Below, piece after piece: positions 1 through 64,000 of a stretch of 64,000 nucleotides of DNA. Origin of the DNA: Dehalococcoidia bacterium (GTDB lineage: Bacteria > Chloroflexota > Dehalococcoidia > Plut-88900); NCBI GenBank assembly GCA_965207225.1, contig CBDBLV010000005.1:1728001-1792000 (forward strand). The letters are read 5' to 3'. The stretch's first letter is position 1, and every line of letters begins with the position of its first letter. Below the pieces are notes generated by a model, which was not told the origin of the DNA, did no database searches, and saw only the letters and a program-made list of their open reading frames with translations. The translations under genes were made by a program, and so were the position numbers.

Positions 1-2
1 AG

Positions 3-992
3 ATACGTACCCACGGCCAGAACTACATCCACGTTAACAACATCGACCTGTTCGTGGAACACACCGCGCCCCTGCTCACGGGCGAAGAGGTCAGTCAGAC
101 AATTAAGTCTTCTTCTGACGCTGAGGTGTGCTCCCTCCTTACGGACTTACTCCCTAAGATAAGCCCCGAAGAGCAGGCCCGATACCTCCCCGAGTTGGCG
201 CCCCTGACGGCAAAGCAGGTGCGGGCCTTCGCGTCGCGCATGGGATGGACCGACCCGCCCGAAACCGCGAGAAGAGTTGCGAACTACGTTGCAGAACTGA
301 TACCCGACGGAGCGACCCTCCAGACCGGCATAGGTACGCCCGGCGGCTACCTTCCGATTCTCGGGACCTTCGATTGCAACAAGGACCTGGGATGGCATTC
401 GGAGTTGGTCGCCCCGGGGGCTCTCTCACTGATAGAGAAGGGCATTTTCACCGGGGCCCGGAAGACCATCCACCGGGACAAGGCGATATTCACGTGCCTC
501 CACGGCGCAACAGAGGCCGAGCTCCGGTTTGCCCACAACAACCCTGCCATCGAGCTTCTACCATCCGACTACGTGGTCAGCGCCCGCACCGTGGCACGAC
601 ACGACAACATGATTTCCATTAACAACGCCCTGTCGGTAGACCTCACGGGCCAAATTAACGCCGAGACGGTTTTCGGAGGCAGGCAGATCAGCGGAACGGG
701 TGGCCAGCTCGACTTCCAGCTTGGGGCCATCATGTCCAACGGGGGTCGGGCTCTGACCCTGCTCTGGTCCACTGCGCTTGATGGGGCAGTGTCGAGAATC
801 GTGCCGCAGCTGGAGGAGAGGAGCGTGGTTACCGTGCCTCGCACCTTCGCCGACACCATAGTCACGGAATACGGCGTGGCCCGGCTGCTGGGCAAGTCCA
901 ACCGGGAGCGAGCCCGGGAACTGATCAACGTCGCCCACCCCGACTTCCGCCCCGAGCTAAAACGGGCCGCCGAGCGGCTGTTTTATCCTTAA
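3..992 (+). CDS. Acetyl-CoA hydrolase/4-hydroxybutyrate CoA-transferase family protein (5' truncated by window edge)
   Basis: Frame open from nt 3. Motifs DGATLQTGIG, HSEL, INNALSVDLTGQINAE, SGTGGQLDF, IVTEYGVARL, AHPDFR. Confidence 0.9.
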   Translation: MRTHGQNYIHVNNIDLFVEHTAPLLTGEEVSQTIKSSSDAEVCSLLTDLLPKISPEEQARYLPELAPLTAKQVRAFASRMGWTDPPETARRVANYVAELIPDGATLQTGIGTPGGYLPILGTFDCNKDLGWHSELVAPGALSLIEKGIFTGARKTIHRDKAIFTCLHGATEAELRFAHNNPAIELLPSDYVVSARTVARHDNMISINNALSVDLTGQINAETVFGGRQISGTGGQLDFQLGAIMSNGGRALTLLWSTALDGAVSRIVPQLEERSVVTVPRTFADTIVTEYGVARLLGKSNRERARELINVAHPDFRPELKRAAERLFYP

Positions 993-1089
993 CCGCTCCA
1001 TACTAATCCCCCGCCACTCACCACCCTTGCGGCGGTGTTAATATTTAGATTACGCAACTCTTCTAGCAAGGCGTACGGAAACCACTCAA

Positions 1090-2382
1090 GTGCGAGTCGA
1101 ACTGGCATACGGGACCTCCGGGCTGACCATCGAACTGCCCGACGACCGGACTACGGTCATCGAACCCGACTATCCACCACCCCTCCCCGACCCCCAGTCC
1201 GCCATCCTTAATGCCCTCCGCAACCCCATCGACTCCCCTACGCTGCGTTCGCTCGCCCGCAATGGTCAATCCGTTGCCATCTCCGTCTGCGATGTGACTC
1301 GGCCCGTACCCACCGCCGAGATCGTTCCGGTCCTGCTGGATGAGCTTGACCACCTTCCCAAAGACCGGATAACCATACTGGTTGCCACGGGCACTCACAG
1401 GTCTAACTCCCACGAAGAACTGGAGCGGATGCTCGGGCCCGAGGTTGTTGCCAACTATCCTGTCATCTGTCACAACGCCTTTGACCCCAATGCCCTGGTC
1501 TCTGCCGCCCCACCCGTAGACGGCGTGCCCGTGCTGTTGAACCGCCATTGGGTGGATGCCGACGTGTGCATTACCCTCGGCCTCGTCGAACCCCACTTCT
1601 TCGCGGGGTTCAGCGGAGGGCCCAAGATGGTTGCCCCGGGGCTCGCGGGCGTCGAGACCATAATGAAGCTCCATTCTGCCCCCCTCATCGCCCACCCCGA
1701 CGCCACGTGGGCGGTCACCGAGGCCAACCCCGTCCACGATGCCATACGCCGGATAGCTCGGGATACGGGGGTGAGCTTTGCCATTGATGTCACGGTTGAC
1801 GATGAACACCGGATTACCAGCGTCCATGCAGGGGAACTCTTTGCCGAGCATTCCGGGGCCTGTGAGTTCGCCCGCAGCGTCACCATGCGCCCCGCCCCCG
1901 AGCCCTTTGACGTTGTAATTACCACCAACAGCGGCTATCCCCTGGACCTGAACCTGTACCAGGCCGTGAAGGGGCTTTCTGCTGCGGCACGGGTGGTCAG
2001 GCCGGGCGGCTCCATAATCTGCGCCGCCGAGTGTCGGGACGGCATCCCTGAGCATGGCGACTACAAGTCCCTGCTCACTTCCCGGAAATCGCCTGAAGAC
2101 CTGCTGTCCATGGTCGAAGCGCCCGGATTCTCCCGCCAGGACCAGTGGCAGGTCCAGATACAGGCCCAAATCCAGCTCAAAGCCAACGTGTATCTCAAGT
2201 CCGACTACCTGACCCCCGACCAAGTAAGGTCGGCCCACATCCGCCCGGTTGCAGACCTGCAGGCTACGGTGGATGAAGTTATCGATTCTTACGGCCCCGA
2301 CGCCACGGTCTGCGTGCTGCCCCAGGGCCCCCAGACAATAGCCTATGTAGACGAATCGCTCCTGGCAGGAGTGGGCGCATGA
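1090..2382 (+). CDS. larA: Nickel-pincer-dependent lactate racemase (LarA) family protein
   Basis: Motifs DVTRPVP, VATGTHR, GLVEPHFFAGFSGGPK, GYPLDLNLYQAVKG, ECRDG. 430 aa; substrate not certain. Confidence 0.88.
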   Translation: MRVELAYGTSGLTIELPDDRTTVIEPDYPPPLPDPQSAILNALRNPIDSPTLRSLARNGQSVAISVCDVTRPVPTAEIVPVLLDELDHLPKDRITILVATGTHRSNSHEELERMLGPEVVANYPVICHNAFDPNALVSAAPPVDGVPVLLNRHWVDADVCITLGLVEPHFFAGFSGGPKMVAPGLAGVETIMKLHSAPLIAHPDATWAVTEANPVHDAIRRIARDTGVSFAIDVTVDDEHRITSVHAGELFAEHSGACEFARSVTMRPAPEPFDVVITTNSGYPLDLNLYQAVKGLSAAARVVRPGGSIICAAECRDGIPEHGDYKSLLTSRKSPEDLLSMVEAPGFSRQDQWQVQIQAQIQLKANVYLKSDYLTPDQVRSAHIRPVADLQATVDEVIDSYGPDATVCVLPQGPQTIAYVDESLLAGVGA

Positions 2383-2392
2383 GGTTTCAGCC

Positions 2393-4642
2393 ATGACCAA
2401 CGTTTACCGTTTCATCGACGAGTGCGAGGACAAGGCCCTTCTCGGCAACAAGGGGGCCAACCTGGTCACCATGACAAGGCTCGGTCTGCCCGTGCCCCCC
2501 GGATTCGTCGTCTCCATCGATGCCTTCAAGGAGTACCGCAACAGCAATACTCTGCCCATGGACGAGATTGACGAAGCCCTGGCTTGGCTAGGGGAGTCCC
2601 TGGGACGCGACTTTGACGACGGCCTGATGGTCTCGGTCCGGTCGTCGGCGCCCGTATCCATGCCCGGCATGATGGACACCGTCCTCAACGTCTCCAGCCG
2701 GGAGCAGATGGTCGAGTGCCTGAAGACCGTGTTCGGCTCCTGGGACAACCCACGGGCCAACGAGTACCGGCGCCTCCACGACATCTCTGCAGACATCGGC
2801 ACCTCCGCGGTCGTCCAGTCCATGGTGATGGGCAACCACGACGAGATGTCGGGCACCGGGGTTGTTTTCAGCCGGAACCCGAGCACCGGCGCCCGGGGCC
2901 TCTTCGGAGAGTACCTGCCCGTGGCCCAGGGCGAGGACCTGGTGTCTGGTGTCAGGACTCCGCAAAGCATCGACGCCCTGAAGAACCAGATGCCGGATGT
3001 TTATCAAGAGCTGGAAAACCTCTCCCGCGACCTCGAAAACCACTTCCACGACATGCAGGACGTCGAGTTCACCGTGGAATCAGGCACGCTCTATATGCTC
3101 CAGACCCGCTCCGGCAAACGCAGCGGCGAGGCTGCTGTCAAGATAGCCGTGGACATGGTGGAGGACGGCCTGCTCACCCAGGACGAGGCCCTGCTCCGCA
3201 TCACCCCCGACGACATACGGGCACTCCTGCACAACCGCATCCAGTTCCCGGAGCGTCACCAACCCATAGCCCGAGGCCTGAACGCCGCACCGGGCGCCGT
3301 TTCCGGCAGGGTCGTATTCGACCCCCTGGAGGCCGTATCGATGTCCAAGGCCACGGATGGCGTGATCCTTGTCCGACCAGAAACCAGCCCCGACGACATA
3401 CAAGGCATTGCCGCTGCAGGTGGAGTGCTCACTTCTCGGGGCGGGCTAACCTCCCACGCTGCCATCGTCACCCGGGCCATGGGCAAACCTTGCGTCTGCG
3501 GCGCAGAGGAAGTCACTGTTGATCTTACAAACGAGTCTTTCACTGTGGGCGACGTAGTAGTGCGCAAAGGTGACGTTATAACCGTGGACGGGTCCAGCGG
3601 CAGTGTGTATCAGGGCGCCTTGGCCCTTCTGGAAGCCGAGGCCACCCCCGAGCTTGCCAAGCTCCTGAGCTGGGCCGACGATACCAAGCAGATCGGGGTC
3701 TGGGGCAACGCCGATACCGCAGAAGGCGTCGCCCTTGCCAGGAAACACGGCGCCGAGGGCATAGGTCTCTGCCGCACCGAGCGCCAGTTCACGGGAAAAT
3801 TGCGCCTTGACGCTATCCGCGACTTCATCCTCAGCGATTCCAATGATGAAGAAGAACGGGCCCTCGCCAATCTCCGTGACCTCCAGAAGACCGACTTCCT
3901 AACCCTCTTCCGCGCCCTTGAAGATACGCCAATCATAATCCGCCTGCTGGACCTCCCCCTCCACGAGTTCCTCCCCGCAGACCTGGAAACGGAAGATCCC
4001 AGGCTGAAACAGCGCATCGAGGACCTCCACGAGGTGAACCCGATGCTCGGGCACCGGGGGGTGCGGCTGGCTGTGACCACGCCTCGGGTGTACGCCATGC
4101 AGGTGGAAGCCATCGCCGAGGCTCAAGCCGAGACCGGGGCCCGGGTCTCCATCATGGTCCCCCAGGTGATTACCCTTCAAGAGCTGCTCTGGGTGAAGAA
4201 ACACATCGAGGGCAAGGGCTTCCGCATAGGCATCATGATGGAGACTGTCCGCGCCTGCATGCGCGCAGCACCACTCGCCGACGAGGCGGGCTTCTTCTCC
4301 TTCGGCACCAACGACCTAACCCAGGCCGTCTACTCCTTCTCCCGGGAGGACGCCGAGAAGAAGTTCCTGACCACCTACCTGGACAACAGCCTCCTGGACG
4401 ACAACCCCTTCGAGATAATCGACGTAAAGGGCGTGGGTCGACTGATGGAGACGGCCATCGGCTGGGCCCGAGAGGAGAAGCCGAGCCTGGAAATCGGTGT
4501 CTGCGGTGAGCACGCCGGCGAGCCCCGCTCCATCCGCTTCTTCCACGATGCCGGAGTCACCTACGTCAGCTGCAGCCCCTACCGCATTCCCATAGCCAAG
4601 CTGACTGCAGCCCAGGGCGCCATCCTCAACCCGCGAGCCTAA
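2393..4642 (+). CDS. ppdK: Pyruvate, phosphate dikinase (compact, 749 aa)
   Basis: Motifs LLGNKGANL, SVRSSAPVSMPGMMDTVLN, AQGEDLVSG, phospho-His GGLTSHAA, GIGLCRTE, NPMLGHRGVRL, FGTNDLTQ, GVCGEH. Confidence 0.92.
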   Translation: MTNVYRFIDECEDKALLGNKGANLVTMTRLGLPVPPGFVVSIDAFKEYRNSNTLPMDEIDEALAWLGESLGRDFDDGLMVSVRSSAPVSMPGMMDTVLNVSSREQMVECLKTVFGSWDNPRANEYRRLHDISADIGTSAVVQSMVMGNHDEMSGTGVVFSRNPSTGARGLFGEYLPVAQGEDLVSGVRTPQSIDALKNQMPDVYQELENLSRDLENHFHDMQDVEFTVESGTLYMLQTRSGKRSGEAAVKIAVDMVEDGLLTQDEALLRITPDDIRALLHNRIQFPERHQPIARGLNAAPGAVSGRVVFDPLEAVSMSKATDGVILVRPETSPDDIQGIAAAGGVLTSRGGLTSHAAIVTRAMGKPCVCGAEEVTVDLTNESFTVGDVVVRKGDVITVDGSSGSVYQGALALLEAEATPELAKLLSWADDTKQIGVWGNADTAEGVALARKHGAEGIGLCRTERQFTGKLRLDAIRDFILSDSNDEEERALANLRDLQKTDFLTLFRALEDTPIIIRLLDLPLHEFLPADLETEDPRLKQRIEDLHEVNPMLGHRGVRLAVTTPRVYAMQVEAIAEAQAETGARVSIMVPQVITLQELLWVKKHIEGKGFRIGIMMETVRACMRAAPLADEAGFFSFGTNDLTQAVYSFSREDAEKKFLTTYLDNSLLDDNPFEIIDVKGVGRLMETAIGWAREEKPSLEIGVCGEHAGEPRSIRFFHDAGVTYVSCSPYRIPIAKLTAAQGAILNPRA

Positions 4643-4693
4643 TATGCCGAGGCACCCGTACTCGTTGCTGCCCTCACTGGCCGACACATACAC

Positions 4694-4725
4694 TTACACC
4701 ATATTGAGCATGTGGTAACATGCTC
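4694..4725 (+). promoter_or_regulatory. Putative hicAB promoter with overlapping palindromic operator
   Basis: TTACAC (4694), 16 bp, then extended -10 TGgTAACAT (4713-4721). Perfect inverted repeat GAGCATGT-ggta-ACATGCTC (4706-4725) covers the -10. Confidence 0.6.
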
Positions 4726-4745
4726 CTTGACTGCTCGTCCCCACC

Positions 4746-4937
4746 ATGCCGAAAGTGCGAGAAGCCATACGCATCGTCGAGAGGGACGGTTGGCAGCTAG
4801 ATCGAATGAAGGGCAGCCACCGACAATACAAACATCCGGTCAAACCCGGAACCGTAACCATAGCCGGGCATCCAAGTCGTGATCTGAACAAAGACACATG
4901 GCGAAGCATCTTACGGCAAGCTGGTCTTCGGAGGTGA
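4746..4937 (+). CDS. hicA: HicA family mRNA interferase toxin
   Basis: 63-aa basic protein with DGW..R.KGSHRQYKHP..PG.VTI.GH motif ending SILRQAGL. Confidence 0.93.
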   Translation: MPKVREAIRIVERDGWQLDRMKGSHRQYKHPVKPGTVTIAGHPSRDLNKDTWRSILRQAGLRR

Positions 4938-4942
4938 AGACG

Positions 4943-5293
4943 ATGAGCCTGACTTACGTGGTGGTCTTTGAACAGACCCCTAACAATTACTGCGCCTACA
5001 TTCCCGATCTTCCTGGCTGCGTCTCTGCAGACAAGACCTGGGATGGCATCAAGGCAATGATCAAAGAGGCCATAGAGTTCCACATCGAGGGCATCCAACT
5101 CGATGGCGAACCCGTGCCCCCTCCGCAAATGTCCATTGAGGACGCCCTGGCTTACCACCGTTCCACCCCCAACGACTACGGCGGCTACTTCCCAGCCCCC
5201 GACAACCTGGAAAAAGAAGACCCCGTCGCCATTCTGGAGATTGAGGTGGAGGTCAACCTGGAAGGCGTTTCCGCTACTGCCGCGGGCGGTTAG
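4943..5293 (+). CDS. hicB: HicB family antitoxin
   Basis: ATG 4943 after GGAGG. Motif YVVVFE....YCAYIPDLPGCVS...EAIEFHIEG....GEPVPPP; directly follows hicA. Confidence 0.9.
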   Translation: MSLTYVVVFEQTPNNYCAYIPDLPGCVSADKTWDGIKAMIKEAIEFHIEGIQLDGEPVPPPQMSIEDALAYHRSTPNDYGGYFPAPDNLEKEDPVAILEIEVEVNLEGVSATAAGG

Positions 5294-5345
5294 GACACGC
5301 CCAGTCCTGGGGTGTCAGTGGGGCTTCCCCCGACCAACATTTGTC

Positions 5346-6281
5346 ATGACCAGCCTCACCTTCGGCATGTCCTTCCACGAGACCTACCAGTATTCGCGGC
5401 AGGGAGTCATCGACTACGCCCGGGCCATCGAGTCCCTCGGCTTTGACACCCTCTGGATTACCGAGGACGTTCACTCCGGCGCCGACGCCCTTGAACCCCT
5501 CACGACCCTCTCCTTCATGGCCGCCCATACGGAACGCGTCACCCTCGGCCCGTCAGTCATCATCCTGCCCTTGCGAAACGCCGTCGGCATCGCCCACGCC
5601 CTCGCCACGCTGGACCGGCTGTCGGGTGGAAGGCTTATCTTTGGGGTTGGGACGGGCGGGACCGTCCCCGGCTCCTTCGAAGCATACGGAGCTTCTGCCC
5701 GGACCCGAGGCCGCTACTGTAATGAAGCCCTGGAAGCGATCAAATCACTATGGACGGGCGAGCCGGTATCCTTCTCCGGAAAGCTGTTGGAACTGGACGA
5801 ATACGTCCTCGAGGGCAGGCCTATTCAAAAGCCCCACCCGCCAATTTGGATAGGGGGAACGGCTGAGGGAGTCTTGAAAAGAGTCGCCCGTTTCGCCGAT
5901 GGATACATCCCCCACAGCATCAGCCCCGAGATGTACCAGCAGTTATGGGCTAGGATTGAAAAGTACTGTGAGGCTGAGGGTCGAGACCCGACCACCATCA
6001 CCAAAGCAATCCAGTTCTATTTCTGCATCGCCGACACCCGGGCTGAGGCCCAGCGTATCGCCGAGAAAGCCCTCGAACACCGCTACCAGCGCAAAATGTC
6101 CCTCGTCCCGACCCCCGACACCCACTACGCCATCGGGACCCCTGATGACATCGCCCGCACCATCCATACCTTCGCTGACATGGGAGGCACCCACTTCGCC
6201 TTCTCCAACGCTCGGTCCCCGCACCAGGTCATGCCCCAGATCGAGACCTTGGCCACCCACATCATCCCACGTTTCCGCTAA
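5346..6281 (+). CDS. LLM-class flavin/F420-dependent oxidoreductase
   Basis: Motifs GFDTLWITE, ATLDRLSGGRLIFGVGTG, PIQKPHPPIWIGG. Start moved to ATG 5346. Confidence 0.88.
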   Translation: MTSLTFGMSFHETYQYSRQGVIDYARAIESLGFDTLWITEDVHSGADALEPLTTLSFMAAHTERVTLGPSVIILPLRNAVGIAHALATLDRLSGGRLIFGVGTGGTVPGSFEAYGASARTRGRYCNEALEAIKSLWTGEPVSFSGKLLELDEYVLEGRPIQKPHPPIWIGGTAEGVLKRVARFADGYIPHSISPEMYQQLWARIEKYCEAEGRDPTTITKAIQFYFCIADTRAEAQRIAEKALEHRYQRKMSLVPTPDTHYAIGTPDDIARTIHTFADMGGTHFAFSNARSPHQVMPQIETLATHIIPRFR

Positions 6282-6466
6282 CATCCCTCCCCTGCCCTCC
6301 ATAGAGACGACCCGCCCCCGGCATTGTGTATACTTGCCGAACCGAAGGCCGCTGCTTCTGGAAACCACATGCGCCGACGCCTCTCAAACCTTCGGCGTCT
6401 CCCCTCGATACACTTGGCGGCATGAATTGGTAGCCATTAAACAGGTCTAGCGGAAGCCCCGACTTG

Positions 6467-8374
6467 ATGGACGCCGACTCAACAGCTAAAACGAGCAGGC
6501 CCAGCGGAGTCGTAAGGCGTACCGCCGCCGCCTTCCGCCCATACTGGATCAAACTCCTCGGAATCGCATTCCTGATCCTTGTGACTGCCGGCCTGGGAGT
6601 GGTCAATCCTCTCTTGATCCGAGAGGTGTTCGACTCCGCCCTCTTCCCACCCTCCGGCACCCCCGACCTGACCCTGCTCTGGATTCTGGCCGGGGTGATG
6701 GTGGGGGTTGCCGTGGTAACTGGGGGTCTCGGGATTGTCCAGACCTACATGACCAATCTGGTGGGCCAGCGAGTCATGCGCGACCTGCGAGACCGCCTCT
6801 ACGTTCACCTCCAGGGCCTGTCGCTGGGCTTCTTTTCGGGGACTCGTACAGGCGAAATCCAGTCCCGCATAGCCAACGACGTAGGAGGAGTCCAGAACGT
6901 CGTCACCACTACCGTCTCCAATGTCCTGTCTAACACGGTCATTGTAATCAGCACCGTTGCGGCCATGACCGTACTCTCCTGGCAGCTTACGGTCGTGGCT
7001 GTGGGAACCACCCCAATCTTCTTCGCCCTCTCCAAACTGGTGGGAGACCGACGCCGCGCCGTCACGGCCCAGTCCCAGAAGGCGGCGGCGGACATGACCG
7101 CTACCACCCAGGAGACCCTGTCCATCTCTGGCATCATGCTGGCCAAGCTATTCGGCCGGCAGAACCAGGAAAGCGAACGATTCCGGACCGAAAACCAGCG
7201 GCTGGCCGACCTCTCGGTGCGCCTGCAGATGACCGGCCAGTCCTTCTTCGCCGTGATGCGCATATTCTTCTCCATCTCCCCCGTGGCCATCTACCTCATT
7301 GCCGGCTACCTGCTTACCGGGAGCGCCTTTGGGGGAGTGACCGCCGGGACCCTGGTCGCCTTCACCACGCTCCAGTCCAGGCTGTTCTTCCCCATGGGCA
7401 GCCTGCTCCAGGTGTCGGTGGAGCTCCAGGCCTCGCTGGCATTGTTCGAGCGCATATTCGGCTACCTCGGCATCGAGCCCGACATTACGGACTCGCCCAG
7501 CGCGACCAGGTTGGACCACCGGCAAGTCCGAGGTCGAGTGTCCTTCAAGTCGGTGGGCCTGTCTTATGAGGACCCTTCTGAGCGCGAAACAACCAGCCAG
7601 CGATGGGCCCTGCGCGGAGTTAGCTTTCACGTTGAGCCGGGGCAATTGGCAGCTTTCGTCGGGCCGAGCGGGGCAGGCAAAACCACCATCTCCTACCTGA
7701 TTCCCCGTCTGTACGACCCTACCGAGGGCTCGGTGCTGATCGACGGACTGGACGTCCGGGCGATCAGCCTCGAAAGCCTCGCCCGACTCACCGGCTACGT
7801 GACCCAGGAGAGCTACCTGTTTCACGCCAGCATCAGGAACAACCTTCTGTACGGAAACCCTGAGGCTTCCCAGCAAGAGATTGAGGCCGCCGCCCGGGCC
7901 GCCTACATACACGACAAGATCATGGAATTCCCCGACGGCTACAATACGGTGGTCGGCGAACGCGGCTACAGGCTGTCCGGGGGCGAACGTCAGAGGCTGT
8001 CCATAGCCAGGGTGATTCTTCACGACCCCCGGGTGTTGATCCTGGATGAGGCTACCTCGGCCCTGGACACGGCGAGCGAACGCCAGGTCCAGGCCGCCCT
8101 GGAACCACTGATGCGCGGCAGGACCGCCATCGCCATAGCACACCGTCTCTCCACGATCATGGCGGCGGACGTGATATTTGCAATGGACAGGGGCAGGATA
8201 GTGGAGCAGGGCACTCATGCAGAGCTCCTCGAGCATGGGGGCTTGTACGCAAGGCTCTATACCGAACAGTTCGAGGGTGGGCGCGTCGAATGTATTTGCG
8301 AGGACGGGGTAGTCCTGTGCGACGGCACCATAGAGCAGTTCATCGAACCCGCCTTGCCCGTCGTCAGCCGGTGA
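6467..8374 (+). CDS. ABC exporter, fused permease and ATPase (MsbA-like)
   Basis: N-terminal TM helices, Walker A GPSGAGKT, signature LSGGERQR, Walker B LILDEATSALD, AHRLST. Confidence 0.93.
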   Translation: MDADSTAKTSRPSGVVRRTAAAFRPYWIKLLGIAFLILVTAGLGVVNPLLIREVFDSALFPPSGTPDLTLLWILAGVMVGVAVVTGGLGIVQTYMTNLVGQRVMRDLRDRLYVHLQGLSLGFFSGTRTGEIQSRIANDVGGVQNVVTTTVSNVLSNTVIVISTVAAMTVLSWQLTVVAVGTTPIFFALSKLVGDRRRAVTAQSQKAAADMTATTQETLSISGIMLAKLFGRQNQESERFRTENQRLADLSVRLQMTGQSFFAVMRIFFSISPVAIYLIAGYLLTGSAFGGVTAGTLVAFTTLQSRLFFPMGSLLQVSVELQASLALFERIFGYLGIEPDITDSPSATRLDHRQVRGRVSFKSVGLSYEDPSERETTSQRWALRGVSFHVEPGQLAAFVGPSGAGKTTISYLIPRLYDPTEGSVLIDGLDVRAISLESLARLTGYVTQESYLFHASIRNNLLYGNPEASQQEIEAAARAAYIHDKIMEFPDGYNTVVGERGYRLSGGERQRLSIARVILHDPRVLILDEATSALDTASERQVQAALEPLMRGRTAIAIAHRLSTIMAADVIFAMDRGRIVEQGTHAELLEHGGLYARLYTEQFEGGRVECICEDGVVLCDGTIEQFIEPALPVVSR

Positions 8375-8531
8375 GCCCGACCCCGGCAATCTTTAAGCTT
8401 GTATCCGGCGCTCAATCATCACCTGGCTCTAACCCAACCACAACGGATAACCCCTAAGCCCTCCCTCCCGTCATGGTTGACACCAGCCTGTTTCCGAGCC
8501 GTCCGAAAGTATGAGTCCATTCCTCATCCTA

Positions 8532-8568
8532 TTCGTCATTCCCGACCCCGATCGGGAATCCATCCCCG
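8532..8568 (+). repeat. CGTC-tagged REP-like palindrome, family 1 copy a
   Basis: TTCGTCATTCCCGACCCCGATCGGGAATCCATCCCCG; 36/37 identical to 9841-9877. Confidence 0.85.
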
Positions 8569-8574
8569 GGTGAC

Positions 8575-8611
8575 GGGGCCGCTCATGCTGAGGCTCTCGA
8601 AGTATGAGCGG
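8575..8611 (+). repeat. REP-like hairpin, family 2 (CGCTC..[GC]CTGAG...TCGAAG..G[AG]GCG)
   Basis: Related copies at 9515-9552, 14832-14867, 29838-29884 and 40369-40407. Confidence 0.8.
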
Positions 8612-8680
8612 AGGCGGGGCCCACGGCTTGCCAATACGTCCCGTCAGCCTTGCAAAAGCCCCACCCCCCCTCTCCCATCC

Positions 8681-8708
8681 CATTCCGATGCCCCGCGAGG
8701 AATCTAGG
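8681..8708 (+). repeat. REP-like element, family 3 (CAT[TC]CCGA[TG]GCCCCGCGAGG[GA]ATCT)
   Basis: Related copies at 12020-12048 and 40470-40500, an interrupted copy at 40295-40347 and a degenerate one at 29804-29832. Confidence 0.8.
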
Positions 8709-8750
8709 ATTTGCCCACTCATGTCCTTTACCTCCCTCCCCCCTCCTCCC

Positions 8751-8890
8751 CAGTACTGAACTAGAGGCAGAGGTCGGCGCAGAAGCGCCGACCTCTGCCT
8801 CTGTTCTTCTCTCCCCCTCTCCCTTATAGGCCCTAAGAGCCTGCCCCGTACCCCGATACGGGGGAGAGGGGGATCAAGGGGGTGAGGGTT
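8751..8890 (+). repeat. Composite hairpin module A
   Basis: CAGTACtgAACT, perfect 18-bp stem (8763-8780/8785-8802), GTTCTT, CTCTCCCC...GGGGAGAG segment, CAAGGGGGTGAGGGTT. Paralogous to 9631-9769. Confidence 0.85.
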
Positions 8891-8930
8891 CCCCTGTGGG
8901 GTCGAGGGGCACCCCCCCAAACGTGTACAT

Positions 8931-8959
8931 TTGCACTACCTGAACTCCCGTGCTATAAT
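8931..8959 (+). promoter_or_regulatory. Near-consensus sigma70 promoter with extended -10
   Basis: TTGCAC (8931-8936), 17 bp, TATAAT (8954-8959), preceded by TG at 8951-8952. Confidence 0.7.
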
Positions 8960-9022
8960 AACCCCCAGGCATCCGATCTCGTACCTCGGAGCCCATCACA
9001 CAGGAAAGGAATAAGGAGTCTT

Positions 9023-10087
9023 ATGAGACGCAACAGCCTGATCAGCTCTCGTCCCACCCGGGCCCTGCGCGAACGCCCGGCCACCGACACGCGCCTGCTC
9101 CCCTCACCCTTTCCTCCAGGCGATGGAAGGTCCATCGACTCTCCGCGGCACACCTGTCTTCCAGGTCTACCCCGCGGCTGCGCCCCCTCATTAGGGCGTC
9201 TAGCCCCCGCCATGCGCGAGGGGCTCTACCCCGACTTTGTCGGGTCCCCCGAGGGCATTGCGCCCCGGGACTACTCCCCCGTCTTCCCCCTCGGAGATCC
9301 CCTTTCACCCGGAGACGGCAAAGAGTCTGCGCTCCCATCCCTCCGAATGGTAGAGCGTCTCCCGCATACGGACAGGCCGCAAGGGGAAACTCCCTCCAGC
9401 CCTGCCGACTTGCGGGTCTGGCGCAGCTTGGCCCCCCCGCCCCTGCGCCCTGGTCATGGTCCTTCCATCGCCTACCCGGCCCTTCCCTTCTCCGTACTCC
9501 CCGACCCCCGGTGTGGGGCCGCTCACGCTGAGGCCACTCGAAGGGTCGAGCGAGGGGTGGCCCACATCCGACTGTCACGTCTCGCCGGTCATCCCCGCCC
9601 ACCCTATGCCGTCATCCCCTCCCCACCCACCAGTACCAAACTAGGGGCAAGCGCCTGCGCCAGGGCGCAGGCGCTTGCCCCTGTTTTTCTCTCCCCGTCG
9701 AGGGACTCGGGGCAGGCTCTTAGGGCCATTAAGGGAGAGGGGGAGAGGGAGACCAAGGGGGTGAGGGTTTCATCCCCGATCCTTAAACAATCAAAGCCGT
9801 GCCTGAAACCGCAAAACAATCAAAAACCCGCCCCCTCCCCTTCGTCATTCCCGACTCCGATCGGGAATCCATCCCCGTGGGGCGCGGTGCGGCGGGGATC
9901 TCCCCTGCACCACGCGAAATCCCCAGAAAACCCTTTAGGCGTCGTTCAATCAAACCAGCTACGAGTTCAATCAACTTTCAATCAACGTTCAATCAAAACC
10001 TCCCCCCACCCACTACCCGAAAATCGAAGACCACCATACGCTATAATGCCCCGAGACACCTTCCCCCGCCGGAGAACCCGACCATGA
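9023..10087 (+). CDS. Orphan Pro/Arg/Ser-rich ORF of doubtful coding status
   Basis: AAGGAG at 9013-9018 before ATG 9023, downstream of the strong promoter. First ~27 codons mostly C/G-ending, but the 3' half reads through repeats and no domain was recognised. Confidence 0.25.
   Translation: MRRNSLISSRPTRALRERPATDTRLLPSPFPPGDGRSIDSPRHTCLPGLPRGCAPSLGRLAPAMREGLYPDFVGSPEGIAPRDYSPVFPLGDPLSPGDGKESALPSLRMVERLPHTDRPQGETPSSPADLRVWRSLAPPPLRPGHGPSIAYPALPFSVLPDPRCGAAHAEATRRVERGVAHIRLSRLAGHPRPPYAVIPSPPTSTKLGASACARAQALAPVFLSPSRDSGQALRAIKGEGERETKGVRVSSPILKQSKPCLKPQNNQKPAPSPSSFPTPIGNPSPWGAVRRGSPLHHAKSPENPLGVVQSNQLRVQSTFNQRSIKTSPHPLPENRRPPYAIMPRDTFPRRRTRP
9631..9769 (+). repeat. Composite hairpin module B
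   Basis: CAGTACcaAACT, perfect 18-bp stem (9643-9660/9665-9682), GTTTTT, inner segment inverted relative to module A, CAAGGGGGTGAGGGTT. Confidence 0.85.
9841..9877 (+). repeat. CGTC-tagged REP-like palindrome, family 1 copy b
   Basis: TTCGTCATTCCCGACTCCGATCGGGAATCCATCCCCG; one mismatch to 8532-8568. Confidence 0.85.
9944..9997 (+). repeat. Phased direct repeats, core TTCAATCAA x4
   Basis: Units begin at 9944, 9965, 9976 and 9987 (spacing 21, 11, 11), upstream of TATAAT at 10042-10047. Confidence 0.8.
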
Positions 10088-11115
10088 GAATGGACTTCAG
10101 CGTCGCCTGGGGCCGAGCCCTCGCCTCCTACGAAATCGCCGACCACGCTGCCGCCGCAGAGCAGGCCGGCTTCGACATGCTCGGCATCATCGATACCCAG
10201 AACCTTGCCCGGGACCCCTATCCCGCCATGACCATAGCCGCCCTCAACACCAACCGCGTGCGCATCGGGCCCTCAGTGACCAACACCTTCACCCGGCACC
10301 CCGCAGTCACCGCCAACGCCATGGCCACCATCGACGAGATATCCGGGGGCCGGGCCTGGGTGGGGCTGGGGTCGGGGTTCAGCGCAGCCCGCACAATGGA
10401 CATCAACGTCCGTCCCATGGCGCTGCTCGAAAACGTCATCAACTTCATCCACACCTACACATCCGGGCACGAGGCCGAGTTTAACGGCGCCAAAATGCAC
10501 AACGAGTGGATACAGCGTCGACTCCCGGTGTACGTTCACGCCGCAGGCCCTAGGACCTGCGAAATCGCCGGTCGGCTGGGCGACGGCGTGCTCCTCTGTT
10601 CCAAGGGCAGCCCCATCGTCGCCAAGTGGTGCCTGGACCTGGTCCACCGGGCCGCCGAAAAGGCGGGTCGGGACCCCGACGACATCGACATCCGCGTCTG
10701 TCTCCCCCTCTACGTTGAGGAGGACGGAGACAGGGGTTGGGACGAGATGGCCGCCTCCGTCGCCACCATGTGTACTGGCTTCTATCTCTCCATCTTCCGC
10801 CACGACTCCAACCCCGACGTCCAGAGCCTGATCAGTCAGATCGACTCAGACCTGCTCCAGGAACTCAAGCGCGTCCACGACGCCTACGACTACTACCAGC
10901 ACGAACGCGTCGACGCCGACCACGCTAGGCTCGTCACCCGGCAACTCATAGACTTCGTCGGCATGTACGGCACCGCCGACCAGATCCGCGAACGTGTCTA
11001 CGAATTGCAGCAGGCCGGGGTCAAGGCGCTCGACTGCCACATGTGGACCTTTATCGACAAGAAGAAGCAGATGAGTCTTATCGGCGAAAGTATCATGCCC
11101 TATTTCAGGAACTAG
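10084..11115 (+). CDS. LLM-class oxidoreductase (Mer-like subfamily)
   Basis: GGAG RBS then ATG 10084. Motifs AEQAGFD, IGPSVTNTFTRHPAVTANAMATIDEISGGRAWVGLGSG, AAGPRT.EIAGRLGDG. Confidence 0.88.
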   Translation: MRMDFSVAWGRALASYEIADHAAAAEQAGFDMLGIIDTQNLARDPYPAMTIAALNTNRVRIGPSVTNTFTRHPAVTANAMATIDEISGGRAWVGLGSGFSAARTMDINVRPMALLENVINFIHTYTSGHEAEFNGAKMHNEWIQRRLPVYVHAAGPRTCEIAGRLGDGVLLCSKGSPIVAKWCLDLVHRAAEKAGRDPDDIDIRVCLPLYVEEDGDRGWDEMAASVATMCTGFYLSIFRHDSNPDVQSLISQIDSDLLQELKRVHDAYDYYQHERVDADHARLVTRQLIDFVGMYGTADQIRERVYELQQAGVKALDCHMWTFIDKKKQMSLIGESIMPYFRN

Positions 11116-11142
11116 CCCCTCGCCCCACACGGAGGACTGACC

Positions 11143-12003
11143 ATGACCGACAATTCAAACAGAGGCATCACCGACTGGCACACTCATTGCTACCTCCCCG
11201 AGCACCGCAGCAAAGAGGCCATGGCTGAGCGCATCAAGTACGGCGTCCGCGGCGGCGAGGCCTGGCCCGACGAACACCGCGCCGCCATGGACAATGCCAA
11301 CGCTACCCAGTTCGCCGTCATAAACGTCCCCCGGCGCCCGGGCCACGACGTCCCCAACGAGTTCATATCCGAGTACTGTGCTCAATACCCGGGTCGGGCT
11401 ATTGGCTTTGCCTCCGTCCACCCGAACGACCCCACCGCCTTCGATGACTTCGAAAACAGTGTCAAGAATCTGGGGCTCAAGGGGTTGAAGCTCTCTCCCG
11501 TCTACCAGGCCTTCGACCCCTGGTCCCCGGAGGCCTGGCGCCTCTACTACATGGCCCAGGACTTCGGCGTGCCCGTCATGTTCCACATGGGCGGCATGTA
11601 TGACCCCAAGGGCACCCTGGAGTGGGGAGACGTGCTGACGTTGGACAAGGTCGCCATGGCATGCCGGGACCTGAAGATAATCGTCGCCCACTTCGGCCAG
11701 CCCCAGATGCAGGAGACCGTCATGCTCCTGCGCAAGAACCTCAACGTCTTCACCGACCTCTCCGCCCGGTTCCACCGCAAGTGGCAGCTCTACAACGGCC
11801 TCCAGGTGGCCATCGAATACAAGGTCACCGACCGCATCCTCTTCGGCTCCGACTTCCCAGTCATGCCTCCTGCCCAGGCCGCCGACATCTTCCGAAACTT
11901 CAACGAGTGGGGAGACGGCATCAAGCTTCCCCCCATCCCCCCAGACCTCATAGACGACATCCTCCACAACCGACCCTTCTCCATGATGGGCATAGAGGCC
12001 TAG
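11143..12003 (+). CDS. Amidohydrolase_2 family metal-dependent hydrolase/decarboxylase
   Basis: Motifs DWHTH, GLKGLKL, VMFHMG, IIVAHFG, LFGSDFP. Close paralog of 54077-54925. Confidence 0.9.
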   Translation: MTDNSNRGITDWHTHCYLPEHRSKEAMAERIKYGVRGGEAWPDEHRAAMDNANATQFAVINVPRRPGHDVPNEFISEYCAQYPGRAIGFASVHPNDPTAFDDFENSVKNLGLKGLKLSPVYQAFDPWSPEAWRLYYMAQDFGVPVMFHMGGMYDPKGTLEWGDVLTLDKVAMACRDLKIIVAHFGQPQMQETVMLLRKNLNVFTDLSARFHRKWQLYNGLQVAIEYKVTDRILFGSDFPVMPPAQAADIFRNFNEWGDGIKLPPIPPDLIDDILHNRPFSMMGIEA

Positions 12004-12019
12004 ACCTGCATCCCCCTCC

Positions 12020-12048
12020 CATCCCGAGGCCCCGCGAGGGATCTGAGG
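12020..12048 (+). repeat. REP-like element, family 3 copy
   Basis: CATCCCGAGGCCCCGCGAGGGATCTGAGG between convergent genes. Confidence 0.7.
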
Positions 12049-12102
12049 CAATGTTCCAATGGGACGTTCAATCGGAGCTTCCCGCGTCTCCCATGTCAGG
12101 GC

Positions 12103-13095
12103 CTAAAGCCTCCACGCCACCTCCCCCAACCCCTTCAGCGTCTCCATCCGGTTCTCGGCGGGCAACCGGAAGACGACCTCCTCAGGCCCGAGTCTCACAA
12201 TCTCCCTCACCCGCTCCCGACACTCCTCCATTGTCCCAACGATGGCCGCATGTCTAACCAGAGCGTCGGAGGCCAACCCCTCCCCACCCCCAGACGGTGA
12301 CCTCCCGAAGGACTTGGCCCCCCTGATCGCGGCAACCTCATCCTGGAGTGACTCTGGCATCTCCTCTCGCCAGGTCGCCGGGGCTCGACGCAGCTGATAG
12401 GTGACCACGGGCCTAACCCGTTCTATCGCCTTGTCCGGACTGTCATCCCATGAGATGGTGAGTTGCACGTGTGCCTCAACTTTACCCGGGCCCCGGCCCG
12501 CGGACTGCGCCGCCTCTCTCAGCCTCCGCACCTTGAGGCCCATAGCCGTCGTGTTCGATGGCCCTGCTATCAACGCACCATCGGTCAGCCTTCCGGCCAG
12601 TTCCGTCATTCTCGGGCCCCAGACCGACAGGTAGACCGGCACTCGACGCCCCACTGCTTGTACCCGGTACGTCCCTCTCCCTTCAACCTCGACCTCCTTA
12701 CCGTACACCAATGCTTGTAGGTCCCGTAGCCTCGCCTCGAACTGCGCCATCGACTCCGTCGCGTATCCGAGCGCATTCGCCGATCCGGGTGCCCCCCTCC
12801 CCACCCCCAACACCGCCCGACCATTGCTCAAATCATCCAGCGTCGCGATCCCGTTGGCAATCACGGAAATGTGCCTTGTTAGAGGATTCGACACCCCCGG
12901 CCCGAGCTTGATTTTGTTGGTCGCCTGTGCCGCGACGGCTAATGCGATGTATGCGTCCTTTGTGTAGATAGTCGTATCCCATATCCACAGCGTCGAAAAC
13001 CCTATCGCCTCGGCTTCCCGGGCCACAACACCGATTCCGCTTACCGAGGCCCAGGGGTCGGCCCACGTGATTATTCCGAATCGGGTGTCCGCCAA
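12103..13095 (-). CDS. LLM-class oxidoreductase (Mer-like subfamily)
   Basis: TTG start after GAGGAG. Motifs GFSTLWIWD, LGPGVSNPLTRH, ATLDDLSNGRAVLGVGRG, GPRMTELAGRLTDG. Confidence 0.87.
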   Translation of the reverse strand: MADTRFGIITWADPWASVSGIGVVAREAEAIGFSTLWIWDTTIYTKDAYIALAVAAQATNKIKLGPGVSNPLTRHISVIANGIATLDDLSNGRAVLGVGRGAPGSANALGYATESMAQFEARLRDLQALVYGKEVEVEGRGTYRVQAVGRRVPVYLSVWGPRMTELAGRLTDGALIAGPSNTTAMGLKVRRLREAAQSAGRGPGKVEAHVQLTISWDDSPDKAIERVRPVVTYQLRRAPATWREEMPESLQDEVAAIRGAKSFGRSPSGGGEGLASDALVRHAAIVGTMEECRERVREIVRLGPEEVVFRLPAENRMETLKGLGEVAWRL

Positions 13096-13206
13096 GCGTG
13101 GTCTCCTCTTATGCCGAGCATCGGACGGGTGTAACGTAGTCGAGCGCACAGTATAATCTCTCTCGCGACGCCCCCTTGAAACACTCTTCTCCGAGGTAAT
13201 GATGTA

Positions 13207-14781
13207 ATGCTAGATCTTCTCATCAACAACGGAATGATCATCGATGGCGCAGGAGGGCCCGGCTTCTACGCGTCGGTCGGAGTCCAGGGTGAGGAACTCG
13301 AGATCATTCGCGGCGACGTTTCCCACGTGCAGGCCGCCCGGGTCATCGACGCCACCGGTCACGTAGTCTCTCCCGGCTTTATCGACGTCCACTCCCACGG
13401 CGGCTTTACCATCCTCAAAGAGCCGCTCCACGAGCCCAAGGTCCGGCAGGGCGTCACCACCGAGCTCATCGGCATCGATGGCAACTCCGCTGCCCCATTC
13501 AAGACCCAGGAAGACCTCCACCGATTTATCGAAATGGACGCGGGTCTCAATGACAGGCCTCCTATGCCCACCGACTGGTCCTCCGTCGCCGATTTCCTGG
13601 CTCTCTACAACAACAACGTCTCCGTCAACATCTGCTACATCCTCGGCAACTCACCCGTCCGCATCTGGTCCGTCGGCTGGGACGACAGGCCCGCCACCGG
13701 CGCCGAGATCGAAGACATGAAGTCGGTAATCCGAGAAGCGATGGAGGACGGGGCCTTTGGCCTGTCCACGGGCCTGGACTACCCTCCTGGCGGCTACGCC
13801 GACACCAATGAACTCATAGAGCTTTCCAAGACCACCAACGCAATGGGAGGCTTCTATCACACCCACACCCGGGCCTCCCTCAAGTCTCAGGGCCTCCTTG
13901 CCCCGTGGCACGAGGCCATCGAGATAGGCCGCAAGAGCGACATCCCCGTCCACCTCACCCACTATCGTCAGAGCGCCCAGGGAGTCGGGTCTCACCTTGA
14001 TTACATAGGCCTCGTGGAAGACGCCCGAGCCGAGGGCATGGACGTCACCTTCGACTGCTATCCCTACATATACTCCAGCACGCGGGCGACCATTGAGCTT
14101 CCCCTATGGACCATGGACGGCGGCCCGGAGCGTATCTTCGAAGTCCTTTCCGACCCCGACGACAGGGCCCGACTCGTCGCCGAAATGAAGGCCGGCGGCC
14201 GGGATGCGACTGCCAACTGGCTCACCAACCTGCAAAAGGAGCACAACAAGCAGTACGAGGGCTTATCGGTGAAGGAGATCGGGCGGATGCGGGGCCAGGA
14301 CCCTCTGGACGCCTTTCTGGACATCCTCCAGGACGACGGCCTGGACCTGTGCATCGTCGGTCTGGGGACCAACGCCAATACCCTGCCCGCGTTCGTTTCC
14401 CACCCGTGCGGCATGGTCGGGAGCGACGCCGTGCTGATGGGCGAGTTCCCCAGCCCCAGGACCTACGGCTGCTTCCCCGTCATCCTCGCCGAGAACGTAC
14501 GCGCCGAGAAGCAACTGCAACTGCCGGAGGCCATCCGCAAGATGACCTCCTTCCCGGCCCAGCGCCTGGGCCTCAAGTCCCGGGGCCTCCTCCGCGACGG
14601 CTACAAGGCCGATATCACCATCTTCAACCCCGAGACCGTCAAAGCCCCCGCAACCCGAGAAAACCCCAAGCAGTTCCCCCTCGGAATCCCCTACGTCATA
14701 GTCAACGGCAAAGTCGTCGTCGACGAAGGCCAGCACTCAGGACGACTGCCGGGTCGGGCGCTGAGGTTTGGTCGGGACTAG
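13207..14781 (+). CDS. N-acyl-D-amino-acid deacylase (D-aminoacylase) family
   Basis: Motifs PGFIDVHSH, QGVTTE, GAFGLSTGLDYPPG, DCYPY, GSDA, PRTYGCFP, AIRKMTSFPA. TATAAT at 13152. Confidence 0.9.
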   Translation: MLDLLINNGMIIDGAGGPGFYASVGVQGEELEIIRGDVSHVQAARVIDATGHVVSPGFIDVHSHGGFTILKEPLHEPKVRQGVTTELIGIDGNSAAPFKTQEDLHRFIEMDAGLNDRPPMPTDWSSVADFLALYNNNVSVNICYILGNSPVRIWSVGWDDRPATGAEIEDMKSVIREAMEDGAFGLSTGLDYPPGGYADTNELIELSKTTNAMGGFYHTHTRASLKSQGLLAPWHEAIEIGRKSDIPVHLTHYRQSAQGVGSHLDYIGLVEDARAEGMDVTFDCYPYIYSSTRATIELPLWTMDGGPERIFEVLSDPDDRARLVAEMKAGGRDATANWLTNLQKEHNKQYEGLSVKEIGRMRGQDPLDAFLDILQDDGLDLCIVGLGTNANTLPAFVSHPCGMVGSDAVLMGEFPSPRTYGCFPVILAENVRAEKQLQLPEAIRKMTSFPAQRLGLKSRGLLRDGYKADITIFNPETVKAPATRENPKQFPLGIPYVIVNGKVVVDEGQHSGRLPGRALRFGRD

Positions 14782-14831
14782 TCCCCGTTAGCCGTAATTC
14801 CGTTCCCCAACCTGGAATCGAAGGGAGGGGT

Positions 14832-14867
14832 GGGGCGCTCGTGCTGAGGCTCTCGAAGTATGGGCGG
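14832..14867 (+). repeat. REP-like hairpin, family 2 copy
   Basis: GGGGCGCTCGTGCTGAGGCTCTCGAAGTATGGGCGG; nearly identical to 8575-8611. Confidence 0.8.
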
Positions 14868-15014
14868 CTCGGTGAATCCTCTCTCATCTCCCTCGACATT
14901 GAAAGGCAAATGTGAAGGTATTTCCGTGTATTCCCAATTCAAGTTCCAGAAACAAACCTTAAATACCGACTGCGGAAATCCAAACGCAAATCTAAAGCGA
15001 TAAGTGTAGGAACT

Positions 15015-16091
15015 CTAGGCAGGATTTATATACAGCACTTTGACTTCGTGCTCATCTGTATTCTGGGTATCGATGGTTAAGCTGAGTTCAGATTCTAGCG
15101 ATAGGTTAAGGCCTCCCCAAAGATAATGATCGTTCCATGCAAAATCATATACTGCTAGTCTATCATCATCCATAACGTACCCGTCAGGCTTATATACAAA
15201 AACAGAAAAATCGCAATCTAGTGTGGCGGTTACTTTAACTAGAAGTTGGGTGGAAGATAATTCTCGCACGTCCAAAACGTGCAAATCACTTATTCCATAT
15301 AAGCGATCCAGAAACGGTGATTCGTATTCTACGGATAGTCCCAGGTCGGCGGGGTCCCATTCGTAACCAGAGTAGATCTTTAAAAGGGAGTCCACAATCA
15401 TTCTTTCAGTGTCCAAATCAAGCTGGGATAATTTGAGCCTTGGGCGTACATAAACGTCCACAAATTCCGATAGTGAAGGCATTAAGACCACTTTATCTTT
15501 TGATATGCCACGCAGTTTCAAGTCATTGATAAGGTCTGGATGTAAGGAATTCTTTTTCTTCTTGTGCCTCTTACCTTTGTCGTCCTTGTCTGTGTTGGCA
15601 AAGTCTGGATCCTCCGATACAAGTATAACTGGATCGCTTACAGCAGAGGCCAAATCTATTACCGTGTCCCATACCAACGCATCTCTGTAACCCGATCCGG
15701 TTTCATCGAACGGCTTTTGTCTAGACGCGGCTCGGTGCACCAAATCTTCATGTAGCGTGGTTGGATATTCCACGATAATTGAGCCAGATTCATTGATTTT
15801 GGATTCGAATCTCTTCAGATATTGTGCATTCTCCGTTTCCTTATCAAGATTGTCTATCGAGGATTGGAGACATTGCCCCAGACGTCTAGAAAGGAAGTCC
15901 AGACCTTTGCTTACTTTCTTCGTCTCGCGATCCAGCATCCTGGCAAAATCAGCGGCAACTTCCACAAATACAAGTTTCGGAACACAGACCTTATAACCAG
16001 CGAGGGATGACGTCGAAGTAAATAACTCAAAAAGACGGCTATCCCCGTAGCCCTCGCTGATGATTACACTGGAATCCAAAACAACATACAT
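15015..16091 (-). CDS. PIN-like domain protein (DUF4935-like) with acidic C-terminal extension
   Basis: Motifs VVLDSSV, PKLVFVE, KPF.....GYRDALVW, ILVSEDPDF. Visibly more AT-rich than its flanks. Confidence 0.75.
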   Translation of the reverse strand: MYVVLDSSVIISEGYGDSRLFELFTSTSSLAGYKVCVPKLVFVEVAADFARMLDRETKKVSKGLDFLSRRLGQCLQSSIDNLDKETENAQYLKRFESKINESGSIIVEYPTTLHEDLVHRAASRQKPFDETGSGYRDALVWDTVIDLASAVSDPVILVSEDPDFANTDKDDKGKRHKKKKNSLHPDLINDLKLRGISKDKVVLMPSLSEFVDVYVRPRLKLSQLDLDTERMIVDSLLKIYSGYEWDPADLGLSVEYESPFLDRLYGISDLHVLDVRELSSTQLLVKVTATLDCDFSVFVYKPDGYVMDDDRLAVYDFAWNDHYLWGGLNLSLESELSLTIDTQNTDEHEVKVLYINPA

Positions 16092-16279
16092 GCTCTACGT
16101 GACTTTAGTTTTAGCCATTGGGCTACAGCTTTTGTATTCTTTAGACATAGAAATATAATCTGCCAAATTGCATCACTGCGATGTCCATTTAACAGTTTAA
16201 CCAGGGCATAGTCATGGTGCTACGCCTTTGTCGTAGATCTACAAGACTATCGGACTTGCTATTGTCCAAGAGCGACCCC

Positions 16280-17128
16280 CTAAAACGCATCCCCACCCCG
16301 CACATAAGCCCCCAGACTCTGCCCCGTGTTGCGGTTCACCAGGTTCCGGCCAAACATCGGGTGCTTCATTCCCCGGACTTCGTGCTCGATTTCGAACAGC
16401 AGATCCCCCGAGTCCGGGTCTACGATCTTCTGAAACCGGAACTGGTGGTTGCGGATCTCCTCGGTGATCAGGCCCCGTTCCTCCAGCGCGTTGAACGGCC
16501 CCGAGAACCCGGCCACGTATATAGCGATGTGATGCCCGTCGTACTCGGCAATATCCCCGTTTGACTCTGTAAACCGCAGCTCCTGGCCTGTCCCGACGCT
16601 CACCTTGGCCATCCCGTCGGCAACCGACGCCGGCGCCTCCATCACCTCCCGGTAGAACCTCGCTATGCCGTCCGCAGTGCCTGCCGGAACATCGAACTCC
16701 ACGTAGGGAATGCCCAGCGACATCTCGCCGAACTTGTCCGAGCCGCCATCGTAGCAGTGGAAGGTGTTTCCCCAGGGGCCCGTGACCACGACGCAGCAAT
16801 GCTTGTCCTCCCAGGCAAACTCCGTTCCCTCCAGCCGCTCCTCCACCCCCGAGAGCTGCTCCCTTAACTGGTCCAGGCTTGGGACCACGAGCCCGACGTG
16901 GCCGCGCAATTGCTGTGCATCGCTGGTCGGGAGGTGGAACTGCTGGTCACCCAGGTTTACCCACATGTTGTCCAGCCCGACCATCAGGTACGGGTCCCGG
17001 GTCCCGCCCAGCGCCCCAACGTAGAAGGCCGTCGCCGTCGATTGGTCGGGGACTGTCAGGTTCACGTGTTCCAGCCCGACTATATTTCCGACATCCTCCA
17101 GTTCCGGTGTATAAGCTTGCTCGCTCAT
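16280..17128 (-). CDS. VOC/glyoxalase-fold protein
   Basis: ATG 17128 after GGGG. Motifs LEHVNLTVPD..ATAFY..ALG, QQFHLP, DGHHIAIYV; two VOC-like repeats. Confidence 0.7.
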   Translation of the reverse strand: MSEQAYTPELEDVGNIVGLEHVNLTVPDQSTATAFYVGALGGTRDPYLMVGLDNMWVNLGDQQFHLPTSDAQQLRGHVGLVVPSLDQLREQLSGVEERLEGTEFAWEDKHCCVVVTGPWGNTFHCYDGGSDKFGEMSLGIPYVEFDVPAGTADGIARFYREVMEAPASVADGMAKVSVGTGQELRFTESNGDIAEYDGHHIAIYVAGFSGPFNALEERGLITEEIRNHQFRFQKIVDPDSGDLLFEIEHEVRGMKHPMFGRNLVNRNTGQSLGAYVRGGDAF

Positions 17129-17187
17129 ATCGTCCCCCTGCCTGGTGTTCCTGTTTCCACTTCTTTGCCGTGCACAACCGGCTTGGT

Positions 17188-18369
17188 CTAACGCTTCACC
17201 CCGCCCGGGTTCAGTATCTCCCTGGCGATCAACATCTTGTTCACTTCCTGCGCCCCTTCCCCGATGCGCCGCACCCGTGCCTCCCTGTACCAGCGCTCCA
17301 ATGGCATCTCCCGGGTTACCCCGTAGCCGCCGTGCACCTGCAGCGACCTGTCTACGACACGGGCCAATACGTCCGCCGAGTGCAGCTTGGCAATCGATGC
17401 TTCCTGGCGGAAGTCTTCGCCCGCATCGAATTTCCAGGCGGCTTCCCAGATCAGCCACCGGCAGGTGCGGATCTCCACCTCGGAGTCGACCAGCATCCAC
17501 TGGATCGCCTGTCGGGTGGACAAGGGCGCCCCGAAGGTCTCCCGGGTCTTCGAATACTCCACGGCCATACGATGTGCCGCCACCGAGACCCCCAAATTCG
17601 CCGCCGAATAGGGTATCCGGCTCCGAGCCAGGAGTTTGTTGGCCAACAGGTCCCATCCCCCATCCACCTCACCCAGGACGTTGCGAGAAGGAACGCGCAG
17701 GTCCTGGAAAAAGAGCTGGGCGGGCGTGTAGGCCCGGATCACGGGTATCGGCGTCAGGTCGAAGCCTGGCCATGAGTTCTCCACAACGAACGCCGTTACA
17801 CCCCGACGCGTCTCCGGGTTGGTGCGTGCGAACACGATGCCCCAGTCCCCCCACAGCGCCCCCGAGATGAAGACCTTGCTGCCGTTGATGATCCAATCAT
17901 CGCCGTCTCGGACGGCTCGAGTCTGGATGGCGCGGGCGGGATCGGAGCCGCCGCTGGGCTCCGTAATGGCGAACCAGGCCTTGCGCCGGCCCTGGACGGT
18001 CGGTATTCCGTAGGTGTCCCGCAGGTAATCGTTGCCCGCGAAGATGATCTCGGGAGGCGGCTCCCCCATCGTCCCGTACACTGGACAGTAAAGCCCGGCG
18101 GCGTGCTGGACCAATTCTTCGTCAATCACAGCTTGCGAAAAGATAGAAAGCCCCCCGCCCCCGAACTCCGAGGGGACGCCCGTGCACCACATCCCCATGT
18201 CTTTTGCAATCGGGACCAACCGGTCGTACTCCTCCTGGGGCAGGTGGATGGAGTCGTGGGGAATCTGCTGCTCCAATGGCACGATTTCGTTGCGGACATA
18301 GTCCCTGACTGCGCCCGCGGCCATCCTCAGTTGCTCGGGAAGCTGGTAGCGTTCTGTGGAGTCGGGCAT
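17188..18369 (-). CDS. Acyl-CoA dehydrogenase
   Basis: Motifs FAITEPSGGSD, INGSKVFIS, RETFG, LQVHGGYG, and RIGEG with catalytic Glu. Confidence 0.93.
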   Translation of the reverse strand: MPDSTERYQLPEQLRMAAGAVRDYVRNEIVPLEQQIPHDSIHLPQEEYDRLVPIAKDMGMWCTGVPSEFGGGGLSIFSQAVIDEELVQHAAGLYCPVYGTMGEPPPEIIFAGNDYLRDTYGIPTVQGRRKAWFAITEPSGGSDPARAIQTRAVRDGDDWIINGSKVFISGALWGDWGIVFARTNPETRRGVTAFVVENSWPGFDLTPIPVIRAYTPAQLFFQDLRVPSRNVLGEVDGGWDLLANKLLARSRIPYSAANLGVSVAAHRMAVEYSKTRETFGAPLSTRQAIQWMLVDSEVEIRTCRWLIWEAAWKFDAGEDFRQEASIAKLHSADVLARVVDRSLQVHGGYGVTREMPLERWYREARVRRIGEGAQEVNKMLIAREILNPGGVKR

Positions 18370-18389
18370 TTCGATGCTCCCGGCCGAGG

Positions 18390-19163
18390 TTATCGGCCTT
18401 TGAAGTCCGCGGGGCGCTTTTCGGCAAAGGCCCGAGGCCCTTCCTTTGCGTCCTCGGTAGTCATCAATATCTGTTGAATGGCCTCTTCCATCCGGAGCCC
18501 GTGGTCCAGCGGAAGGTACTGCGATCGAACGGCCAGCTCCTTGATGGCCCTCACCGCCAGCGGACCGTTCTTGCATACCACGTTGGCCATCCGCTCCGCC
18601 TCCTCCATGAGCTTGTCCAGCGGTACGACCTTGTTCACAAGGCCGTATTGGTGCGCCTCCTGGGCCGTCAGCCACTCCCCGGACAGGAGCAGCCACATGG
18701 CGACGGGATACGGGAGCTGCCTCAAGGTCCGCTGTGTGCCCCCGTTCCCCGGCAAAATCCCCCGCTTCACTTCGGAGAGTCCGAATTTGGCGTGCTCGGC
18801 GGTGATGCGGAGGTCGGTGGCCAGAAGAAGGGTCATGCCCCCGGCCAGGCAATAACCGTTGACCGCCGCGATAACCGGCTTCCAGACCTCCAGCCCCCGG
18901 TTAAGGATCTGCTCATCCTGAGTCTGCCAGAATTCCCACTTCTCAGGCACTCGGGGAATGGTCTTCTTCAGGTCGGCGCCCGCGGTAAACGCTCTCTCCC
19001 CGGCCCCCGTGATTATGGCGCACCAGACGTCAGGGTCGTCCCGCACGTCTATCCAAGCCTCGGAAAGAGACCGGTACATCTCCGGGTCCATGGCGTTCAT
19101 CGCCTCGGGCCGGTTGAGCGTGATGTAGGCGATTTTGCCTTTCTTTTCGTAGTCCAAGGCCAT
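18390..19163 (-). CDS. Enoyl-CoA hydratase/isomerase (crotonase) family
   Basis: Motifs TLNRPEAMNA, AFTAGADL, KPVIAAVNGYCLAGG, FGLSEVKRG, AFAEKR. Confidence 0.93.
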   Translation of the reverse strand: MALDYEKKGKIAYITLNRPEAMNAMDPEMYRSLSEAWIDVRDDPDVWCAIITGAGERAFTAGADLKKTIPRVPEKWEFWQTQDEQILNRGLEVWKPVIAAVNGYCLAGGMTLLLATDLRITAEHAKFGLSEVKRGILPGNGGTQRTLRQLPYPVAMWLLLSGEWLTAQEAHQYGLVNKVVPLDKLMEEAERMANVVCKNGPLAVRAIKELAVRSQYLPLDHGLRMEEAIQQILMTTEDAKEGPRAFAEKRPADFKGR

Positions 19164-19190
19164 GTCGAGGCTCCTTGCAGGTGGTTGGGG

Positions 19191-19601
19191 CTAGGGGGAG
19201 GGGCGGAACTTGGGTAGGGTGATCTCCTCGGTCACGTCGTCCCAGGTGACCTCAACTGAAAGGCCGGGCTGGATGTCGTCATTTTCAATTTCCACGATGT
19301 TCGATAGCAGCCGAGGCCCTTCCTCTAGTTCCACAATCGCCACGTTATACGGCAATTCATCCTCGAAGGCCCTGTTATAGCGCTGGTGAACGACAATCCA
19401 CGAGTACACGCTCCCCCTCCCCGACGCCTCCACCCAATCATGCTCCCCTGACAGGCATTCGGGGCAGGCGGGGCTCGCGTCCCTTTGGTGGCCGCACTTG
19501 GAGCAACGCTGGAGCAGGAGCTTATGCTGCCTGCACCCGTCCCAGAAGGGCTGGTTGTCCTCGGTGATTTCTGGTAGGGGCTTGGAGTAGTCGGTGGTCA
19601 T
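19191..19601 (-). CDS. DUF35 Zn-ribbon/OB-fold protein (thiolase partner)
   Basis: CSKC...CPEC zinc ribbon, GSVYSW, VELEEGPRL; follows a thiolase-like gene. Confidence 0.9.
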   Translation of the reverse strand: MTTDYSKPLPEITEDNQPFWDGCRQHKLLLQRCSKCGHQRDASPACPECLSGEHDWVEASGRGSVYSWIVVHQRYNRAFEDELPYNVAIVELEEGPRLLSNIVEIENDDIQPGLSVEVTWDDVTEEITLPKFRPSP

Positions 19602-19604
19602 CGG

Positions 19605-20735
19605 CTACCTCCGCAGAATCGCCGTGGCGTGGGTGTGCATGATCCCGCCCTGCCCGCTGACCAGGGCCGTCTCCGCACCCTGGACCTGCCTGTCTCCGCA
19701 CTCGCCGCGCAGCTGCCTCACCCCCTCGACCAGGAGCTGCATACCGGCCATTCCACTTTCGGAAAGGAGCCCGCCGCCCGTGTTCATCGGCAACGACCCG
19801 TCGGGGCCCGTGCGCCCGTCCGCCACGAACGCCCCGCCCTCGCCTTTGGCGCAGAACCCGTAGTCCTCCAGGGTGATGATGGGGACTATCGTGAAGCAGT
19901 CGTAGATCTCGCAGACGTCTATGTCCCCGGGCCCGACACCCGCCATGGCAAACGCCTTCTCGCCGGATATCTTTGCCCCACTGGTGGTGAGGGTGGGGCG
20001 GTGGGGGAGGTCCCAGGCGATGTGGTGCTGCCCGATGCCCATGACGTACACGGGAGGCTTCCTCAGGTGCTTGGCTCTGTCGGCAGAAGTGACCACCACC
20101 GCGGCGCCGCCGTCGGAGACGAGGCAGCAGTCAAGGAGATGCAGCGGCCAGGTGACATAACGCGACGCCTGGTGGTCTTCCAACGTGATCGGGTCCCGCT
20201 TGTGAGCGTTGGGGTTCTTGGATGCCCACGCCCGAGTCGAAACCGCCACTTCACCCAACTGCTCACTCGTCGTCCCGAACTCGGTCATGTGCCTCTGGGC
20301 GATCATCGAGTAACCTGCCGGCGCACCGATGAACCCGTACGCTGCGTCGGTCCCGACCGGCCTCCCATAGGTCCCCGGCTTCCCTGATAGCGGGTTGTCG
20401 CCATAGCAGCATACGGCGGTGGTTATCAGCCCCGCCTCGATGGCCATCATCGCGTACTGCACCAGTCCCAGGTTGGTCGCCCCCGCCTGGTCTATTGTCG
20501 CAGCGATGACCGGCTGGATCCCGAGCGCCTGGGAAACTTTGTGGGCCCACAGGCTCTTGAAACCGGTCGGGGGGTACTTGCACAGGACCGCGTCGACGTC
20601 ATCCTTTTCCAGACCCGCGTCCTCGATGGCAAGCCTTGCCGCCTCCACGGTGAACTGGAGGGGCGAGACCCCCGGCACACGGCCGAACTTAGTCGTAGCC
20701 GCTCCGACCATGCAGTACTTGTCCTTGAGTGACAT
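19605..20735 (-). CDS. SCP-x/Ltp2-type thiolase-superfamily protein
   Basis: Motifs NPNA, LHLLDCCLVSDGGAAVVV, EIYDCFT, PMNTGGGLLS, EGVRQLRGE. No N-terminal catalytic Cys evident (DQAGAT). Confidence 0.88.
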   Translation of the reverse strand: MSLKDKYCMVGAATTKFGRVPGVSPLQFTVEAARLAIEDAGLEKDDVDAVLCKYPPTGFKSLWAHKVSQALGIQPVIAATIDQAGATNLGLVQYAMMAIEAGLITTAVCCYGDNPLSGKPGTYGRPVGTDAAYGFIGAPAGYSMIAQRHMTEFGTTSEQLGEVAVSTRAWASKNPNAHKRDPITLEDHQASRYVTWPLHLLDCCLVSDGGAAVVVTSADRAKHLRKPPVYVMGIGQHHIAWDLPHRPTLTTSGAKISGEKAFAMAGVGPGDIDVCEIYDCFTIVPIITLEDYGFCAKGEGGAFVADGRTGPDGSLPMNTGGGLLSESGMAGMQLLVEGVRQLRGECGDRQVQGAETALVSGQGGIMHTHATAILRR

Positions 20736-20805
20736 TCGCTCTGACCTCCATTCCGGAGAGGTGTGCGTAGATGCGGCCTATTTTGCCATTATAGGGGCTT
20801 GCTGG

Positions 20806-22062
20806 CTATTTCCTGACCACCGGGACTAGGGGAGCTACACCCTCGTCGTGGAGAGTCTCTGCAGTCGATGAGGAATGCCCGAGAAGTTCGCCGATTGCCC
20901 AGTCGCTGTGTTCCGCAAACAGCGGCGCCCGACGTCCCAGCCACGTCAGCGGCCCCGACGACTTGAACGACACCCCTGGGTGCTTGAACTCTCCACCTTC
21001 TGGATGGTGTGTGTGGTCTACGAAGCCTCGTGCCAGGAATTGGGAATCGGCCAGTGCCTCGGGCGCCTTGAGCACGGCACCTACTCTCACCCCCGACGCC
21101 TGAAGATGGTGCATTGCTTCCTGTGGTGTGCATTGAAGTGTCCACTCCTGGATAAGGGAGTCGAGAATATCCCGGTTCTGGAGTCGGGCTGCTATCGAAT
21201 CAAACCTGGCATCCGACTTCCATTCGGCGTTGCCGGTTGCGTCAGCTAACCTTGCGAACTCCTCGTCCGATGTAACTGCGATAGCCACCCAGGCGTCCTC
21301 ACCGTTGCATCGGTATACGTTGTGGGGCGCCATCCCGTGATGTCGGTTCCCGACCCGCCCCGGCCCCCGACCCGTCAGCTGGTACTCCAGGAACTTCTCC
21401 CCGATGACCGCCATCGTTACGTCCCGCAGTACGATTTCGAGCCGTTTGCCTTGCCCCGTGCGCCGGCGCTTCCACATAGCTGACATGATCGCCGTAGCAA
21501 CGTGGAAAGCCGATGTCTGGTCGCTGTAGAAGTTACCAGGCTTGCTCGGGGGCCCATCCTCGTACCCCGTGACATGGCACATACCCCCCAGCCCCTCCGT
21601 TCCGGGCCCGAAGGATACGTAGTCGCTCCACGGCCCCGGACTCCCGAGGGCGGGCATGGCGACCATTATCAGGTCGGGGCGCAGGGTGCGCAGGTGCTCA
21701 TAGGTGAGCCCGAGGTTGGGCATGACCCGCGGGCTGTAGTTCTCTATCACTAAGTCACTGACCGAGACTAGCTCTTCGAATATAGCCTTGCCCCGGGGGT
21801 CGGCCAGGTCCAGGGCCAGGCTTTTCTTGGCCCGGTTCACCTCGTTGAAGCCCGCATTCTTGTTATAGGGCCGTTCCACCTTTTTGTCTGTCGTGAAGAT
21901 GGCCATGTTCCCGACGCTCCGACCCCACGGCAGCTCAATCTTGATCACCTCCGCCCCGAGATGCGACAGCATCCGAGTTGCCACCGGCCCCGCAATCACG
22001 TTGGTCAGGTCCAGCACCCGGACCCCGGTGAGCGGAAGTGGCTTCTTGGAGTTCGACGCCAC
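20806..22062 (-). CDS. Family III CoA-transferase (CaiB/BaiF)
   Basis: Motifs PLTGVRVLDLT..IAGP, LGAEVIKIE, NRAKKSLALDL, ENYSP, RAPLFAEH. Confidence 0.92.
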   Translation of the reverse strand: MASNSKKPLPLTGVRVLDLTNVIAGPVATRMLSHLGAEVIKIELPWGRSVGNMAIFTTDKKVERPYNKNAGFNEVNRAKKSLALDLADPRGKAIFEELVSVSDLVIENYSPRVMPNLGLTYEHLRTLRPDLIMVAMPALGSPGPWSDYVSFGPGTEGLGGMCHVTGYEDGPPSKPGNFYSDQTSAFHVATAIMSAMWKRRRTGQGKRLEIVLRDVTMAVIGEKFLEYQLTGRGPGRVGNRHHGMAPHNVYRCNGEDAWVAIAVTSDEEFARLADATGNAEWKSDARFDSIAARLQNRDILDSLIQEWTLQCTPQEAMHHLQASGVRVGAVLKAPEALADSQFLARGFVDHTHHPEGGEFKHPGVSFKSSGPLTWLGRRAPLFAEHSDWAIGELLGHSSSTAETLHDEGVAPLVPVVRK

Positions 22063-22064
22063 GG

Positions 22065-23291
22065 CTAAATGACCCCCTCTGCCCTTAGCCGTTCCATCTC
22101 TCCGTCGGACAGACCCATCGTGTCACGCAGCACTTCGTCTGTGTGTTCGCCGAGCAGCGGCGCCCGATTCGGCAGGTCCCCATCTCCCCATGGTGCGAGA
22201 GGCGTGCCCGGATACTTCAGCATCCCGGCCACAGGATGGTCGGCCTCCCGGAAGAATCCGCGGGCCTCGTTCTGGGGGTCCGACATCACCTCGGGGATGG
22301 ACTGTACCTTGGTGAAGGGTATCCGCAGCTCTTGGGAAAGCTCGAATACCTCCTCCCGCGTCAGGTCCTTCATCCAGTCAGTGACCTCTTGGTCTATCTC
22401 GTCCGCATGACCTGCCATAGCCGTCATCACTTCATTCTCAGCCAGCCGGCCATTGCCCGTGAGGGTCGCCAACCCGTCCGGGAACGATGGCGAATAATGC
22501 ACGTGCACCCAGCCGTCCTTGCACGGGAGAAGGGTGGAAGGATACGGCGCCCGACTGCTGGTGTGGATGAGCCGGGTTCCTTTGCGCCGCGGCAACACTC
22601 CTTCTCGCTCCAGTAACGAGTAGTAGGACACCCCTTCAAATGTGGAGGCGATAGCCTCCACAGTGGACACGTCGATGTACTGCCCTTCGCCCGTGAGGTC
22701 CCGGTAGTTCAGCGCCGCCACCACCGCCATCGCCGCCGATATGCCCCCGTGGTACTCCGACTGGTAACCACCGGCCTTCAGGGGCTCCCGGTCGGGGTCG
22801 CCGGTGATGTACATGTACCCGCTGAAGGCATACGCTACGATCTCCGACCCCTCGTACTGGCTGTAAGGCCCCTCTTGCCCGAAATACGAGATCGAGGCCA
22901 TGATCAGCGCCGTGTTGACCTTCGCCAGGCCCTCATAGTCCAACCCCACCCCCGACAGAAACCCTGGCTTGAATGACTCCACCACTGCGTCAGATTCACC
23001 GACAAGCCGCTCAATGATCTGTCGACCCTCGGGGCGCTCAATATCCAGCGCCACACTCTTCTTCCCCTGGTTCAGGTAAAGAAACGGCGCGGAGGTCTCA
23101 ATGTTTGACTTATCATTGAGAAACGGTCCAATGCTGCGTACGTCGTCCCCCGTGTCCCGGGGCTCGACCTTAATGACCTCGGCGCCCAGGTCTCGCAGCA
23201 TCTTGGTGCAGTAGCCTCCAGAGAGGCCGAGACTCAGGTCGAGAACCTTAACGCCTTCTAGGGGTCTTTCGATAGGCTCGGGGGCATTCAT
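22065..23291 (-). CDS. Family III CoA-transferase (CaiB/BaiF), probable partner subunit
   Basis: Motifs PLEGVKVLDL, DLGAEVIKVEP, YLNQGKKS, GEGQYIDVS, APLLGEH. Start approximate. Confidence 0.9.
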   Translation of the reverse strand: MNAPEPIERPLEGVKVLDLSLGLSGGYCTKMLRDLGAEVIKVEPRDTGDDVRSIGPFLNDKSNIETSAPFLYLNQGKKSVALDIERPEGRQIIERLVGESDAVVESFKPGFLSGVGLDYEGLAKVNTALIMASISYFGQEGPYSQYEGSEIVAYAFSGYMYITGDPDREPLKAGGYQSEYHGGISAAMAVVAALNYRDLTGEGQYIDVSTVEAIASTFEGVSYYSLLEREGVLPRRKGTRLIHTSSRAPYPSTLLPCKDGWVHVHYSPSFPDGLATLTGNGRLAENEVMTAMAGHADEIDQEVTDWMKDLTREEVFELSQELRIPFTKVQSIPEVMSDPQNEARGFFREADHPVAGMLKYPGTPLAPWGDGDLPNRAPLLGEHTDEVLRDTMGLSDGEMERLRAEGVI

Positions 23292-23408
23292 GGGCTGCGT
23301 GGGAGGATAGGCGATAGACAGGGGTTCTGCAACCGGCGCACGATTGAACAATATCCTCAACAGTATTACCCTTGCCCCGCGCCTTTAGGTCAGGAGGGAG
23401 GGACAGGT

Positions 23409-24800
23409 ATGGACAACGTGATTTACTCATCCGCAAAGAACCTGGCAGGACTTGTAAAGAATGGCCAGGTGTCGGCGGTGGAGCTTGTCGATGGATGCCT
23501 TGCCCGAATCGAGGAGGTGAATGGCAAGCTTAACGCGGTCGTTCAATTCTGCGCCGAGAGAGCAAGGAACGAGGCCCAAGCCGCCGACCAGGCACGCTCC
23601 CGCAGCGACTCCCTCGGCCCACTCCACGGCGTCCCCATGACTATCAAGGACTCCTTGGACACCGAGGGCGTGATAAGCACCGGCGGCACCCTGGGCAGGG
23701 CCAACTTCGTCCCCGATGAAGACGCCACGGTTGTGAAGAGGCTTCGGGAGGCAGGTGCCATCCTCCTCGGCAAGACCAACACCCCCGAACTCACCCTCCA
23801 CGGTGAGACCGACAACCTCGTCTACGGCCGCACCAACAACCCCTACGACCTCGAACGCAGCCCGAATGGCAGCAGCGGAGGAGCGGCGGCCATTGTGTCC
23901 TCCGGAGGCGTGCCCTTCGACCTCGGCAGCGACACCGGAGGCAGCATCCGGGCCCCGGCCCACGTCTGCGGAATAGCCGGTATCAAGCCCACCTCCGGCA
24001 GAGTCTCCAGGACCGGTCACATAGTCCCCTGGGGTATGGGCGCCCTGGATGCGCTGACGACGATCGGTCCCATGACCCGCTACGTCGAAGACCTTGACCT
24101 GGTCCTGCGAGTCATCGCCGGCCCCGACGGCCGGGACCCGGGCCTCGTACCCATGTCTCTGTTTGATCCCGCAGAGGTCCAGCTCAAGGGACTGCGGGCG
24201 GCGGTCCACTCCAACAACGGCAATATCGAGCCGACCGCCGAGACGACGGCCATGGTCCACGCCGTGGCCTCCGCACTGGAAGAGGCGGGCGTACAAGTCG
24301 AAGAGTCGGTGCCCGAGGTCCTTAAACAGGCCACCCGGCTCTACGAGAGCATCGAATACGCCGATGGCGGCGCCTGGATCCAGCGCATGCTTGATGCCGC
24401 GGGCACCAAAGAAGTCAGCGAGGAAATAGGGCGTCGACAGGGGACGGTCGAGCCCGTGTCCAGCGCGGAGTTGATGAAACTCCTGGAAGAGCTGGACGAC
24501 TACCGCTCCGACATGCTGGCCTACATCCAAGACTATGACATCATAGTATGCCCTGCTGCGGCCTTCCCCGCCCTGCCCCACGGGACATGGAAGCTGGGAG
24601 GCGTCTACCGGGAGTACAGCCATACGTCGGCGTACAACCTCACGGGCTGGCCGGGGGGCGTAGTCCGTGCCGGCACCTCCCCCGAGGGCCTGCCCATCGA
24701 CATCCAGATCGTCGCCAGGCCCTGGCGGGAAGATGTAGTCCTGGCAGTCCTCTCCTACATCGAGGAGCGCTTTGGCGGTTGGGTGATGCCAGAATTCTAG
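23409..24800 (+). CDS. Amidase-signature family amidase
   Basis: Motifs PLHGVPMTIKD, GKTNTPE, GSSGG, GSDTGGSIR (Ser-cisSer-Lys triad). Confidence 0.93.
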   Translation: MDNVIYSSAKNLAGLVKNGQVSAVELVDGCLARIEEVNGKLNAVVQFCAERARNEAQAADQARSRSDSLGPLHGVPMTIKDSLDTEGVISTGGTLGRANFVPDEDATVVKRLREAGAILLGKTNTPELTLHGETDNLVYGRTNNPYDLERSPNGSSGGAAAIVSSGGVPFDLGSDTGGSIRAPAHVCGIAGIKPTSGRVSRTGHIVPWGMGALDALTTIGPMTRYVEDLDLVLRVIAGPDGRDPGLVPMSLFDPAEVQLKGLRAAVHSNNGNIEPTAETTAMVHAVASALEEAGVQVEESVPEVLKQATRLYESIEYADGGAWIQRMLDAAGTKEVSEEIGRRQGTVEPVSSAELMKLLEELDDYRSDMLAYIQDYDIIVCPAAAFPALPHGTWKLGGVYREYSHTSAYNLTGWPGGVVRAGTSPEGLPIDIQIVARPWREDVVLAVLSYIEERFGGWVMPEF

Positions 24801-24833
24801 GGACCCGACTATACACACTGAGGAGCAACAGAC

Positions 24834-25997
24834 TTGGCATACGGCGATACATTCGGCGAGACCTTTCCGAGAGAGGAGTTCGAAGCTAGACTGGCCAAGG
24901 TACGGGCTGGGATGGCGGAGAAGGGCCTCGACGCCCTCCTCCAGTTCTCCCCCTCCAACCTCTTTTACCTGACTGGATATAACACCGCGGGTTTCAACAA
25001 CTGGCAGTGCCTAGTAGTCCCCATGAAAGGCAACCCGGTGCTTGTTCTGCGCCTGCTGGAACGACCCATTGCCCTCGCTACTTCCTGGACCGACTCCATA
25101 GAGACCTACCAGGACCACGAAGAACCCGAGGCCGCCGTCGCCCGCACCCTCAGCGACCTGGGCCTTTCCAACGCTAGCCTCGGCGCGGAGCAGACCAGCC
25201 CCTTCCTGACCGTCGGCTCCTACAACAATCTGAACGGTCTTGTCGGTGGTAGATTGGTGGATGGAACGGGCATCGTGGAGTCGGTGCGGCTGATCAAGTC
25301 GGACCTGGAGCTGGACTACTTCCGCAGGGCCGCCCGGAGCACCGAGGCAGGTATGCAGGCCGCCGTCGATGCCATTGCCGAAGGCAGGACGGAAAACGAC
25401 GTAGCTGCAGCCTCCTACGAGGCCATGACGGCCACCGGCGGCGAGTTCTTCTGCAACAGCCCAATCGTGACTACCGGGTACAAGTCGGGGCTGGCGCATA
25501 CCACCTACCATCGGCGCACACTGGAACGCGGCGACCCCGTGGCCATTGAGATTGGCGCAACGTTCAACCGCTACACCTCCCCCCTCTTCCGCACCGCCGC
25601 CGTCGGAGAGGCCAGCCCCGACCTCCGCCGCATGTACGAAGCCTGCACCGAGGCCCTTGAAGCCGCCATCGAAGTCATCAAGCCCGAGGCCCGATCTCGG
25701 GACGTTCAGGAGGCCTGCCAGGGAGTCATCGACACCCGCGGCTTCGAGCCCCACTTCAGGAAAAGGGTTGGCTACGGCCTCGGCGTTGGCTACCCACCCA
25801 CGTGGGGCGAAGGACACATCATCGACCTCAAGCACCACGACGAACGGGTGCTCAAACCCAATATGGTTTTCCATGTCGTGCCAGCGCTTAGAGAGAATGG
25901 CGAATACGGGGTAGGGATGAGCGAGACGGTAGCGGTCACGGACTCCGGACACGAGGTAATCACCAACTTTTCGAGAGGATTGTTCATAAGAGGGTAA
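24834..25997 (+). CDS. M24-fold hydrolase, ectoine hydrolase (DoeA/EutD)-like
   Basis: Motifs NLFYLTGY, RLIKS..E, EIGATFNRYTSPLFRT, RVGYGLGVGYPPTWGE, MVFH. TTG start after GAGGAG. Confidence 0.8.
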   Translation: MAYGDTFGETFPREEFEARLAKVRAGMAEKGLDALLQFSPSNLFYLTGYNTAGFNNWQCLVVPMKGNPVLVLRLLERPIALATSWTDSIETYQDHEEPEAAVARTLSDLGLSNASLGAEQTSPFLTVGSYNNLNGLVGGRLVDGTGIVESVRLIKSDLELDYFRRAARSTEAGMQAAVDAIAEGRTENDVAAASYEAMTATGGEFFCNSPIVTTGYKSGLAHTTYHRRTLERGDPVAIEIGATFNRYTSPLFRTAAVGEASPDLRRMYEACTEALEAAIEVIKPEARSRDVQEACQGVIDTRGFEPHFRKRVGYGLGVGYPPTWGEGHIIDLKHHDERVLKPNMVFHVVPALRENGEYGVGMSETVAVTDSGHEVITNFSRGLFIRG

Positions 25998-26039
25998 TCT
26001 GGAGTACGCTACATAACGGGAAAGGCAGGGGCAAGACTC

Positions 26040-27200
26040 ATGGGCTATGACATCATATCGGCAGACACACATCTCGACATAACATGGCTTCCAGGCGACA
26101 TGTTTGTCGAAGGGGCGCCTGCGGCCATGAAGGACCGCATGCCCCGCATCAAGGACACCGATAGCGGCCCCCGCTGGATGGTGCATGAGACTGATATCGC
26201 AGGGGTCGGGGGTGGGGGTCTGACCGGAAACTTCAGCAAGTACGTCCGGGGCCAGTCCAAGCTCCTGGACAAGATGGACGACGTCGGCTTCTTCTCCGGC
26301 ATCGACGAGGGTATCTACCACCCATCCGATATCGACCTCCGCATCAAAGACCAGGACATAGATGGCATAGACGCCGAGGTAATGTACGGCATTCTCGCCA
26401 TTGGTGGGGGCGCATTCTCAATTCCCGGATTCGAAGACCCGAGGGTCCTGGCCACGGTCTATGACGTCTACAACGCGTGGGTCGGCGATTTCGTAAAGGC
26501 CAACCCGCAGAGGCTAGCCGCCCTTGGCTGCCTCAGTGTCCACGACCCCCAGGACGCCGCCCGACAGCTGCGCCTCGCCGCCGACTCCGGCCTGCGCGGC
26601 GCCGAGATCAACGTGAAGAAGATGACCAAGCCCATGTATCACAGTGCCTGGGACCCGCTATGGGAGACCTCCCAGGAGCTCGGCATGCCTGTATCTTTCC
26701 ACACTTTGGGTCTCGAATTACGCGCACCCGACCCCGAGGACGAGGCCGAATTCGGCCCGATCTACCATGGCATGACCACCGTCACCTTCCAGCTTTCCGG
26801 CGCCGAGATAGTGTCGGGCGTGGTCCTCTCCGGCGCCTGCGAAAGGTACCCGGACTTCAAGTTTGTGCTTGGCGAGTGCGGCATCGGTTGGATTCCCTAC
26901 GTTGTCGAACGCCTCGACATGGAATATGAAGACAAGTTCTTCCGCCTGGGCCTCAACCTCAAGCCCAGCGAGTACTGGCGCAGACAGGGCTATTCCACCT
27001 TCCAGTACGAATACGTCTCCATGGACCAGGTCAACAGAATCGGCGTGGACAGCATCATGTGGGGTTCCGACTACCCCCACCCCGACGGTGTCTTCCCCGA
27101 GTCCCGCAAGGTCATCCAGGAGACCCTCGGCCACCTTGAGCCCGACGTCTACCGAAAGATAGTCTGCGAAAACGCCGCCAACCTCTACGGATTCAATTAG
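26040..27200 (+). CDS. Amidohydrolase_2 family protein
   Basis: Motifs ISADTH, DQDIDGIDAEVMY, PVSFH, GECGIGWIP, MWGSDYPHPD. Confidence 0.9.
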   Translation: MGYDIISADTHLDITWLPGDMFVEGAPAAMKDRMPRIKDTDSGPRWMVHETDIAGVGGGGLTGNFSKYVRGQSKLLDKMDDVGFFSGIDEGIYHPSDIDLRIKDQDIDGIDAEVMYGILAIGGGAFSIPGFEDPRVLATVYDVYNAWVGDFVKANPQRLAALGCLSVHDPQDAARQLRLAADSGLRGAEINVKKMTKPMYHSAWDPLWETSQELGMPVSFHTLGLELRAPDPEDEAEFGPIYHGMTTVTFQLSGAEIVSGVVLSGACERYPDFKFVLGECGIGWIPYVVERLDMEYEDKFFRLGLNLKPSEYWRRQGYSTFQYEYVSMDQVNRIGVDSIMWGSDYPHPDGVFPESRKVIQETLGHLEPDVYRKIVCENAANLYGFN

Positions 27201-27214
27201 GCTGATAAGGGAGC

Positions 27215-27258
27215 GAAAGAAGAAGGCCCCACCGGCAACGGCGGGGCCTTCTTCTTTC
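27215..27258. terminator. Bidirectional intrinsic terminator
   Basis: GAAAGAAGAAGGCCCC-accggcaacggc-GGGGCCTTCTTCTTTC between convergent genes. Confidence 0.85.
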
Positions 27259-27272
27259 CATGAGGGTAATGC

Positions 27273-28571
27273 TTAGGGCTCTCTGGAAGCCCCGTTGCTA
27301 TGCGAAGTGAACTCCGGGTCTGGCGGCTGCTTCTCGCACCCTACCGCCCCGCCCAACCTCCGGAAGTCCCGAGACCTTCTCGCCAGGTGGTTGCGGAACC
27401 TGATTACCCCTATGTCCAAACCCGACAGCTTCTGTGGCAGGTCCAGGTTCAGCCGCTCCTTCTTGAATACCACTAGGTCCTCTTTTTCGTTGATCGCAAT
27501 CACCGCCGCGGGCTTGCGCCAGAAGTAGTACCACACGTCCTGCCAGAACCGGCCCAGGAAGGTCTTGGGCGTCTTGCACAGCGTGAACGTCCACATCCGG
27601 GTGTTGTGCTCGTCCAAAGGCACGCCCCAGCGCAGGTGGACAAAAGTACCGACGCACACCCGCACCTTGCTCGGCAATTCGTAGTTGTGGTTGTAAGTCG
27701 CCCAGGCATCCTCGCCCTTGGCCGCAGGCATGGAACCCGACACCGGTGCCTCCGGCGACTTCAGCTTCCGCCACCACGTCCTTTTCGGCCACTTCCCCAG
27801 CCCCGGGTACTCCGCCTGCCCGAACACAACGTTCTTCTGGTGTAGTGTAATGAAGTCCTCCCCCTCCTCCACGACCTTTACGCCGCCCGTGTGGACGGGC
27901 TTGGGCCGCCAGAAGGGCAAACGCCAGTCGATCAACCGCCAGAAGTTCAAGTTCCGGTGCAGGTAGAATTCGTGGTAATCGATGCCCTGGTTGACGGGCT
28001 CCGTCCAATTGACCTCCCAGTCCTTGACCCGCGTGTAACGCCGGTCATTTAGCGTGGTGTCCCTGAATTCCCAGGGAAAGTCCTCTTCCAGGGGCACGGG
28101 CTCCGTCTGGCCCATCCAGATGAATACGATGCCCTTCCACTCGGCGGTCGCGTACTTGCGGGAGCGCATCTTGCCGATTAACGGCGACTTGGTGTTCTCG
28201 ATAAGCCCGGCCACGCACTTGCCCGTCTCATCGAACGTGTAGCCGTGGTAAGGGCAGGTGACCGTGCCCTCGAACTCGCAGAACCCACGAGACAGCCGGG
28301 CCCCGCGGTGGGGACACCACTCGTTCAGCGCCACGACGTTGCCGTCCTTGCCCCGGAACAGCACAAGCTCATCTCCGAGCATCTTCAGGTTGACCGGCTT
28401 ACGCCCGACCTTCTTCGACCAGATTCCCGGGTACCAGTACTCCCGGAACCCGACCCTCGGCACGTAGTCAAACGGCCCGACCTGCGCCGCCCCGAAGGCC
28501 TCGTCCCCTCTGTCCGGGCGTACCTCGGTAATGCCTACGGTCTCTTCAGTTCTTGGCGCAGTGCTTACCAT
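27273..28571 (-). CDS. Rieske aromatic ring-hydroxylating oxygenase alpha subunit (CarAa/OxoO-like)
   Basis: GFREYWYP, Rieske CPHRG...CPYHG, mononuclear-Fe segment NQGIDYHEFYLH. Confidence 0.85.
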   Translation of the reverse strand: MVSTAPRTEETVGITEVRPDRGDEAFGAAQVGPFDYVPRVGFREYWYPGIWSKKVGRKPVNLKMLGDELVLFRGKDGNVVALNEWCPHRGARLSRGFCEFEGTVTCPYHGYTFDETGKCVAGLIENTKSPLIGKMRSRKYATAEWKGIVFIWMGQTEPVPLEEDFPWEFRDTTLNDRRYTRVKDWEVNWTEPVNQGIDYHEFYLHRNLNFWRLIDWRLPFWRPKPVHTGGVKVVEEGEDFITLHQKNVVFGQAEYPGLGKWPKRTWWRKLKSPEAPVSGSMPAAKGEDAWATYNHNYELPSKVRVCVGTFVHLRWGVPLDEHNTRMWTFTLCKTPKTFLGRFWQDVWYYFWRKPAAVIAINEKEDLVVFKKERLNLDLPQKLSGLDIGVIRFRNHLARRSRDFRRLGGAVGCEKQPPDPEFTSHSNGASREP

Positions 28572-28587
28572 GCTTCCCTGCTTTCCT

Positions 28588-29682
28588 TTAGCCCGCCGCT
28601 GCGGCAACCGGGGCCCGGGCCACCATCATGCACTTGGACGAGTTGAAGATATGCGTCTGGATGAAGTCCACGATTTCTGCCTTGTATCCGGTCTCCGTCA
28701 GCGCGCCGGCCAGGCACACCCAGTTCAGCAACTCCTGCTGCCCCGACTCCTCAATTTGGTCCAGCGAAAGGTTCGCCCACAAATGCTGATTGCCGTCACG
28801 AAGCTCCTCGAAACGAGCGTAGTCTGCGTCGTTGTCAGGCCAGAGCAGGTGGTTCTTGGGCGTGAGAAAAGCGTGCGACCAGCTCGATGAGCCTATGAGC
28901 ACAGCCCGGTAGGGACTATCCATCAGAGCCCTCGCCGTCGCCGCCCCGACATCGAAGCACAGCCTGGGTGACGGGGCGGGTGGGTCGGGTTCCGCTCCTT
29001 CCTCGGCATTCAGATAGCTCCCGCCCCTGTTCCTCACCACGCTCGACCCATAGCAGTTCACGTGGAACGGCACCACCGGATAGTCGAAGCCCTTCCTGTC
29101 GTAGTCCAGGAACAAAAGGGTGTTCATGAAGGCGTGGGGCAAGCCGTTGAAGTGGAGGTTCCTGTAGGAGTAAGGCATCGGGTAGCCGTACTCCAGCAGC
29201 TTGGTCGTGAGGAACTTCGCTGCGTCGGGGTGGCCCCTGTGGGTGAAGGTCTTGTCGATGTCCTCGTCCCAGACGTTGAACACCTGGGTACCGTCTGGCT
29301 TGAACCACTTTCTGTGGAAAGGTTGGGTCTCGAACTTGTCGCTGATGTAGATCGAAAAGGGAGGGACGAGGTCCTCGCGAAAGTTCTCGTACTGGTCGTC
29401 GCCCCAGATCAGGACGAAGTCGGGGTTAAAATCATCGATCTCCTTGCGCAAAGCTAGGAACGCCGACACCAGCCTCTCCCGGTGCTCCGCCGCCGACGCC
29501 CCCGCATTCGCCCCATTGGGCCCGTACTCCTCCTGCATCTCCGCGGGCCAGTTCGCCTCGACCTTCATGTCTGCGGGCGTGCGGTCGCTCTCCACGTGCT
29601 TCCGAAGCTGCGAGTACATCCCCTCGTCTGGATAGATCAGGGGCGGGTAGTGCGTAGTGCCGACCAGCAAGAGCTCAGCCAT
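28588..29682 (-). CDS. LigB-type (class III) extradiol ring-cleavage dioxygenase-like protein
   Basis: Motifs GTTHYP, PDFVLIWGDDQYENF, LPHAF, LIGSSSWSH, GQQELLNWVCLAGA. Confidence 0.8.
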   Translation of the reverse strand: MAELLLVGTTHYPPLIYPDEGMYSQLRKHVESDRTPADMKVEANWPAEMQEEYGPNGANAGASAAEHRERLVSAFLALRKEIDDFNPDFVLIWGDDQYENFREDLVPPFSIYISDKFETQPFHRKWFKPDGTQVFNVWDEDIDKTFTHRGHPDAAKFLTTKLLEYGYPMPYSYRNLHFNGLPHAFMNTLLFLDYDRKGFDYPVVPFHVNCYGSSVVRNRGGSYLNAEEGAEPDPPAPSPRLCFDVGAATARALMDSPYRAVLIGSSSWSHAFLTPKNHLLWPDNDADYARFEELRDGNQHLWANLSLDQIEESGQQELLNWVCLAGALTETGYKAEIVDFIQTHIFNSSKCMMVARAPVAAAAG

Positions 29683-29837
29683 AAGACCTCCGAGGGACTA
29701 ATAATGGGTGACCCCGACGATGAGGTGAGTTTGTAGTATAGGCCAAAGCCTTTGTCAACCGCCCTTGTTGCCCCTTCTCACTCGACGAGCCTTTTGTACA
29801 ACTGTCATCCTATGTCCCGCAGAAATATGGGGTGGGA

Positions 29838-29884
29838 CATTCCGCTCGCCCTGAGCGGAGTCGAAGGGTCTCAAGAGCGGAATG
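29838..29884 (+). repeat. REP-like hairpin, family 2 copy
   Basis: CATTCCGCTC-GCCCTGAGCGGAGTCGAAGGGTCTCAA-GAGCGGAATG. Confidence 0.65.
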
Positions 29885-29935
29885 GGCGGGGTGCCCGTAA
29901 GCGCTTCGATTGATTGTGCGTAATGGAGCTGCAGC

Positions 29936-30904
29936 CTACGGCCTCAACAACAGCTTCCCCACCGTCCCCCGACTCGCCAACCTGATGTGCGTATCCGCCG
30001 CATCCGCCAGCGGCGTCACCGAGTCAATCGTCACCTTCAGCTCCCCCGATGCCACCCACCCGAGAACATCATTCAACCTCCACTCCATCTCCTCCCGCGT
30101 AGCTGAGTAATCAATCCCCGAAGGCCGCGTCAGGTATAGAGACCCCAGCGAGTTCAGCACCCGGGGGTTGAACGGCGGCACCGGCCCCGCCGACTGACCG
30201 CACAGCACCATGTACCCCCGACGCCTCAGGCACCGCAGGCTCTGGTCGAAGGTAGTCTTCCCGACGCTGTCGTAAACTACGTGCACCCCCGCCCCCGCCG
30301 TAATCCGCTTCACCTCGGCTTCGAAGTCCTGCTCGGTGTAGATGATCACCTCGTCTGCCCCTGCTCCCCTTGCCACTTCTGCCTTCGTCTCCGTCGATGT
30401 CGTGCCGATCACCCTCGCCCCGATTCGTTTCGCCATCTGCACCATAAGCAGCCCCAGCCCCCCGGCAGCGGCATGTACCAGGCAGGTCTCTCCTTCCTTT
30501 AGCGGGTAACAGCTGTGCACCAGGTAGTGGGCCGTTGTCCCCTGCCCCATCACCGCCGCAGCCCGCTCTAACGAGCAGTCGTCGGGGAGCCGGATCACCC
30601 GACGCGCGGGTACGTTGCTCAGCTCAGCATATGCCCCCAGCGCCCCGTAGTACCCCACCCGGTCCCCGACCCTAAACCCACTCACCTCCTGCCCCACAGC
30701 CGTGACAGTCCCGGCTCCCTCTGTCCCTGGCGTATAGGGAAGCTTCATCGGGTACTCGCCGCTGCGCTGGTAAAGGTCGCGGAAATTCACCCCGATGGCT
30801 TCCAGTTTGACCTGGACCTGGTCGGGGCCCGGGGGTGAAAGCTCGAAGTCCCGGCAGACCATCACCTCCGGCCCGCCCTGCTCTTCGACTCGGATCGCTC
30901 TCAT
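29936..30904 (-). CDS. qor: NADPH:quinone oxidoreductase (zeta-crystallin MDR family)
   Basis: Motifs AIGVNFRD, PGTEGAG, VHAAAGGLG, VVYDSVGK, GSLYLTRP. Confidence 0.88.
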   Translation of the reverse strand: MRAIRVEEQGGPEVMVCRDFELSPPGPDQVQVKLEAIGVNFRDLYQRSGEYPMKLPYTPGTEGAGTVTAVGQEVSGFRVGDRVGYYGALGAYAELSNVPARRVIRLPDDCSLERAAAVMGQGTTAHYLVHSCYPLKEGETCLVHAAAGGLGLLMVQMAKRIGARVIGTTSTETKAEVARGAGADEVIIYTEQDFEAEVKRITAGAGVHVVYDSVGKTTFDQSLRCLRRRGYMVLCGQSAGPVPPFNPRVLNSLGSLYLTRPSGIDYSATREEMEWRLNDVLGWVASGELKVTIDSVTPLADAADTHIRLASRGTVGKLLLRP

Positions 30905-31029
30905 ACGTCGCATTCTAACAGGCAATCTGATTTTATATTCGGGAATTTCTGCTTCTTTACAAAGCCTCACACGATTGCGGTGACATTTTGTATACGATAC
31001 CCTTTTCAAAACACATTGGAGCGAGTGTT

Positions 31030-31815
31030 ATGGCCAGATTTCTACATAGGGCAGAAGTACAGGAAGAGAGGGACCGCATAATAGATAGCGCGGAATCTAT
31101 CCTCTACATTATCAGTCCATACATACAGATCAATTCTTGGACAAAGGAACTCATTGAAGGAACTGAGTCGGATGACATTGACGTGAATGTCATTGCAAGA
31201 CAGCAGAAAGGAAAGCGCCGGCATGTGAGAAAAACGGACGAGGAATTTCTGATGTCGTTGAACTGGGTCACAACAAGTTACTGTCCAGCCCTACACTCCA
31301 AATGCTACTTAAATGAGAATGAGGCACTTGTAACATCTATGAACCTTACCCAAGGATCTGAGTACATCAACTCGGAGATGGGAATATTAGTAGTAGCAGA
31401 AGACGAAGAAGAGTTGTACGATGATATCCTAAACGAATGCAGATACATCGAAAGCAAGAGCGAGTGTGTATCAGGGCCAAAGCGGAGGCCTGTGAGAAAC
31501 GTGGTGTACATCGAAGGCCAAGGCGTAGAGGCAAAGGGACACTTGATAAAAGGCAACAGATTTGAGGTACATACCGGATCGACGGCACTGCTTGACCCAT
31601 CGCCTTCTCTGAGTATAGAGAACTTGGCGGCGCGTGATCATTGCATAAATGAAGACTGGCTTCGTAAAGACGGACAGGTGTATCGCTTCGCTATCCCCAT
31701 CATGTTCCCAGATCCGTCTACGGCAGCTAGCGTGATATTAGGTATTAACGCTAACGGATATAGAAGGTGGAAAAGCAAGAGGGGGAAACCTCTTTCGGAG
31801 GTAAGGAGGCGCTGA
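31030..31815 (+). CDS. PLD-like nuclease domain fused to DUF4357 (RAMA-like) domain
   Basis: N-terminal IISPY and LHSKCYLNE..ALVTSMNL...N.EMG (single HxK). C-terminal F.V..GS...F.DPSTAASVILG.NANG...WK...GK.L. AT-rich. Confidence 0.72.
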   Translation: MARFLHRAEVQEERDRIIDSAESILYIISPYIQINSWTKELIEGTESDDIDVNVIARQQKGKRRHVRKTDEEFLMSLNWVTTSYCPALHSKCYLNENEALVTSMNLTQGSEYINSEMGILVVAEDEEELYDDILNECRYIESKSECVSGPKRRPVRNVVYIEGQGVEAKGHLIKGNRFEVHTGSTALLDPSPSLSIENLAARDHCINEDWLRKDGQVYRFAIPIMFPDPSTAASVILGINANGYRRWKSKRGKPLSEVRRR

Positions 31816-31823
31816 AACAGTCA

Positions 31824-32582
31824 ATGACACACGACATGAAAGGCAAGGTGGCCCTGGTTACCGGCGGAGGCTCGGGTATAGGGAGGGCAACGGTCCTGGC
31901 CTTTGCGAAGCGAGGCGCGACCGTCGCTACCGTCGACGTGGACGAGGACGGATGCGCCGAGACTGCACGCCTCGCCGCCGAAGTAGGGGCCAGCATAGAC
32001 TTCTGGCGAGCCGACGTATCCCAGGCCAATGAAGTAGAGGCGATGGTCAATCGAGTGGTTGAGGCCCACGGGCGCCTCGACTATGCCTACAACAACGCCG
32101 GCATCGAAGGCCCGACTGGCAGCCTAATCGATTGCTCAGAAGCCGACTTTGACCGCCTGACGGCCATCAACTTCAAGGGCGTCTGGCTCTGCATGATATA
32201 CGAATACCCGGCCATGCTGGCGTCGGGAGGCGGTGCCATAGTCAACACTTCCTCGATTAGCGGCCTGAAGGGGAGTGCCAGCCTGGGACCCTACACAGGC
32301 ACCAAGTTCGGCGTCGCGGGACTGACAAGATCAGCCGCCCTGGAGTTTGCTGAAAGGGGTGTGCGGGTCAACGCCGTATGCCCCGGCACCATAGATACCC
32401 CTATGGTCGAGCGCCTGTGGGGCGCCGACCCCAAGAAGAACCGCCAACTATTAGAGGGGACGCCTCTGCACCGACAGGGAGACCCCTCCGAAGTCGCCGA
32501 GGTAGTCGTCTGGCTCTGCTCCGACTCTGCATCCTACGTCAACGGCAACCTCATGAAAGTAGACGGCGGCTATCTGGCCTAA
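31824..32582 (+). CDS. Short-chain dehydrogenase/reductase
   Basis: Motifs TGGGSGIG, NNAG, YTGTK, VNAVCPG, VDGG. Confidence 0.93.
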   Translation: MTHDMKGKVALVTGGGSGIGRATVLAFAKRGATVATVDVDEDGCAETARLAAEVGASIDFWRADVSQANEVEAMVNRVVEAHGRLDYAYNNAGIEGPTGSLIDCSEADFDRLTAINFKGVWLCMIYEYPAMLASGGGAIVNTSSISGLKGSASLGPYTGTKFGVAGLTRSAALEFAERGVRVNAVCPGTIDTPMVERLWGADPKKNRQLLEGTPLHRQGDPSEVAEVVVWLCSDSASYVNGNLMKVDGGYLA

Positions 32583-32705
32583 ACACACCCCTTCCTTATC
32601 GTCATTCCCGCCTCCGAGCTGGCATCTATTCCTTTCGGGTGAGCCTGCCATGTCTACTGTCGGCCCCGACACACTTGGTCGGTGGAGAGGCAAGACCTGC
32701 CTGGC

Positions 32706-34127
32706 TCACACTACAAGGCTAATCGAGGCCGTCGCAATTCCCAGGTAGAGCAAGAACCCAATAACGTCCGTAAACGTAGTGACCAGCACCGCCGATGCCA
32801 CAGCAGGGTCGACCCCAATCCTTCGCATGAACAGTGGCACGCCTGCTCCCACTGTACCCGCGATCGCCATGTTGCCGAGCATCGCCAGCCCCAGCACAAA
32901 GCCCAGTCCCGGGTTCTGCTTCCATAGAATCGCGATGACCGCGACCAGAATTCCCAGCCACACTCCGTGCAACAGGCCGAGAATCGCCTCCCTTACCAGG
33001 AGCCGCCTCGCACCCAGCCCGACAAGCTCCCCCAACGCAATTCCCCGTACTATCAGGGTCAGGGTCTGAGTACCGCCAATGCCTCCCTGACCCGCTACCA
33101 CGGGCAGGAATGCAGCCAGCACTACGGCCTGTGCCAGCGTCGATTCGAAGAGCGTAATCGTCGCCGCTGCAATGAACGTTGTTCCCAGGTTGACGGTTAG
33201 CCACGGGAGTCGTGCCCGCACCGACGCTGCAATCGGGCCATCCACCGCTTCCCCTGCTACGTTGGCTACACGTTGCATCTGACGCGTATCATGCTCGACC
33301 GTTGCACTTAACAGGGCCTCCCCCAGGATTACCCCTGCCAGCCTCCCTTCCTCAACAACGGGGAGTTGAGACAAATTATAGTGCTGTTGTAGCCGTGAAC
33401 ACTCTCTGGTGGGAGTGTCCGTTGTCACCGTCGCCACGATTGTCGTGACAAGGCCCTGGACCGGTGTGTCGTTCTCTACCAGTGCCAGGTCTACCATGCT
33501 GATTTGGCCCGCAAGTTTGCCGTCTTCCTCAATGACGAAAGCGTGCGAGAACTTCTGCTTCTCTTCTCCCATGGCCCTGATGCTGTCCCTCAGTTCTCTC
33601 ACCTCGGAAGTGATCGTAACCGCAGGAAACTGTTCGGTCATCAAGGCTCCGGCGGTATCAGGCTCGTGTTCGAGAATCTCTGCGATTACATGGGGTTGCT
33701 CCAGCTCCTTGGCCACCTCTCGGGCCCGTAGGATTGGTAGCCTCTGCAGTGTGTCTAGCGCCTGATGAGGATGGATCTGGCGCAGCACCCCCGACAGCAT
33801 ACGAGACCCCAGCCTGGCCCCGACCCGTCCCGCTTCTACGGGATTCATCTGCCTCAGTATCAAGGCTACGGTCTCGGGCGACATGGTCTGGACCATCGCA
33901 TCCCTGCTGGTACGCGGCAGCCCCGCCACGATGCTCCCAATGTCGGCTGGGTGTAGGTGCCGGATATGGTCCCATGCCGCACGGGCCCTTCCGGCCTTGA
34001 TCAGGTCATGGACCTCGTCGACGATCTCCTCGGCTCGGTCTAGCGATATCGCCCGGGGGCTGACGCTGGACTCCTCCAGGGTGACTGCTTCCTCGCAATT
34101 GCCGTGCGTGTCTTTCATGTGTCGCAA
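32706..34127 (-). CDS. mgtE: Magnesium transporter MgtE family
   Basis: LHPADI, TAGALMT CBS pair, RLPWL, DPAVAS..VTTFTD. Start uncertain. Confidence 0.88.
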   Translation of the reverse strand: MRHMKDTHGNCEEAVTLEESSVSPRAISLDRAEEIVDEVHDLIKAGRARAAWDHIRHLHPADIGSIVAGLPRTSRDAMVQTMSPETVALILRQMNPVEAGRVGARLGSRMLSGVLRQIHPHQALDTLQRLPILRAREVAKELEQPHVIAEILEHEPDTAGALMTEQFPAVTITSEVRELRDSIRAMGEEKQKFSHAFVIEEDGKLAGQISMVDLALVENDTPVQGLVTTIVATVTTDTPTRECSRLQQHYNLSQLPVVEEGRLAGVILGEALLSATVEHDTRQMQRVANVAGEAVDGPIAASVRARLPWLTVNLGTTFIAAATITLFESTLAQAVVLAAFLPVVAGQGGIGGTQTLTLIVRGIALGELVGLGARRLLVREAILGLLHGVWLGILVAVIAILWKQNPGLGFVLGLAMLGNMAIAGTVGAGVPLFMRRIGVDPAVASAVLVTTFTDVIGFLLYLGIATASISLVV

Positions 34128-34235
34128 CTCCTGGCTTCAAACCAACGTATTCGCATAAGGAAACCGCGAGAACATGGCCAGCGCCACTCGGCAGTTGTTA
34201 AGAGCGAAAGACGTTCTCTCGGTACGGTTAGCCCG

Positions 34236-34748
34236 TCAGATGTCCAGTGTCTTCTCGTAGAAAAAGCTCAACGGATCATCCCTGTAGTCCCCGAAGGGCG
34301 GAATTTTGTAGTACCCGGTCCGCTCGTAGAGTCCCAGGGCCTCAGGCTGCGAAACCCCCACCTCCAGCCGCACCTTCGAATACCCCCTAGCCGCGGCAAC
34401 GCCCTCTAGGTGCTCCAGCATCTTCTTCGCATACCCCCGACCCCTGAACCCCGGCCGCACGTACATCCGCTTGATCTCCCCGTAGCTATCCCCGTCCCCC
34501 GACGGCTCCCCGAAAAGCTGCACCCCACCACACCCCGCCGCCGCCCCATCCTCGTACAGCACGAAGAACTCGACGCCCTGCTCTACCAGCTTCTCGACGT
34601 CATACCCATGCTGGCTCTCCGCCGGGTAGAGTGGGTCCAGGTATGCGTACAACTCCGCGATCAGGGCTCGCGCCGTGTCGGTGCCCGGGTGCTCCCCGCA
34701 AATGGCAAACGTGCCACCGGAATCCGTATCGCGAACTGTACATGACAT
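34236..34748 (-). CDS. GNAT family N-acetyltransferase
   Basis: Motifs EIKRMYV.P.FRGRG, LEVG.SQPEALGLYERTGY. Confidence 0.9.
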   Translation of the reverse strand: MSCTVRDTDSGGTFAICGEHPGTDTARALIAELYAYLDPLYPAESQHGYDVEKLVEQGVEFFVLYEDGAAAGCGGVQLFGEPSGDGDSYGEIKRMYVRPGFRGRGYAKKMLEHLEGVAAARGYSKVRLEVGVSQPEALGLYERTGYYKIPPFGDYRDDPLSFFYEKTLDI

Positions 34749-34759
34749 GCCTTGTCAGC

Positions 34760-35380
34760 TTAGAGAAACGACAAATCTTGTCGGCAATACTGCACTTCGG
34801 GAAAACGGGGCACGCCTGGCAACAGGTTGTCACCGTTGACGAACTTGACGAATAGATCGGGCTGCTGCCTCCGGGACTTGTAGACCCGGTCAACGTCCTG
34901 GTATCGCCGGTCCTCTTCCCTGGGAAAATACAGCTCCGTGGTCAGGACCCCATTGTCGATATTCCGCAACTTGACGTGAATGTGCGCTGCGCGGTCAGTC
35001 CCAAACACGTGATACCACCGCGGGATGACTGTGCGAAACCAGTAGACGCCGTCCTCACCGGTTTCAACTGCTGCGAAATACCGGAAGTTCTCGTCCAGAT
35101 CGTCAGGGGTGATCTTCCAATGGTCGTCCAGCGCATCACTGCCTCGCGCCCTGGGGTGATCGTAGTAGCCTCTGCTATCCGCTTGCCAGATTTCCACCAG
35201 TGCCGAATGGACCGGGTCCCCGCGAAAGTCTGAGACGACACCCATCAACACAACTTGCTGACCAGACGCGTTTCCTCCGTTGGTCAGATCATGCCTTCGC
35301 GGTATCTCTCCGGGCGGATAAAAGGGTCCGTCCTCCGTGGGTGGTGTGACAAATGTTGGTCGTGCTGCTGCTTCTGCCAT
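34760..35380 (-). CDS. Intradiol ring-cleavage dioxygenase (protocatechuate 3,4-dioxygenase beta-like)
   Basis: Motifs EDGPFY, VEIWQAD.RGYY, IPRWY, RAAHIH, LTTELYF (2 Tyr/2 His ligands). Confidence 0.85.
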   Translation of the reverse strand: MAEAAARPTFVTPPTEDGPFYPPGEIPRRHDLTNGGNASGQQVVLMGVVSDFRGDPVHSALVEIWQADSRGYYDHPRARGSDALDDHWKITPDDLDENFRYFAAVETGEDGVYWFRTVIPRWYHVFGTDRAAHIHVKLRNIDNGVLTTELYFPREEDRRYQDVDRVYKSRRQQPDLFVKFVNGDNLLPGVPRFPEVQYCRQDLSFL

Positions 35381-35439
35381 TGATCAAGAGCCTCCGAACC
35401 TGAAACTGGACCGCAATGATTGGGCGCGGAATCAGGAGC

Positions 35440-37407
35440 TTACACCCCCCTCCCCGCCCGAGTCCCCTCCAGAATGGCGTCGTGGATCCGGCGCGGCGCC
35501 CTCGCATCTCCCACCACCCGCACGTCGGCAACTTTGCCCTTCAACGACTTGTAGAGACCATCCTGCGCCTCACGCAGGCCCGCATGGACGATGGTCGTGA
35601 CCCCGTCCACCGTGCGCTCCTCATCGTTGTAGATGTTTCGCAGGACCACCTGCTCCTCCCGGATCTCCTTCACTTCCGTGTGCGGCGTCAGTGTGACGCC
35701 GTTGGTGAACATGCGCTGGTAGACCAGCGGCTTCGTGCTGATATCTATGTCCTCCCCAATGGTGAACAGGTCCGACACCACTTCCACGCTGCTTCCCTTC
35801 AGGGCCAACTGCTCTGCCACTGCCGGCCCCTTGTGATGGCCGTCCTGGTCGATCACCAGCACCTTCTCGCCCCAGTCCACCTCCCGGGTCAGGGCCTCTT
35901 CCGTTGTCACCACGGGCCCCGACTCCGCTCCCGGTATGTCCGGTGGTAGCTGCTCCGACCCCGTGGCTATGATCACCGCATCCGGCGACTCCGCAAGGAC
36001 GATGTTGGCGTTGGCCTCTGTCCCGAGCCGGATATCGACTCCCAGCTTGCGCGCCTGCTCCTCCAGCCAGATAGTTATCGCACCGAAGTCCTCCCGCCCC
36101 GACGCCTTCGTATATGGCGTTATCTGCCCGCCCAGCACCGCCCTCTTTTCAAACAAAACGACATCGTGGCCCCGCTCGGCAGAGACCCGGGCCGCCTCCA
36201 GCCCCCCGGGCCCTCCCCCGACCACCACAACCTTCTTCTTACTTTCGGCGGGCTTAACGATTGCCAACTCGGCTTCCCGACTTATAACCGGGTTGTGTAT
36301 GCACGTCACGGGCTTCCCGTGGAACAGCCGCCCGATGCAGCCCTGGTTGCTCCCGATGCAGGGCCGTATATCCTCAACCCTGCCCTCTCTGGCTTTATTG
36401 GCGAGATGTGGGTCGGCGATCATGGCCCGCGTCATTGCCACCAGGTCGGCCTTCCCCTCGGATACGATCCATTCTCCCTGCATGGGATCTGTGATTCGAC
36501 CTGCAATCAGGATGGCGAGACTGCTGTTCCGCTTCACCTCGGCCGCATAGTCCACCCACAGCCCCGTCTTGAACCACATCGCCGGGACGGCCTCCGACTG
36601 GCCCATCATGTACTCCGGCGTTGCCCCCGTGATGCTCAGGTAATCGACCTGCCCCGTGGCCTCGAGAATTTCGAAGATCTTCAACTGGTCAGCCCGACTC
36701 AACCCGCCCTTGGTACGCTCGTCCTCGCCCCCTACCCGGATCCCGACCACGAAGTCCTCTCCAACCTGCTCCCTAGCCGCTTCAATGACCTCTAATGCGA
36801 AGCGCATCCGGTTTTCCAGCGAGCCGCCGTAGGCGTCGGTGCGCCTGTTGGAGAAAGGAGACAGGAACTGCTCCGGCAGGTGCCCCGACCCGATCATGAT
36901 CTCCACCCCGTCAAAGCCGCCCGCCTTCAGCCGACCCGCGGCCTTACCATATCCCTCTACCACATCCTTTATCTCTTCGATCTCCATGGCGTGGGGAGTT
37001 TCACGGTGCACCCGCTCCGGCAGACCCGACGGCGCGAACAACGGGTGCCACGAGATGTCCGATGTCCCTCTCCGACCCCTGTGCGTAATCTGCGAAAAAA
37101 TCTTCGCTCCATGCTGGTGCACCGCCGCCGAGGCGTCCTTCAAATAGGGAATCACCTTGTCCTCGAACAGCTCCACCCCGCCCCAGTCCACCGCCGGCGA
37201 TGAGTGGTGCACGGACGCTGAGCCATAGCAGATGATCAACCCCGCCCCGCCCCGTGCCTTTTCGGCCTGGTAGGCGTTTATCTTGGGGCCGGGCATCCCG
37301 TTGTCGGCCAGGACGGTCGCGTGCGCCGTGCTCACGATGCGGTTCCGAATCGTTACGTTTCGCATCGTCAAAGGGCTGAACAGGTTGGGGAACTGGGTGC
37401 TTGCCAT
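35440..37407 (-). CDS. OYE-type NADH:flavin oxidoreductase with Fe-S and FAD domains (FadH/DgcA-like)
   Basis: Motifs IRNRIVSTAH, QITHRGRR, FLSP..NRRTD.YGGSLENR, CIGSNQGC..CIHNP, VGGGPGG. Confidence 0.88.
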   Translation of the reverse strand: MASTQFPNLFSPLTMRNVTIRNRIVSTAHATVLADNGMPGPKINAYQAEKARGGAGLIICYGSASVHHSSPAVDWGGVELFEDKVIPYLKDASAAVHQHGAKIFSQITHRGRRGTSDISWHPLFAPSGLPERVHRETPHAMEIEEIKDVVEGYGKAAGRLKAGGFDGVEIMIGSGHLPEQFLSPFSNRRTDAYGGSLENRMRFALEVIEAAREQVGEDFVVGIRVGGEDERTKGGLSRADQLKIFEILEATGQVDYLSITGATPEYMMGQSEAVPAMWFKTGLWVDYAAEVKRNSSLAILIAGRITDPMQGEWIVSEGKADLVAMTRAMIADPHLANKAREGRVEDIRPCIGSNQGCIGRLFHGKPVTCIHNPVISREAELAIVKPAESKKKVVVVGGGPGGLEAARVSAERGHDVVLFEKRAVLGGQITPYTKASGREDFGAITIWLEEQARKLGVDIRLGTEANANIVLAESPDAVIIATGSEQLPPDIPGAESGPVVTTEEALTREVDWGEKVLVIDQDGHHKGPAVAEQLALKGSSVEVVSDLFTIGEDIDISTKPLVYQRMFTNGVTLTPHTEVKEIREEQVVLRNIYNDEERTVDGVTTIVHAGLREAQDGLYKSLKGKVADVRVVGDARAPRRIHDAILEGTRAGRGV

Positions 37408-37441
37408 TTCTAGTTTTCCTCTGATTACGCCTGTCGGATTT

Positions 37442-38317
37442 CTATACCAGGGCCACGGGGTTCCATGGCGTCCCCGACGCCTCCGTCAACGGCAGCGGCG
37501 CCCCGACAAACATGAACTCGTACACCTGGTCCCGGGCAATCTCCTCCAGGTTCATGTTCTCCAGCAGGTATACGCCCAGGTCTCGCAATGCGTAGCGATG
37601 GAGCAGGCTGTACCCCTCTCCCCCGTCCGGGCTGGTCACTTCAACCGTCGGCTGGTCCGCCCCGATTGCACAGACGTCCCTCTCTTTCAGCCACGGGGCC
37701 AGGGAGCCGTCCGGCCCCGGCACCCCTGATCGCCACAGGTCGTAGTCCTTGTAGAAGACCGTGTGCCACCCCGTGCGGAACAATAACACGTCTCCCGGCC
37801 GGATCTCGACCCCCTGCGACGCCGCCACCGCATCCAACTCCTCTCCCGTCACTACCTCCGCGGCGTCCATGTGCTCTATCCCTCGATACCTGGGGATGTC
37901 CAGCATTACCCCCCGCCCGACTATCGCCTTCACCTGGTCGATCCCTATCTTCCGCACCCCCGACTTGAAGACCTGCTCCTCCGAGTAGCCGTTGTAGAAC
38001 TGCCCCTCCGCCCACGAGTGGCCCAGGGAGTCGATATGCGTCCCCGAATGCGTGTCAATGGTCAGCACGTCCTCGGTGAAGTTGACGTTGGGCGTAGGCG
38101 TGGAGAAGGTGACCTTCCACGTCTTGTGAAAGGGAGCGTGCTGGTGTCCGTTCCGCTCCAGGGGCACGGCAAGGCTGTACACCTTGCCCTTTTTGATGAG
38201 CCCCGCGGCCTTGAGAATGACTTCGGGGGTGATCAGGTTCAGGGTCCCGAGCTGGTCCTCGGCTCCCCACCGACCCCAATTGGAAACTGCTGCTTGCGTC
38301 ACAGGATTACCCTCCAT
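37442..38317 (-). CDS. Cyclase family (kynurenine formamidase-like) metal hydrolase
   Basis: Motifs NWGRWG.EDQLGTLN, HSGTHIDSLGH, GRGVMLD, LLFRTGW. Confidence 0.88.
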   Translation of the reverse strand: MEGNPVTQAAVSNWGRWGAEDQLGTLNLITPEVILKAAGLIKKGKVYSLAVPLERNGHQHAPFHKTWKVTFSTPTPNVNFTEDVLTIDTHSGTHIDSLGHSWAEGQFYNGYSEEQVFKSGVRKIGIDQVKAIVGRGVMLDIPRYRGIEHMDAAEVVTGEELDAVAASQGVEIRPGDVLLFRTGWHTVFYKDYDLWRSGVPGPDGSLAPWLKERDVCAIGADQPTVEVTSPDGGEGYSLLHRYALRDLGVYLLENMNLEEIARDQVYEFMFVGAPLPLTEASGTPWNPVALV

Positions 38318-38384
38318 TGCTGTTCAGCGGCGGCTTTGGCGCTCATTTTACCATCGCCCGTCCCCCGACTAAGGAAAACAGCCC

Positions 38385-38957
38385 CTATCCCAGAGACCCA
38401 CCCAGGTTGGCCTTCAATGTCATGTGGGTAATCGGTAGCAAGACTACAGCCATCACATGGAATATCTTGCGCCTGCTCAGGTAGAAGGTCATGTCCGAAA
38501 ACGCCCGGAGCAGGAAAGATATAAACGTGTAGGCGAAAAACCAGATGAATAGGGTGTGGGGTACCGACCAAAACCCGTGATAAGTCTCCGACGCCAAGAT
38601 GCTGAATGCCGCCGTGGCCCCCGCCGCGACACCCGCAAGCACCCCGCTCCCGACCGCCACCCTCAGCCCCCACTCCGACGGCATCTCCAGCGAAGCCGAC
38701 CTGTAGTACGCTGCAATAAGCGCCCCGCACAACGGCAGCAACACCATGTCCCCGACTATGAAGACCGGCCTCCGCAAGAAGTCACTTTCAACGACATCCA
38801 GCCGCCACGCCATCAGCAGCAGAGTCCCCCACCCGAGCACAATGAATATGAGCGCCACTAGGATCGGGTGCAGGCTGATCAACCGGCCCAGCGGATCGCC
38901 CGTCAGCAGGACTCTGTATCTAGTTCGGGTCTCGTTGCGGGTATATCCGCTGGTCAT
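38385..38957 (-). CDS. Hypothetical membrane protein (about 5 TM segments)
   Basis: 190 aa with several hydrophobic spans; 10 bp after the upstream stop, in operon position. Confidence 0.65.
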   Translation of the reverse strand: MTSGYTRNETRTRYRVLLTGDPLGRLISLHPILVALIFIVLGWGTLLLMAWRLDVVESDFLRRPVFIVGDMVLLPLCGALIAAYYRSASLEMPSEWGLRVAVGSGVLAGVAAGATAAFSILASETYHGFWSVPHTLFIWFFAYTFISFLLRAFSDMTFYLSRRKIFHVMAVVLLPITHMTLKANLGGSLG

Positions 38958-38967
38958 GGTCCTGGGC

Positions 38968-40263
38968 TTAGACCACGGCCTTGATCATGTCCATGTCCTG
39001 CTCTTCGAAGCGGCTGTGGCGTAGGGCGTGGATGTCCACCGACGATTCTCCGTACACAATGAGCTCCGCGGTCACCTTCCCTGCCACCGGCCCGATCCCT
39101 ATCCCCCGGCCGCTGAATCCCGTGCAGAAGTAGAACCCCTTGGGAGACTTCGCCTCTCCAATGACGGGCAAGGCATCGGGCGTCGCATCTATCCGCCCCG
39201 ACCAGTAGCGCTCAATCCGCAGACCCTGCTGCTCCGGAAACAGCGACTTGAAAGTACCCAGCGCCCGGTCTATGACCTTCCTGTTGGGCTCCGGCGCATT
39301 CCCCACCGTGTGTGCAAACGGGTGCCGACGCGCCGGCGAGCCTGGCAGGCTCCTCAGGATGTCCATGACCAAGGTGCGCCCGACATGCACCTTGAACATC
39401 TCCCGGTTCCGGCGGAAGTTGGGCATGAACAGCCGGATGTGCTTGAAACTGTCCAGGTCGACGTCGTAGTCCGTGCCTCCCGGCCCGGGTGCGATGTAGA
39501 ACTCCCCCGTCGGCCTCTGCCTGAATGCTATCCGGGGCCCGATTACCGCCATGTCCGTCACGTGACCCGTCGGGTTCGTCTGCCCGACACTCGCCCGCAC
39601 CATCCGGTACGGCAGCGTCAGCCCGACCATCTTCGCCACCTTGTGAGACCACGCCCCCGCCGCACACACTACGTTCTCCGTCACAATCCGGCCCTTGTCC
39701 GTAACTACAGCGGACACCCGGCCTTCCTTCACCTCTATCTTCTCCACCGCCTCCCCTGTCAGAAACAGAACTCCGTTCTCTCGTGCCCCGATGGATATGG
39801 CGTTGGTAGCCTTGTCGGGCTGGGCGTGGCCGTCGCTCGGCGTGTACATCGCCCCCAGCCATTCGCCCCGCATCGACGGAACAAGCTCTTTCACGTCCTC
39901 GTTGGTCAGGAACCGGGTCTCGATCCCGAACTGCTCTCCAACCTTCAGCCAGGCCTTGATCCTGCCTAGGATCTCCTCGTCCCCGGCCAGGGTCAGCGAC
40001 CCTCCCTGGTTCCACTCCACGTCCGCGCCCAGGTCCCGCTCCATCTCCTGCCACACGATAGCCCCCGCCATCATCAGGGGAAGCTCGCGGGCCGTACGTG
40101 CCTGCTGCCTCACGAACCCCCACGCCCGGCTCGACTGCTCGTCCCCTACCTCTCCCTTCTCCACCACCACAACGTTCAGCCCCTTCTTTGACAGGTAGTA
40201 CGCAGTGGCACAGCCGGCTATACCGGCCCCTATCACCACGGCATCAGCGTTGCGCGAATTCAT
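38968..40263 (-). CDS. FAD-dependent oxidoreductase, D-amino acid oxidase (DadA) family
   Basis: Motifs GAGIAG, EQSSRAWGFVRQQ, AAGAWS, DATPDALPVIG, TGFSGRGIGIGP. Confidence 0.9.
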   Translation of the reverse strand: MNSRNADAVVIGAGIAGCATAYYLSKKGLNVVVVEKGEVGDEQSSRAWGFVRQQARTARELPLMMAGAIVWQEMERDLGADVEWNQGGSLTLAGDEEILGRIKAWLKVGEQFGIETRFLTNEDVKELVPSMRGEWLGAMYTPSDGHAQPDKATNAISIGARENGVLFLTGEAVEKIEVKEGRVSAVVTDKGRIVTENVVCAAGAWSHKVAKMVGLTLPYRMVRASVGQTNPTGHVTDMAVIGPRIAFRQRPTGEFYIAPGPGGTDYDVDLDSFKHIRLFMPNFRRNREMFKVHVGRTLVMDILRSLPGSPARRHPFAHTVGNAPEPNRKVIDRALGTFKSLFPEQQGLRIERYWSGRIDATPDALPVIGEAKSPKGFYFCTGFSGRGIGIGPVAGKVTAELIVYGESSVDIHALRHSRFEEQDMDMIKAVV

Positions 40264-40294
40264 AGGCCTTTTCGTAGCTCCCTATTCTGCAAAT

Positions 40295-40500
40295 GTCATT
40301 CCGATGCCCCAGAAGACCGAAGATGCGCCTCTGTGGTGAATCTGGGGCGGGGCTGCTGTCCCTGGTGCGGGGCCGCTCACCCTGAGCAGCGTCGAAGGGT
40401 CGGGCGGAAGGGTGGCCCGTACACTGCCAACCCGTCACGCCTGCTGCCACCACCAGACCCGACTCCCCTGTCATCCCGATGCCCCGCGAGGGATCTGGGG
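40295..40500 (+). repeat. Intergenic REP cluster (family 3, family 2, family 3)
   Basis: Interrupted family 3 copy 40295-40347, family 2 copy 40369-40407, family 3 copy 40470-40500. Confidence 0.75.
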
Positions 40501-40526
40501 TGGGGTCCCTATCCGGCATGCCCGAA

Positions 40527-41405
40527 TTACTCCCTTGGCTTCGACCGTGGCCCGAACGGTTCCGGAATAAATGGGCCGTCCCGCAGCTTCAGGAAAGCCC
40601 TCAGGCCACCCTCGCGCTGTGCCTCGTCCAATGGCTTGAAGAAGTCCTTGCTCCGTGACAGGTGGGCCAGTGCCTTCATCTCGTCATTCAGCAGCAGGGC
40701 GTTGCGCAGGCCCATCATGTTCAGCCCCTTGGTCGCCACCTGTAGGTTGATCTTCACGGTCTCGGGCGCGTTCATCGCTATCCGTTCGACAATGTCGAAG
40801 CAGCGGTCTATGAGATCCTCGTGGGGCACGACCTCGTTGATAAGCCCGATTCGAAGGGCTTCGTGGGCATCTATGTGGTCGCCGGTAAGCGCGTACCGCA
40901 GGGCATGTTTGTAGCCCGCATTGAGGACCCAGAAGAAGTTGGTGTCGTCGCCCATCCGCACCTCGGGCTGGCCGAATACAGCCTGGTCGGAGGCGAAGGT
41001 CATGTGACAGGCCAGCGCGTACCAGGAGGCCCCTGCCAGGCACCAGCCGTTAACCGCGGCGATAACGGGCGTTCCCATATCCCAGATCTGCAGCAGGTTG
41101 GCCTGCTCTCCCTTGTCATGGTTCCGCTGAAACTCGATCTGTTCGGCGATGTTGGCGCCCTCCGGCAGCCCCGAGGGCCATTCCATCGGCCGACCCGCCC
41201 TGATGTCGTACCCCGACGAAAACGCCCGACCCGCCCCCGTAATCACAACTGCCCGAATCTCGGGGTCTGCATCAGCCGCATATAGGGCATGACTTAGCTC
41301 GTCCGCCACCTCCTGTGATATGGCATTGAGGGTCTCGGGGCGGTTCAGCGTGATAAGCACACCCCTGCGCTGCTTTTCATAAAGGATGGTGTTGTACTCG
41401 GTCAT
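40527..41405 (-). CDS. Enoyl-CoA hydratase/isomerase family
   Basis: AAGGAG RBS. Motifs TLNRPETLNA, AFSSGYD, PVIAAVNGWCLAG, FGQPEVR. Confidence 0.9.
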   Translation of the reverse strand: MTEYNTILYEKQRRGVLITLNRPETLNAISQEVADELSHALYAADADPEIRAVVITGAGRAFSSGYDIRAGRPMEWPSGLPEGANIAEQIEFQRNHDKGEQANLLQIWDMGTPVIAAVNGWCLAGASWYALACHMTFASDQAVFGQPEVRMGDDTNFFWVLNAGYKHALRYALTGDHIDAHEALRIGLINEVVPHEDLIDRCFDIVERIAMNAPETVKINLQVATKGLNMMGLRNALLLNDEMKALAHLSRSKDFFKPLDEAQREGGLRAFLKLRDGPFIPEPFGPRSKPRE

Positions 41406-41537
41406 GGTCAGCTCCTTGTCGGTGGTCTGATGGCTAATGGTGTCGCAAATGCTTGGGTGTTGCAAGGGGTGATGCATTTGCAAGGACGTGAGGGATATCC
41501 TCTGCCCCATACCGCTGAACTCGGCGGGGTGGGGCGG

Positions 41538-42767
41538 CTAAATGAACCGCCAGTCGTACGACGCCGTGGAGATGATCTCGGGCCCGTCCGCTGTGATGAT
41601 CATCTGCTCACCCAGCTTCGCCGCCTCTACCGCCCCGACCTCTCCCACGTAGCGTTCCAGCGTCATCACCATATTCTCTTCCAGCACCCCCGGTTCGTGC
41701 CCGAACCCGTGTGGCGTCTTGTCGGGATACCCGATGGCCGGCCACTCGTCCGACATCCCCGCCCCATGAGACATCACCGGATATCGCTGCGCCTTGTACT
41801 TCTCCGGGAACTGGTACGCCTTCTCGGCGATCTCCTGGTAGCTGTTGCCAGGCCGGAACAGGTCCATTGACTGCTGGATGAACTCGTAGCCGGTCTTGTA
41901 CACGTCCATCTGCGCGTCGCTGGGGTTGCCGTCGCCGCACAGGTAGGTCCGGGACACGCACAGGAAGTACCCCATCGGCCCGGCCATGTCGATGTCGAAC
42001 CCGACCAAGTCCCCCGGCCTCACTAACCTCTGCGACGTATCCTTGAACCAGGGGTTCATGTTCCCACCCGCGGCCAGCAGCTTACCGTCGGTGTGCTCGC
42101 CGCCGTACTTCAGGTTCGTCCCTGCCAGGATCGACCACAGCTCGTCCTCGCTGACCCCTGGCCTGATCGCCTGCCGGGTGTTCTCGATGGCAATGTCCGC
42201 CACCGCTGCAGCCTGCCGCATCAGGGTGAGCTCGTCCGGAGTCTTGATCGCTCGGGCACGCTCTATTGCCTCCCACCCGTCGACCAGCCGGATCCCGTGT
42301 CGCTGCGCCGTCTCGAATCCCAGCGCATCCAGCTTGTCCAACCCTATCCGCTCCGACGCCAACGCCAGCTCATCCAGTACATCCTTCAACCCAGCCGCCC
42401 ACAGCTCCACCGCCTCATTCATATATGGACCGCATGGAAAGAAGTCCCACACCTGTCCGGGCCTGATCCGCAATTCATCAGTGTCCTCGGCACTGGACAT
42501 ATCCCCGAACAGCACTGGCGCTCCTTCCTGGGGGATCAGGGCATATCGCTGGAACCGCCTCAGATTGTACGCCCCCGAGGACCGGGATCCCGTGGCATAT
42601 CGCACGTTCACGGGGTCGAACATAAGGATGCCGCCCAGGTCTTGTTTGGCCATCTGGCCCTGAAGCCGAGCCAGCCGGTCTCTCTTCAGCCTCGCAACAT
42701 CGATCCGCTCCTCGAAATCTACAACCTGCTGCCCTACCAAGTCCTTCTGATGCGCAGCTTTCTCCAT
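41538..42767 (-). CDS. M24-fold protein, DddP (DMSP lyase)-like
   Basis: Motifs FDPVNVRYATG, NPWF, FDIDMAGPMGY, SRT, HGAGMSDEWP. Some metal ligands appear substituted. Confidence 0.72.
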   Translation of the reverse strand: MEKAAHQKDLVGQQVVDFEERIDVARLKRDRLARLQGQMAKQDLGGILMFDPVNVRYATGSRSSGAYNLRRFQRYALIPQEGAPVLFGDMSSAEDTDELRIRPGQVWDFFPCGPYMNEAVELWAAGLKDVLDELALASERIGLDKLDALGFETAQRHGIRLVDGWEAIERARAIKTPDELTLMRQAAAVADIAIENTRQAIRPGVSEDELWSILAGTNLKYGGEHTDGKLLAAGGNMNPWFKDTSQRLVRPGDLVGFDIDMAGPMGYFLCVSRTYLCGDGNPSDAQMDVYKTGYEFIQQSMDLFRPGNSYQEIAEKAYQFPEKYKAQRYPVMSHGAGMSDEWPAIGYPDKTPHGFGHEPGVLEENMVMTLERYVGEVGAVEAAKLGEQMIITADGPEIISTASYDWRFI

Positions 42768-42790
42768 CGCCTTCCTCCCTCTTGTCGAGC

Positions 42791-43957
42791 CTACGTGTTG
42801 TACGCCCCCGCCTCCCAACCCCACCTCTTCTTCCAGTCCCGAGGCACGTTGCGGAACCTGTCGAACTTGAACGCCGAAATATCCACCGCACATTCCCCAT
42901 CGACGATAAGCTCCTTCACCGCCAGCCCCGTTGACGGAGACAGCCCGAACCCGTTCCCCGACACGCAGACCACTACAAAACCTTCGGGCTCATTTACCTT
43001 GTCGATGATCGGGATGCTGTCCGGCGTCTGCTCCACCACCCCCGCCCACGACCTTAGCACCCGCGTGTCCTCCAGTGCAGGAAATAGCTCCGCCAGCCGC
43101 CGAGAGATGTTTCGCACCAGGGGTGTGTTCGGCTTCGGAGGCGTCTTATCCACCTCCACGTCCACCCACTCGTGGGGCCCTCCCCCGAATACCAGGTTGC
43201 CCCGCAGTGTCTGCCTTCCGTACAACCCGTTCCCTGCGATATATGTCGTGAACCTCGACTCCAGGGGCACGGTGGCGATGATCTCCACCCGACCCGGCGC
43301 CACCGGTACATGCAACCCGACCATATCCCCAATCAACCCCGACTGTGGCCCTGCCGCACTCACAACCACGTCTGCGGTTACCGCCCCCCGGCTTGTCTCT
43401 ACCCCCCTCACCCGACCTCCCGCCACATCTATCCCTATTACAGCGGTGTCCTGATAGATGCGTCCGCCCCGGTCCTGGCACGCCCAGGCGTATGCCTGCA
43501 CCGCCCGCTGGGGGTTGGAGTGGCCCGCGTTGGGAAAGTACATCCCGCCAAGAGCCCTGTCCGTCAGTTCCGGGACCAGGGATCGCATCTCCTCCGGGTC
43601 TACCTCCTTGGCCTCGACCCCGAACTTTGGAGCGTTGACGGCCATCGCCCGCACCAAGTCCATCTCCTCCTCCCACATCGCCACCTGCAGCCGACCCTCG
43701 TGGATGAACTCCGTCGGGTAGCCCAATTCCTCATCCATGGTCTTCCACGTCTCCCGGGCCCGGGTTGCCATGGGAATGGCGAAGGGTTCGTCAGCCCGCG
43801 GGCTCATGCTTCCCCCGTTCCGCGCCGACGCCTCTCCCCCGATCAACCCCTTCTCAAGCACCACTACATCCACTCCCGCGTTGGCCAGAAAATAGGCAGA
43901 GCTCAGCCCCGACACCCCACCCCCGATGATCACCACCTCGGCGCTGTCCAGATTCAC
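42791..43957 (-). CDS. FAD-dependent oxidoreductase, sarcosine oxidase beta/OoxB/HcnC-like
   Basis: Motifs GGGVSG, ASARNGG, RSWAG, TPD.IPII, SGNGFGLSP. Confidence 0.88.
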   Translation of the reverse strand: MNLDSAEVVIIGGGVSGLSSAYFLANAGVDVVVLEKGLIGGEASARNGGSMSPRADEPFAIPMATRARETWKTMDEELGYPTEFIHEGRLQVAMWEEEMDLVRAMAVNAPKFGVEAKEVDPEEMRSLVPELTDRALGGMYFPNAGHSNPQRAVQAYAWACQDRGGRIYQDTAVIGIDVAGGRVRGVETSRGAVTADVVVSAAGPQSGLIGDMVGLHVPVAPGRVEIIATVPLESRFTTYIAGNGLYGRQTLRGNLVFGGGPHEWVDVEVDKTPPKPNTPLVRNISRRLAELFPALEDTRVLRSWAGVVEQTPDSIPIIDKVNEPEGFVVVCVSGNGFGLSPSTGLAVKELIVDGECAVDISAFKFDRFRNVPRDWKKRWGWEAGAYNT

Positions 43958-45439
43958 CTAGTCGCCTCCACCCAGGGACTCAAGTTTGGTGGCGGGCTTT
44001 TTGAACCACTTCGGCCAGTCTGTCCGAGTCTCTTCCGTCTCCTCGCTATCCCACATTGACCGAAGCGGCAAAGGCCGGATGGGGGTCCTGAATGTCGCCA
44101 GGGGCACTTCCGACGCATCCACCCCCGACGCCTCTGCCGAGATCAACGCCACCTCCTCCCTGCACCGACGCCCCTGGCAATAGCCCATTCCCGCCCGCGT
44201 CAGGCGTTTCAGCCTGTCCAGGTTGACTGGTGCCTCCTGGAACAGAGTTGCCAGCGTCCTGTCTCCCATCTTCCTCGAAGGCCAGCCCAGGTATCGGGGC
44301 GGTGACACGGCTTGAATGTCTGCTCGACTCACCTCTTCGCAAAGGCAAACCGTCACATCTCCCCTGTCTCCATCCGCCAACGACCTTCGCCATGACTCCC
44401 AGTATTCGACTTCGGGCAGGGATCCATTCTGCATCCCCGAAACTAGGTCCTCCGCAACGCCTTCTGTTATCCCAGCCGCCCCTCTCCCTGCCCGGACCCC
44501 CTGCCGCTCGGCAAGCGCCTCGTCGACACTTCCAGTTACGTCCCCCGCCACGAACACCCCTTCGATACTCGTTTGCATCTGGAAGTTGAACGCCGGAACA
44601 TACCCGCCGGCGCTTGCGTCGAACCGCAAATCGCAGCCTGTCAGATAAGGCAGCTCTACCGAAGGCACGACCCCCATGGCGAGACAAACGGTATCGCAGG
44701 CTATCTCAAACCTGCCGGTGTCTGAGTCAACAACCAGGGTCTCCACCTCCCGCTGACCCCTAGCCTCCACGACCCTATGATTGGTGTAGAAGGTGACGCC
44801 GCGCTCTTTCAGCATACCGGCAAGCGGCCCCGCCAGCCTTACCTCCGAGCCCTGCTCCACGATTGCCGCAACCTCTATCCCATGCTCAAGTGCCAGTTTT
44901 GCAGTGACGAGCGCCACATCACCAGACCCGAGAATCACCACCCGACTCCCGCTGAACGCCCGGTACTTCTCAATGAGCGCCCCCAGCCCCCGCGCCCCTA
45001 CCACCCCCACCAACTCCCGACCCGGAAAGCTCAGCGAGAGGTCTCGGGCTCCCGTGGCCAGCACCAGCCGGTCGTATTCCAGCATCCACGTCTCCCGGTC
45101 GTTGCCGAGACCCAGCACCGGTTTCGGCACATGTCGGCTGTTCTCTCGCTCCCGGAAGCTCCCCCACACGTACACGCCGGGCAGCACGTCTACCCCCGCC
45201 TCCTGCACTTGCCCGATTCCCGGGTTCGCATCGATGACCCGCTGCAACATCAACCCCTCGTCTCGTATGGTAGGCGTCATCCGCTGCCCGAACAGGTAGG
45301 GTATATCGAGGCCCATCATCGAGGAGTCGATGGGGTGCTCGTCGATTAGCGTCACCCGGGTCCCGGCCTCCGCGGCCGCAACCGCAGCTGCTATTCCGGC
45401 GGGTCCCGCCCCAACTACCGCGACATGTACGTCAACCAT
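43958..45439 (-). CDS. FAD/NAD oxidoreductase with BFD-like Fe-S domain (OoxA/HcnB-like)
   Basis: Motifs GAGPAG, LATGA, VAGD, VCLCEEV, KRLTRAGMGYCQGRRC, R.PIRP. Abuts the beta-subunit gene. Confidence 0.87.
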   Translation of the reverse strand: MVDVHVAVVGAGPAGIAAAVAAAEAGTRVTLIDEHPIDSSMMGLDIPYLFGQRMTPTIRDEGLMLQRVIDANPGIGQVQEAGVDVLPGVYVWGSFRERENSRHVPKPVLGLGNDRETWMLEYDRLVLATGARDLSLSFPGRELVGVVGARGLGALIEKYRAFSGSRVVILGSGDVALVTAKLALEHGIEVAAIVEQGSEVRLAGPLAGMLKERGVTFYTNHRVVEARGQREVETLVVDSDTGRFEIACDTVCLAMGVVPSVELPYLTGCDLRFDASAGGYVPAFNFQMQTSIEGVFVAGDVTGSVDEALAERQGVRAGRGAAGITEGVAEDLVSGMQNGSLPEVEYWESWRRSLADGDRGDVTVCLCEEVSRADIQAVSPPRYLGWPSRKMGDRTLATLFQEAPVNLDRLKRLTRAGMGYCQGRRCREEVALISAEASGVDASEVPLATFRTPIRPLPLRSMWDSEETEETRTDWPKWFKKPATKLESLGGGD

Positions 45440-45536
45440 ATTCCTTTACCTTGGACTGGCGGTTATCGGCGCGGGTAATCGTAGGTTCGGGGCAGGGTGG
45501 GGTCAAGGGGCCTTCGGGCCTGCGCCGTCAGGACAC

Positions 45537-48002
45537 CTAGTACAGCACCCCCGAGGCCGCTAGATCGCCTATTTCGTCATCCGTCATGCGCAGCACTTCC
45601 TTCAGCACATACTCGTTGTGCTGGCCCAGCATCGGCGACGGAGTCTTGTAAAGGGCTGGCGTTGCCGAACAGATAAACTCCGTCCCATCAAACGGGTGCC
45701 GGCCCATTTCAGGGTGGTCCATCCAGACATAGTGGCCCCGGTGGGCAAGCTGCTTGTCTGAGAATAGGTTTTCGCAGCTGTTCACCGCTCCCGCCGGGAC
45801 CCCGGCTGCCTGCAGCATCTCCATTAGCGGCACGGGCTCGAAGTTGCGGGTCCATTCGGATATCAGGTCGTCAATCATCTCTTCGTTTGCCTTGCGCTCG
45901 GGAGAATGCTTGAACTTGGGATCCCCAGCCCATGCAGGCCCCCCCATTGCTGACACCAACGCCTGCCACTGCTCATCCGTCTCCACGGCGATGGCGCACC
46001 AGGTGTCGGGTTCCTTGCAGGGGTAAACGGCATAGGGGGCGGCGGTTAGTGACCGGTTCCCGTCTCTCTCTTGCTCCCGACCATTCGCCGAATAGTCCAG
46101 TAGGGCGGGTGCCAGGACCTGGAGCGCCCCTTCCAGCTGCGAAAAATCGAGGTATTGCCCTTGCCCCGTACGGTCCCGGTAATCTAACGCCGCTATCAGC
46201 CCCGAAGCTCCGAATCTCGCCAGGAAGAAGTCTGTGTAAGCGCCGTAAGGAGGCACTGGCGTGCGGTCCGGCCACCCGCAGTGATGGACGAACCCGGCCA
46301 GAGACCCTAACATCGGCCCGAAGCCCGCCTGCCTATCGTAAGGCCCCCCTCTCCCAAGCATCGAAGCGCTGTACATGACGATGTCCGGCTTAATTGCCTT
46401 GAGGTCCTCGTATCCCAGGCTATAGCGCTCCAGGGTCCCGGGAGAGAAATTCTCCGTAACTACATCTGCCCACCGCACCAGCCGGTGTATTACCTTCTTG
46501 GCCTCGGGATTGGAGAAATCAATGCTCACCCCCAGTTTATTGGAGTTGTAGTTGGTGAAATAACCGCTCCGGTTAATGCCCGGAATGCCATCTGCAAAGG
46601 GCGATGCCGTCCTTAGCACTTCCACCCGCCTGAGCGACTCCACCCTGACTACCGTTGCCCCGTGGTCGGAGAGATAGCGCGTGGTTAGGGGTCCAATGCC
46701 CACCCAGCAAAAGTCCAGCACCTTCAATCCCTCGAAGGGCTGCGTTTTCATGCGCTGTCCCGCTCGGGGCTTGCCATTGCGGCTTCCGCCCCTCCCCCCC
46801 AGAACTTCACCATTGTCCTCACCTAGTAGGGGAGCCCGACGCCTTGGGCCCAGGTAGGAGGCCGTCGACTTTATGAAAGCGCCCGGATAGCGAAAAGAGC
46901 GGTCTTCCTCGGGGTGGTTAATCTCGATGAAGAAATTGCGCTCCGAAAGCTGGGGATCGGAAAACGCGTCCTCGGCGTTCGCCACCGGGAACATCAGAAT
47001 GCCCCTATCGAAGGCGCCCTGGTACAGTTCCCGCTTCGTGTGAGTGAGAAAGAACGCGGCCATCGCACCTTCAATGCTCTCCAGCACCTCGTCGGACAGC
47101 TTTCCCGCGTCGATTTCGTGCCAGTCAAACCGGGCGTCGGGTCTGAGCTCGAATCCCTCGTCGGCCATCCACTCAAATAGGGCATTGGTGCGCGCACCTA
47201 GGACCCCTCCGGTTACAAAGAAGGATACGAACCCATCCTTGCAGGTCCACGTATTCCTGAGCCGACGCTCGCCTCCCATCCCTCGATATATCCCAAGACG
47301 TACGACATTTATGTGGTTGAGCCCCCAGGAGATCGCAGCTTCCGAAAGCACCCGTGCTACGGATTGCTGCCCTGAAACGTCGACGTGCTGTCCCTGTCCT
47401 GTCTTGAGTCTGTGGTAGTGCGCCACCATCGCCCCTATCGCCCCCGAGGCCCCAGCCAGCGCCCCAAACTGCGGCTGCGTGACCCGCAGCGGGGGCCTGT
47501 CCGCGTCTCCCGTAAGGAAACTAAGGCCCCCCATGGCCATGCCAACCAGGTCGGGGCCCTGGAACCTTGAGTACGGCCCGGTCTGCCCGAAGGGCGTCAT
47601 GGAGACCATTACAAGAGACGGGTTTATGGCTCTCAGGGTCTCGTATCCGAGCCCCTGCTTGTCCATGTATCCCGGGGCAAATCCTTCCAGTAGGAAGTCG
47701 GAGTCCGCAACTAGGTCCTTGAGCTTGCCCACCCCCGACTCCGAGGCAATGTCTAGGGTGACACTCCGCTTGCCCCCCGCCCATGCCCACCAGACTAGGC
47801 TGCGCTCGGGATCAGGGTCGTCCTTATAGAATGGCCCGAGCCGGCGCGCCGGGTTCCCCTCCCGGGGCTCGACTGCAATAACCTCCGCCCCCAGATCAGC
47901 GAGGATTTTCCCCGCCAGCATACCCATCTCGCCGCAGAGGTCCAGTACACGGTAAGGAGAAAGTAGGCCCGATCCTTCGCTTCCAGGTTCGATTGTGGGC
48001 AC
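45537..48002 (-). CDS. Fused tandem family III CoA-transferase (two CaiB domains)
   Basis: GTG after GGGGAGG. Domain 1 YRVLDL...APLLGED; domain 2 PFEGLKVLDF...SPMLGQHN. Confidence 0.9.
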   Translation of the reverse strand: MPTIEPGSEGSGLLSPYRVLDLCGEMGMLAGKILADLGAEVIAVEPREGNPARRLGPFYKDDPDPERSLVWWAWAGGKRSVTLDIASESGVGKLKDLVADSDFLLEGFAPGYMDKQGLGYETLRAINPSLVMVSMTPFGQTGPYSRFQGPDLVGMAMGGLSFLTGDADRPPLRVTQPQFGALAGASGAIGAMVAHYHRLKTGQGQHVDVSGQQSVARVLSEAAISWGLNHINVVRLGIYRGMGGERRLRNTWTCKDGFVSFFVTGGVLGARTNALFEWMADEGFELRPDARFDWHEIDAGKLSDEVLESIEGAMAAFFLTHTKRELYQGAFDRGILMFPVANAEDAFSDPQLSERNFFIEINHPEEDRSFRYPGAFIKSTASYLGPRRRAPLLGEDNGEVLGGRGGSRNGKPRAGQRMKTQPFEGLKVLDFCWVGIGPLTTRYLSDHGATVVRVESLRRVEVLRTASPFADGIPGINRSGYFTNYNSNKLGVSIDFSNPEAKKVIHRLVRWADVVTENFSPGTLERYSLGYEDLKAIKPDIVMYSASMLGRGGPYDRQAGFGPMLGSLAGFVHHCGWPDRTPVPPYGAYTDFFLARFGASGLIAALDYRDRTGQGQYLDFSQLEGALQVLAPALLDYSANGREQERDGNRSLTAAPYAVYPCKEPDTWCAIAVETDEQWQALVSAMGGPAWAGDPKFKHSPERKANEEMIDDLISEWTRNFEPVPLMEMLQAAGVPAGAVNSCENLFSDKQLAHRGHYVWMDHPEMGRHPFDGTEFICSATPALYKTPSPMLGQHNEYVLKEVLRMTDDEIGDLAASGVLY

Positions 48003-48024
48003 GGTTTCCGCCGCCTCCCCAGGT

Positions 48025-49128
48025 CTAGAGGCCCAGGGCATCGCCCAGTTTGCGCTTGTGGTGCTTCGGGTCTCCCAGGTAGCTGTAGAGGGTGCGCGAC
48101 ATCTGGGTGTGCAGCGTGAGCCCGTAACCCTTGTCAATGCCTATTCCTGCGAGCACCTCGTGGGCGGCATCACATGCCTTGACATAAGCCTCGGCGGTCA
48201 CGGCTTTGGCCATGTGTACCGAAGTCTCGGCGTCTCGGCCCGTGTCTAGCTTCCACAGGGTCTCGTAGGTCGTCCAGCGCGCCGAGTCCAGGTGATTAAC
48301 CAGACGGATAATGTGGTCCTGCACCCTCTGGAACCGGCCAATCGGCCTCCCAAACTGCACCCGCGTTCGGCTATGGTCAACCGCCATGTCAAACACGGTC
48401 TGCATTCCACCCACCTGGTAGGCACAGAGAATGGGCAGGGCCTTTATCAGGGCTCGCTCGAACGCTGGCCACCCTTCCGCCAGCACGGCAGATGTCGGCG
48501 CTTCCACGCCGTCGAATCTGACCTCGTACATGGATGTCATGAACCCGTCCAACCCCCGCACCTCGACCCCCTGAACCCCCGCCTCGATAACCGCAAACAC
48601 CACTTCCGACGCCTGTCTCACTGCACAGATGAAGTGAGTGGCCGACCGAGCGTCCTGCACAAACAGCTTGGTTCCGGAAAGACTATATGCTCCATTCTGA
48701 GAAGTTAGGGTCATGCCAATCGACCCGGGAGTCCACCCGTAGTCGGGCTCCGTAATGGCCATGCTGAATGCGAACTCACCCAAGCTTATCCCCGGCAGAT
48801 ACTTATGTTTCTGCTCCTCGGAACCTGCCTCCTGCACCAGCAGGGCCGCGAGGATACCCGACGAAAAGAAAGGCCCGGGCACCGGCCCTCGACCCAGCTC
48901 CTCGAACACAACGGCCGCATCAGTCAGAGAGTTCCCGGATCCTCCGTACTCGACAGGAGCCAGCATCCCGAGCCAACCCATCTCCCGGGCGCGGTTCCAG
49001 AGCTCGGGGGTGGTCTCCTGTCTCGCCTCTTCCATCTGGAGGATCGTCTCCTTGGAGAACTCCCGCTGCACGAAATCGCGGGTCACCCGACGGAGAAGCT
49101 CCTGCTCTTCGGTGAGGGATAAGTCCAT
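48025..49128 (-). CDS. Acyl-CoA dehydrogenase, beta-like subunit of heteromeric pair
   Basis: Motifs EELGRGPVPGPF, SGTKLFV, RVQFGRPIGRFQ, HEVLAGIG. Short C-terminus without catalytic motif. Confidence 0.88.
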   Translation of the reverse strand: MDLSLTEEQELLRRVTRDFVQREFSKETILQMEEARQETTPELWNRAREMGWLGMLAPVEYGGSGNSLTDAAVVFEELGRGPVPGPFFSSGILAALLVQEAGSEEQKHKYLPGISLGEFAFSMAITEPDYGWTPGSIGMTLTSQNGAYSLSGTKLFVQDARSATHFICAVRQASEVVFAVIEAGVQGVEVRGLDGFMTSMYEVRFDGVEAPTSAVLAEGWPAFERALIKALPILCAYQVGGMQTVFDMAVDHSRTRVQFGRPIGRFQRVQDHIIRLVNHLDSARWTTYETLWKLDTGRDAETSVHMAKAVTAEAYVKACDAAHEVLAGIGIDKGYGLTLHTQMSRTLYSYLGDPKHHKRKLGDALGL

Positions 49129-49144
49129 GAGAGTCTGAAGGGCC

Positions 49145-50377
49145 TCAGGCCAGCGCCCCGGCCTTTTCCCTAACGGTACGCCCGACCCCGATACGTCGGG
49201 ACATGATGACTTTCTGGATATCGGCCGTTCCGGCAGGATGGAGATTGACAATGGAGTTGCGCTGGTCCAGCTCGACCGCCGTCTTCAACACCGTCCACCG
49301 CTCATCCTTCACCAGCGCGTACGGCCCGAGAATATCCAGCATCGCTTCCGCATTCTCCAGCCCTGCCATCTTCTCATAGTAGGACAGTTGCGAGCCTTCG
49401 TAAGAGCGAGGTTGATTAGCATTGGCCAGCCAGAAGTTCCGCACCCCGAAAAGGCGCACAATCTCGGAACGCATGTAGATATCGGCTAGGCGCAGGCGTA
49501 TCTCTGGGTCGGCGCTCAGGGGTCTGCCGCTTCGTTGGGTCTCCTTGCAGTAGTCGATAAATCGGCTGACCAGCGTGTTCGGCTGGATGGCCCCACCCCC
49601 GCCATGCTCCAGCTCCAGATGGGTAGTGGCCACCTGCCACCCATTGTTCTCCCCCCCGACCAGGTTGAACGCCGGCACCCGGACGTTCTCGAAATGAATA
49701 GTGTTCTTCCGCCCGGTCCCCGCCCCCCCTTCATTGCCCGTTCCCAGGAGGTCCATGGGCAGGATGGACACGCCCGGTGCATCCATTGGGATAATGAACC
49801 ATGACAAATTCTCATGCCGGGGCGCCGAGGGGTCGGTCTCACACAACACCCACGCCTGCTCCGCCCCGTGATCAGACCCGACAAATATCTTGCCACCGTT
49901 GATGACGTACTCGTCACCGTCGCGGCTGGCGTTGGTCTTCACCCCTGCCAGGTCTGAACCGGCCTCGGGCTCCGTGAGAAGCTGCCAGGTTCGAACCTCG
50001 CCCTTGAAGATCGGAGGCAGGAAATGGGCCTTCTGCTCCTCGCTGCCCCACACCAGTATCGACGCCCCCCCTAACTGTCCCCCGGAGTCATAGTAGGGCG
50101 GCAGCGTCAGCCCCGCCTTGCCCAACTCTTCTTCGATGATAATGGCGTGGTCGATTGTCAGCCCGCCGCCACCGTACTGGGTCGGCGCCGTGGGCCACAG
50201 CCACCCCTTCTCCCCCAGCGCCCGACCTATCTTCCGACGCCTTCGATACTGGTCTAGAGAAAGGTCATGGGAGTCGACGGGAAACTCCAGCTCGTCAAGC
50301 CCGCAACCCTCCAGCAGCGCCCGTACTTCCTTGCGAAAGGATTCCTGCTCAGGCGTATATTCCAGCTCAAAATTCAT
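49145..50377 (-). CDS. Acyl-CoA dehydrogenase, alpha-like subunit of heteromeric pair
   Basis: Motifs LTEPEAGSDLA, INGGKIF, GENNGWQVATTHLELEH, AGTADIQK. Confidence 0.9.
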   Translation of the reverse strand: MNFELEYTPEQESFRKEVRALLEGCGLDELEFPVDSHDLSLDQYRRRRKIGRALGEKGWLWPTAPTQYGGGGLTIDHAIIIEEELGKAGLTLPPYYDSGGQLGGASILVWGSEEQKAHFLPPIFKGEVRTWQLLTEPEAGSDLAGVKTNASRDGDEYVINGGKIFVGSDHGAEQAWVLCETDPSAPRHENLSWFIIPMDAPGVSILPMDLLGTGNEGGAGTGRKNTIHFENVRVPAFNLVGGENNGWQVATTHLELEHGGGGAIQPNTLVSRFIDYCKETQRSGRPLSADPEIRLRLADIYMRSEIVRLFGVRNFWLANANQPRSYEGSQLSYYEKMAGLENAEAMLDILGPYALVKDERWTVLKTAVELDQRNSIVNLHPAGTADIQKVIMSRRIGVGRTVREKAGALA

Positions 50378-50389
50378 AGCAAAGCGAAG

Positions 50390-50458
50390 GTTATTATTGG
50401 GCGTGGGGGGCTGGGGTGTCAATCGGGCATTTCACCTCCTGCCTACGTGGGTTATAAT
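50390..50458. promoter_or_regulatory. Putative divergent sigma70 promoters
   Basis: Plus strand: TTTCAC (50430), 17 bp, TATAAT (50453). Minus strand: TTGACA (50422-50417), 18 bp, AATAAT. Confidence 0.5.
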
Positions 50459-50496
50459 CGCCGACAGCCTTAAACTCTTAGGGAGACCCCCCACCC

Positions 50497-51651
50497 ATGC
50501 GTTTTGCCGCCGTTAGCACCATGATCGATCCCAAGAAGCGATACACTCAGTCTCAGCTTCTGGACACGTTGAGAGAACAGGTGGTGATGGCGGAGGACAT
50601 GGGCTTCGAAGCCTTCTGGCTCGGGGAGCACCATTTTGGGCCTCACGGAACGGGCAACATCCCCAACCCGATACTGGTCGGCGCCGACCTCGCAGCACGG
50701 ACTAAACATATACGCATAGGGCAGTTGGCCAACATTGCGGTATGGTGGCATCCCCTCAGACTCGCCGAGGACATCGCTGTGCTGGACAACCTAACCAAGG
50801 GCAGACTGGAGGTCGGGTTTGGGCGGGGAGTGTGGCCCTACGAGGGTCCCCAGTTCCACCCTAACGCCGACCCCCGAAAAGCCGATGAAAACCGCGCCCT
50901 CTTCGAAGAAGTCATCGAGGTTGTAAAGAAGGCCTGGACCGAAGAGTTCTTTGAACACAGGGGCGCCAACTTCCAGTTCCCCGCCGACGACACCAGTTTC
51001 TCCCATCCCAGGTTCGCCTCCGACCCTACCTGGCAGGATGGAGACCGCGTACTAAAGCTGAACGTAACACCGAAACCATACGAAAAACCCCACCCGCCTC
51101 TCTGGATGACTGTTTCAACCGACCGCTCGGTAACTACGGCAGCCCGGGCAGGTCTAAAGGCGTGCTACTGGCAGCCCCCACCCCTGCGCCTGAGGGAGAG
51201 ATTCAAGCTGTATGCCCGGACCCGATCAGAGATTGAGGGTCGGGAGTTCAGGCTGGGTGAGGACCAGGCGGTGATGAGGCATACCTTCGTGGCCCGGGAT
51301 AAGGAGGAGGCCCGACGAATCGCCGGGGAAGACATAATGTTCCCCTTCACCTACAACGACCCCTTCCGCGGATTGCAGGTCTTCATGAACCCGGGAGAAG
51401 AAGTCACTCCCGACATGAAAATGGACTGGGACTTCTTGAGTAGTCGGCATCTGCTGGTCGGGAGCCCGGAGGAGGTCACCGAGAAGATCCATGAACTCGA
51501 GGAGGTCTGCGGGCTCGAGTATCTGGTCATCAACTACGGCCACGGCTGGCTCCCGAAAGAAGATGCCATAGGCAACCTGGAGAACTTCGCCGCCAAGGTG
51601 ATGCCCAAGTTCAAGGAGACCCCGAAACCAGTGTCGGTAGCGGCATCCTGA
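50497..51651 (+). CDS. LLM-class flavin-dependent oxidoreductase (LuxA-like)
   Basis: Motifs GFEAFWLGEHHF, HPLRLAEDIAVLDNLTKGRLEVGFGRG, PHPPLW. Paralog of 52877-54046. Confidence 0.9.
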   Translation: MRFAAVSTMIDPKKRYTQSQLLDTLREQVVMAEDMGFEAFWLGEHHFGPHGTGNIPNPILVGADLAARTKHIRIGQLANIAVWWHPLRLAEDIAVLDNLTKGRLEVGFGRGVWPYEGPQFHPNADPRKADENRALFEEVIEVVKKAWTEEFFEHRGANFQFPADDTSFSHPRFASDPTWQDGDRVLKLNVTPKPYEKPHPPLWMTVSTDRSVTTAARAGLKACYWQPPPLRLRERFKLYARTRSEIEGREFRLGEDQAVMRHTFVARDKEEARRIAGEDIMFPFTYNDPFRGLQVFMNPGEEVTPDMKMDWDFLSSRHLLVGSPEEVTEKIHELEEVCGLEYLVINYGHGWLPKEDAIGNLENFAAKVMPKFKETPKPVSVAAS

Positions 51652-51668
51652 AGGATGCGAATTCCACA

Positions 51669-52856
51669 ATGACTACAAACGGAACGGCATCAACTTTTCA
51701 GAAGACCCGGGCCGAGATTGATCTCGGTGCCCTTGCGCATAATTTTCACTACCTGAAGAGCCGGGTAACCGAGGGCGTAAAAATCATCGCAGTCGTGAAG
51801 GCTGATGCCTACGGCCACGGCGCAGTGACTGTCTCCCGGGCCCTGGAGAGCCTCGGAGTCGACGCCCTTGCCGTCGCCCTGATGGACGAGGCAGTCGCCC
51901 TCAGAAAAGACGGAATCGAAAGCCCGATCATCGTTTTTGGAGGCGCTTTGCCGGGAGAAGAGGCCGCCGCCATCCACTACGACCTTCTGCCTGCAGTCCA
52001 CAGCATCGAGGCTCTGGGAAGACTCTCCCAATCCGCAGCGTCCCTGGGTATGGAGGCCCGATATCACCTGAAGGTGGATACCGGAATGGGCAGGGTGGGA
52101 ATCGATTATCGTCACTTGGGCATGTTCCTGGACCACGCCATGGAGCTCCCCGCGGTGAATCTGAAGGGCGTCTTTACCCACCTGTCCTCCGCCGACGAAG
52201 ATTCCAGTGACTACTCCTCCCTGCAGCTGGAAAGATTCCGGTTCGCCTTGACGGAAATGGAGGAGCGAAACATAGAGGTGGACATGGTCCATGCCGCCAA
52301 CAGCGCGGGCGTGCTCTTCCACCCCGAGTCTTGGTTCGATGCGGTAAGGCCCGGCGTGGCACTCTACGGCATCAACCCGAGCTCCCTGTCCCAGGACCCG
52401 GTGCTCAAGCCGGTCCTCTCCTTCAAGAGCAGCGTCTCGCTGCTGAAGAACGTGCCGGCAGGCACCCCCATCAGCTATCGTAGGACATTCGTAACGGAGA
52501 GAGACAGCATCATCGCCAGTGTCCCCGTCGGTTACGCTGACGGTCTGAGCTTCCTGCTGTCAAACAGGGGCTCGGTGATAGTACGGGACCGGATCGCGCC
52601 CATAGTCGGGCGGATTACCATGGACACGACATTGATTGACGTGACCGACGTTCCGGGTGTGAACTTCGGCGAAGAGGTTATGCTGATGGGGGAAGGGGCC
52701 TCGGTGTGCATCACAGCCGAAGATATCGCCGAGACCATAGGTACAATCCCCTACGAGATTCTCTGCAACATTAGCAAACGCGTCCCGAGGGTAACGGTGG
52801 GTTCACCGCTCACCGCCAGCCTCGACAAACAGGAAGCGGCCATCCCGACGGGATAA
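51669..52856 (+). CDS. alr: Alanine racemase
   Basis: PLP-Lys motif AVVKADAYGHG, HLKVDTGMGRVG, FTHLSSAD, ANSA, VRPG, ISY (catalytic Tyr), GYADG, GRITMD, GTIPYE. Confidence 0.93.
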   Translation: MTTNGTASTFQKTRAEIDLGALAHNFHYLKSRVTEGVKIIAVVKADAYGHGAVTVSRALESLGVDALAVALMDEAVALRKDGIESPIIVFGGALPGEEAAAIHYDLLPAVHSIEALGRLSQSAASLGMEARYHLKVDTGMGRVGIDYRHLGMFLDHAMELPAVNLKGVFTHLSSADEDSSDYSSLQLERFRFALTEMEERNIEVDMVHAANSAGVLFHPESWFDAVRPGVALYGINPSSLSQDPVLKPVLSFKSSVSLLKNVPAGTPISYRRTFVTERDSIIASVPVGYADGLSFLLSNRGSVIVRDRIAPIVGRITMDTTLIDVTDVPGVNFGEEVMLMGEGASVCITAEDIAETIGTIPYEILCNISKRVPRVTVGSPLTASLDKQEAAIPTG

Positions 52857-52876
52857 CCGAGAAGGGAGAAGGGACT

Positions 52877-54046
52877 ATGAGGTTTGCGACGTTTACCACC
52901 GTGGCCGACGCGGCGGGTGAGGCCACGACAGCGGCGGACCTGCTGGATAACCTCAGAGAGCAGACCATCCTTGCTGAAGAGATGTGCTTCGAAGCCATGT
53001 GGCTGGGAGAACACCACTTTGGCCCCTACGAAGCTGGTGATATCCCCAACCCCATCCTTCTCGGCGCCGACCTTGCGGCCCGGACATCCAGGATTCGCAT
53101 CGGCCAGATGGCCAACATCGCCCCTTGGTGGCACCCGATAAGACTTGCCGAGGATGTAGCCATCCTCGACAACCTGACCCGAGGTAGGGTGGATGTAGGG
53201 TTTGGTCGTGGAATATGGCCCTACGAGGGCCCCCAGTTCCACCCCAATGCCGACCCCCGAAAGGACCAGGAAAACCGCACCCTCTTCCGGGAGGTCATCG
53301 AAGTCGCCAAGGAGATCTGGGCCAACGAATACTTCTCATACAAGGGCGAAAACTTCACCTTCCCCGCCGAAGAGACCCGGTTCAAGCACCCTCTCTACCC
53401 GCCCAACGACGTTTGGCTCGATGGTGACAAGGTTACTAAGCTCCGAGTTACCCCTAGGCCCTATCAGAAGCCCCACCCACCCCTCTGGATGACGGTCTCT
53501 ACTGACAGGTCCGTGACCACAGCTGCCGAACTGGGCCTGAAGGCCTGCTACTGGCAGCCGCCGCCCTTGAGAATAAAGCAGCGAATGGAGCGTTACGCGG
53601 AAGTCAGGTCGGAGAAAGAAGGGCGGCTGTTCGCCTTTGGAGAAGATCAGGCGGTGATGCGCACCACCTACGTGTCCGATTCCATGGAACAGGCCCGACG
53701 CGAAGGCGAGGCCGGCGTCATGTCAGGATTCATATACAATGATCCCTTCCGAGGCCGGGAAGTCTTCGCCGACCCCGATGAGGAGCTGGACCCCGGCACG
53801 AAGATGAGTTGGGACTTTCTCGAACCCCGGTCCCTGCTGGTCGGCTCCCCCGACGACGTGATAGAGAAGATCCACGAGATGCAGGAAGTCTGCAACCTGG
53901 ACTACCTGCTGGTCTCCTATTCCCACTTCGGAATCCCGACCAATAAGGTGCTCAGGAGCCTGGAACTCTTCGCAACCAAAGTCATGCCCTGGTTCGCCAG
54001 GAAGGACGCCCAGAAGGAAGCAAAGGCCCCCGTAGCAGCTTCCTGA
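52877..54046 (+). CDS. LLM-class flavin-dependent oxidoreductase (LuxA-like)
   Basis: Motifs MWLGEHHF, HPIRLAED, GFGRG, PYQKPHPPLW. Paralog of 50497-51651. Confidence 0.9.
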   Translation: MRFATFTTVADAAGEATTAADLLDNLREQTILAEEMCFEAMWLGEHHFGPYEAGDIPNPILLGADLAARTSRIRIGQMANIAPWWHPIRLAEDVAILDNLTRGRVDVGFGRGIWPYEGPQFHPNADPRKDQENRTLFREVIEVAKEIWANEYFSYKGENFTFPAEETRFKHPLYPPNDVWLDGDKVTKLRVTPRPYQKPHPPLWMTVSTDRSVTTAAELGLKACYWQPPPLRIKQRMERYAEVRSEKEGRLFAFGEDQAVMRTTYVSDSMEQARREGEAGVMSGFIYNDPFRGREVFADPDEELDPGTKMSWDFLEPRSLLVGSPDDVIEKIHEMQEVCNLDYLLVSYSHFGIPTNKVLRSLELFATKVMPWFARKDAQKEAKAPVAAS

Positions 54047-54076
54047 ACCCACTCCCGATCCTCCCGGAGCGTAGAA

Positions 54077-54925
54077 ATGACATCACAGCGACAACTCATC
54101 GACTGGCACACCCACGTCTGGCGGTCGGACCACATGACCTCCCAGGCCCGGGCGGACATGAAAAAGCATGGAGTGATCGGCGGCGAGGCCTCTCCTGAGG
54201 AACACAAGAGACTGGTGGTGGACGGTGGCGCCGAGAAGTTCGTGGTGATTAATGCGCCCGTTCGCGCCCACAAGAGGATACCCAACGATTTCATAGCAGA
54301 TTATGTTTCCCAATACCCCGGCAGGGCTGTCGGGTTTGCATCCGTAGACCCGAATGATCCCACCGCCCCGGAAGACTTTGAACGGAGCGTCACGGACCTC
54401 GGTCTCCAGGGCCTGAAGCTCTCACCCGTATACCAGGGTTTCGACCCCTGGAGCCCCGAGGCCTGGCGGCTCTTTCACATTGCCAACAAGTACGATACTC
54501 CGGTCATGTTCCACATGGGCGGCGCCTACGACCCCAATGGGGTGCTCGACTGGGGAAACCCCTTGCGCCTCGACAAGGTCGGGAGGGCGTTCCCGGACCT
54601 GTGCATCATCGTTGCTCATTTCGGACAACCGAACATGCAGGAAACCGTGATGCTGATGCGGAAGAACAAGAACGTATTCGCCGACCTCTCGGCCAGGTTT
54701 CACCGCAAATGGCAGCTCTACAACGGCCTGTTGGTAGCCATCGAATACAAGGTGACCGACCGCATCACCTTTGGCTCCGACTTCCCGGTAATGAGCACCA
54801 TGGACGCCGTCAACGCCTTCAAGAACATCAACAACTGGGGAGAGGGCATCACCCTTCCCAGGATCCCCGAGGACCTGATAGACGACATCATCTACAACCG
54901 TCCCTTCGACCTGCTGCGCTTCTAA
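54077..54925 (+). CDS. Amidohydrolase_2 family protein
   Basis: Motifs DWHTH, GLKLSPVYQ, VMFHMG, AHFG, FGSDFP. Close paralog of 11143-12003. Confidence 0.9.
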   Translation: MTSQRQLIDWHTHVWRSDHMTSQARADMKKHGVIGGEASPEEHKRLVVDGGAEKFVVINAPVRAHKRIPNDFIADYVSQYPGRAVGFASVDPNDPTAPEDFERSVTDLGLQGLKLSPVYQGFDPWSPEAWRLFHIANKYDTPVMFHMGGAYDPNGVLDWGNPLRLDKVGRAFPDLCIIVAHFGQPNMQETVMLMRKNKNVFADLSARFHRKWQLYNGLLVAIEYKVTDRITFGSDFPVMSTMDAVNAFKNINNWGEGITLPRIPEDLIDDIIYNRPFDLLRF

Positions 54926-54936
54926 AGGAGCATCCA

Positions 54937-56106
54937 ATGGCTGATAACAACCTGGAACCGAAGGACTGGGCATTTTCGGAAGAAGAGTTCCGGGGCCGCG
55001 TGGCCCGGGCCCAGGAAGCTATGAAGCAGGCCGGTATTGACTGCGCCGTATGCGTCGGCCCCGAGCTGCTTTACTACTACTCAGGCTACGACGCCCATAC
55101 CTTCTTCCAGTTCCAGGCCCTGGTCTTCGGCCCGGATGATGACGAACCCACCCTGGTAATGAGGGACGTGGATTTGGGTCGAGCGGAAGTCACTTCATGG
55201 GTGACTGACCTCAGACTTTACCGGCACGGCGCGGATGACCCGGTAGAGATGGCTGCAAGTGCAGTCAAGGAGCGATTGGGAAGCGGGACCAGGGTTGGCG
55301 CCGACCTCAAGGCCTACGCCTTTACGGGACTGCACGCCATCCGGCTTAAGGAAGCGCTCGCTCCTGCCGTCCTGGAGGACTTCACGCAGGGCCTGGACGG
55401 CGTCCGGCTGTCCAAGTCCGACGCAGAGATGGTCTACGTCCGAAAGGCTGCCGAGATTGCCACCGTGGGATTGGACCGGGCCAGGGCCGTCGCCCGACCC
55501 GGCATCACGGAGATCGCCCTCGCCGGCGAGGTTGAGACCGCTATGCGCCAGGCCGGCACCGAGTACCCGGGGATGCCTACCTGGATTCACTCCGGGACCA
55601 GGCGCATAGGTCACAAGACCCCCGACCGCCGGGTACTGCAGAGCGGCGACCTCATATCCATGGAGTTCGCTGGTGTCTACCGTCGCTATCACGCCGCCAC
55701 CATGCAGACTTTCGCAGTAGGAGAACCGAGTCAGGAAGCCCGGGATGCCTACAACATCGCATTGCGGGCCATTAGGGCCGGATGCAAGAACATCGAGATC
55801 GGTAGAAGAGTCACTGACGCTGAACAGGCCGTCGTGGACTCCCTGGTCTCGGACGGCTTCGACCCCTCGGTGCGTGCCCGGTTCGGCTATGGCGTCGGGA
55901 TCGCTTATCCGCTTACTTGGCTGGAAAGCCTGGACATAACCTTGGAATCAGACCAGGTCTTTGAACGCAACATGACCTTCGTGCTGCATACCAGTTCCAT
56001 CGACCCGGACAGGCACCAGCACATCCTGGTGGGCGGCGCCTACGCAGTCACCGACAATGGCCTTGAGGCCATGAGCGGCGGCGATTTCGAGCTGCAGGTC
56101 GTCTAG
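54937..56106 (+). CDS. M24-fold hydrolase, divergent DoeA/creatinase-like
   Basis: AAGGAG RBS. Motifs YYYSGY, RLSKSDAE, MEFAGVYRRYH, RFGYGVGIAYP.TW.E. Confidence 0.78.
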   Translation: MADNNLEPKDWAFSEEEFRGRVARAQEAMKQAGIDCAVCVGPELLYYYSGYDAHTFFQFQALVFGPDDDEPTLVMRDVDLGRAEVTSWVTDLRLYRHGADDPVEMAASAVKERLGSGTRVGADLKAYAFTGLHAIRLKEALAPAVLEDFTQGLDGVRLSKSDAEMVYVRKAAEIATVGLDRARAVARPGITEIALAGEVETAMRQAGTEYPGMPTWIHSGTRRIGHKTPDRRVLQSGDLISMEFAGVYRRYHAATMQTFAVGEPSQEARDAYNIALRAIRAGCKNIEIGRRVTDAEQAVVDSLVSDGFDPSVRARFGYGVGIAYPLTWLESLDITLESDQVFERNMTFVLHTSSIDPDRHQHILVGGAYAVTDNGLEAMSGGDFELQVV

Positions 56107-56388
56107 GCCCTAGTTGCCCTTCCAGCGTTCGATCCCCGTGGCATCGCTGACAGCTTGTATCAGCGACTCTATCTTGTCGTGGTCGGGCGTGGTGTCGGTA
56201 AGCTGATAGACGATCAGAGGCCTGTTGGGTATACGGCACTCCAGTTCCACGCACTGGTCGGCCTGCTGACCGTACCTTCCCACCCGTAGTGAAAGCTGCT
56301 CGAAGGGATGGCTCTTCTTGGAGCCCATTATGAACCACTTCTTGTCGGCAATTGTGACCGTCTGCTTGTTGCGGTCGAAGAAGTAGTC

Positions 56389-58121
56389 CAGCCTGTCTCA
56401 GAAGTTGGGGAGTGGTGAATGGAACCTTGTTAGGTGTACCTTTGAAGCGACATCGACGAAGGAGAGATGGAGATGCCGCTTCGAGATATGGACCGAGAAC
56501 AGATGTGGCTGTTGCCCCCGACTCTTGACGATCTGTTGCCGTTAGACCATCCAGCCCGATTCGTGGCCGAGTTTGTGGACGCACTGGATAGGGAAGGCTG
56601 GGCTGAACTCGGCGTGGAGATAGACGGCGACCCGATGGGAGCGCCGGCCTACCATCCCCGCGCTTTGTTGAGCGTGTGGCTGTACGGTTTCATGACCGGG
56701 GTGCGCTCCTGCCGCAAGTTGGAGGCGGCCTGCCGGGACCAGATACCGTATCTGTGGCTGACCGGCTGGCAGCATCCTGACCACAACACCTTGTGGCGGT
56801 TCTACAAGGAACACAGGCAGTCCATGAGGAAGCTGTTCGAGCGCACTGTGCGCACGGCGGTGACGATGAAGCTGGTGGATCTGGCGGTGCAGGCGGTTGA
56901 CGGAACTAAGGTGGGGGCCAATGCGGCAAGAGATAGGACCTACGATGCGGGGGAGTTGGGTCGGTTATTGAACAGGGTGGAGAAGGCGATCTCCGACCTT
57001 GAAGCTCAGAACGAAGCAGGTGAGGATACCCCCGCATTACATCTGCCGGAAGAATTAGCCAACAAGCAAACGCTGAGGGAGCAGATTCGTCATGCGATGG
57101 ACGAGTTGGCTTCTGAGCGGAATCGCAAGCGCATCAACCTCACCGATCGGGATGCAAAACTCATGAGGACCCGTCAGGGCTTCATGCCCAGCTACAACGC
57201 CCAAGCTATGGTGTCACCGCTGGCACCAGGCGGACAGACGACCGGCATGCTGCTGACCGCCGTAGACGTTGTGGACCAAGTCAATGACGCCCTCCAGTTG
57301 ACCCCGATGATGGAACAGGCAGAGGGTGTTACAGGAACCAGGACTCCGTTGACGTTGGCAGACGCCGGTTATTGTGGAGGCCGGAACCTGGAGGCGAGTC
57401 ACCGTAAAGGTCAGCAAGTGGCAATGCCGGATATGGCCCGACCACTGGACAATCCCTATCACAAGGACCGATTCACCTATGACGAGGGCAACGACAGGTA
57501 CGTCTGTCCTCATGGAAAGATATTGCGCTTCTCCAGCTCGTCCACAAACGCCGGAACGCCGGTCCGGGTATACCGAGCAGCCTCTGCCTCGGCCTGCCGC
57601 AGTTGCCCCGCATTTGGGGTCTGCACCAAGGATTACCCACGGGGACGCAAGCTAGAAATCGGGGCACGCGACCATGTACTGCGCGCTCACAGAGAATGGA
57701 TGTCTACCGAGGCAGCCACGACGGCCTACAAACGGAGGAAGTACCTGGTCGAACCGGTCTTCGGGATCTTTAAGGAACAACTGAGGGCTCGGAGGTTCCT
57801 GTTGCGTGGCCTTGCCAACGTGAAGGCCGAATGGACGGTGCTTGCCATCGCCTTCAACCTCCGCACTATCTGGAAGGCGTGGAGACCCGGAGCCGACCCC
57901 TCCACTCAAGTATCCGCGGCCTAGTGCCTCTCCCCACTCTCTCACAGCAACTGCCGCTACTACACAACTCTCACCCTTCAATCCAGCATTCCCCTATCAC
58001 TTCCCGGCTGGGGTCGTAAAAGCGAACCCTGGTCTAAGCGGCATCTTCATCTCTTCGTAGATGTCGCGTCGGAACAGCTGCCGGGGCGCTATCCGTCACT
58101 TCCCACTTATGGGACAGCCTC
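56389..58121 (+). mobile_element. IS1182-family insertion sequence (1733 bp)
   Basis: Imperfect terminal IRs CAGCCTGTCTCAGAAGT / ACTTATGGGACAGCCTC. Target duplication TAGTC at 56384-56388 and 58122-58126. Confidence 0.9.
56467..57924 (+). CDS. IS1182-family DDE transposase
   Basis: Motifs Q.WLLPP.L, GAPAYHP, SCRKLE, PDHNTL.RF, VDGTKV.ANA, TDRDAKLM, YNAQ, ADAGY, VEPVFG..K. Intact 485 aa. Confidence 0.93.
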   Translation: MEMPLRDMDREQMWLLPPTLDDLLPLDHPARFVAEFVDALDREGWAELGVEIDGDPMGAPAYHPRALLSVWLYGFMTGVRSCRKLEAACRDQIPYLWLTGWQHPDHNTLWRFYKEHRQSMRKLFERTVRTAVTMKLVDLAVQAVDGTKVGANAARDRTYDAGELGRLLNRVEKAISDLEAQNEAGEDTPALHLPEELANKQTLREQIRHAMDELASERNRKRINLTDRDAKLMRTRQGFMPSYNAQAMVSPLAPGGQTTGMLLTAVDVVDQVNDALQLTPMMEQAEGVTGTRTPLTLADAGYCGGRNLEASHRKGQQVAMPDMARPLDNPYHKDRFTYDEGNDRYVCPHGKILRFSSSSTNAGTPVRVYRAASASACRSCPAFGVCTKDYPRGRKLEIGARDHVLRAHREWMSTEAATTAYKRRKYLVEPVFGIFKEQLRARRFLLRGLANVKAEWTVLAIAFNLRTIWKAWRPGADPSTQVSAA

Positions 58122-58363
58122 TAGTCACGCCGCGACAGTAATCCGTGAGGAGGAGTGACGGTCAGGGTGTCTCCACTGCCGGAAATCGTACCGATTGGGT
58201 CTACCATATTGAGGGAAGAGGACTCTGCCATGACGGCCTCCATCCAGCTATAGAAGCGATAGGTTAGGATGTCACGGATTCTAAATGCTAGAGGGGATTG
58301 CGGGCAAGGGTGGAGTAGAATAACTCCCGACAACCCGGTACATAGGTTGAAAAAGGGCGTCAA

Positions 58364-58843
58364 ATGACCAATCCCGAGCCTTCGGGAGTAGAAAGAGTCA
58401 GGGCGGCATTGCTGGAAATGGGCCATGGATATGAGCCCGTGGTTCTGCCACAGTCGGCGGGCACCTCCGCTCAGGCCGCCGACGCCCTTGGCTGTGACGT
58501 TGCCCAGATCGCTAAGTCCCTCGTCTTCCGAGGTCGGGAGTCGGGGCGTGGGGTGCTGGTCGTTGCCAGCGGCGCAAACCGCATCGACGAAAAGCGCCTG
58601 GGCCGCACCATCGGCGAAAAAGTCCAAAAACCGGACGCCGACTTTGTAAGAGGGGCCACGGGCTACTCTATTGGAGGCGTGCCGCCCGTCGGCCTCGCCC
58701 AACCGCTCGAGACCATAATCGACGAAGACCTGCTCCAATTCGACGTCGTCTGGGCCGCCGCGGGAAACCCCAGGGCCGTCTTCTCCCTTGACCCGAAGAC
58801 TCTGGCGTCCATGACCGGCGGTCGGGTGACGAGGATTAAATAG
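58364..58843 (+). CDS. YbaK/EbsC aminoacyl-tRNA deacylase family
   Basis: Motifs AADALGC.VAQIAKSLVF, ATGYSIGGVPPVG, VWAAAG. Confidence 0.9.
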   Translation: MTNPEPSGVERVRAALLEMGHGYEPVVLPQSAGTSAQAADALGCDVAQIAKSLVFRGRESGRGVLVVASGANRIDEKRLGRTIGEKVQKPDADFVRGATGYSIGGVPPVGLAQPLETIIDEDLLQFDVVWAAAGNPRAVFSLDPKTLASMTGGRVTRIK

Positions 58844-58859
58844 TGAGTATGGCGAGAAC

Positions 58860-59840
58860 ATGAAAAGGCTGAAGCTCATAGCTACGGGTGGGACCATCGC
58901 CTACAAGTTCGACGAGGCGGTGGGTGCTTCCGTGCCCGCGGTCACTGGCGCAGATCTGATCGAGGCCGTTCCTCAACTCGCCGATCTGGCCGAAATTGAT
59001 GTCCTTCAACTTTCGAATGTGGGCAGCCCCGTCCTGACCCCCGAGGACTTCCTCCGTTACGCCCGTGAATGCGCCCGCGTCGCCGGGTCGGGCGAAGCCG
59101 ACGGCATAGTCCTCACCATGGGCACCGCCACCCTCGCCGAGTGCGCCTACATGCTCCACCTCCTCCTGGATCAGGAAATTCCGGTCGTGGTTACAGGTGC
59201 CATGCGGGTCCACTCCCACCCCAGCCCCGACGGCCCAGGCAACCTCCTCGATTCCGGCATAGCAGCGATCTCTGCCCAAACTCGGGGGTGGGGCGTCCTC
59301 GTCTGCGCCAACGGCGAACTCCACGATCCCCGAGAAGCGGTCAAGAGCAATTCCATAGACCTCGCCGCCTTCAGCTCCCCCGAATTTGGGCCTGTGGGAT
59401 TTGTCAGGAACGGTCGCGCAGAAATGTTCCGACGCCCAACCATCAGGGAGCACATCCCCGTCGATGATATTCGGGCAAGGGTTTCTATAGTCCAGGCGGT
59501 GGAAGGTGACGACGGCAAGCTGGTGGATGCCGCTTCTGAATTCTCCGATGGCATAGTGCTGGTCGGCTTTGCCCCGGGCTGCGTACCTCCGACCATGATG
59601 CCCGCCATTGAACGGGCGGCGTCCAAAGGTGTTGCCATGGTGCTCGTGACCCGGTCTTATAGCGGTTCCCTGGGGGTTGGTGTGTATGAGAGGAGCGACG
59701 GAGGGATAGAGCATCTGATGGCACTTGGAGTCCTGCTTGGTGGAAGCCTTCGGGCCGCCAAGGCCCAGATTAAGCTGATGCTCGCCCTCAGCGCCACCCG
59801 AGACCCGAACCGCCTTCAGGAGTTCTTCCCGAACATTTAG
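58860..59840 (+). CDS. Asparaginase/glutaminase-fold amidohydrolase with altered active site
   Basis: Motifs IATGGTIA, NVGSP, MGTATLAE (canonical HGTDT.EE), VVTGAMR, DGPGNL, AVKSNS. Confidence 0.82.
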   Translation: MKRLKLIATGGTIAYKFDEAVGASVPAVTGADLIEAVPQLADLAEIDVLQLSNVGSPVLTPEDFLRYARECARVAGSGEADGIVLTMGTATLAECAYMLHLLLDQEIPVVVTGAMRVHSHPSPDGPGNLLDSGIAAISAQTRGWGVLVCANGELHDPREAVKSNSIDLAAFSSPEFGPVGFVRNGRAEMFRRPTIREHIPVDDIRARVSIVQAVEGDDGKLVDAASEFSDGIVLVGFAPGCVPPTMMPAIERAASKGVAMVLVTRSYSGSLGVGVYERSDGGIEHLMALGVLLGGSLRAAKAQIKLMLALSATRDPNRLQEFFPNI

Positions 59841-59864
59841 ACCCCGTCCCCGAGGAGGCACAAC

Positions 59865-61265
59865 ATGAGCATGGACCTGGTAATCAGAAACGGCAACATC
59901 GTCACTGCCGATGCGAATTACACCGCCGATATCGGGGTGAGGGGTGGGGTAATCGCCCAGATTGGCGGCGCGATGGACGGAGGTAGGGAGATCGACGCCT
60001 CAGGAAAGCTCGTAACCCCTGGAGGCGTCGACGTTCACGTACACTTCGAACCCGATGAAGAGCTCGGCCCCGATTGGCGGGGCATGGTAGACGGCTATTA
60101 CGAGGGCTCCGCAGGAGCCGCTATTGGCGGCATCACCACCTTCGGAAACATGGTCGCACCCCTGGGCGACGAGGGAGAAGGGAACGGGGACGAGGGTCTC
60201 TTGGAAATGCTCAACCGGTCCGAGGCCAGCGCCCTCGCCAACTCCGTCCTTGACTTCACCCTCCACCCTATCATCTACCACCCCACCCCCGAGATCATCG
60301 CCGAAATCCCCAATCTCGCCGAGAACGGCTACTTCAGCATCAAGATTTTCACCCTTTTCCAGTTCGATAGGCGGGTCAAGGACTTCATCAGGGCCATCGA
60401 TGCCGCCCACCAGAACGGCATGGTCACCATGATGCACTGTGAAGACCAGCCCATAAACGGCTACCTCGCCCGACGCCTCATCGGTGAAGGCAAGCCCGGC
60501 ATCAAGTACTACAACAACAGCCGCCCGGACTACGCCGAGGCCATAGCAACGGCCAGGGCCGTGGCCATAGGCCGGGCTACGGGCGCAACTATCTACGTAG
60601 TCCACCTGTCGTCGAAAGCAGCGCTGGACGTCACCCGATGCAACCCTGCCGAGGGACAGCGCGTCTACGTCGAGACCCGCCCCATCTACCTCCACCTCGA
60701 CGAGCGCAGCTATGAAGAGCCCAGCGCCGAAAAGTACACCGGATGGCCCCCTCTACGAGACCCCGCGGACGTGGAAGCCTTGTGGCACGGCATAAACGCT
60801 GGCGACATACAGACGGTCTGCAGCGACCACGCACCCTGGAAGTGGGACCAGAAGCTGAATCCCGACCTGAACGTCAGCAACTTCCTCCCCGGCATGGCCA
60901 ACCTCGAGACCATGCTCCCCATGCTCTACGACGAAGGAGTGCGCACGGGCCGAATAACTGCCAACAAGTGGATAGACCTCGTCGCAACCACCCCCGCCCG
61001 ACTGTTCGGGATGTTCCCGCAGAAAGGGACCATAGCCGTGGGTTCGGACGCCGACATCGCAGTCTGGGACCCCGATCGCACCCGCACCATTCGCGGTGAG
61101 GAGATGGCTTCCAACGCCGGCTTCGACATCTACGAAGGCCGCGAGATCAAGGGCTGGCCCGAATACACCATCTCCCGCGGCGAAGTGATAGTCGAAGACG
61201 GCGAACTGGTCGGGGCCCGGGGCAGGGGTGAAAGAGTGATGCGCAACCCGCATCAGCCTTTATGA
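59865..61265 (+). CDS. Dihydropyrimidinase/D-hydantoinase family cyclic amidohydrolase
   Basis: Motifs PGGVDVHVH, GGITT, SIKIF, MHCED, YVVHLSS, VETRP, PPLR, SDHAP, KGTIAVGSDAD. Confidence 0.9.
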   Translation: MSMDLVIRNGNIVTADANYTADIGVRGGVIAQIGGAMDGGREIDASGKLVTPGGVDVHVHFEPDEELGPDWRGMVDGYYEGSAGAAIGGITTFGNMVAPLGDEGEGNGDEGLLEMLNRSEASALANSVLDFTLHPIIYHPTPEIIAEIPNLAENGYFSIKIFTLFQFDRRVKDFIRAIDAAHQNGMVTMMHCEDQPINGYLARRLIGEGKPGIKYYNNSRPDYAEAIATARAVAIGRATGATIYVVHLSSKAALDVTRCNPAEGQRVYVETRPIYLHLDERSYEEPSAEKYTGWPPLRDPADVEALWHGINAGDIQTVCSDHAPWKWDQKLNPDLNVSNFLPGMANLETMLPMLYDEGVRTGRITANKWIDLVATTPARLFGMFPQKGTIAVGSDADIAVWDPDRTRTIRGEEMASNAGFDIYEGREIKGWPEYTISRGEVIVEDGELVGARGRGERVMRNPHQPL

Positions 61266-62168
61266 GACTAAAATCTCTATCCGGCAATGGTCGCTTGGCC
61301 CCCATTCTTCGGGGGAATTAAGCGCTCGTACTGAAATTGTGTCCGCAAAGCCCTTTGATGCGAAAACATAATCCAACTGCCGGGTCGCAGCTTCAGGCTT
61401 TCGGGCTGTCGGGTGGTAGGTAGGAACGTTTCTACTGTCAATAGGCAGCTCGTCAGGCCAGGGGTGGGCCTGACGACCATTGGGCGCCTGAGGCCCGAGG
61501 AATGTAAGGCCCAGCGCCTCCATCCTATCGAACACTGTCTGATAGCGCCGAGCCCAGTATGTATTGCCGCCTTCTGCATAACCATACATAAGATTGAGAT
61601 CACCGGCTGCAAGGATGCGATGCTTGAGTGGATCCTCCTGACCAATGAAAGCGGAGAGATCGGAGATGATGCGGTGAACCGTGGCATCGGAATATATCCA
61701 ACTGCTTTTGGTCGATGAGTGAGTTCTCAGCCAGAAGCCATACATTGACACCACAATAAATGGTTCGATGGCCCCGACGCTAGGCGTGACTTTCGCAGCT
61801 GTTATCGTTCCTATGCCGCTAACGGCTATCTCATCAGGCTCGATGGGAGCTGTCGGCCCAACCTGCTTGAACCACTCTACCTTCACCCTGCTCGATAACC
61901 GTACAACCATCGGCCAACGGTCATACAATGCCTTCCATCGCCCGCGCCACCAGTCGGAGTTCCACCAATGCGAGTCCCACGTTTCTTGGGGGCCTATATC
62001 TAGTACGCCGGTGTCTACTGACGGTGGGAGTTTGGAGCCTCGCAACCGGACCACATCATCCGGCGGCGGCGTGGCCTCCTGCAGTAGGGCAACATCGGCG
62101 TCCGACTGTGCCAGTAGACGCCACGGCTGCTGGCGTTTGGCGATATTCCAGCTGATGACCTTGATCAT
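61260..62168 (-). CDS. Endonuclease/exonuclease/phosphatase (EEP) family protein
   Basis: Motifs VISWNI, DVALLQE, AAGDLN, PTY, QLDYVFAS, PSDH. Overlaps the convergent gene by 6 bp. Confidence 0.85.
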   Translation of the reverse strand: MIKVISWNIAKRQQPWRLLAQSDADVALLQEATPPPDDVVRLRGSKLPPSVDTGVLDIGPQETWDSHWWNSDWWRGRWKALYDRWPMVVRLSSRVKVEWFKQVGPTAPIEPDEIAVSGIGTITAAKVTPSVGAIEPFIVVSMYGFWLRTHSSTKSSWIYSDATVHRIISDLSAFIGQEDPLKHRILAAGDLNLMYGYAEGGNTYWARRYQTVFDRMEALGLTFLGPQAPNGRQAHPWPDELPIDSRNVPTYHPTARKPEAATRQLDYVFASKGFADTISVRALNSPEEWGPSDHCRIEILVS

Positions 62169-62186
62169 CGACAGGAATGGACCGTC

Positions 62187-62837
62187 CTAACCCTCAGTAA
62201 TCTCCACGCTCTCAATAACCACGTCATCGGAAGGCCGGTCCCGAGGCCCCGTGTTGACCTGTGATATTGCCAGCACCACGTCATATCCCTCCGTCACCTT
62301 CCCGAAAATCGTGTGATTCCCGTTCAGGTGGGGCGTCGGGGCCACGGTGATGAAGAACTGGCTCCCGTTTGTCCCGGGGCCCGCATTGGCCATCGCCAAC
62401 AGGCCCGGCTCTGCGAAGGTAAGCGACCCGACTATCTCGTCCTGGAATCGGTAGCCGGGGCCTCCCGTACCTGTGCCCGTGGGGTCCCCGCCCTGGATCA
62501 TGAAGCCTTCGATGACCCGGTGAAAGATGACCCCGTCATAAAAGTTGTCGCGGGCTAGAAAGACAAAGCTGTTCACGGTGATAGGAGCCTCGGCGGCATA
62601 AAGTTCAATCGTGACGTCTCCGTGGTTCGTTTTGAGCTTGGCGGTATAGGACTTCTTGGAGTCGATGGACATTGCTGGGGGACTGCTGTACTGCTTGATG
62701 GTGACTTCTCCTGTGGTTGAAGTTTGTGGTGCAGGTGTCGCCGTAGGGGGCTCGGAACCCGAGCAAGATGCAATGACTAGGACGACAACCGACAAAGCTG
62801 TCAGTAACAGAACGGGTTTCTTCGCTGGATATCTCAT
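62187..62837 (-). CDS. Cyclophilin-type peptidyl-prolyl isomerase, predicted lipoprotein
   Basis: Signal peptide with lipobox IASC. Motifs FHRVIEGFMIQGGDPTGTG, LAMANAGPGTNGSQFFIT. Confidence 0.93.
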   Translation of the reverse strand: MRYPAKKPVLLLTALSVVVLVIASCSGSEPPTATPAPQTSTTGEVTIKQYSSPPAMSIDSKKSYTAKLKTNHGDVTIELYAAEAPITVNSFVFLARDNFYDGVIFHRVIEGFMIQGGDPTGTGTGGPGYRFQDEIVGSLTFAEPGLLAMANAGPGTNGSQFFITVAPTPHLNGNHTIFGKVTEGYDVVLAISQVNTGPRDRPSDDVVIESVEITEG

Positions 62838-62867
62838 TGCTCTATACGGTCATTACACTTGCTGGAC

Positions 62868-63227
62868 CTAGTCCAGGATCTTGTTCTCGCCCGGGAGCAG
62901 GACGGAGATCTGCGAAAAGGACGAGTCTTCGGTTGCCCCGTGCCAATGGATCTCACCGGTGGGAACATGCACTACGTCGCCCACGGTCACTACGTTCTCT
63001 TTATCGTCCGTGGCCAGGATGCCCCTGCCCCCCGTCACGACGATTACCTGGTCCGACTCATGCGTGTGCCGCTTTGTCCGGGCCCCGGGGCTGAAGGTCA
63101 CGTTTCCGATCAGCATGTGATCGGAGACGTCTTTCGTCACCATCCGCTGCGTCGCCACCGACCCCACGAACATCGGGTTTTCCCCCTCGACGTTCTTGGG
63201 CATTTCGTTCATGTTGAATACTTGCAC
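62868..63227 (-). CDS. Cupin domain protein
   Basis: GTG after AGGAGG. Motifs VTFSPGART..HTH..DQ and GDVV.VP.GE.HWHGA. Confidence 0.88.
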   Translation of the reverse strand: MQVFNMNEMPKNVEGENPMFVGSVATQRMVTKDVSDHMLIGNVTFSPGARTKRHTHESDQVIVVTGGRGILATDDKENVVTVGDVVHVPTGEIHWHGATEDSSFSQISVLLPGENKILD

Positions 63228-63394
63228 GCTTCCTCCTTGTTGACGACGCCCGGCATTATCGGTTCCGGGCGCCGGGCCTAATGTATTTGCCTCGGCGTAG
63301 AATTGCAAGACCAGGCCCTCCGCTGAACCCCCGCTGAACTAGCCAACCCGTCGAATACCGGCTGATACAATAACCGCCGGAAGGCGCAGTCGAC

Positions 63395-64000
63395 TTGGAA
63401 GACGAACGATACGACGTAATAGTGGTCGGTGCTGGGAATGCCGCCCTGACTGCGGCTCTTTCTGCCCGCGAAGCCGGGGCCCGGGTCCTGGTGCTCGAAA
63501 AGGCCCCGAAAGCGGAAAGGGGCGGCAACAGCCGTTTCAGCGGCGGACTATTTCGTTTCGCATACAACTCCATCGATGACGTTAAAGGCCTGCTTCCTGG
63601 GAGCGAGCATGAAGCCCGGGTGGAGGTCGGAGAATACCCCGCCGACCCTTTCTACACTGACTTGATGAAGGTGACGAAGGGTGAGGCAAATCCGGTGCTT
63701 TCCAGGAAGGTTGTCGACGAATCCCTCCCCACAATGAAGTGGATGTCAGGCCACGGCATCCAGTGGGCATGGACCGGCCTCTGGTCAGTCGCCGGGTCGG
63801 ACGGGGTGAAGAGGTACAACCCCGGAAGCGTGCTGGAGGCAAAGGGTCGGGGTGTGGGACTCGTGGCCGCCCTTTTCAAGGCCGTAGAGCGCGAAGGCAT
63901 CGAGGTTCGTTACGGTGCAGCTGTAACCGGCATTGAAGTGGGTAGATCGCCGGGCCGCGTCACTCTCCGACTGGACGGTGCCCGGGGAGTTGAGCAATTA
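63395..64000 (+). CDS. FAD-dependent tricarballylate dehydrogenase TcuA-like flavoprotein (3' truncated; absent from ORF track)
   Basis: Manual translation gives YDVIVVGAGNAALTAALSAREAGARVLVLEKAP..ERGGNSRFSGG.FRFAY; frame appears open to the window end. Confidence 0.82.
   Translation, partial: MEDERYDVIVVGAGNAALTAALSAREAGARVLVLEKAPKAERGGNSRFSGGLFRFAYNSIDDVKGLLPGSEHEARVEVGEYPADPFYTDLMKVTKGEANPVLSRKVVDESLPTMKWMSGHGIQWAWTGLWSVAGSDGVKRYNPGSVLEAKGRGVGLVAALFKAVEREGIEVRYGAAVTGIEVGRSPGRVTLRLDGARGVEQL

Follow-up and report, generated by a model that had tools for sequence, protein, structure and literature searches.

Two hairpin modules, A and B, located between an ABC-transporter gene and the gene of a luciferase-like (LLM) oxidoreductase in the 64-kb window (the whole stretch of DNA that was analysed), are probably independent copies of a modular intergenic terminator/promoter repeat that occurs in large numbers in one clade of uncultured Dehalococcoidia. 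By its sequence features, the repeat looks like a new REP/BIME-like family, which is apparently undescribed. One copy would consist of a hairpin acting as terminator or insulator (hairpin 1, H1), a second hairpin built from a C-rich and a G-rich arm (hairpin 2, H2) and a G-rich tag. Optionally, the tag may be followed by an outward-directed promoter of the sigma-70 type (alpha) or by a CAATCAA-box leader (beta). Module A, placed after the ABC-transporter gene, may carry an alpha promoter that drives a folded non-coding unit of approximately 0.5-0.7 kb. This unit would be ended by H1 of module B, whose beta extension may lead into the LLM gene. If this is true, intergenic regions of uncultured Dehalococcoidia are often assembled from a few reusable parts (a hairpin resembling a terminator, a promoter and a leader), and a REP/BIME-like system exists in a phylum for which none was found described.

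Anatomy of modules A and B

Both modules are present where the initial annotation had placed them, and their CAGTAC starts (8751 and 9631) are exactly 880 bp apart (Table 1). With the covariance model R1, module A scored 102.3 bits (E 1.8e-25) and module B 73.3 bits (E 1.5e-17); a scan of the whole window with this model revealed A and B as the only family members. A weak R1 match (21.5 bits) at 27188-27271 on the minus strand was rejected as an ordinary terminator hairpin outside the module family. The homology of A and B extends from CCAGTAC to GAGGGTT, and the sequences outside of these borders are unrelated. Each module contains an exact copy of the 16-mer CAAGGGGGTGAGGGTT, the tag (8875-8890 and 9754-9769). 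B is not the sister copy of A, which is closer to copies in another genome (89.8% identity to locus L023 and 88.3% to locus L031) than to B (73% mean column identity).

Table 1. Features of the module region and its neighbourhood (positions in the window)
Feature	Position	Strand	Description
Upstream gene (ABC transporter)	6464..8374	+	membrane and ATPase domains fused in one protein; gene ends 377 nt ahead of module A
Three small dispersed hairpin repeats	8522-8578, 8575-8625, 8667-8708	+	fill the spacer ahead of A
Module A	8751..8890	+	CAGTAC head, H1, H2 with insert in the loop, G-rich tag
Hairpin 1 of A	8758..8806	+	GAAC-(bulged T)-AGAGG, variable interior, 4-nt loop, complementary arm, T/C-rich tail
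Hairpin 2 of A	8807..8890	+	C-rich arm, loop GGCCCTAAG with ~25-nt insert, G-rich arm, tag CAAGGGGGTGAGGGTT
Alpha extension of A	8891..8959	+	short GGGG/CCCC hairpins, then predicted sigma-70-type promoter (8930-8959)
Orphan unit	8966..9480	+	non-coding, hairpin-rich; closed by inverted repeat 9119-9135 / 9456-9472
Small dispersed repeat, D16	9506..9565	+	GGGGCCGCTCAYGCTGAGG...; between unit and module B
Module B	9631..9769	+	A-like layout; other hairpin-1 subfamily; flipped hairpin 2; tag 9754-9769
Hairpin 1 of B	9638..9687	+	followed by TTTTTCTCTC; likely terminator of the unit
Hairpin 2 of B	9689..9752	-	orientation opposite to that in all other copies examined
Beta extension of B	9770..9998	+	CCTTAAACAATCAAAGCCGTGCCTGAAAC...; small repeat interrupts at 9831-9887; CAATCAA-box element 9902-9998
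Downstream gene (LLM oxidoreductase)	10084..11115	+	Pfam Bac_luciferase 1.2e-49

In the H1 hairpin of A, two 18-nt arms (8763-8780/8785-8802) are 100% complementary and enclose a 4-nt loop; the 24-nt arms of B (9638-9661/9664-9687) are 92% complementary. A terminator scan detected 19 pairs in either hairpin, 13 of them G-C in A, with the tail TTCTTCTCTC, and 14 in B. Two elements listed in the initial annotation as parts of their own, an 'nnAACT' head and a 'GTT(C/T)TT' tail, exist, but both belong to a stem of 21-23 bp with a bulged T. As had been claimed, the stems are unlike in sequence and nevertheless paired: the 18-nt arms differ at six positions, all six of which are compensated. The same is seen across the family. 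In the 43 copies that have both arms, pairing is observed in 96.8% of the 903 pair cells, and changes on both sides occur at 16 of the 21 pairs. Arms slid against each other paired to 32-58%, and none of 500 shuffles matched the observed pairing. The complementarity of H1 is thus maintained, which agrees with the earlier assumption that structure is kept in the stem. H1 falls into subfamilies that are common to several genomes and whose differences are compensated; membership of A and B in separate, old subfamilies is proposed as the reason for their different stems. With at least 50 copies, the compensated stems would make up a natural data set on the upkeep of long perfect palindromes.

Due to its T/C-rich tail, H1 has the appearance of a terminator, and it looks like a factor-independent terminator or an insulator at which transcription may end. 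H1 shares with intrinsic terminators a G+C-rich stem, a loop of 3-4 nt, a coding-strand tail rich in T and, presumably, a position at transcription-unit boundaries. In bidirectional terminators an A-rich head pairs with a T-rich tail, and the head and tail of the module do likewise. The T/C-rich style of the tail recurs in an unrelated ordinary terminator of the window; the U-tract of H1 is short and partly paired into the stem. On the other hand, intrinsic terminators do not normally form a repeat family with near-invariant flanks. Moreover, the gene upstream of the module is co-directional in 25 of 40 cases and points away in the remaining 15, so that H1 is not the terminator of these 15 genes. 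Throughout the copies the CAGTAC head, which is followed by two variable nucleotides, and the bulged T are invariant. Together with the tag, they form near-invariant flanks that a terminator alone leaves unexplained and that suggest recognition by a protein. At least five half-hairpin copies in OZ241876.1, each with one arm, have been multiplied all the same; their spread consequently did not need an intact H1, which also counts against the proposed reading.

The inner segment of about 60 bp reported previously is present as well. It is, however, not a mere segment but a second hairpin with a loop insert of approximately 25 nt. Its opposite orientation in the two modules was confirmed by a 55-nt inverted pair (8809-8863 vs 9693-9747; 85% complementary) and by a 20-mer of the inner core that occurs once on the plus strand (8829) and once on the minus strand (9708). 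From shuffles 0.02 matches of this 20-mer were expected, and none of 100 shuffles gave two.

Downstream of the tag of A, the predicted promoter TTTGCA-18-TATAAT (10/12 score), already recognized in the initial annotation, is the sole promoter-like site in 8300-10200 (0.3 expected). Of 44 family copies, 17 carry a motif of the type TTGACx-16/18-TAxxxT behind the tag, with the hexamer pattern kept despite variation of the -10 and spacer sequences. The predicted sigma-70-type promoter is, accordingly, a recurrent part of the repeat and may be active. The beta extension was found after the tag in nine of the 44 copies. Its CAATCAA-box element in B is 92-94% identical to sequences at loci L008, L011, L067, L085 and L046.

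The repeat family and its relation to known elements

The family was searched for by an exact-motif scan in combination with R1, and full-length hits scoring 43 bits or more were counted. Among the matches listed by the exact-tag scan, 41 of 102 loci came from seven Dehalococcoidia MAG assemblies. The Dehalococcoidia loci contained at least 51 full-length R1 matches at this cut-off, representing at least 50 non-redundant copies besides A and B, while the listed loci of other taxa contained none. The genome of the window is absent from the loci listed, and the counts therefore refer to other genomes. The copies are approximately 115-140 bp long, have crisp boundaries and are dispersed; all copies examined fall between predicted genes. 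The gene downstream lies on the strand of the module in 31 cases and on the opposite strand in nine, four of which are transposase genes of insertion sequences (IS) inside H2. Thus, the modules are strongly biased to point towards the downstream gene. They would mark transcription-unit boundaries in annotation, and long frames running through them, like 9023-10087, would be recognized as spurious.

Neither the window nor 19 of the loci gave a match with Rfam at the gathering score; below the threshold, 8380-10090 of the window matched generic hairpins (miRNA-precursor) only. In a collection of plasmids searched by blastn, the sole match was a 35-bp chance alignment with a Sulfurovum plasmid, which gave no lead. 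No account of a hairpin-type intergenic repeat in Dehalococcoidia was found in a literature search, and a broader search on non-coding RNAs of Chloroflexi brought up nothing relevant. The designation as undescribed hence appears to be justified.

Promoter- or terminator-carrying MITEs are known from Neisseria as Correia elements. Like these, the modules are short dispersed elements that bring transcription signals into intergenic regions, but they have neither terminal inverted repeats nor a target-site duplication. They are also unlike MITEs in general, since one end (CCAGTAC...) is no inverted copy of the other (...GAGGGTT) and no duplication is common to the sequences flanking A and B. Elements of the IS200/IS605 type have differing subterminal hairpins at their left and right ends with a TnpA or TnpB gene in between, and lack terminal inverted repeats and target-site duplications. 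What separates the modules from the ends of such elements is that A and B possess one architecture in one orientation, with no coding potential between them, and that Y1_Tnp was not matched in the window. The closest resemblance is to the REP/BIME elements of Proteobacteria. According to excerpts of PMC2817692, PMC1525189, PMC3333891 and PMC3116915, these, too, are scattered between genes in many copies, contain a G+C-rich hairpin with compensated subfamily changes, combine with other short motifs in mosaics, are preferred targets of IS and possibly have roles in termination. There are several differences. The REP head given in an excerpt of PMC2817692 is GT(A/G)G, in contrast to CAGTAC with two variable nucleotides. 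The module stem has 21-23 bp compared to roughly 10-15 bp in REPs, and the module carries in addition a second hairpin, a G-rich tag and, in many copies, a promoter. Contrary to REPINs, the modules never occur as inverted doublets in the ten clusters observed, and their hosts are Chloroflexota rather than Proteobacteria.

Spread and inversion of the modules

It is conceivable, though rather unlikely, that the modules are selfish DNA similar to REPs and REPINs, i.e. non-autonomous elements copied by a single-copy HUH enzyme (Y1/RAYT-type) encoded elsewhere in the genome. Such an enzyme would recognize the foot of the hairpin, the CAGTAC head and the bulged T, and any influence on transcription would be a side effect. 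The function that we propose for the modules agrees with this; the difference lies in why copies exist and how they spread. The dispersed intergenic copies with crisp boundaries, the H1 subfamilies shared between genomes with compensated differences and the invariant head and bulged T are in line with it. The same applies to an IS481/IS3-like DDE element (rve + HTH, 384 aa) that was found inside the H2 loop of five copies (one in L034, one in L066/L067, one in L079 and two in L027; in L091 the end alone of one further IS copy is visible), since REPs are known targets of IS according to an excerpt of PMC1525189. By contrast, the REP head described in the excerpt of PMC2817692 is absent, the stem is about twice as long as usual, all ten clusters of modules are direct without any inverted doublet, and the strong bias towards the downstream gene would have to be accounted for. 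In RAYT-associated systems a cognate Y1 transposase gene lies between two inverted copies; here, Y1_Tnp was matched by none of 111 proteins encoded in the 2-kb flanks of the family loci and by none of the 52 window proteins. Genes for HUH, RAYT, integrase or recombinase proteins were found neither in the window, as already noticed for a cognate enzyme in the initial annotation, nor beside any copy in the 2-kb flanks.

One of the alternatives in the initial annotation was that A and B are the two ends of one mobile element. A mobile cassette made of A, the unit and B, in which the modules would serve as ends or resemble attC recombination sites, now appears improbable. It is true that the order of module with alpha extension, promoter, unit and module is repeated in L011, L067 and L077, and that L067 and L077, both from one genome, are 92.6% identical over 906 bp, from the promoter to the downstream half-module. 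However, scattered single copies prevail (21 of 30 four-kb loci hold one module only), which is largely what the initial annotation had named as refuting paired ends, five units are without a downstream module, ordinary genes are likewise bracketed by modules (L013, L021, L057), and the ends are direct with no visible target duplication. The closer relationship of A to L023 than to B also argues against paired ends. A search for empty sites yielded a single candidate: L052 exceeds L023 by approximately 1.56 kb, comprising a module with alpha extension and a gene for 375 aa. As L023 retains a remnant of the 3′-end of this gene, a deletion occurred in L023 rather than an insertion of a cassette in L052. 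The core sites of attC are RYYYAAC and GTTRRRY, and they are not matched by the respective head (ACTGAAC / ACCAAAC) and tail (GTTCTTC / GTTTTTC) motifs of the modules. In addition, the module stems are perfect except for one bulged T, in contrast to the imperfect attC stems with extrahelical bases, and the unit differs from the promoterless cassettes of integron arrays by a predicted promoter of its own; an integrase is missing in the window and the flanks. Even less probable is a programmed invertible switch in H2, of which B would represent the other state. The flipped segment is indeed framed by inverted arms and sits between a terminator-like hairpin and a downstream leader, but H2 is oriented like that of A in 44 of 45 copies and flipped in B alone. 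This points to a one-off inversion and not to a general feature of an element. The left H2 arm of B is 8 nt shorter, as might be expected after an untidy single event, and no invertase or recombinase was found in the window or the flanks. For the independent copies that we prefer, a single inversion between the inverted arms of H2 is proposed. Small hairpin-loop inversions between inverted repeats occur in plastid non-coding DNA. There too, a loop is flipped between its own arms by sporadic mutation, as may have happened here together with its insert; the case of B is however bacterial and concerns one of 45 copies.

The orphan unit and its surroundings

The orphan unit between the modules is non-coding. 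With a fold z-score of -6.0 it is highly structured, and at least 13 related units of 0.45-0.9 kb were identified that have the 5′ domain, the predicted promoter and the closing repeat in common. A genome contains several of them, whose interiors are highly dissimilar, and the unit of the window is a diverged member of this multi-copy family. From its anatomy, in which two terminator-like hairpins frame a predicted promoter followed by the non-coding unit, the region fits the insulated transcription unit that the initial annotation had offered as an alternative, and the unit would be transcribed from the alpha promoter. Against this layout stands that units occur in L024, L026, L034, L064 and L079 without a module ahead of the next gene.

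That the unit encodes a protein of 355 aa (ORF 9023-10087) is hardly credible. A good Shine-Dalgarno sequence (AAGGAG) precedes the ATG at 9023 by 5 nt, and the frame is open up to a stop within ATGA at 10084-10087, which overlaps the start of the next gene. But since the plus strand is C-rich here, few stop codons are to be expected. The codon log-odds of the ORF is -28, compared to +168 for the neighbouring ABC-transporter gene (Pfam ABC_membrane 1e-39, ABC_tran 4.6e-31); the product would be of low complexity, rich in P, R and S and without a Pfam match, and the frame crosses module B and two other dispersed repeats. Besides, in nine of the 13 related units the SD-like AAGGAGG is not followed by a start codon. 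The ORF was therefore rejected as a gene on codon score, composition and repeat overlap.

Large structured non-coding RNAs of bacteria comprise OLE, GOLLD, ROOL and raiA. The units resemble RNAs of this type in size (0.45-0.9 kb), lack of coding capacity, a predicted promoter of their own, many hairpins and a long-range closing helix. They differ in that no Rfam family was matched (for the unit of L079, no match at E up to 1), that several copies with very different interiors occur per genome, and that the core of the closing helix does not vary among the units, with the interior lacking covariation support. The helices of the 5′ domain are nearly invariant, so that covariation gives no information on them. 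For the interior, RNAalifold was favourable to structure-preserving substitutions on two pairs of units, but an unbiased single-sequence test on close pairs disagreed, since many pairs were broken and the substitutions showed no clear tendency to preserve structure or to favour one strand; no claim is made on this point. Taking modules and units together, one may speculate about a 'plug-and-play' transcription-boundary module bound by a putative dedicated protein and, along with it, a new class of large structured RNA, a tentative combination to which we give no great probability. The module would then combine the covarying hairpin (22 bp, bulged T) with another hairpin and with a tag that is G-rich and capable of G4 formation, and would spread with portable promoters. 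The RNAs, several per genome and transcribed from promoters of their own, might have in common a 5′ domain that is conserved and exposes a perfect SD-like AAGGAGG, and an invariant long-range helix that closes a fast-changing interior, with the unit of the window as a diverged member. The multi-copy structured units may represent large bacterial RNAs of a new class.

A DDE transposase gene elsewhere in the window (56467-57921) has 22-nt inverted repeats unrelated to the module and to the closing repeat of the unit. The small repeats in the spacer ahead of module A belong to the families D6, D18/D16 and D8, which recur in Dehalococcoidia loci.

Modules A and B and the family to which they belong

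Modules A and B start 880 bp apart, and the features of the initial annotation are present: both stems, the 16-mer tag, an inverted segment of 55 nt and a promoter-like site. The homology between the two copies (mean column identity 73%) has sharp limits, CCAGTAC at one end and GAGGGTT at the other. The 20-mer core occurs once per strand compared to 0.02 expected occurrences. A and B are the only copies within the 64-kb window; A shares 89.8% identity across 157 nt with a copy in L023 (L-numbers denote loci listed by the tag scan).

Features of the window
Feature	Position	Strand	Remark
ABC-transporter gene	6464-8374	+	upstream of gap
Intergenic gap	8400-10080		1.7 kb, between ABC-transporter and luciferase-like oxidoreductase genes
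Repeat CGTCATTCCCGAC.CCGATCGGGAATCCATCCCC	8522-8578, 9831-9887, 32588-32644		small hairpin
Repeat GGGGCCGCTCAYGCTGAGGC..CTCGAAG..GAGCGG	8575-8625, 9506-9565, 14832-14867, 40360-40406		second small family
Repeat D8 (..CATYCCGATGCCCCGCGAGGRATCT..)	8667-8708, 12006-12047, 40458-40499		third small family
Module A	8751-8890		alpha extension
G-runs	8860-8887, 9739-9766		H2 arm plus tag
Promoter-like site	8930-8959		TTTGCA-18-TATAAT
Folding segment of orphan unit	8966-9490
Rejected ORF	9023-10087		355 aa
Inverted repeat of orphan unit	9119-9135 / 9456-9472		closes the unit
Module B	9631-9769		beta extension
TTCAATCAA boxes	9902-9998		four to seven boxes
Luciferase-like oxidoreductase (LLM) gene	10084-11115	+	downstream of gap
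Short element	29827-29896
IS	56463-58054		22-nt terminal inverted repeats, 91% complementary
Transposase of this IS	56467-57921		DDE_Tnp_1_6 / DUF772

A and B are members of a large repeat family. The 16-mer tag, scanned once against a collection of species-representative genomes, gave at least 102 loci. Seven Dehalococcoidia MAG assemblies supply 41 of the 102 listed, 21 of which lie on chromosome OZ241876.1 alone, among the matches listed, and the tag of the Dehalococcoidia loci has the same module architecture on its 5' side. With a covariance model based on 43 copies, at least 51 full-length matches (from 43 bits upwards), equal to at least 50 non-redundant copies, were obtained, all from the seven Dehalococcoidia assemblies, and none in the listed tag loci of other taxa. 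These copy numbers are lower bounds from genomes other than the source genome, the window's own locus being absent from the list. The initial annotation had proposed such a scan, to see whether copies come in pairs; 21 of 30 four-kb loci hold a single copy.

The remaining tag matches are due to chance, to tRNA-Leu genes or, in other phyla, to small C-rich/G-rich hairpins with a similar G-rich tail. As a small hairpin precedes the tag in these phyla, H2 plus tag may be part of a far broader group of short repeats. In L036, L044, L053, L063, L095 and L009, this hairpin has the form CCCTCTCC.../...GGAGAGGG. Judged by eye, the tag lies within the variable-arm/T-arm region of tRNA-Leu-type genes in L007, L040, L042, L043, L068, L071, L080, L083, L087 and L089; this match is taken as coincidence.

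Architecture of the modules

A basic copy comprises, in this order, the head CAGTAC, two variable bases, the terminator-like hairpin H1, the hairpin H2 (TCCCCCTCTCCC, loop TTAnnGGCCCTAA, then GGGAGAGGGGGA) and the G-rich tag (CAAGGGGGTGAGGGTT). Two types of extension recur after the tag. The alpha type (17 of 44 family copies) consists of short GGGG/CCCC hairpins followed by TTGACx-16/18-TAxxxT, the beta type (9 of 44) reads CCTTAAACAATCAAAGCCGTGCCTGAAA... Since A carries the alpha type, the consensus promoter noted initially belongs to the repeat. An insert of about 25 nt in the H2 loop is present in A, B and six further copies; inserts of other copies differ in sequence but share the insertion point. 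The family is a mosaic in which the subfamily of H1, the type of H2 insert and the type of extension are freely combined. On the coding strand, the G-rich H2 arm and the tag together provide four G-runs (GGG, GGGGG, GGGGG, GGG; spacing 3-5 nt), by sequence a canonical G-quadruplex motif.

The covarying stem claimed in the initial annotation proved to be well founded. H1 is kept complementary across 43 copies, its 18 inner pairs showing standard pairing in 97.7% of 774 cells compared to only 29-55% in slid controls, and both-sided changes occurred in 14 of the 18 pairs (176 cells). The flanking sequences ..AAC and GTT.., initially described as head and tail, pair as well (pair 9-60: G-C, n=25; A-U, n=16), which extends H1 to a counted stem of 21 bp interrupted by a bulged T that never varies; 96.8% of its 903 cells are paired. 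A few related stem subfamilies can be distinguished, and these are common to several genomes. The A type is also found in L008, L023 and L052, the B type in L067 and L085; thus, the stem differences between A and B reflect membership of different old subfamilies. Some 'half-hairpin' copies possess only the 5' arm of H1 (L011:2770, L067:2957 and 3017, L077:2017, L085:392, L098:335). They represent a single stem subfamily, are all located on OZ241876.1 and often lie in tandem just 5' of a full module.

Inversion of H2 might suggest an invertible switch, as orientation polymorphism among the copies would indicate. However, 44 of the 45 tag-bearing copies whose H2 loop core can be recognised have the orientation of A and only B is flipped, making a switch unlikely. 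The flip covers the entire H2, the left arm of which is 8 nt shorter, and we read it as a single inversion that probably occurred between the inverted arms. H2 is, moreover, a target of an IS of about 1.3 kb, which was found within the loop in L027 (twice), L034, L066/L067 and L079, while L091 contains only the end of one more copy. The element has perfect terminal inverted repeats, was inserted in either orientation with an apparent duplication of about 4-5 bp of loop sequence, and encodes a transposase of 384 aa (HTH plus rve), IS481/IS3-like by domain content. Its copies are 97-99% identical to each other. This targeting parallels that of REPs, which are known IS targets according to PMC1525189.

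The orphan unit between the modules

A protein-coding function of the orphan unit is unlikely. The candidate, a P/R/S-rich ORF, was rejected on account of its composition, its codon score (-28, compared to +168 for the ABC gene), the lack of a Pfam match and its overlap with repeats, as it spans module B and two further repeats. Compared to shuffled sequences, the unit folds far better on both strands (z = -6.0 on the plus and -5.1 on the minus strand). At least 13 units (window, L008, L011, L024, L026, L034, L064, L067, L075, L077, L079, L090, L099) have a common layout, which comprises the alpha promoter, a 5' domain that is conserved (AAGGAGGAACCAAAAACCCAGGGAAG...) and a closing core that does not vary (GGCGATGGAAG ... 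CTTCCATCGCC, spacing 295-650 nt), together with a very variable, hairpin-rich interior and an A-rich tail. The extension of the closing core covaries (GGTCC/GGACC versus ACGCC/GGCGT). Tests for structure-preserving changes gave no support for the interior and the 5' domain. The window unit is diverged, lacks the A-rich tail and is closest to L075 among the units listed; L067 and L077, from one genome, are 92.6% identical across 906 bp. Rfam contained no match to the family. From the conserved promoter alone, we infer that the unit is probably transcribed.

Genomic context and possible role

Genes were predicted from codon usage, with the window as the training set. Among 49 entries for the nearest downstream gene, one being a false regex match, it lies on the module strand in 31 cases, on the opposite strand in nine, four of which are transposases inserted in H2, and is absent in nine. 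On the upstream side, 25 nearest genes are co-directional and 15 divergent. The 111 proteins encoded in the flanks have housekeeping or metabolic functions, e.g. S15/PNPase, GlnRS, MoaA and CofD. A gene of 375-440 aa with basic tandem repeats N-terminally and no Pfam match is present in several copies (L003:502-1821(-), L027:589-1908(-), L052:2343-3467(+), L069:750-1976(-)), always directly 3' of an alpha-promoter module.

In the initial annotation, A and B were regarded as the possible ends of one mobile cassette. This is unlikely, with most loci holding a single copy, all ten module clusters being direct, and ordinary genes bracketed by some of the clusters (amidohydrolase, L057; AIM24, L013; ERG4-like, L021). 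RAYT/TnpA, DUF559 or recombinase genes, suspected near the copies, did not emerge either: neither among the 111 flanking proteins nor within the window was Y1_Tnp, DUF559 or a site-specific recombinase matched. That no cognate enzyme resides in the window was borne out, its sole mobile gene being an unrelated DDE transposase. It is rather probable that each module acts as a reusable transcription-boundary element, in which H1 would stop or insulate transcription, the alpha extension would restart it and the beta extension would supply a leader. In the window, the ABC gene would thereby be followed by a stop (A), the alpha promoter, the non-coding unit, a second stop (B), the beta leader and the LLM gene. 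Termination alone would not account for flanks that hardly vary, for the bulged T or for half-hairpin copies having spread; this leaves room for a REP-like, enzyme-driven mode of spread, which is less probable. The family resembles REP/BIME elements and promoter- or terminator-bearing MITEs in its working, but the features defining these elements, a GT(A/G)G head, inverted doublets and TIR plus TSD, are absent. We file it under dispersed intergenic repeats.

Several other small repeats were noticed. The CAATCAA-box element shares 92-94% identity with copies just 5' of unrelated genes in L008, L011, L067, L085 and L046, and in L031 the boxes continue straight into a Shine-Dalgarno sequence; the element might serve as a common leader or as a binding array for a regulator. 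The first small hairpin repeat flanks the A-unit-B block on both sides, with one copy elsewhere in the window, and its relatives are common among Dehalococcoidia loci. The second family was also found in L024, L026 and L075, and the short element is 91-93% identical to stretches of L021, L031, L057 and L075.
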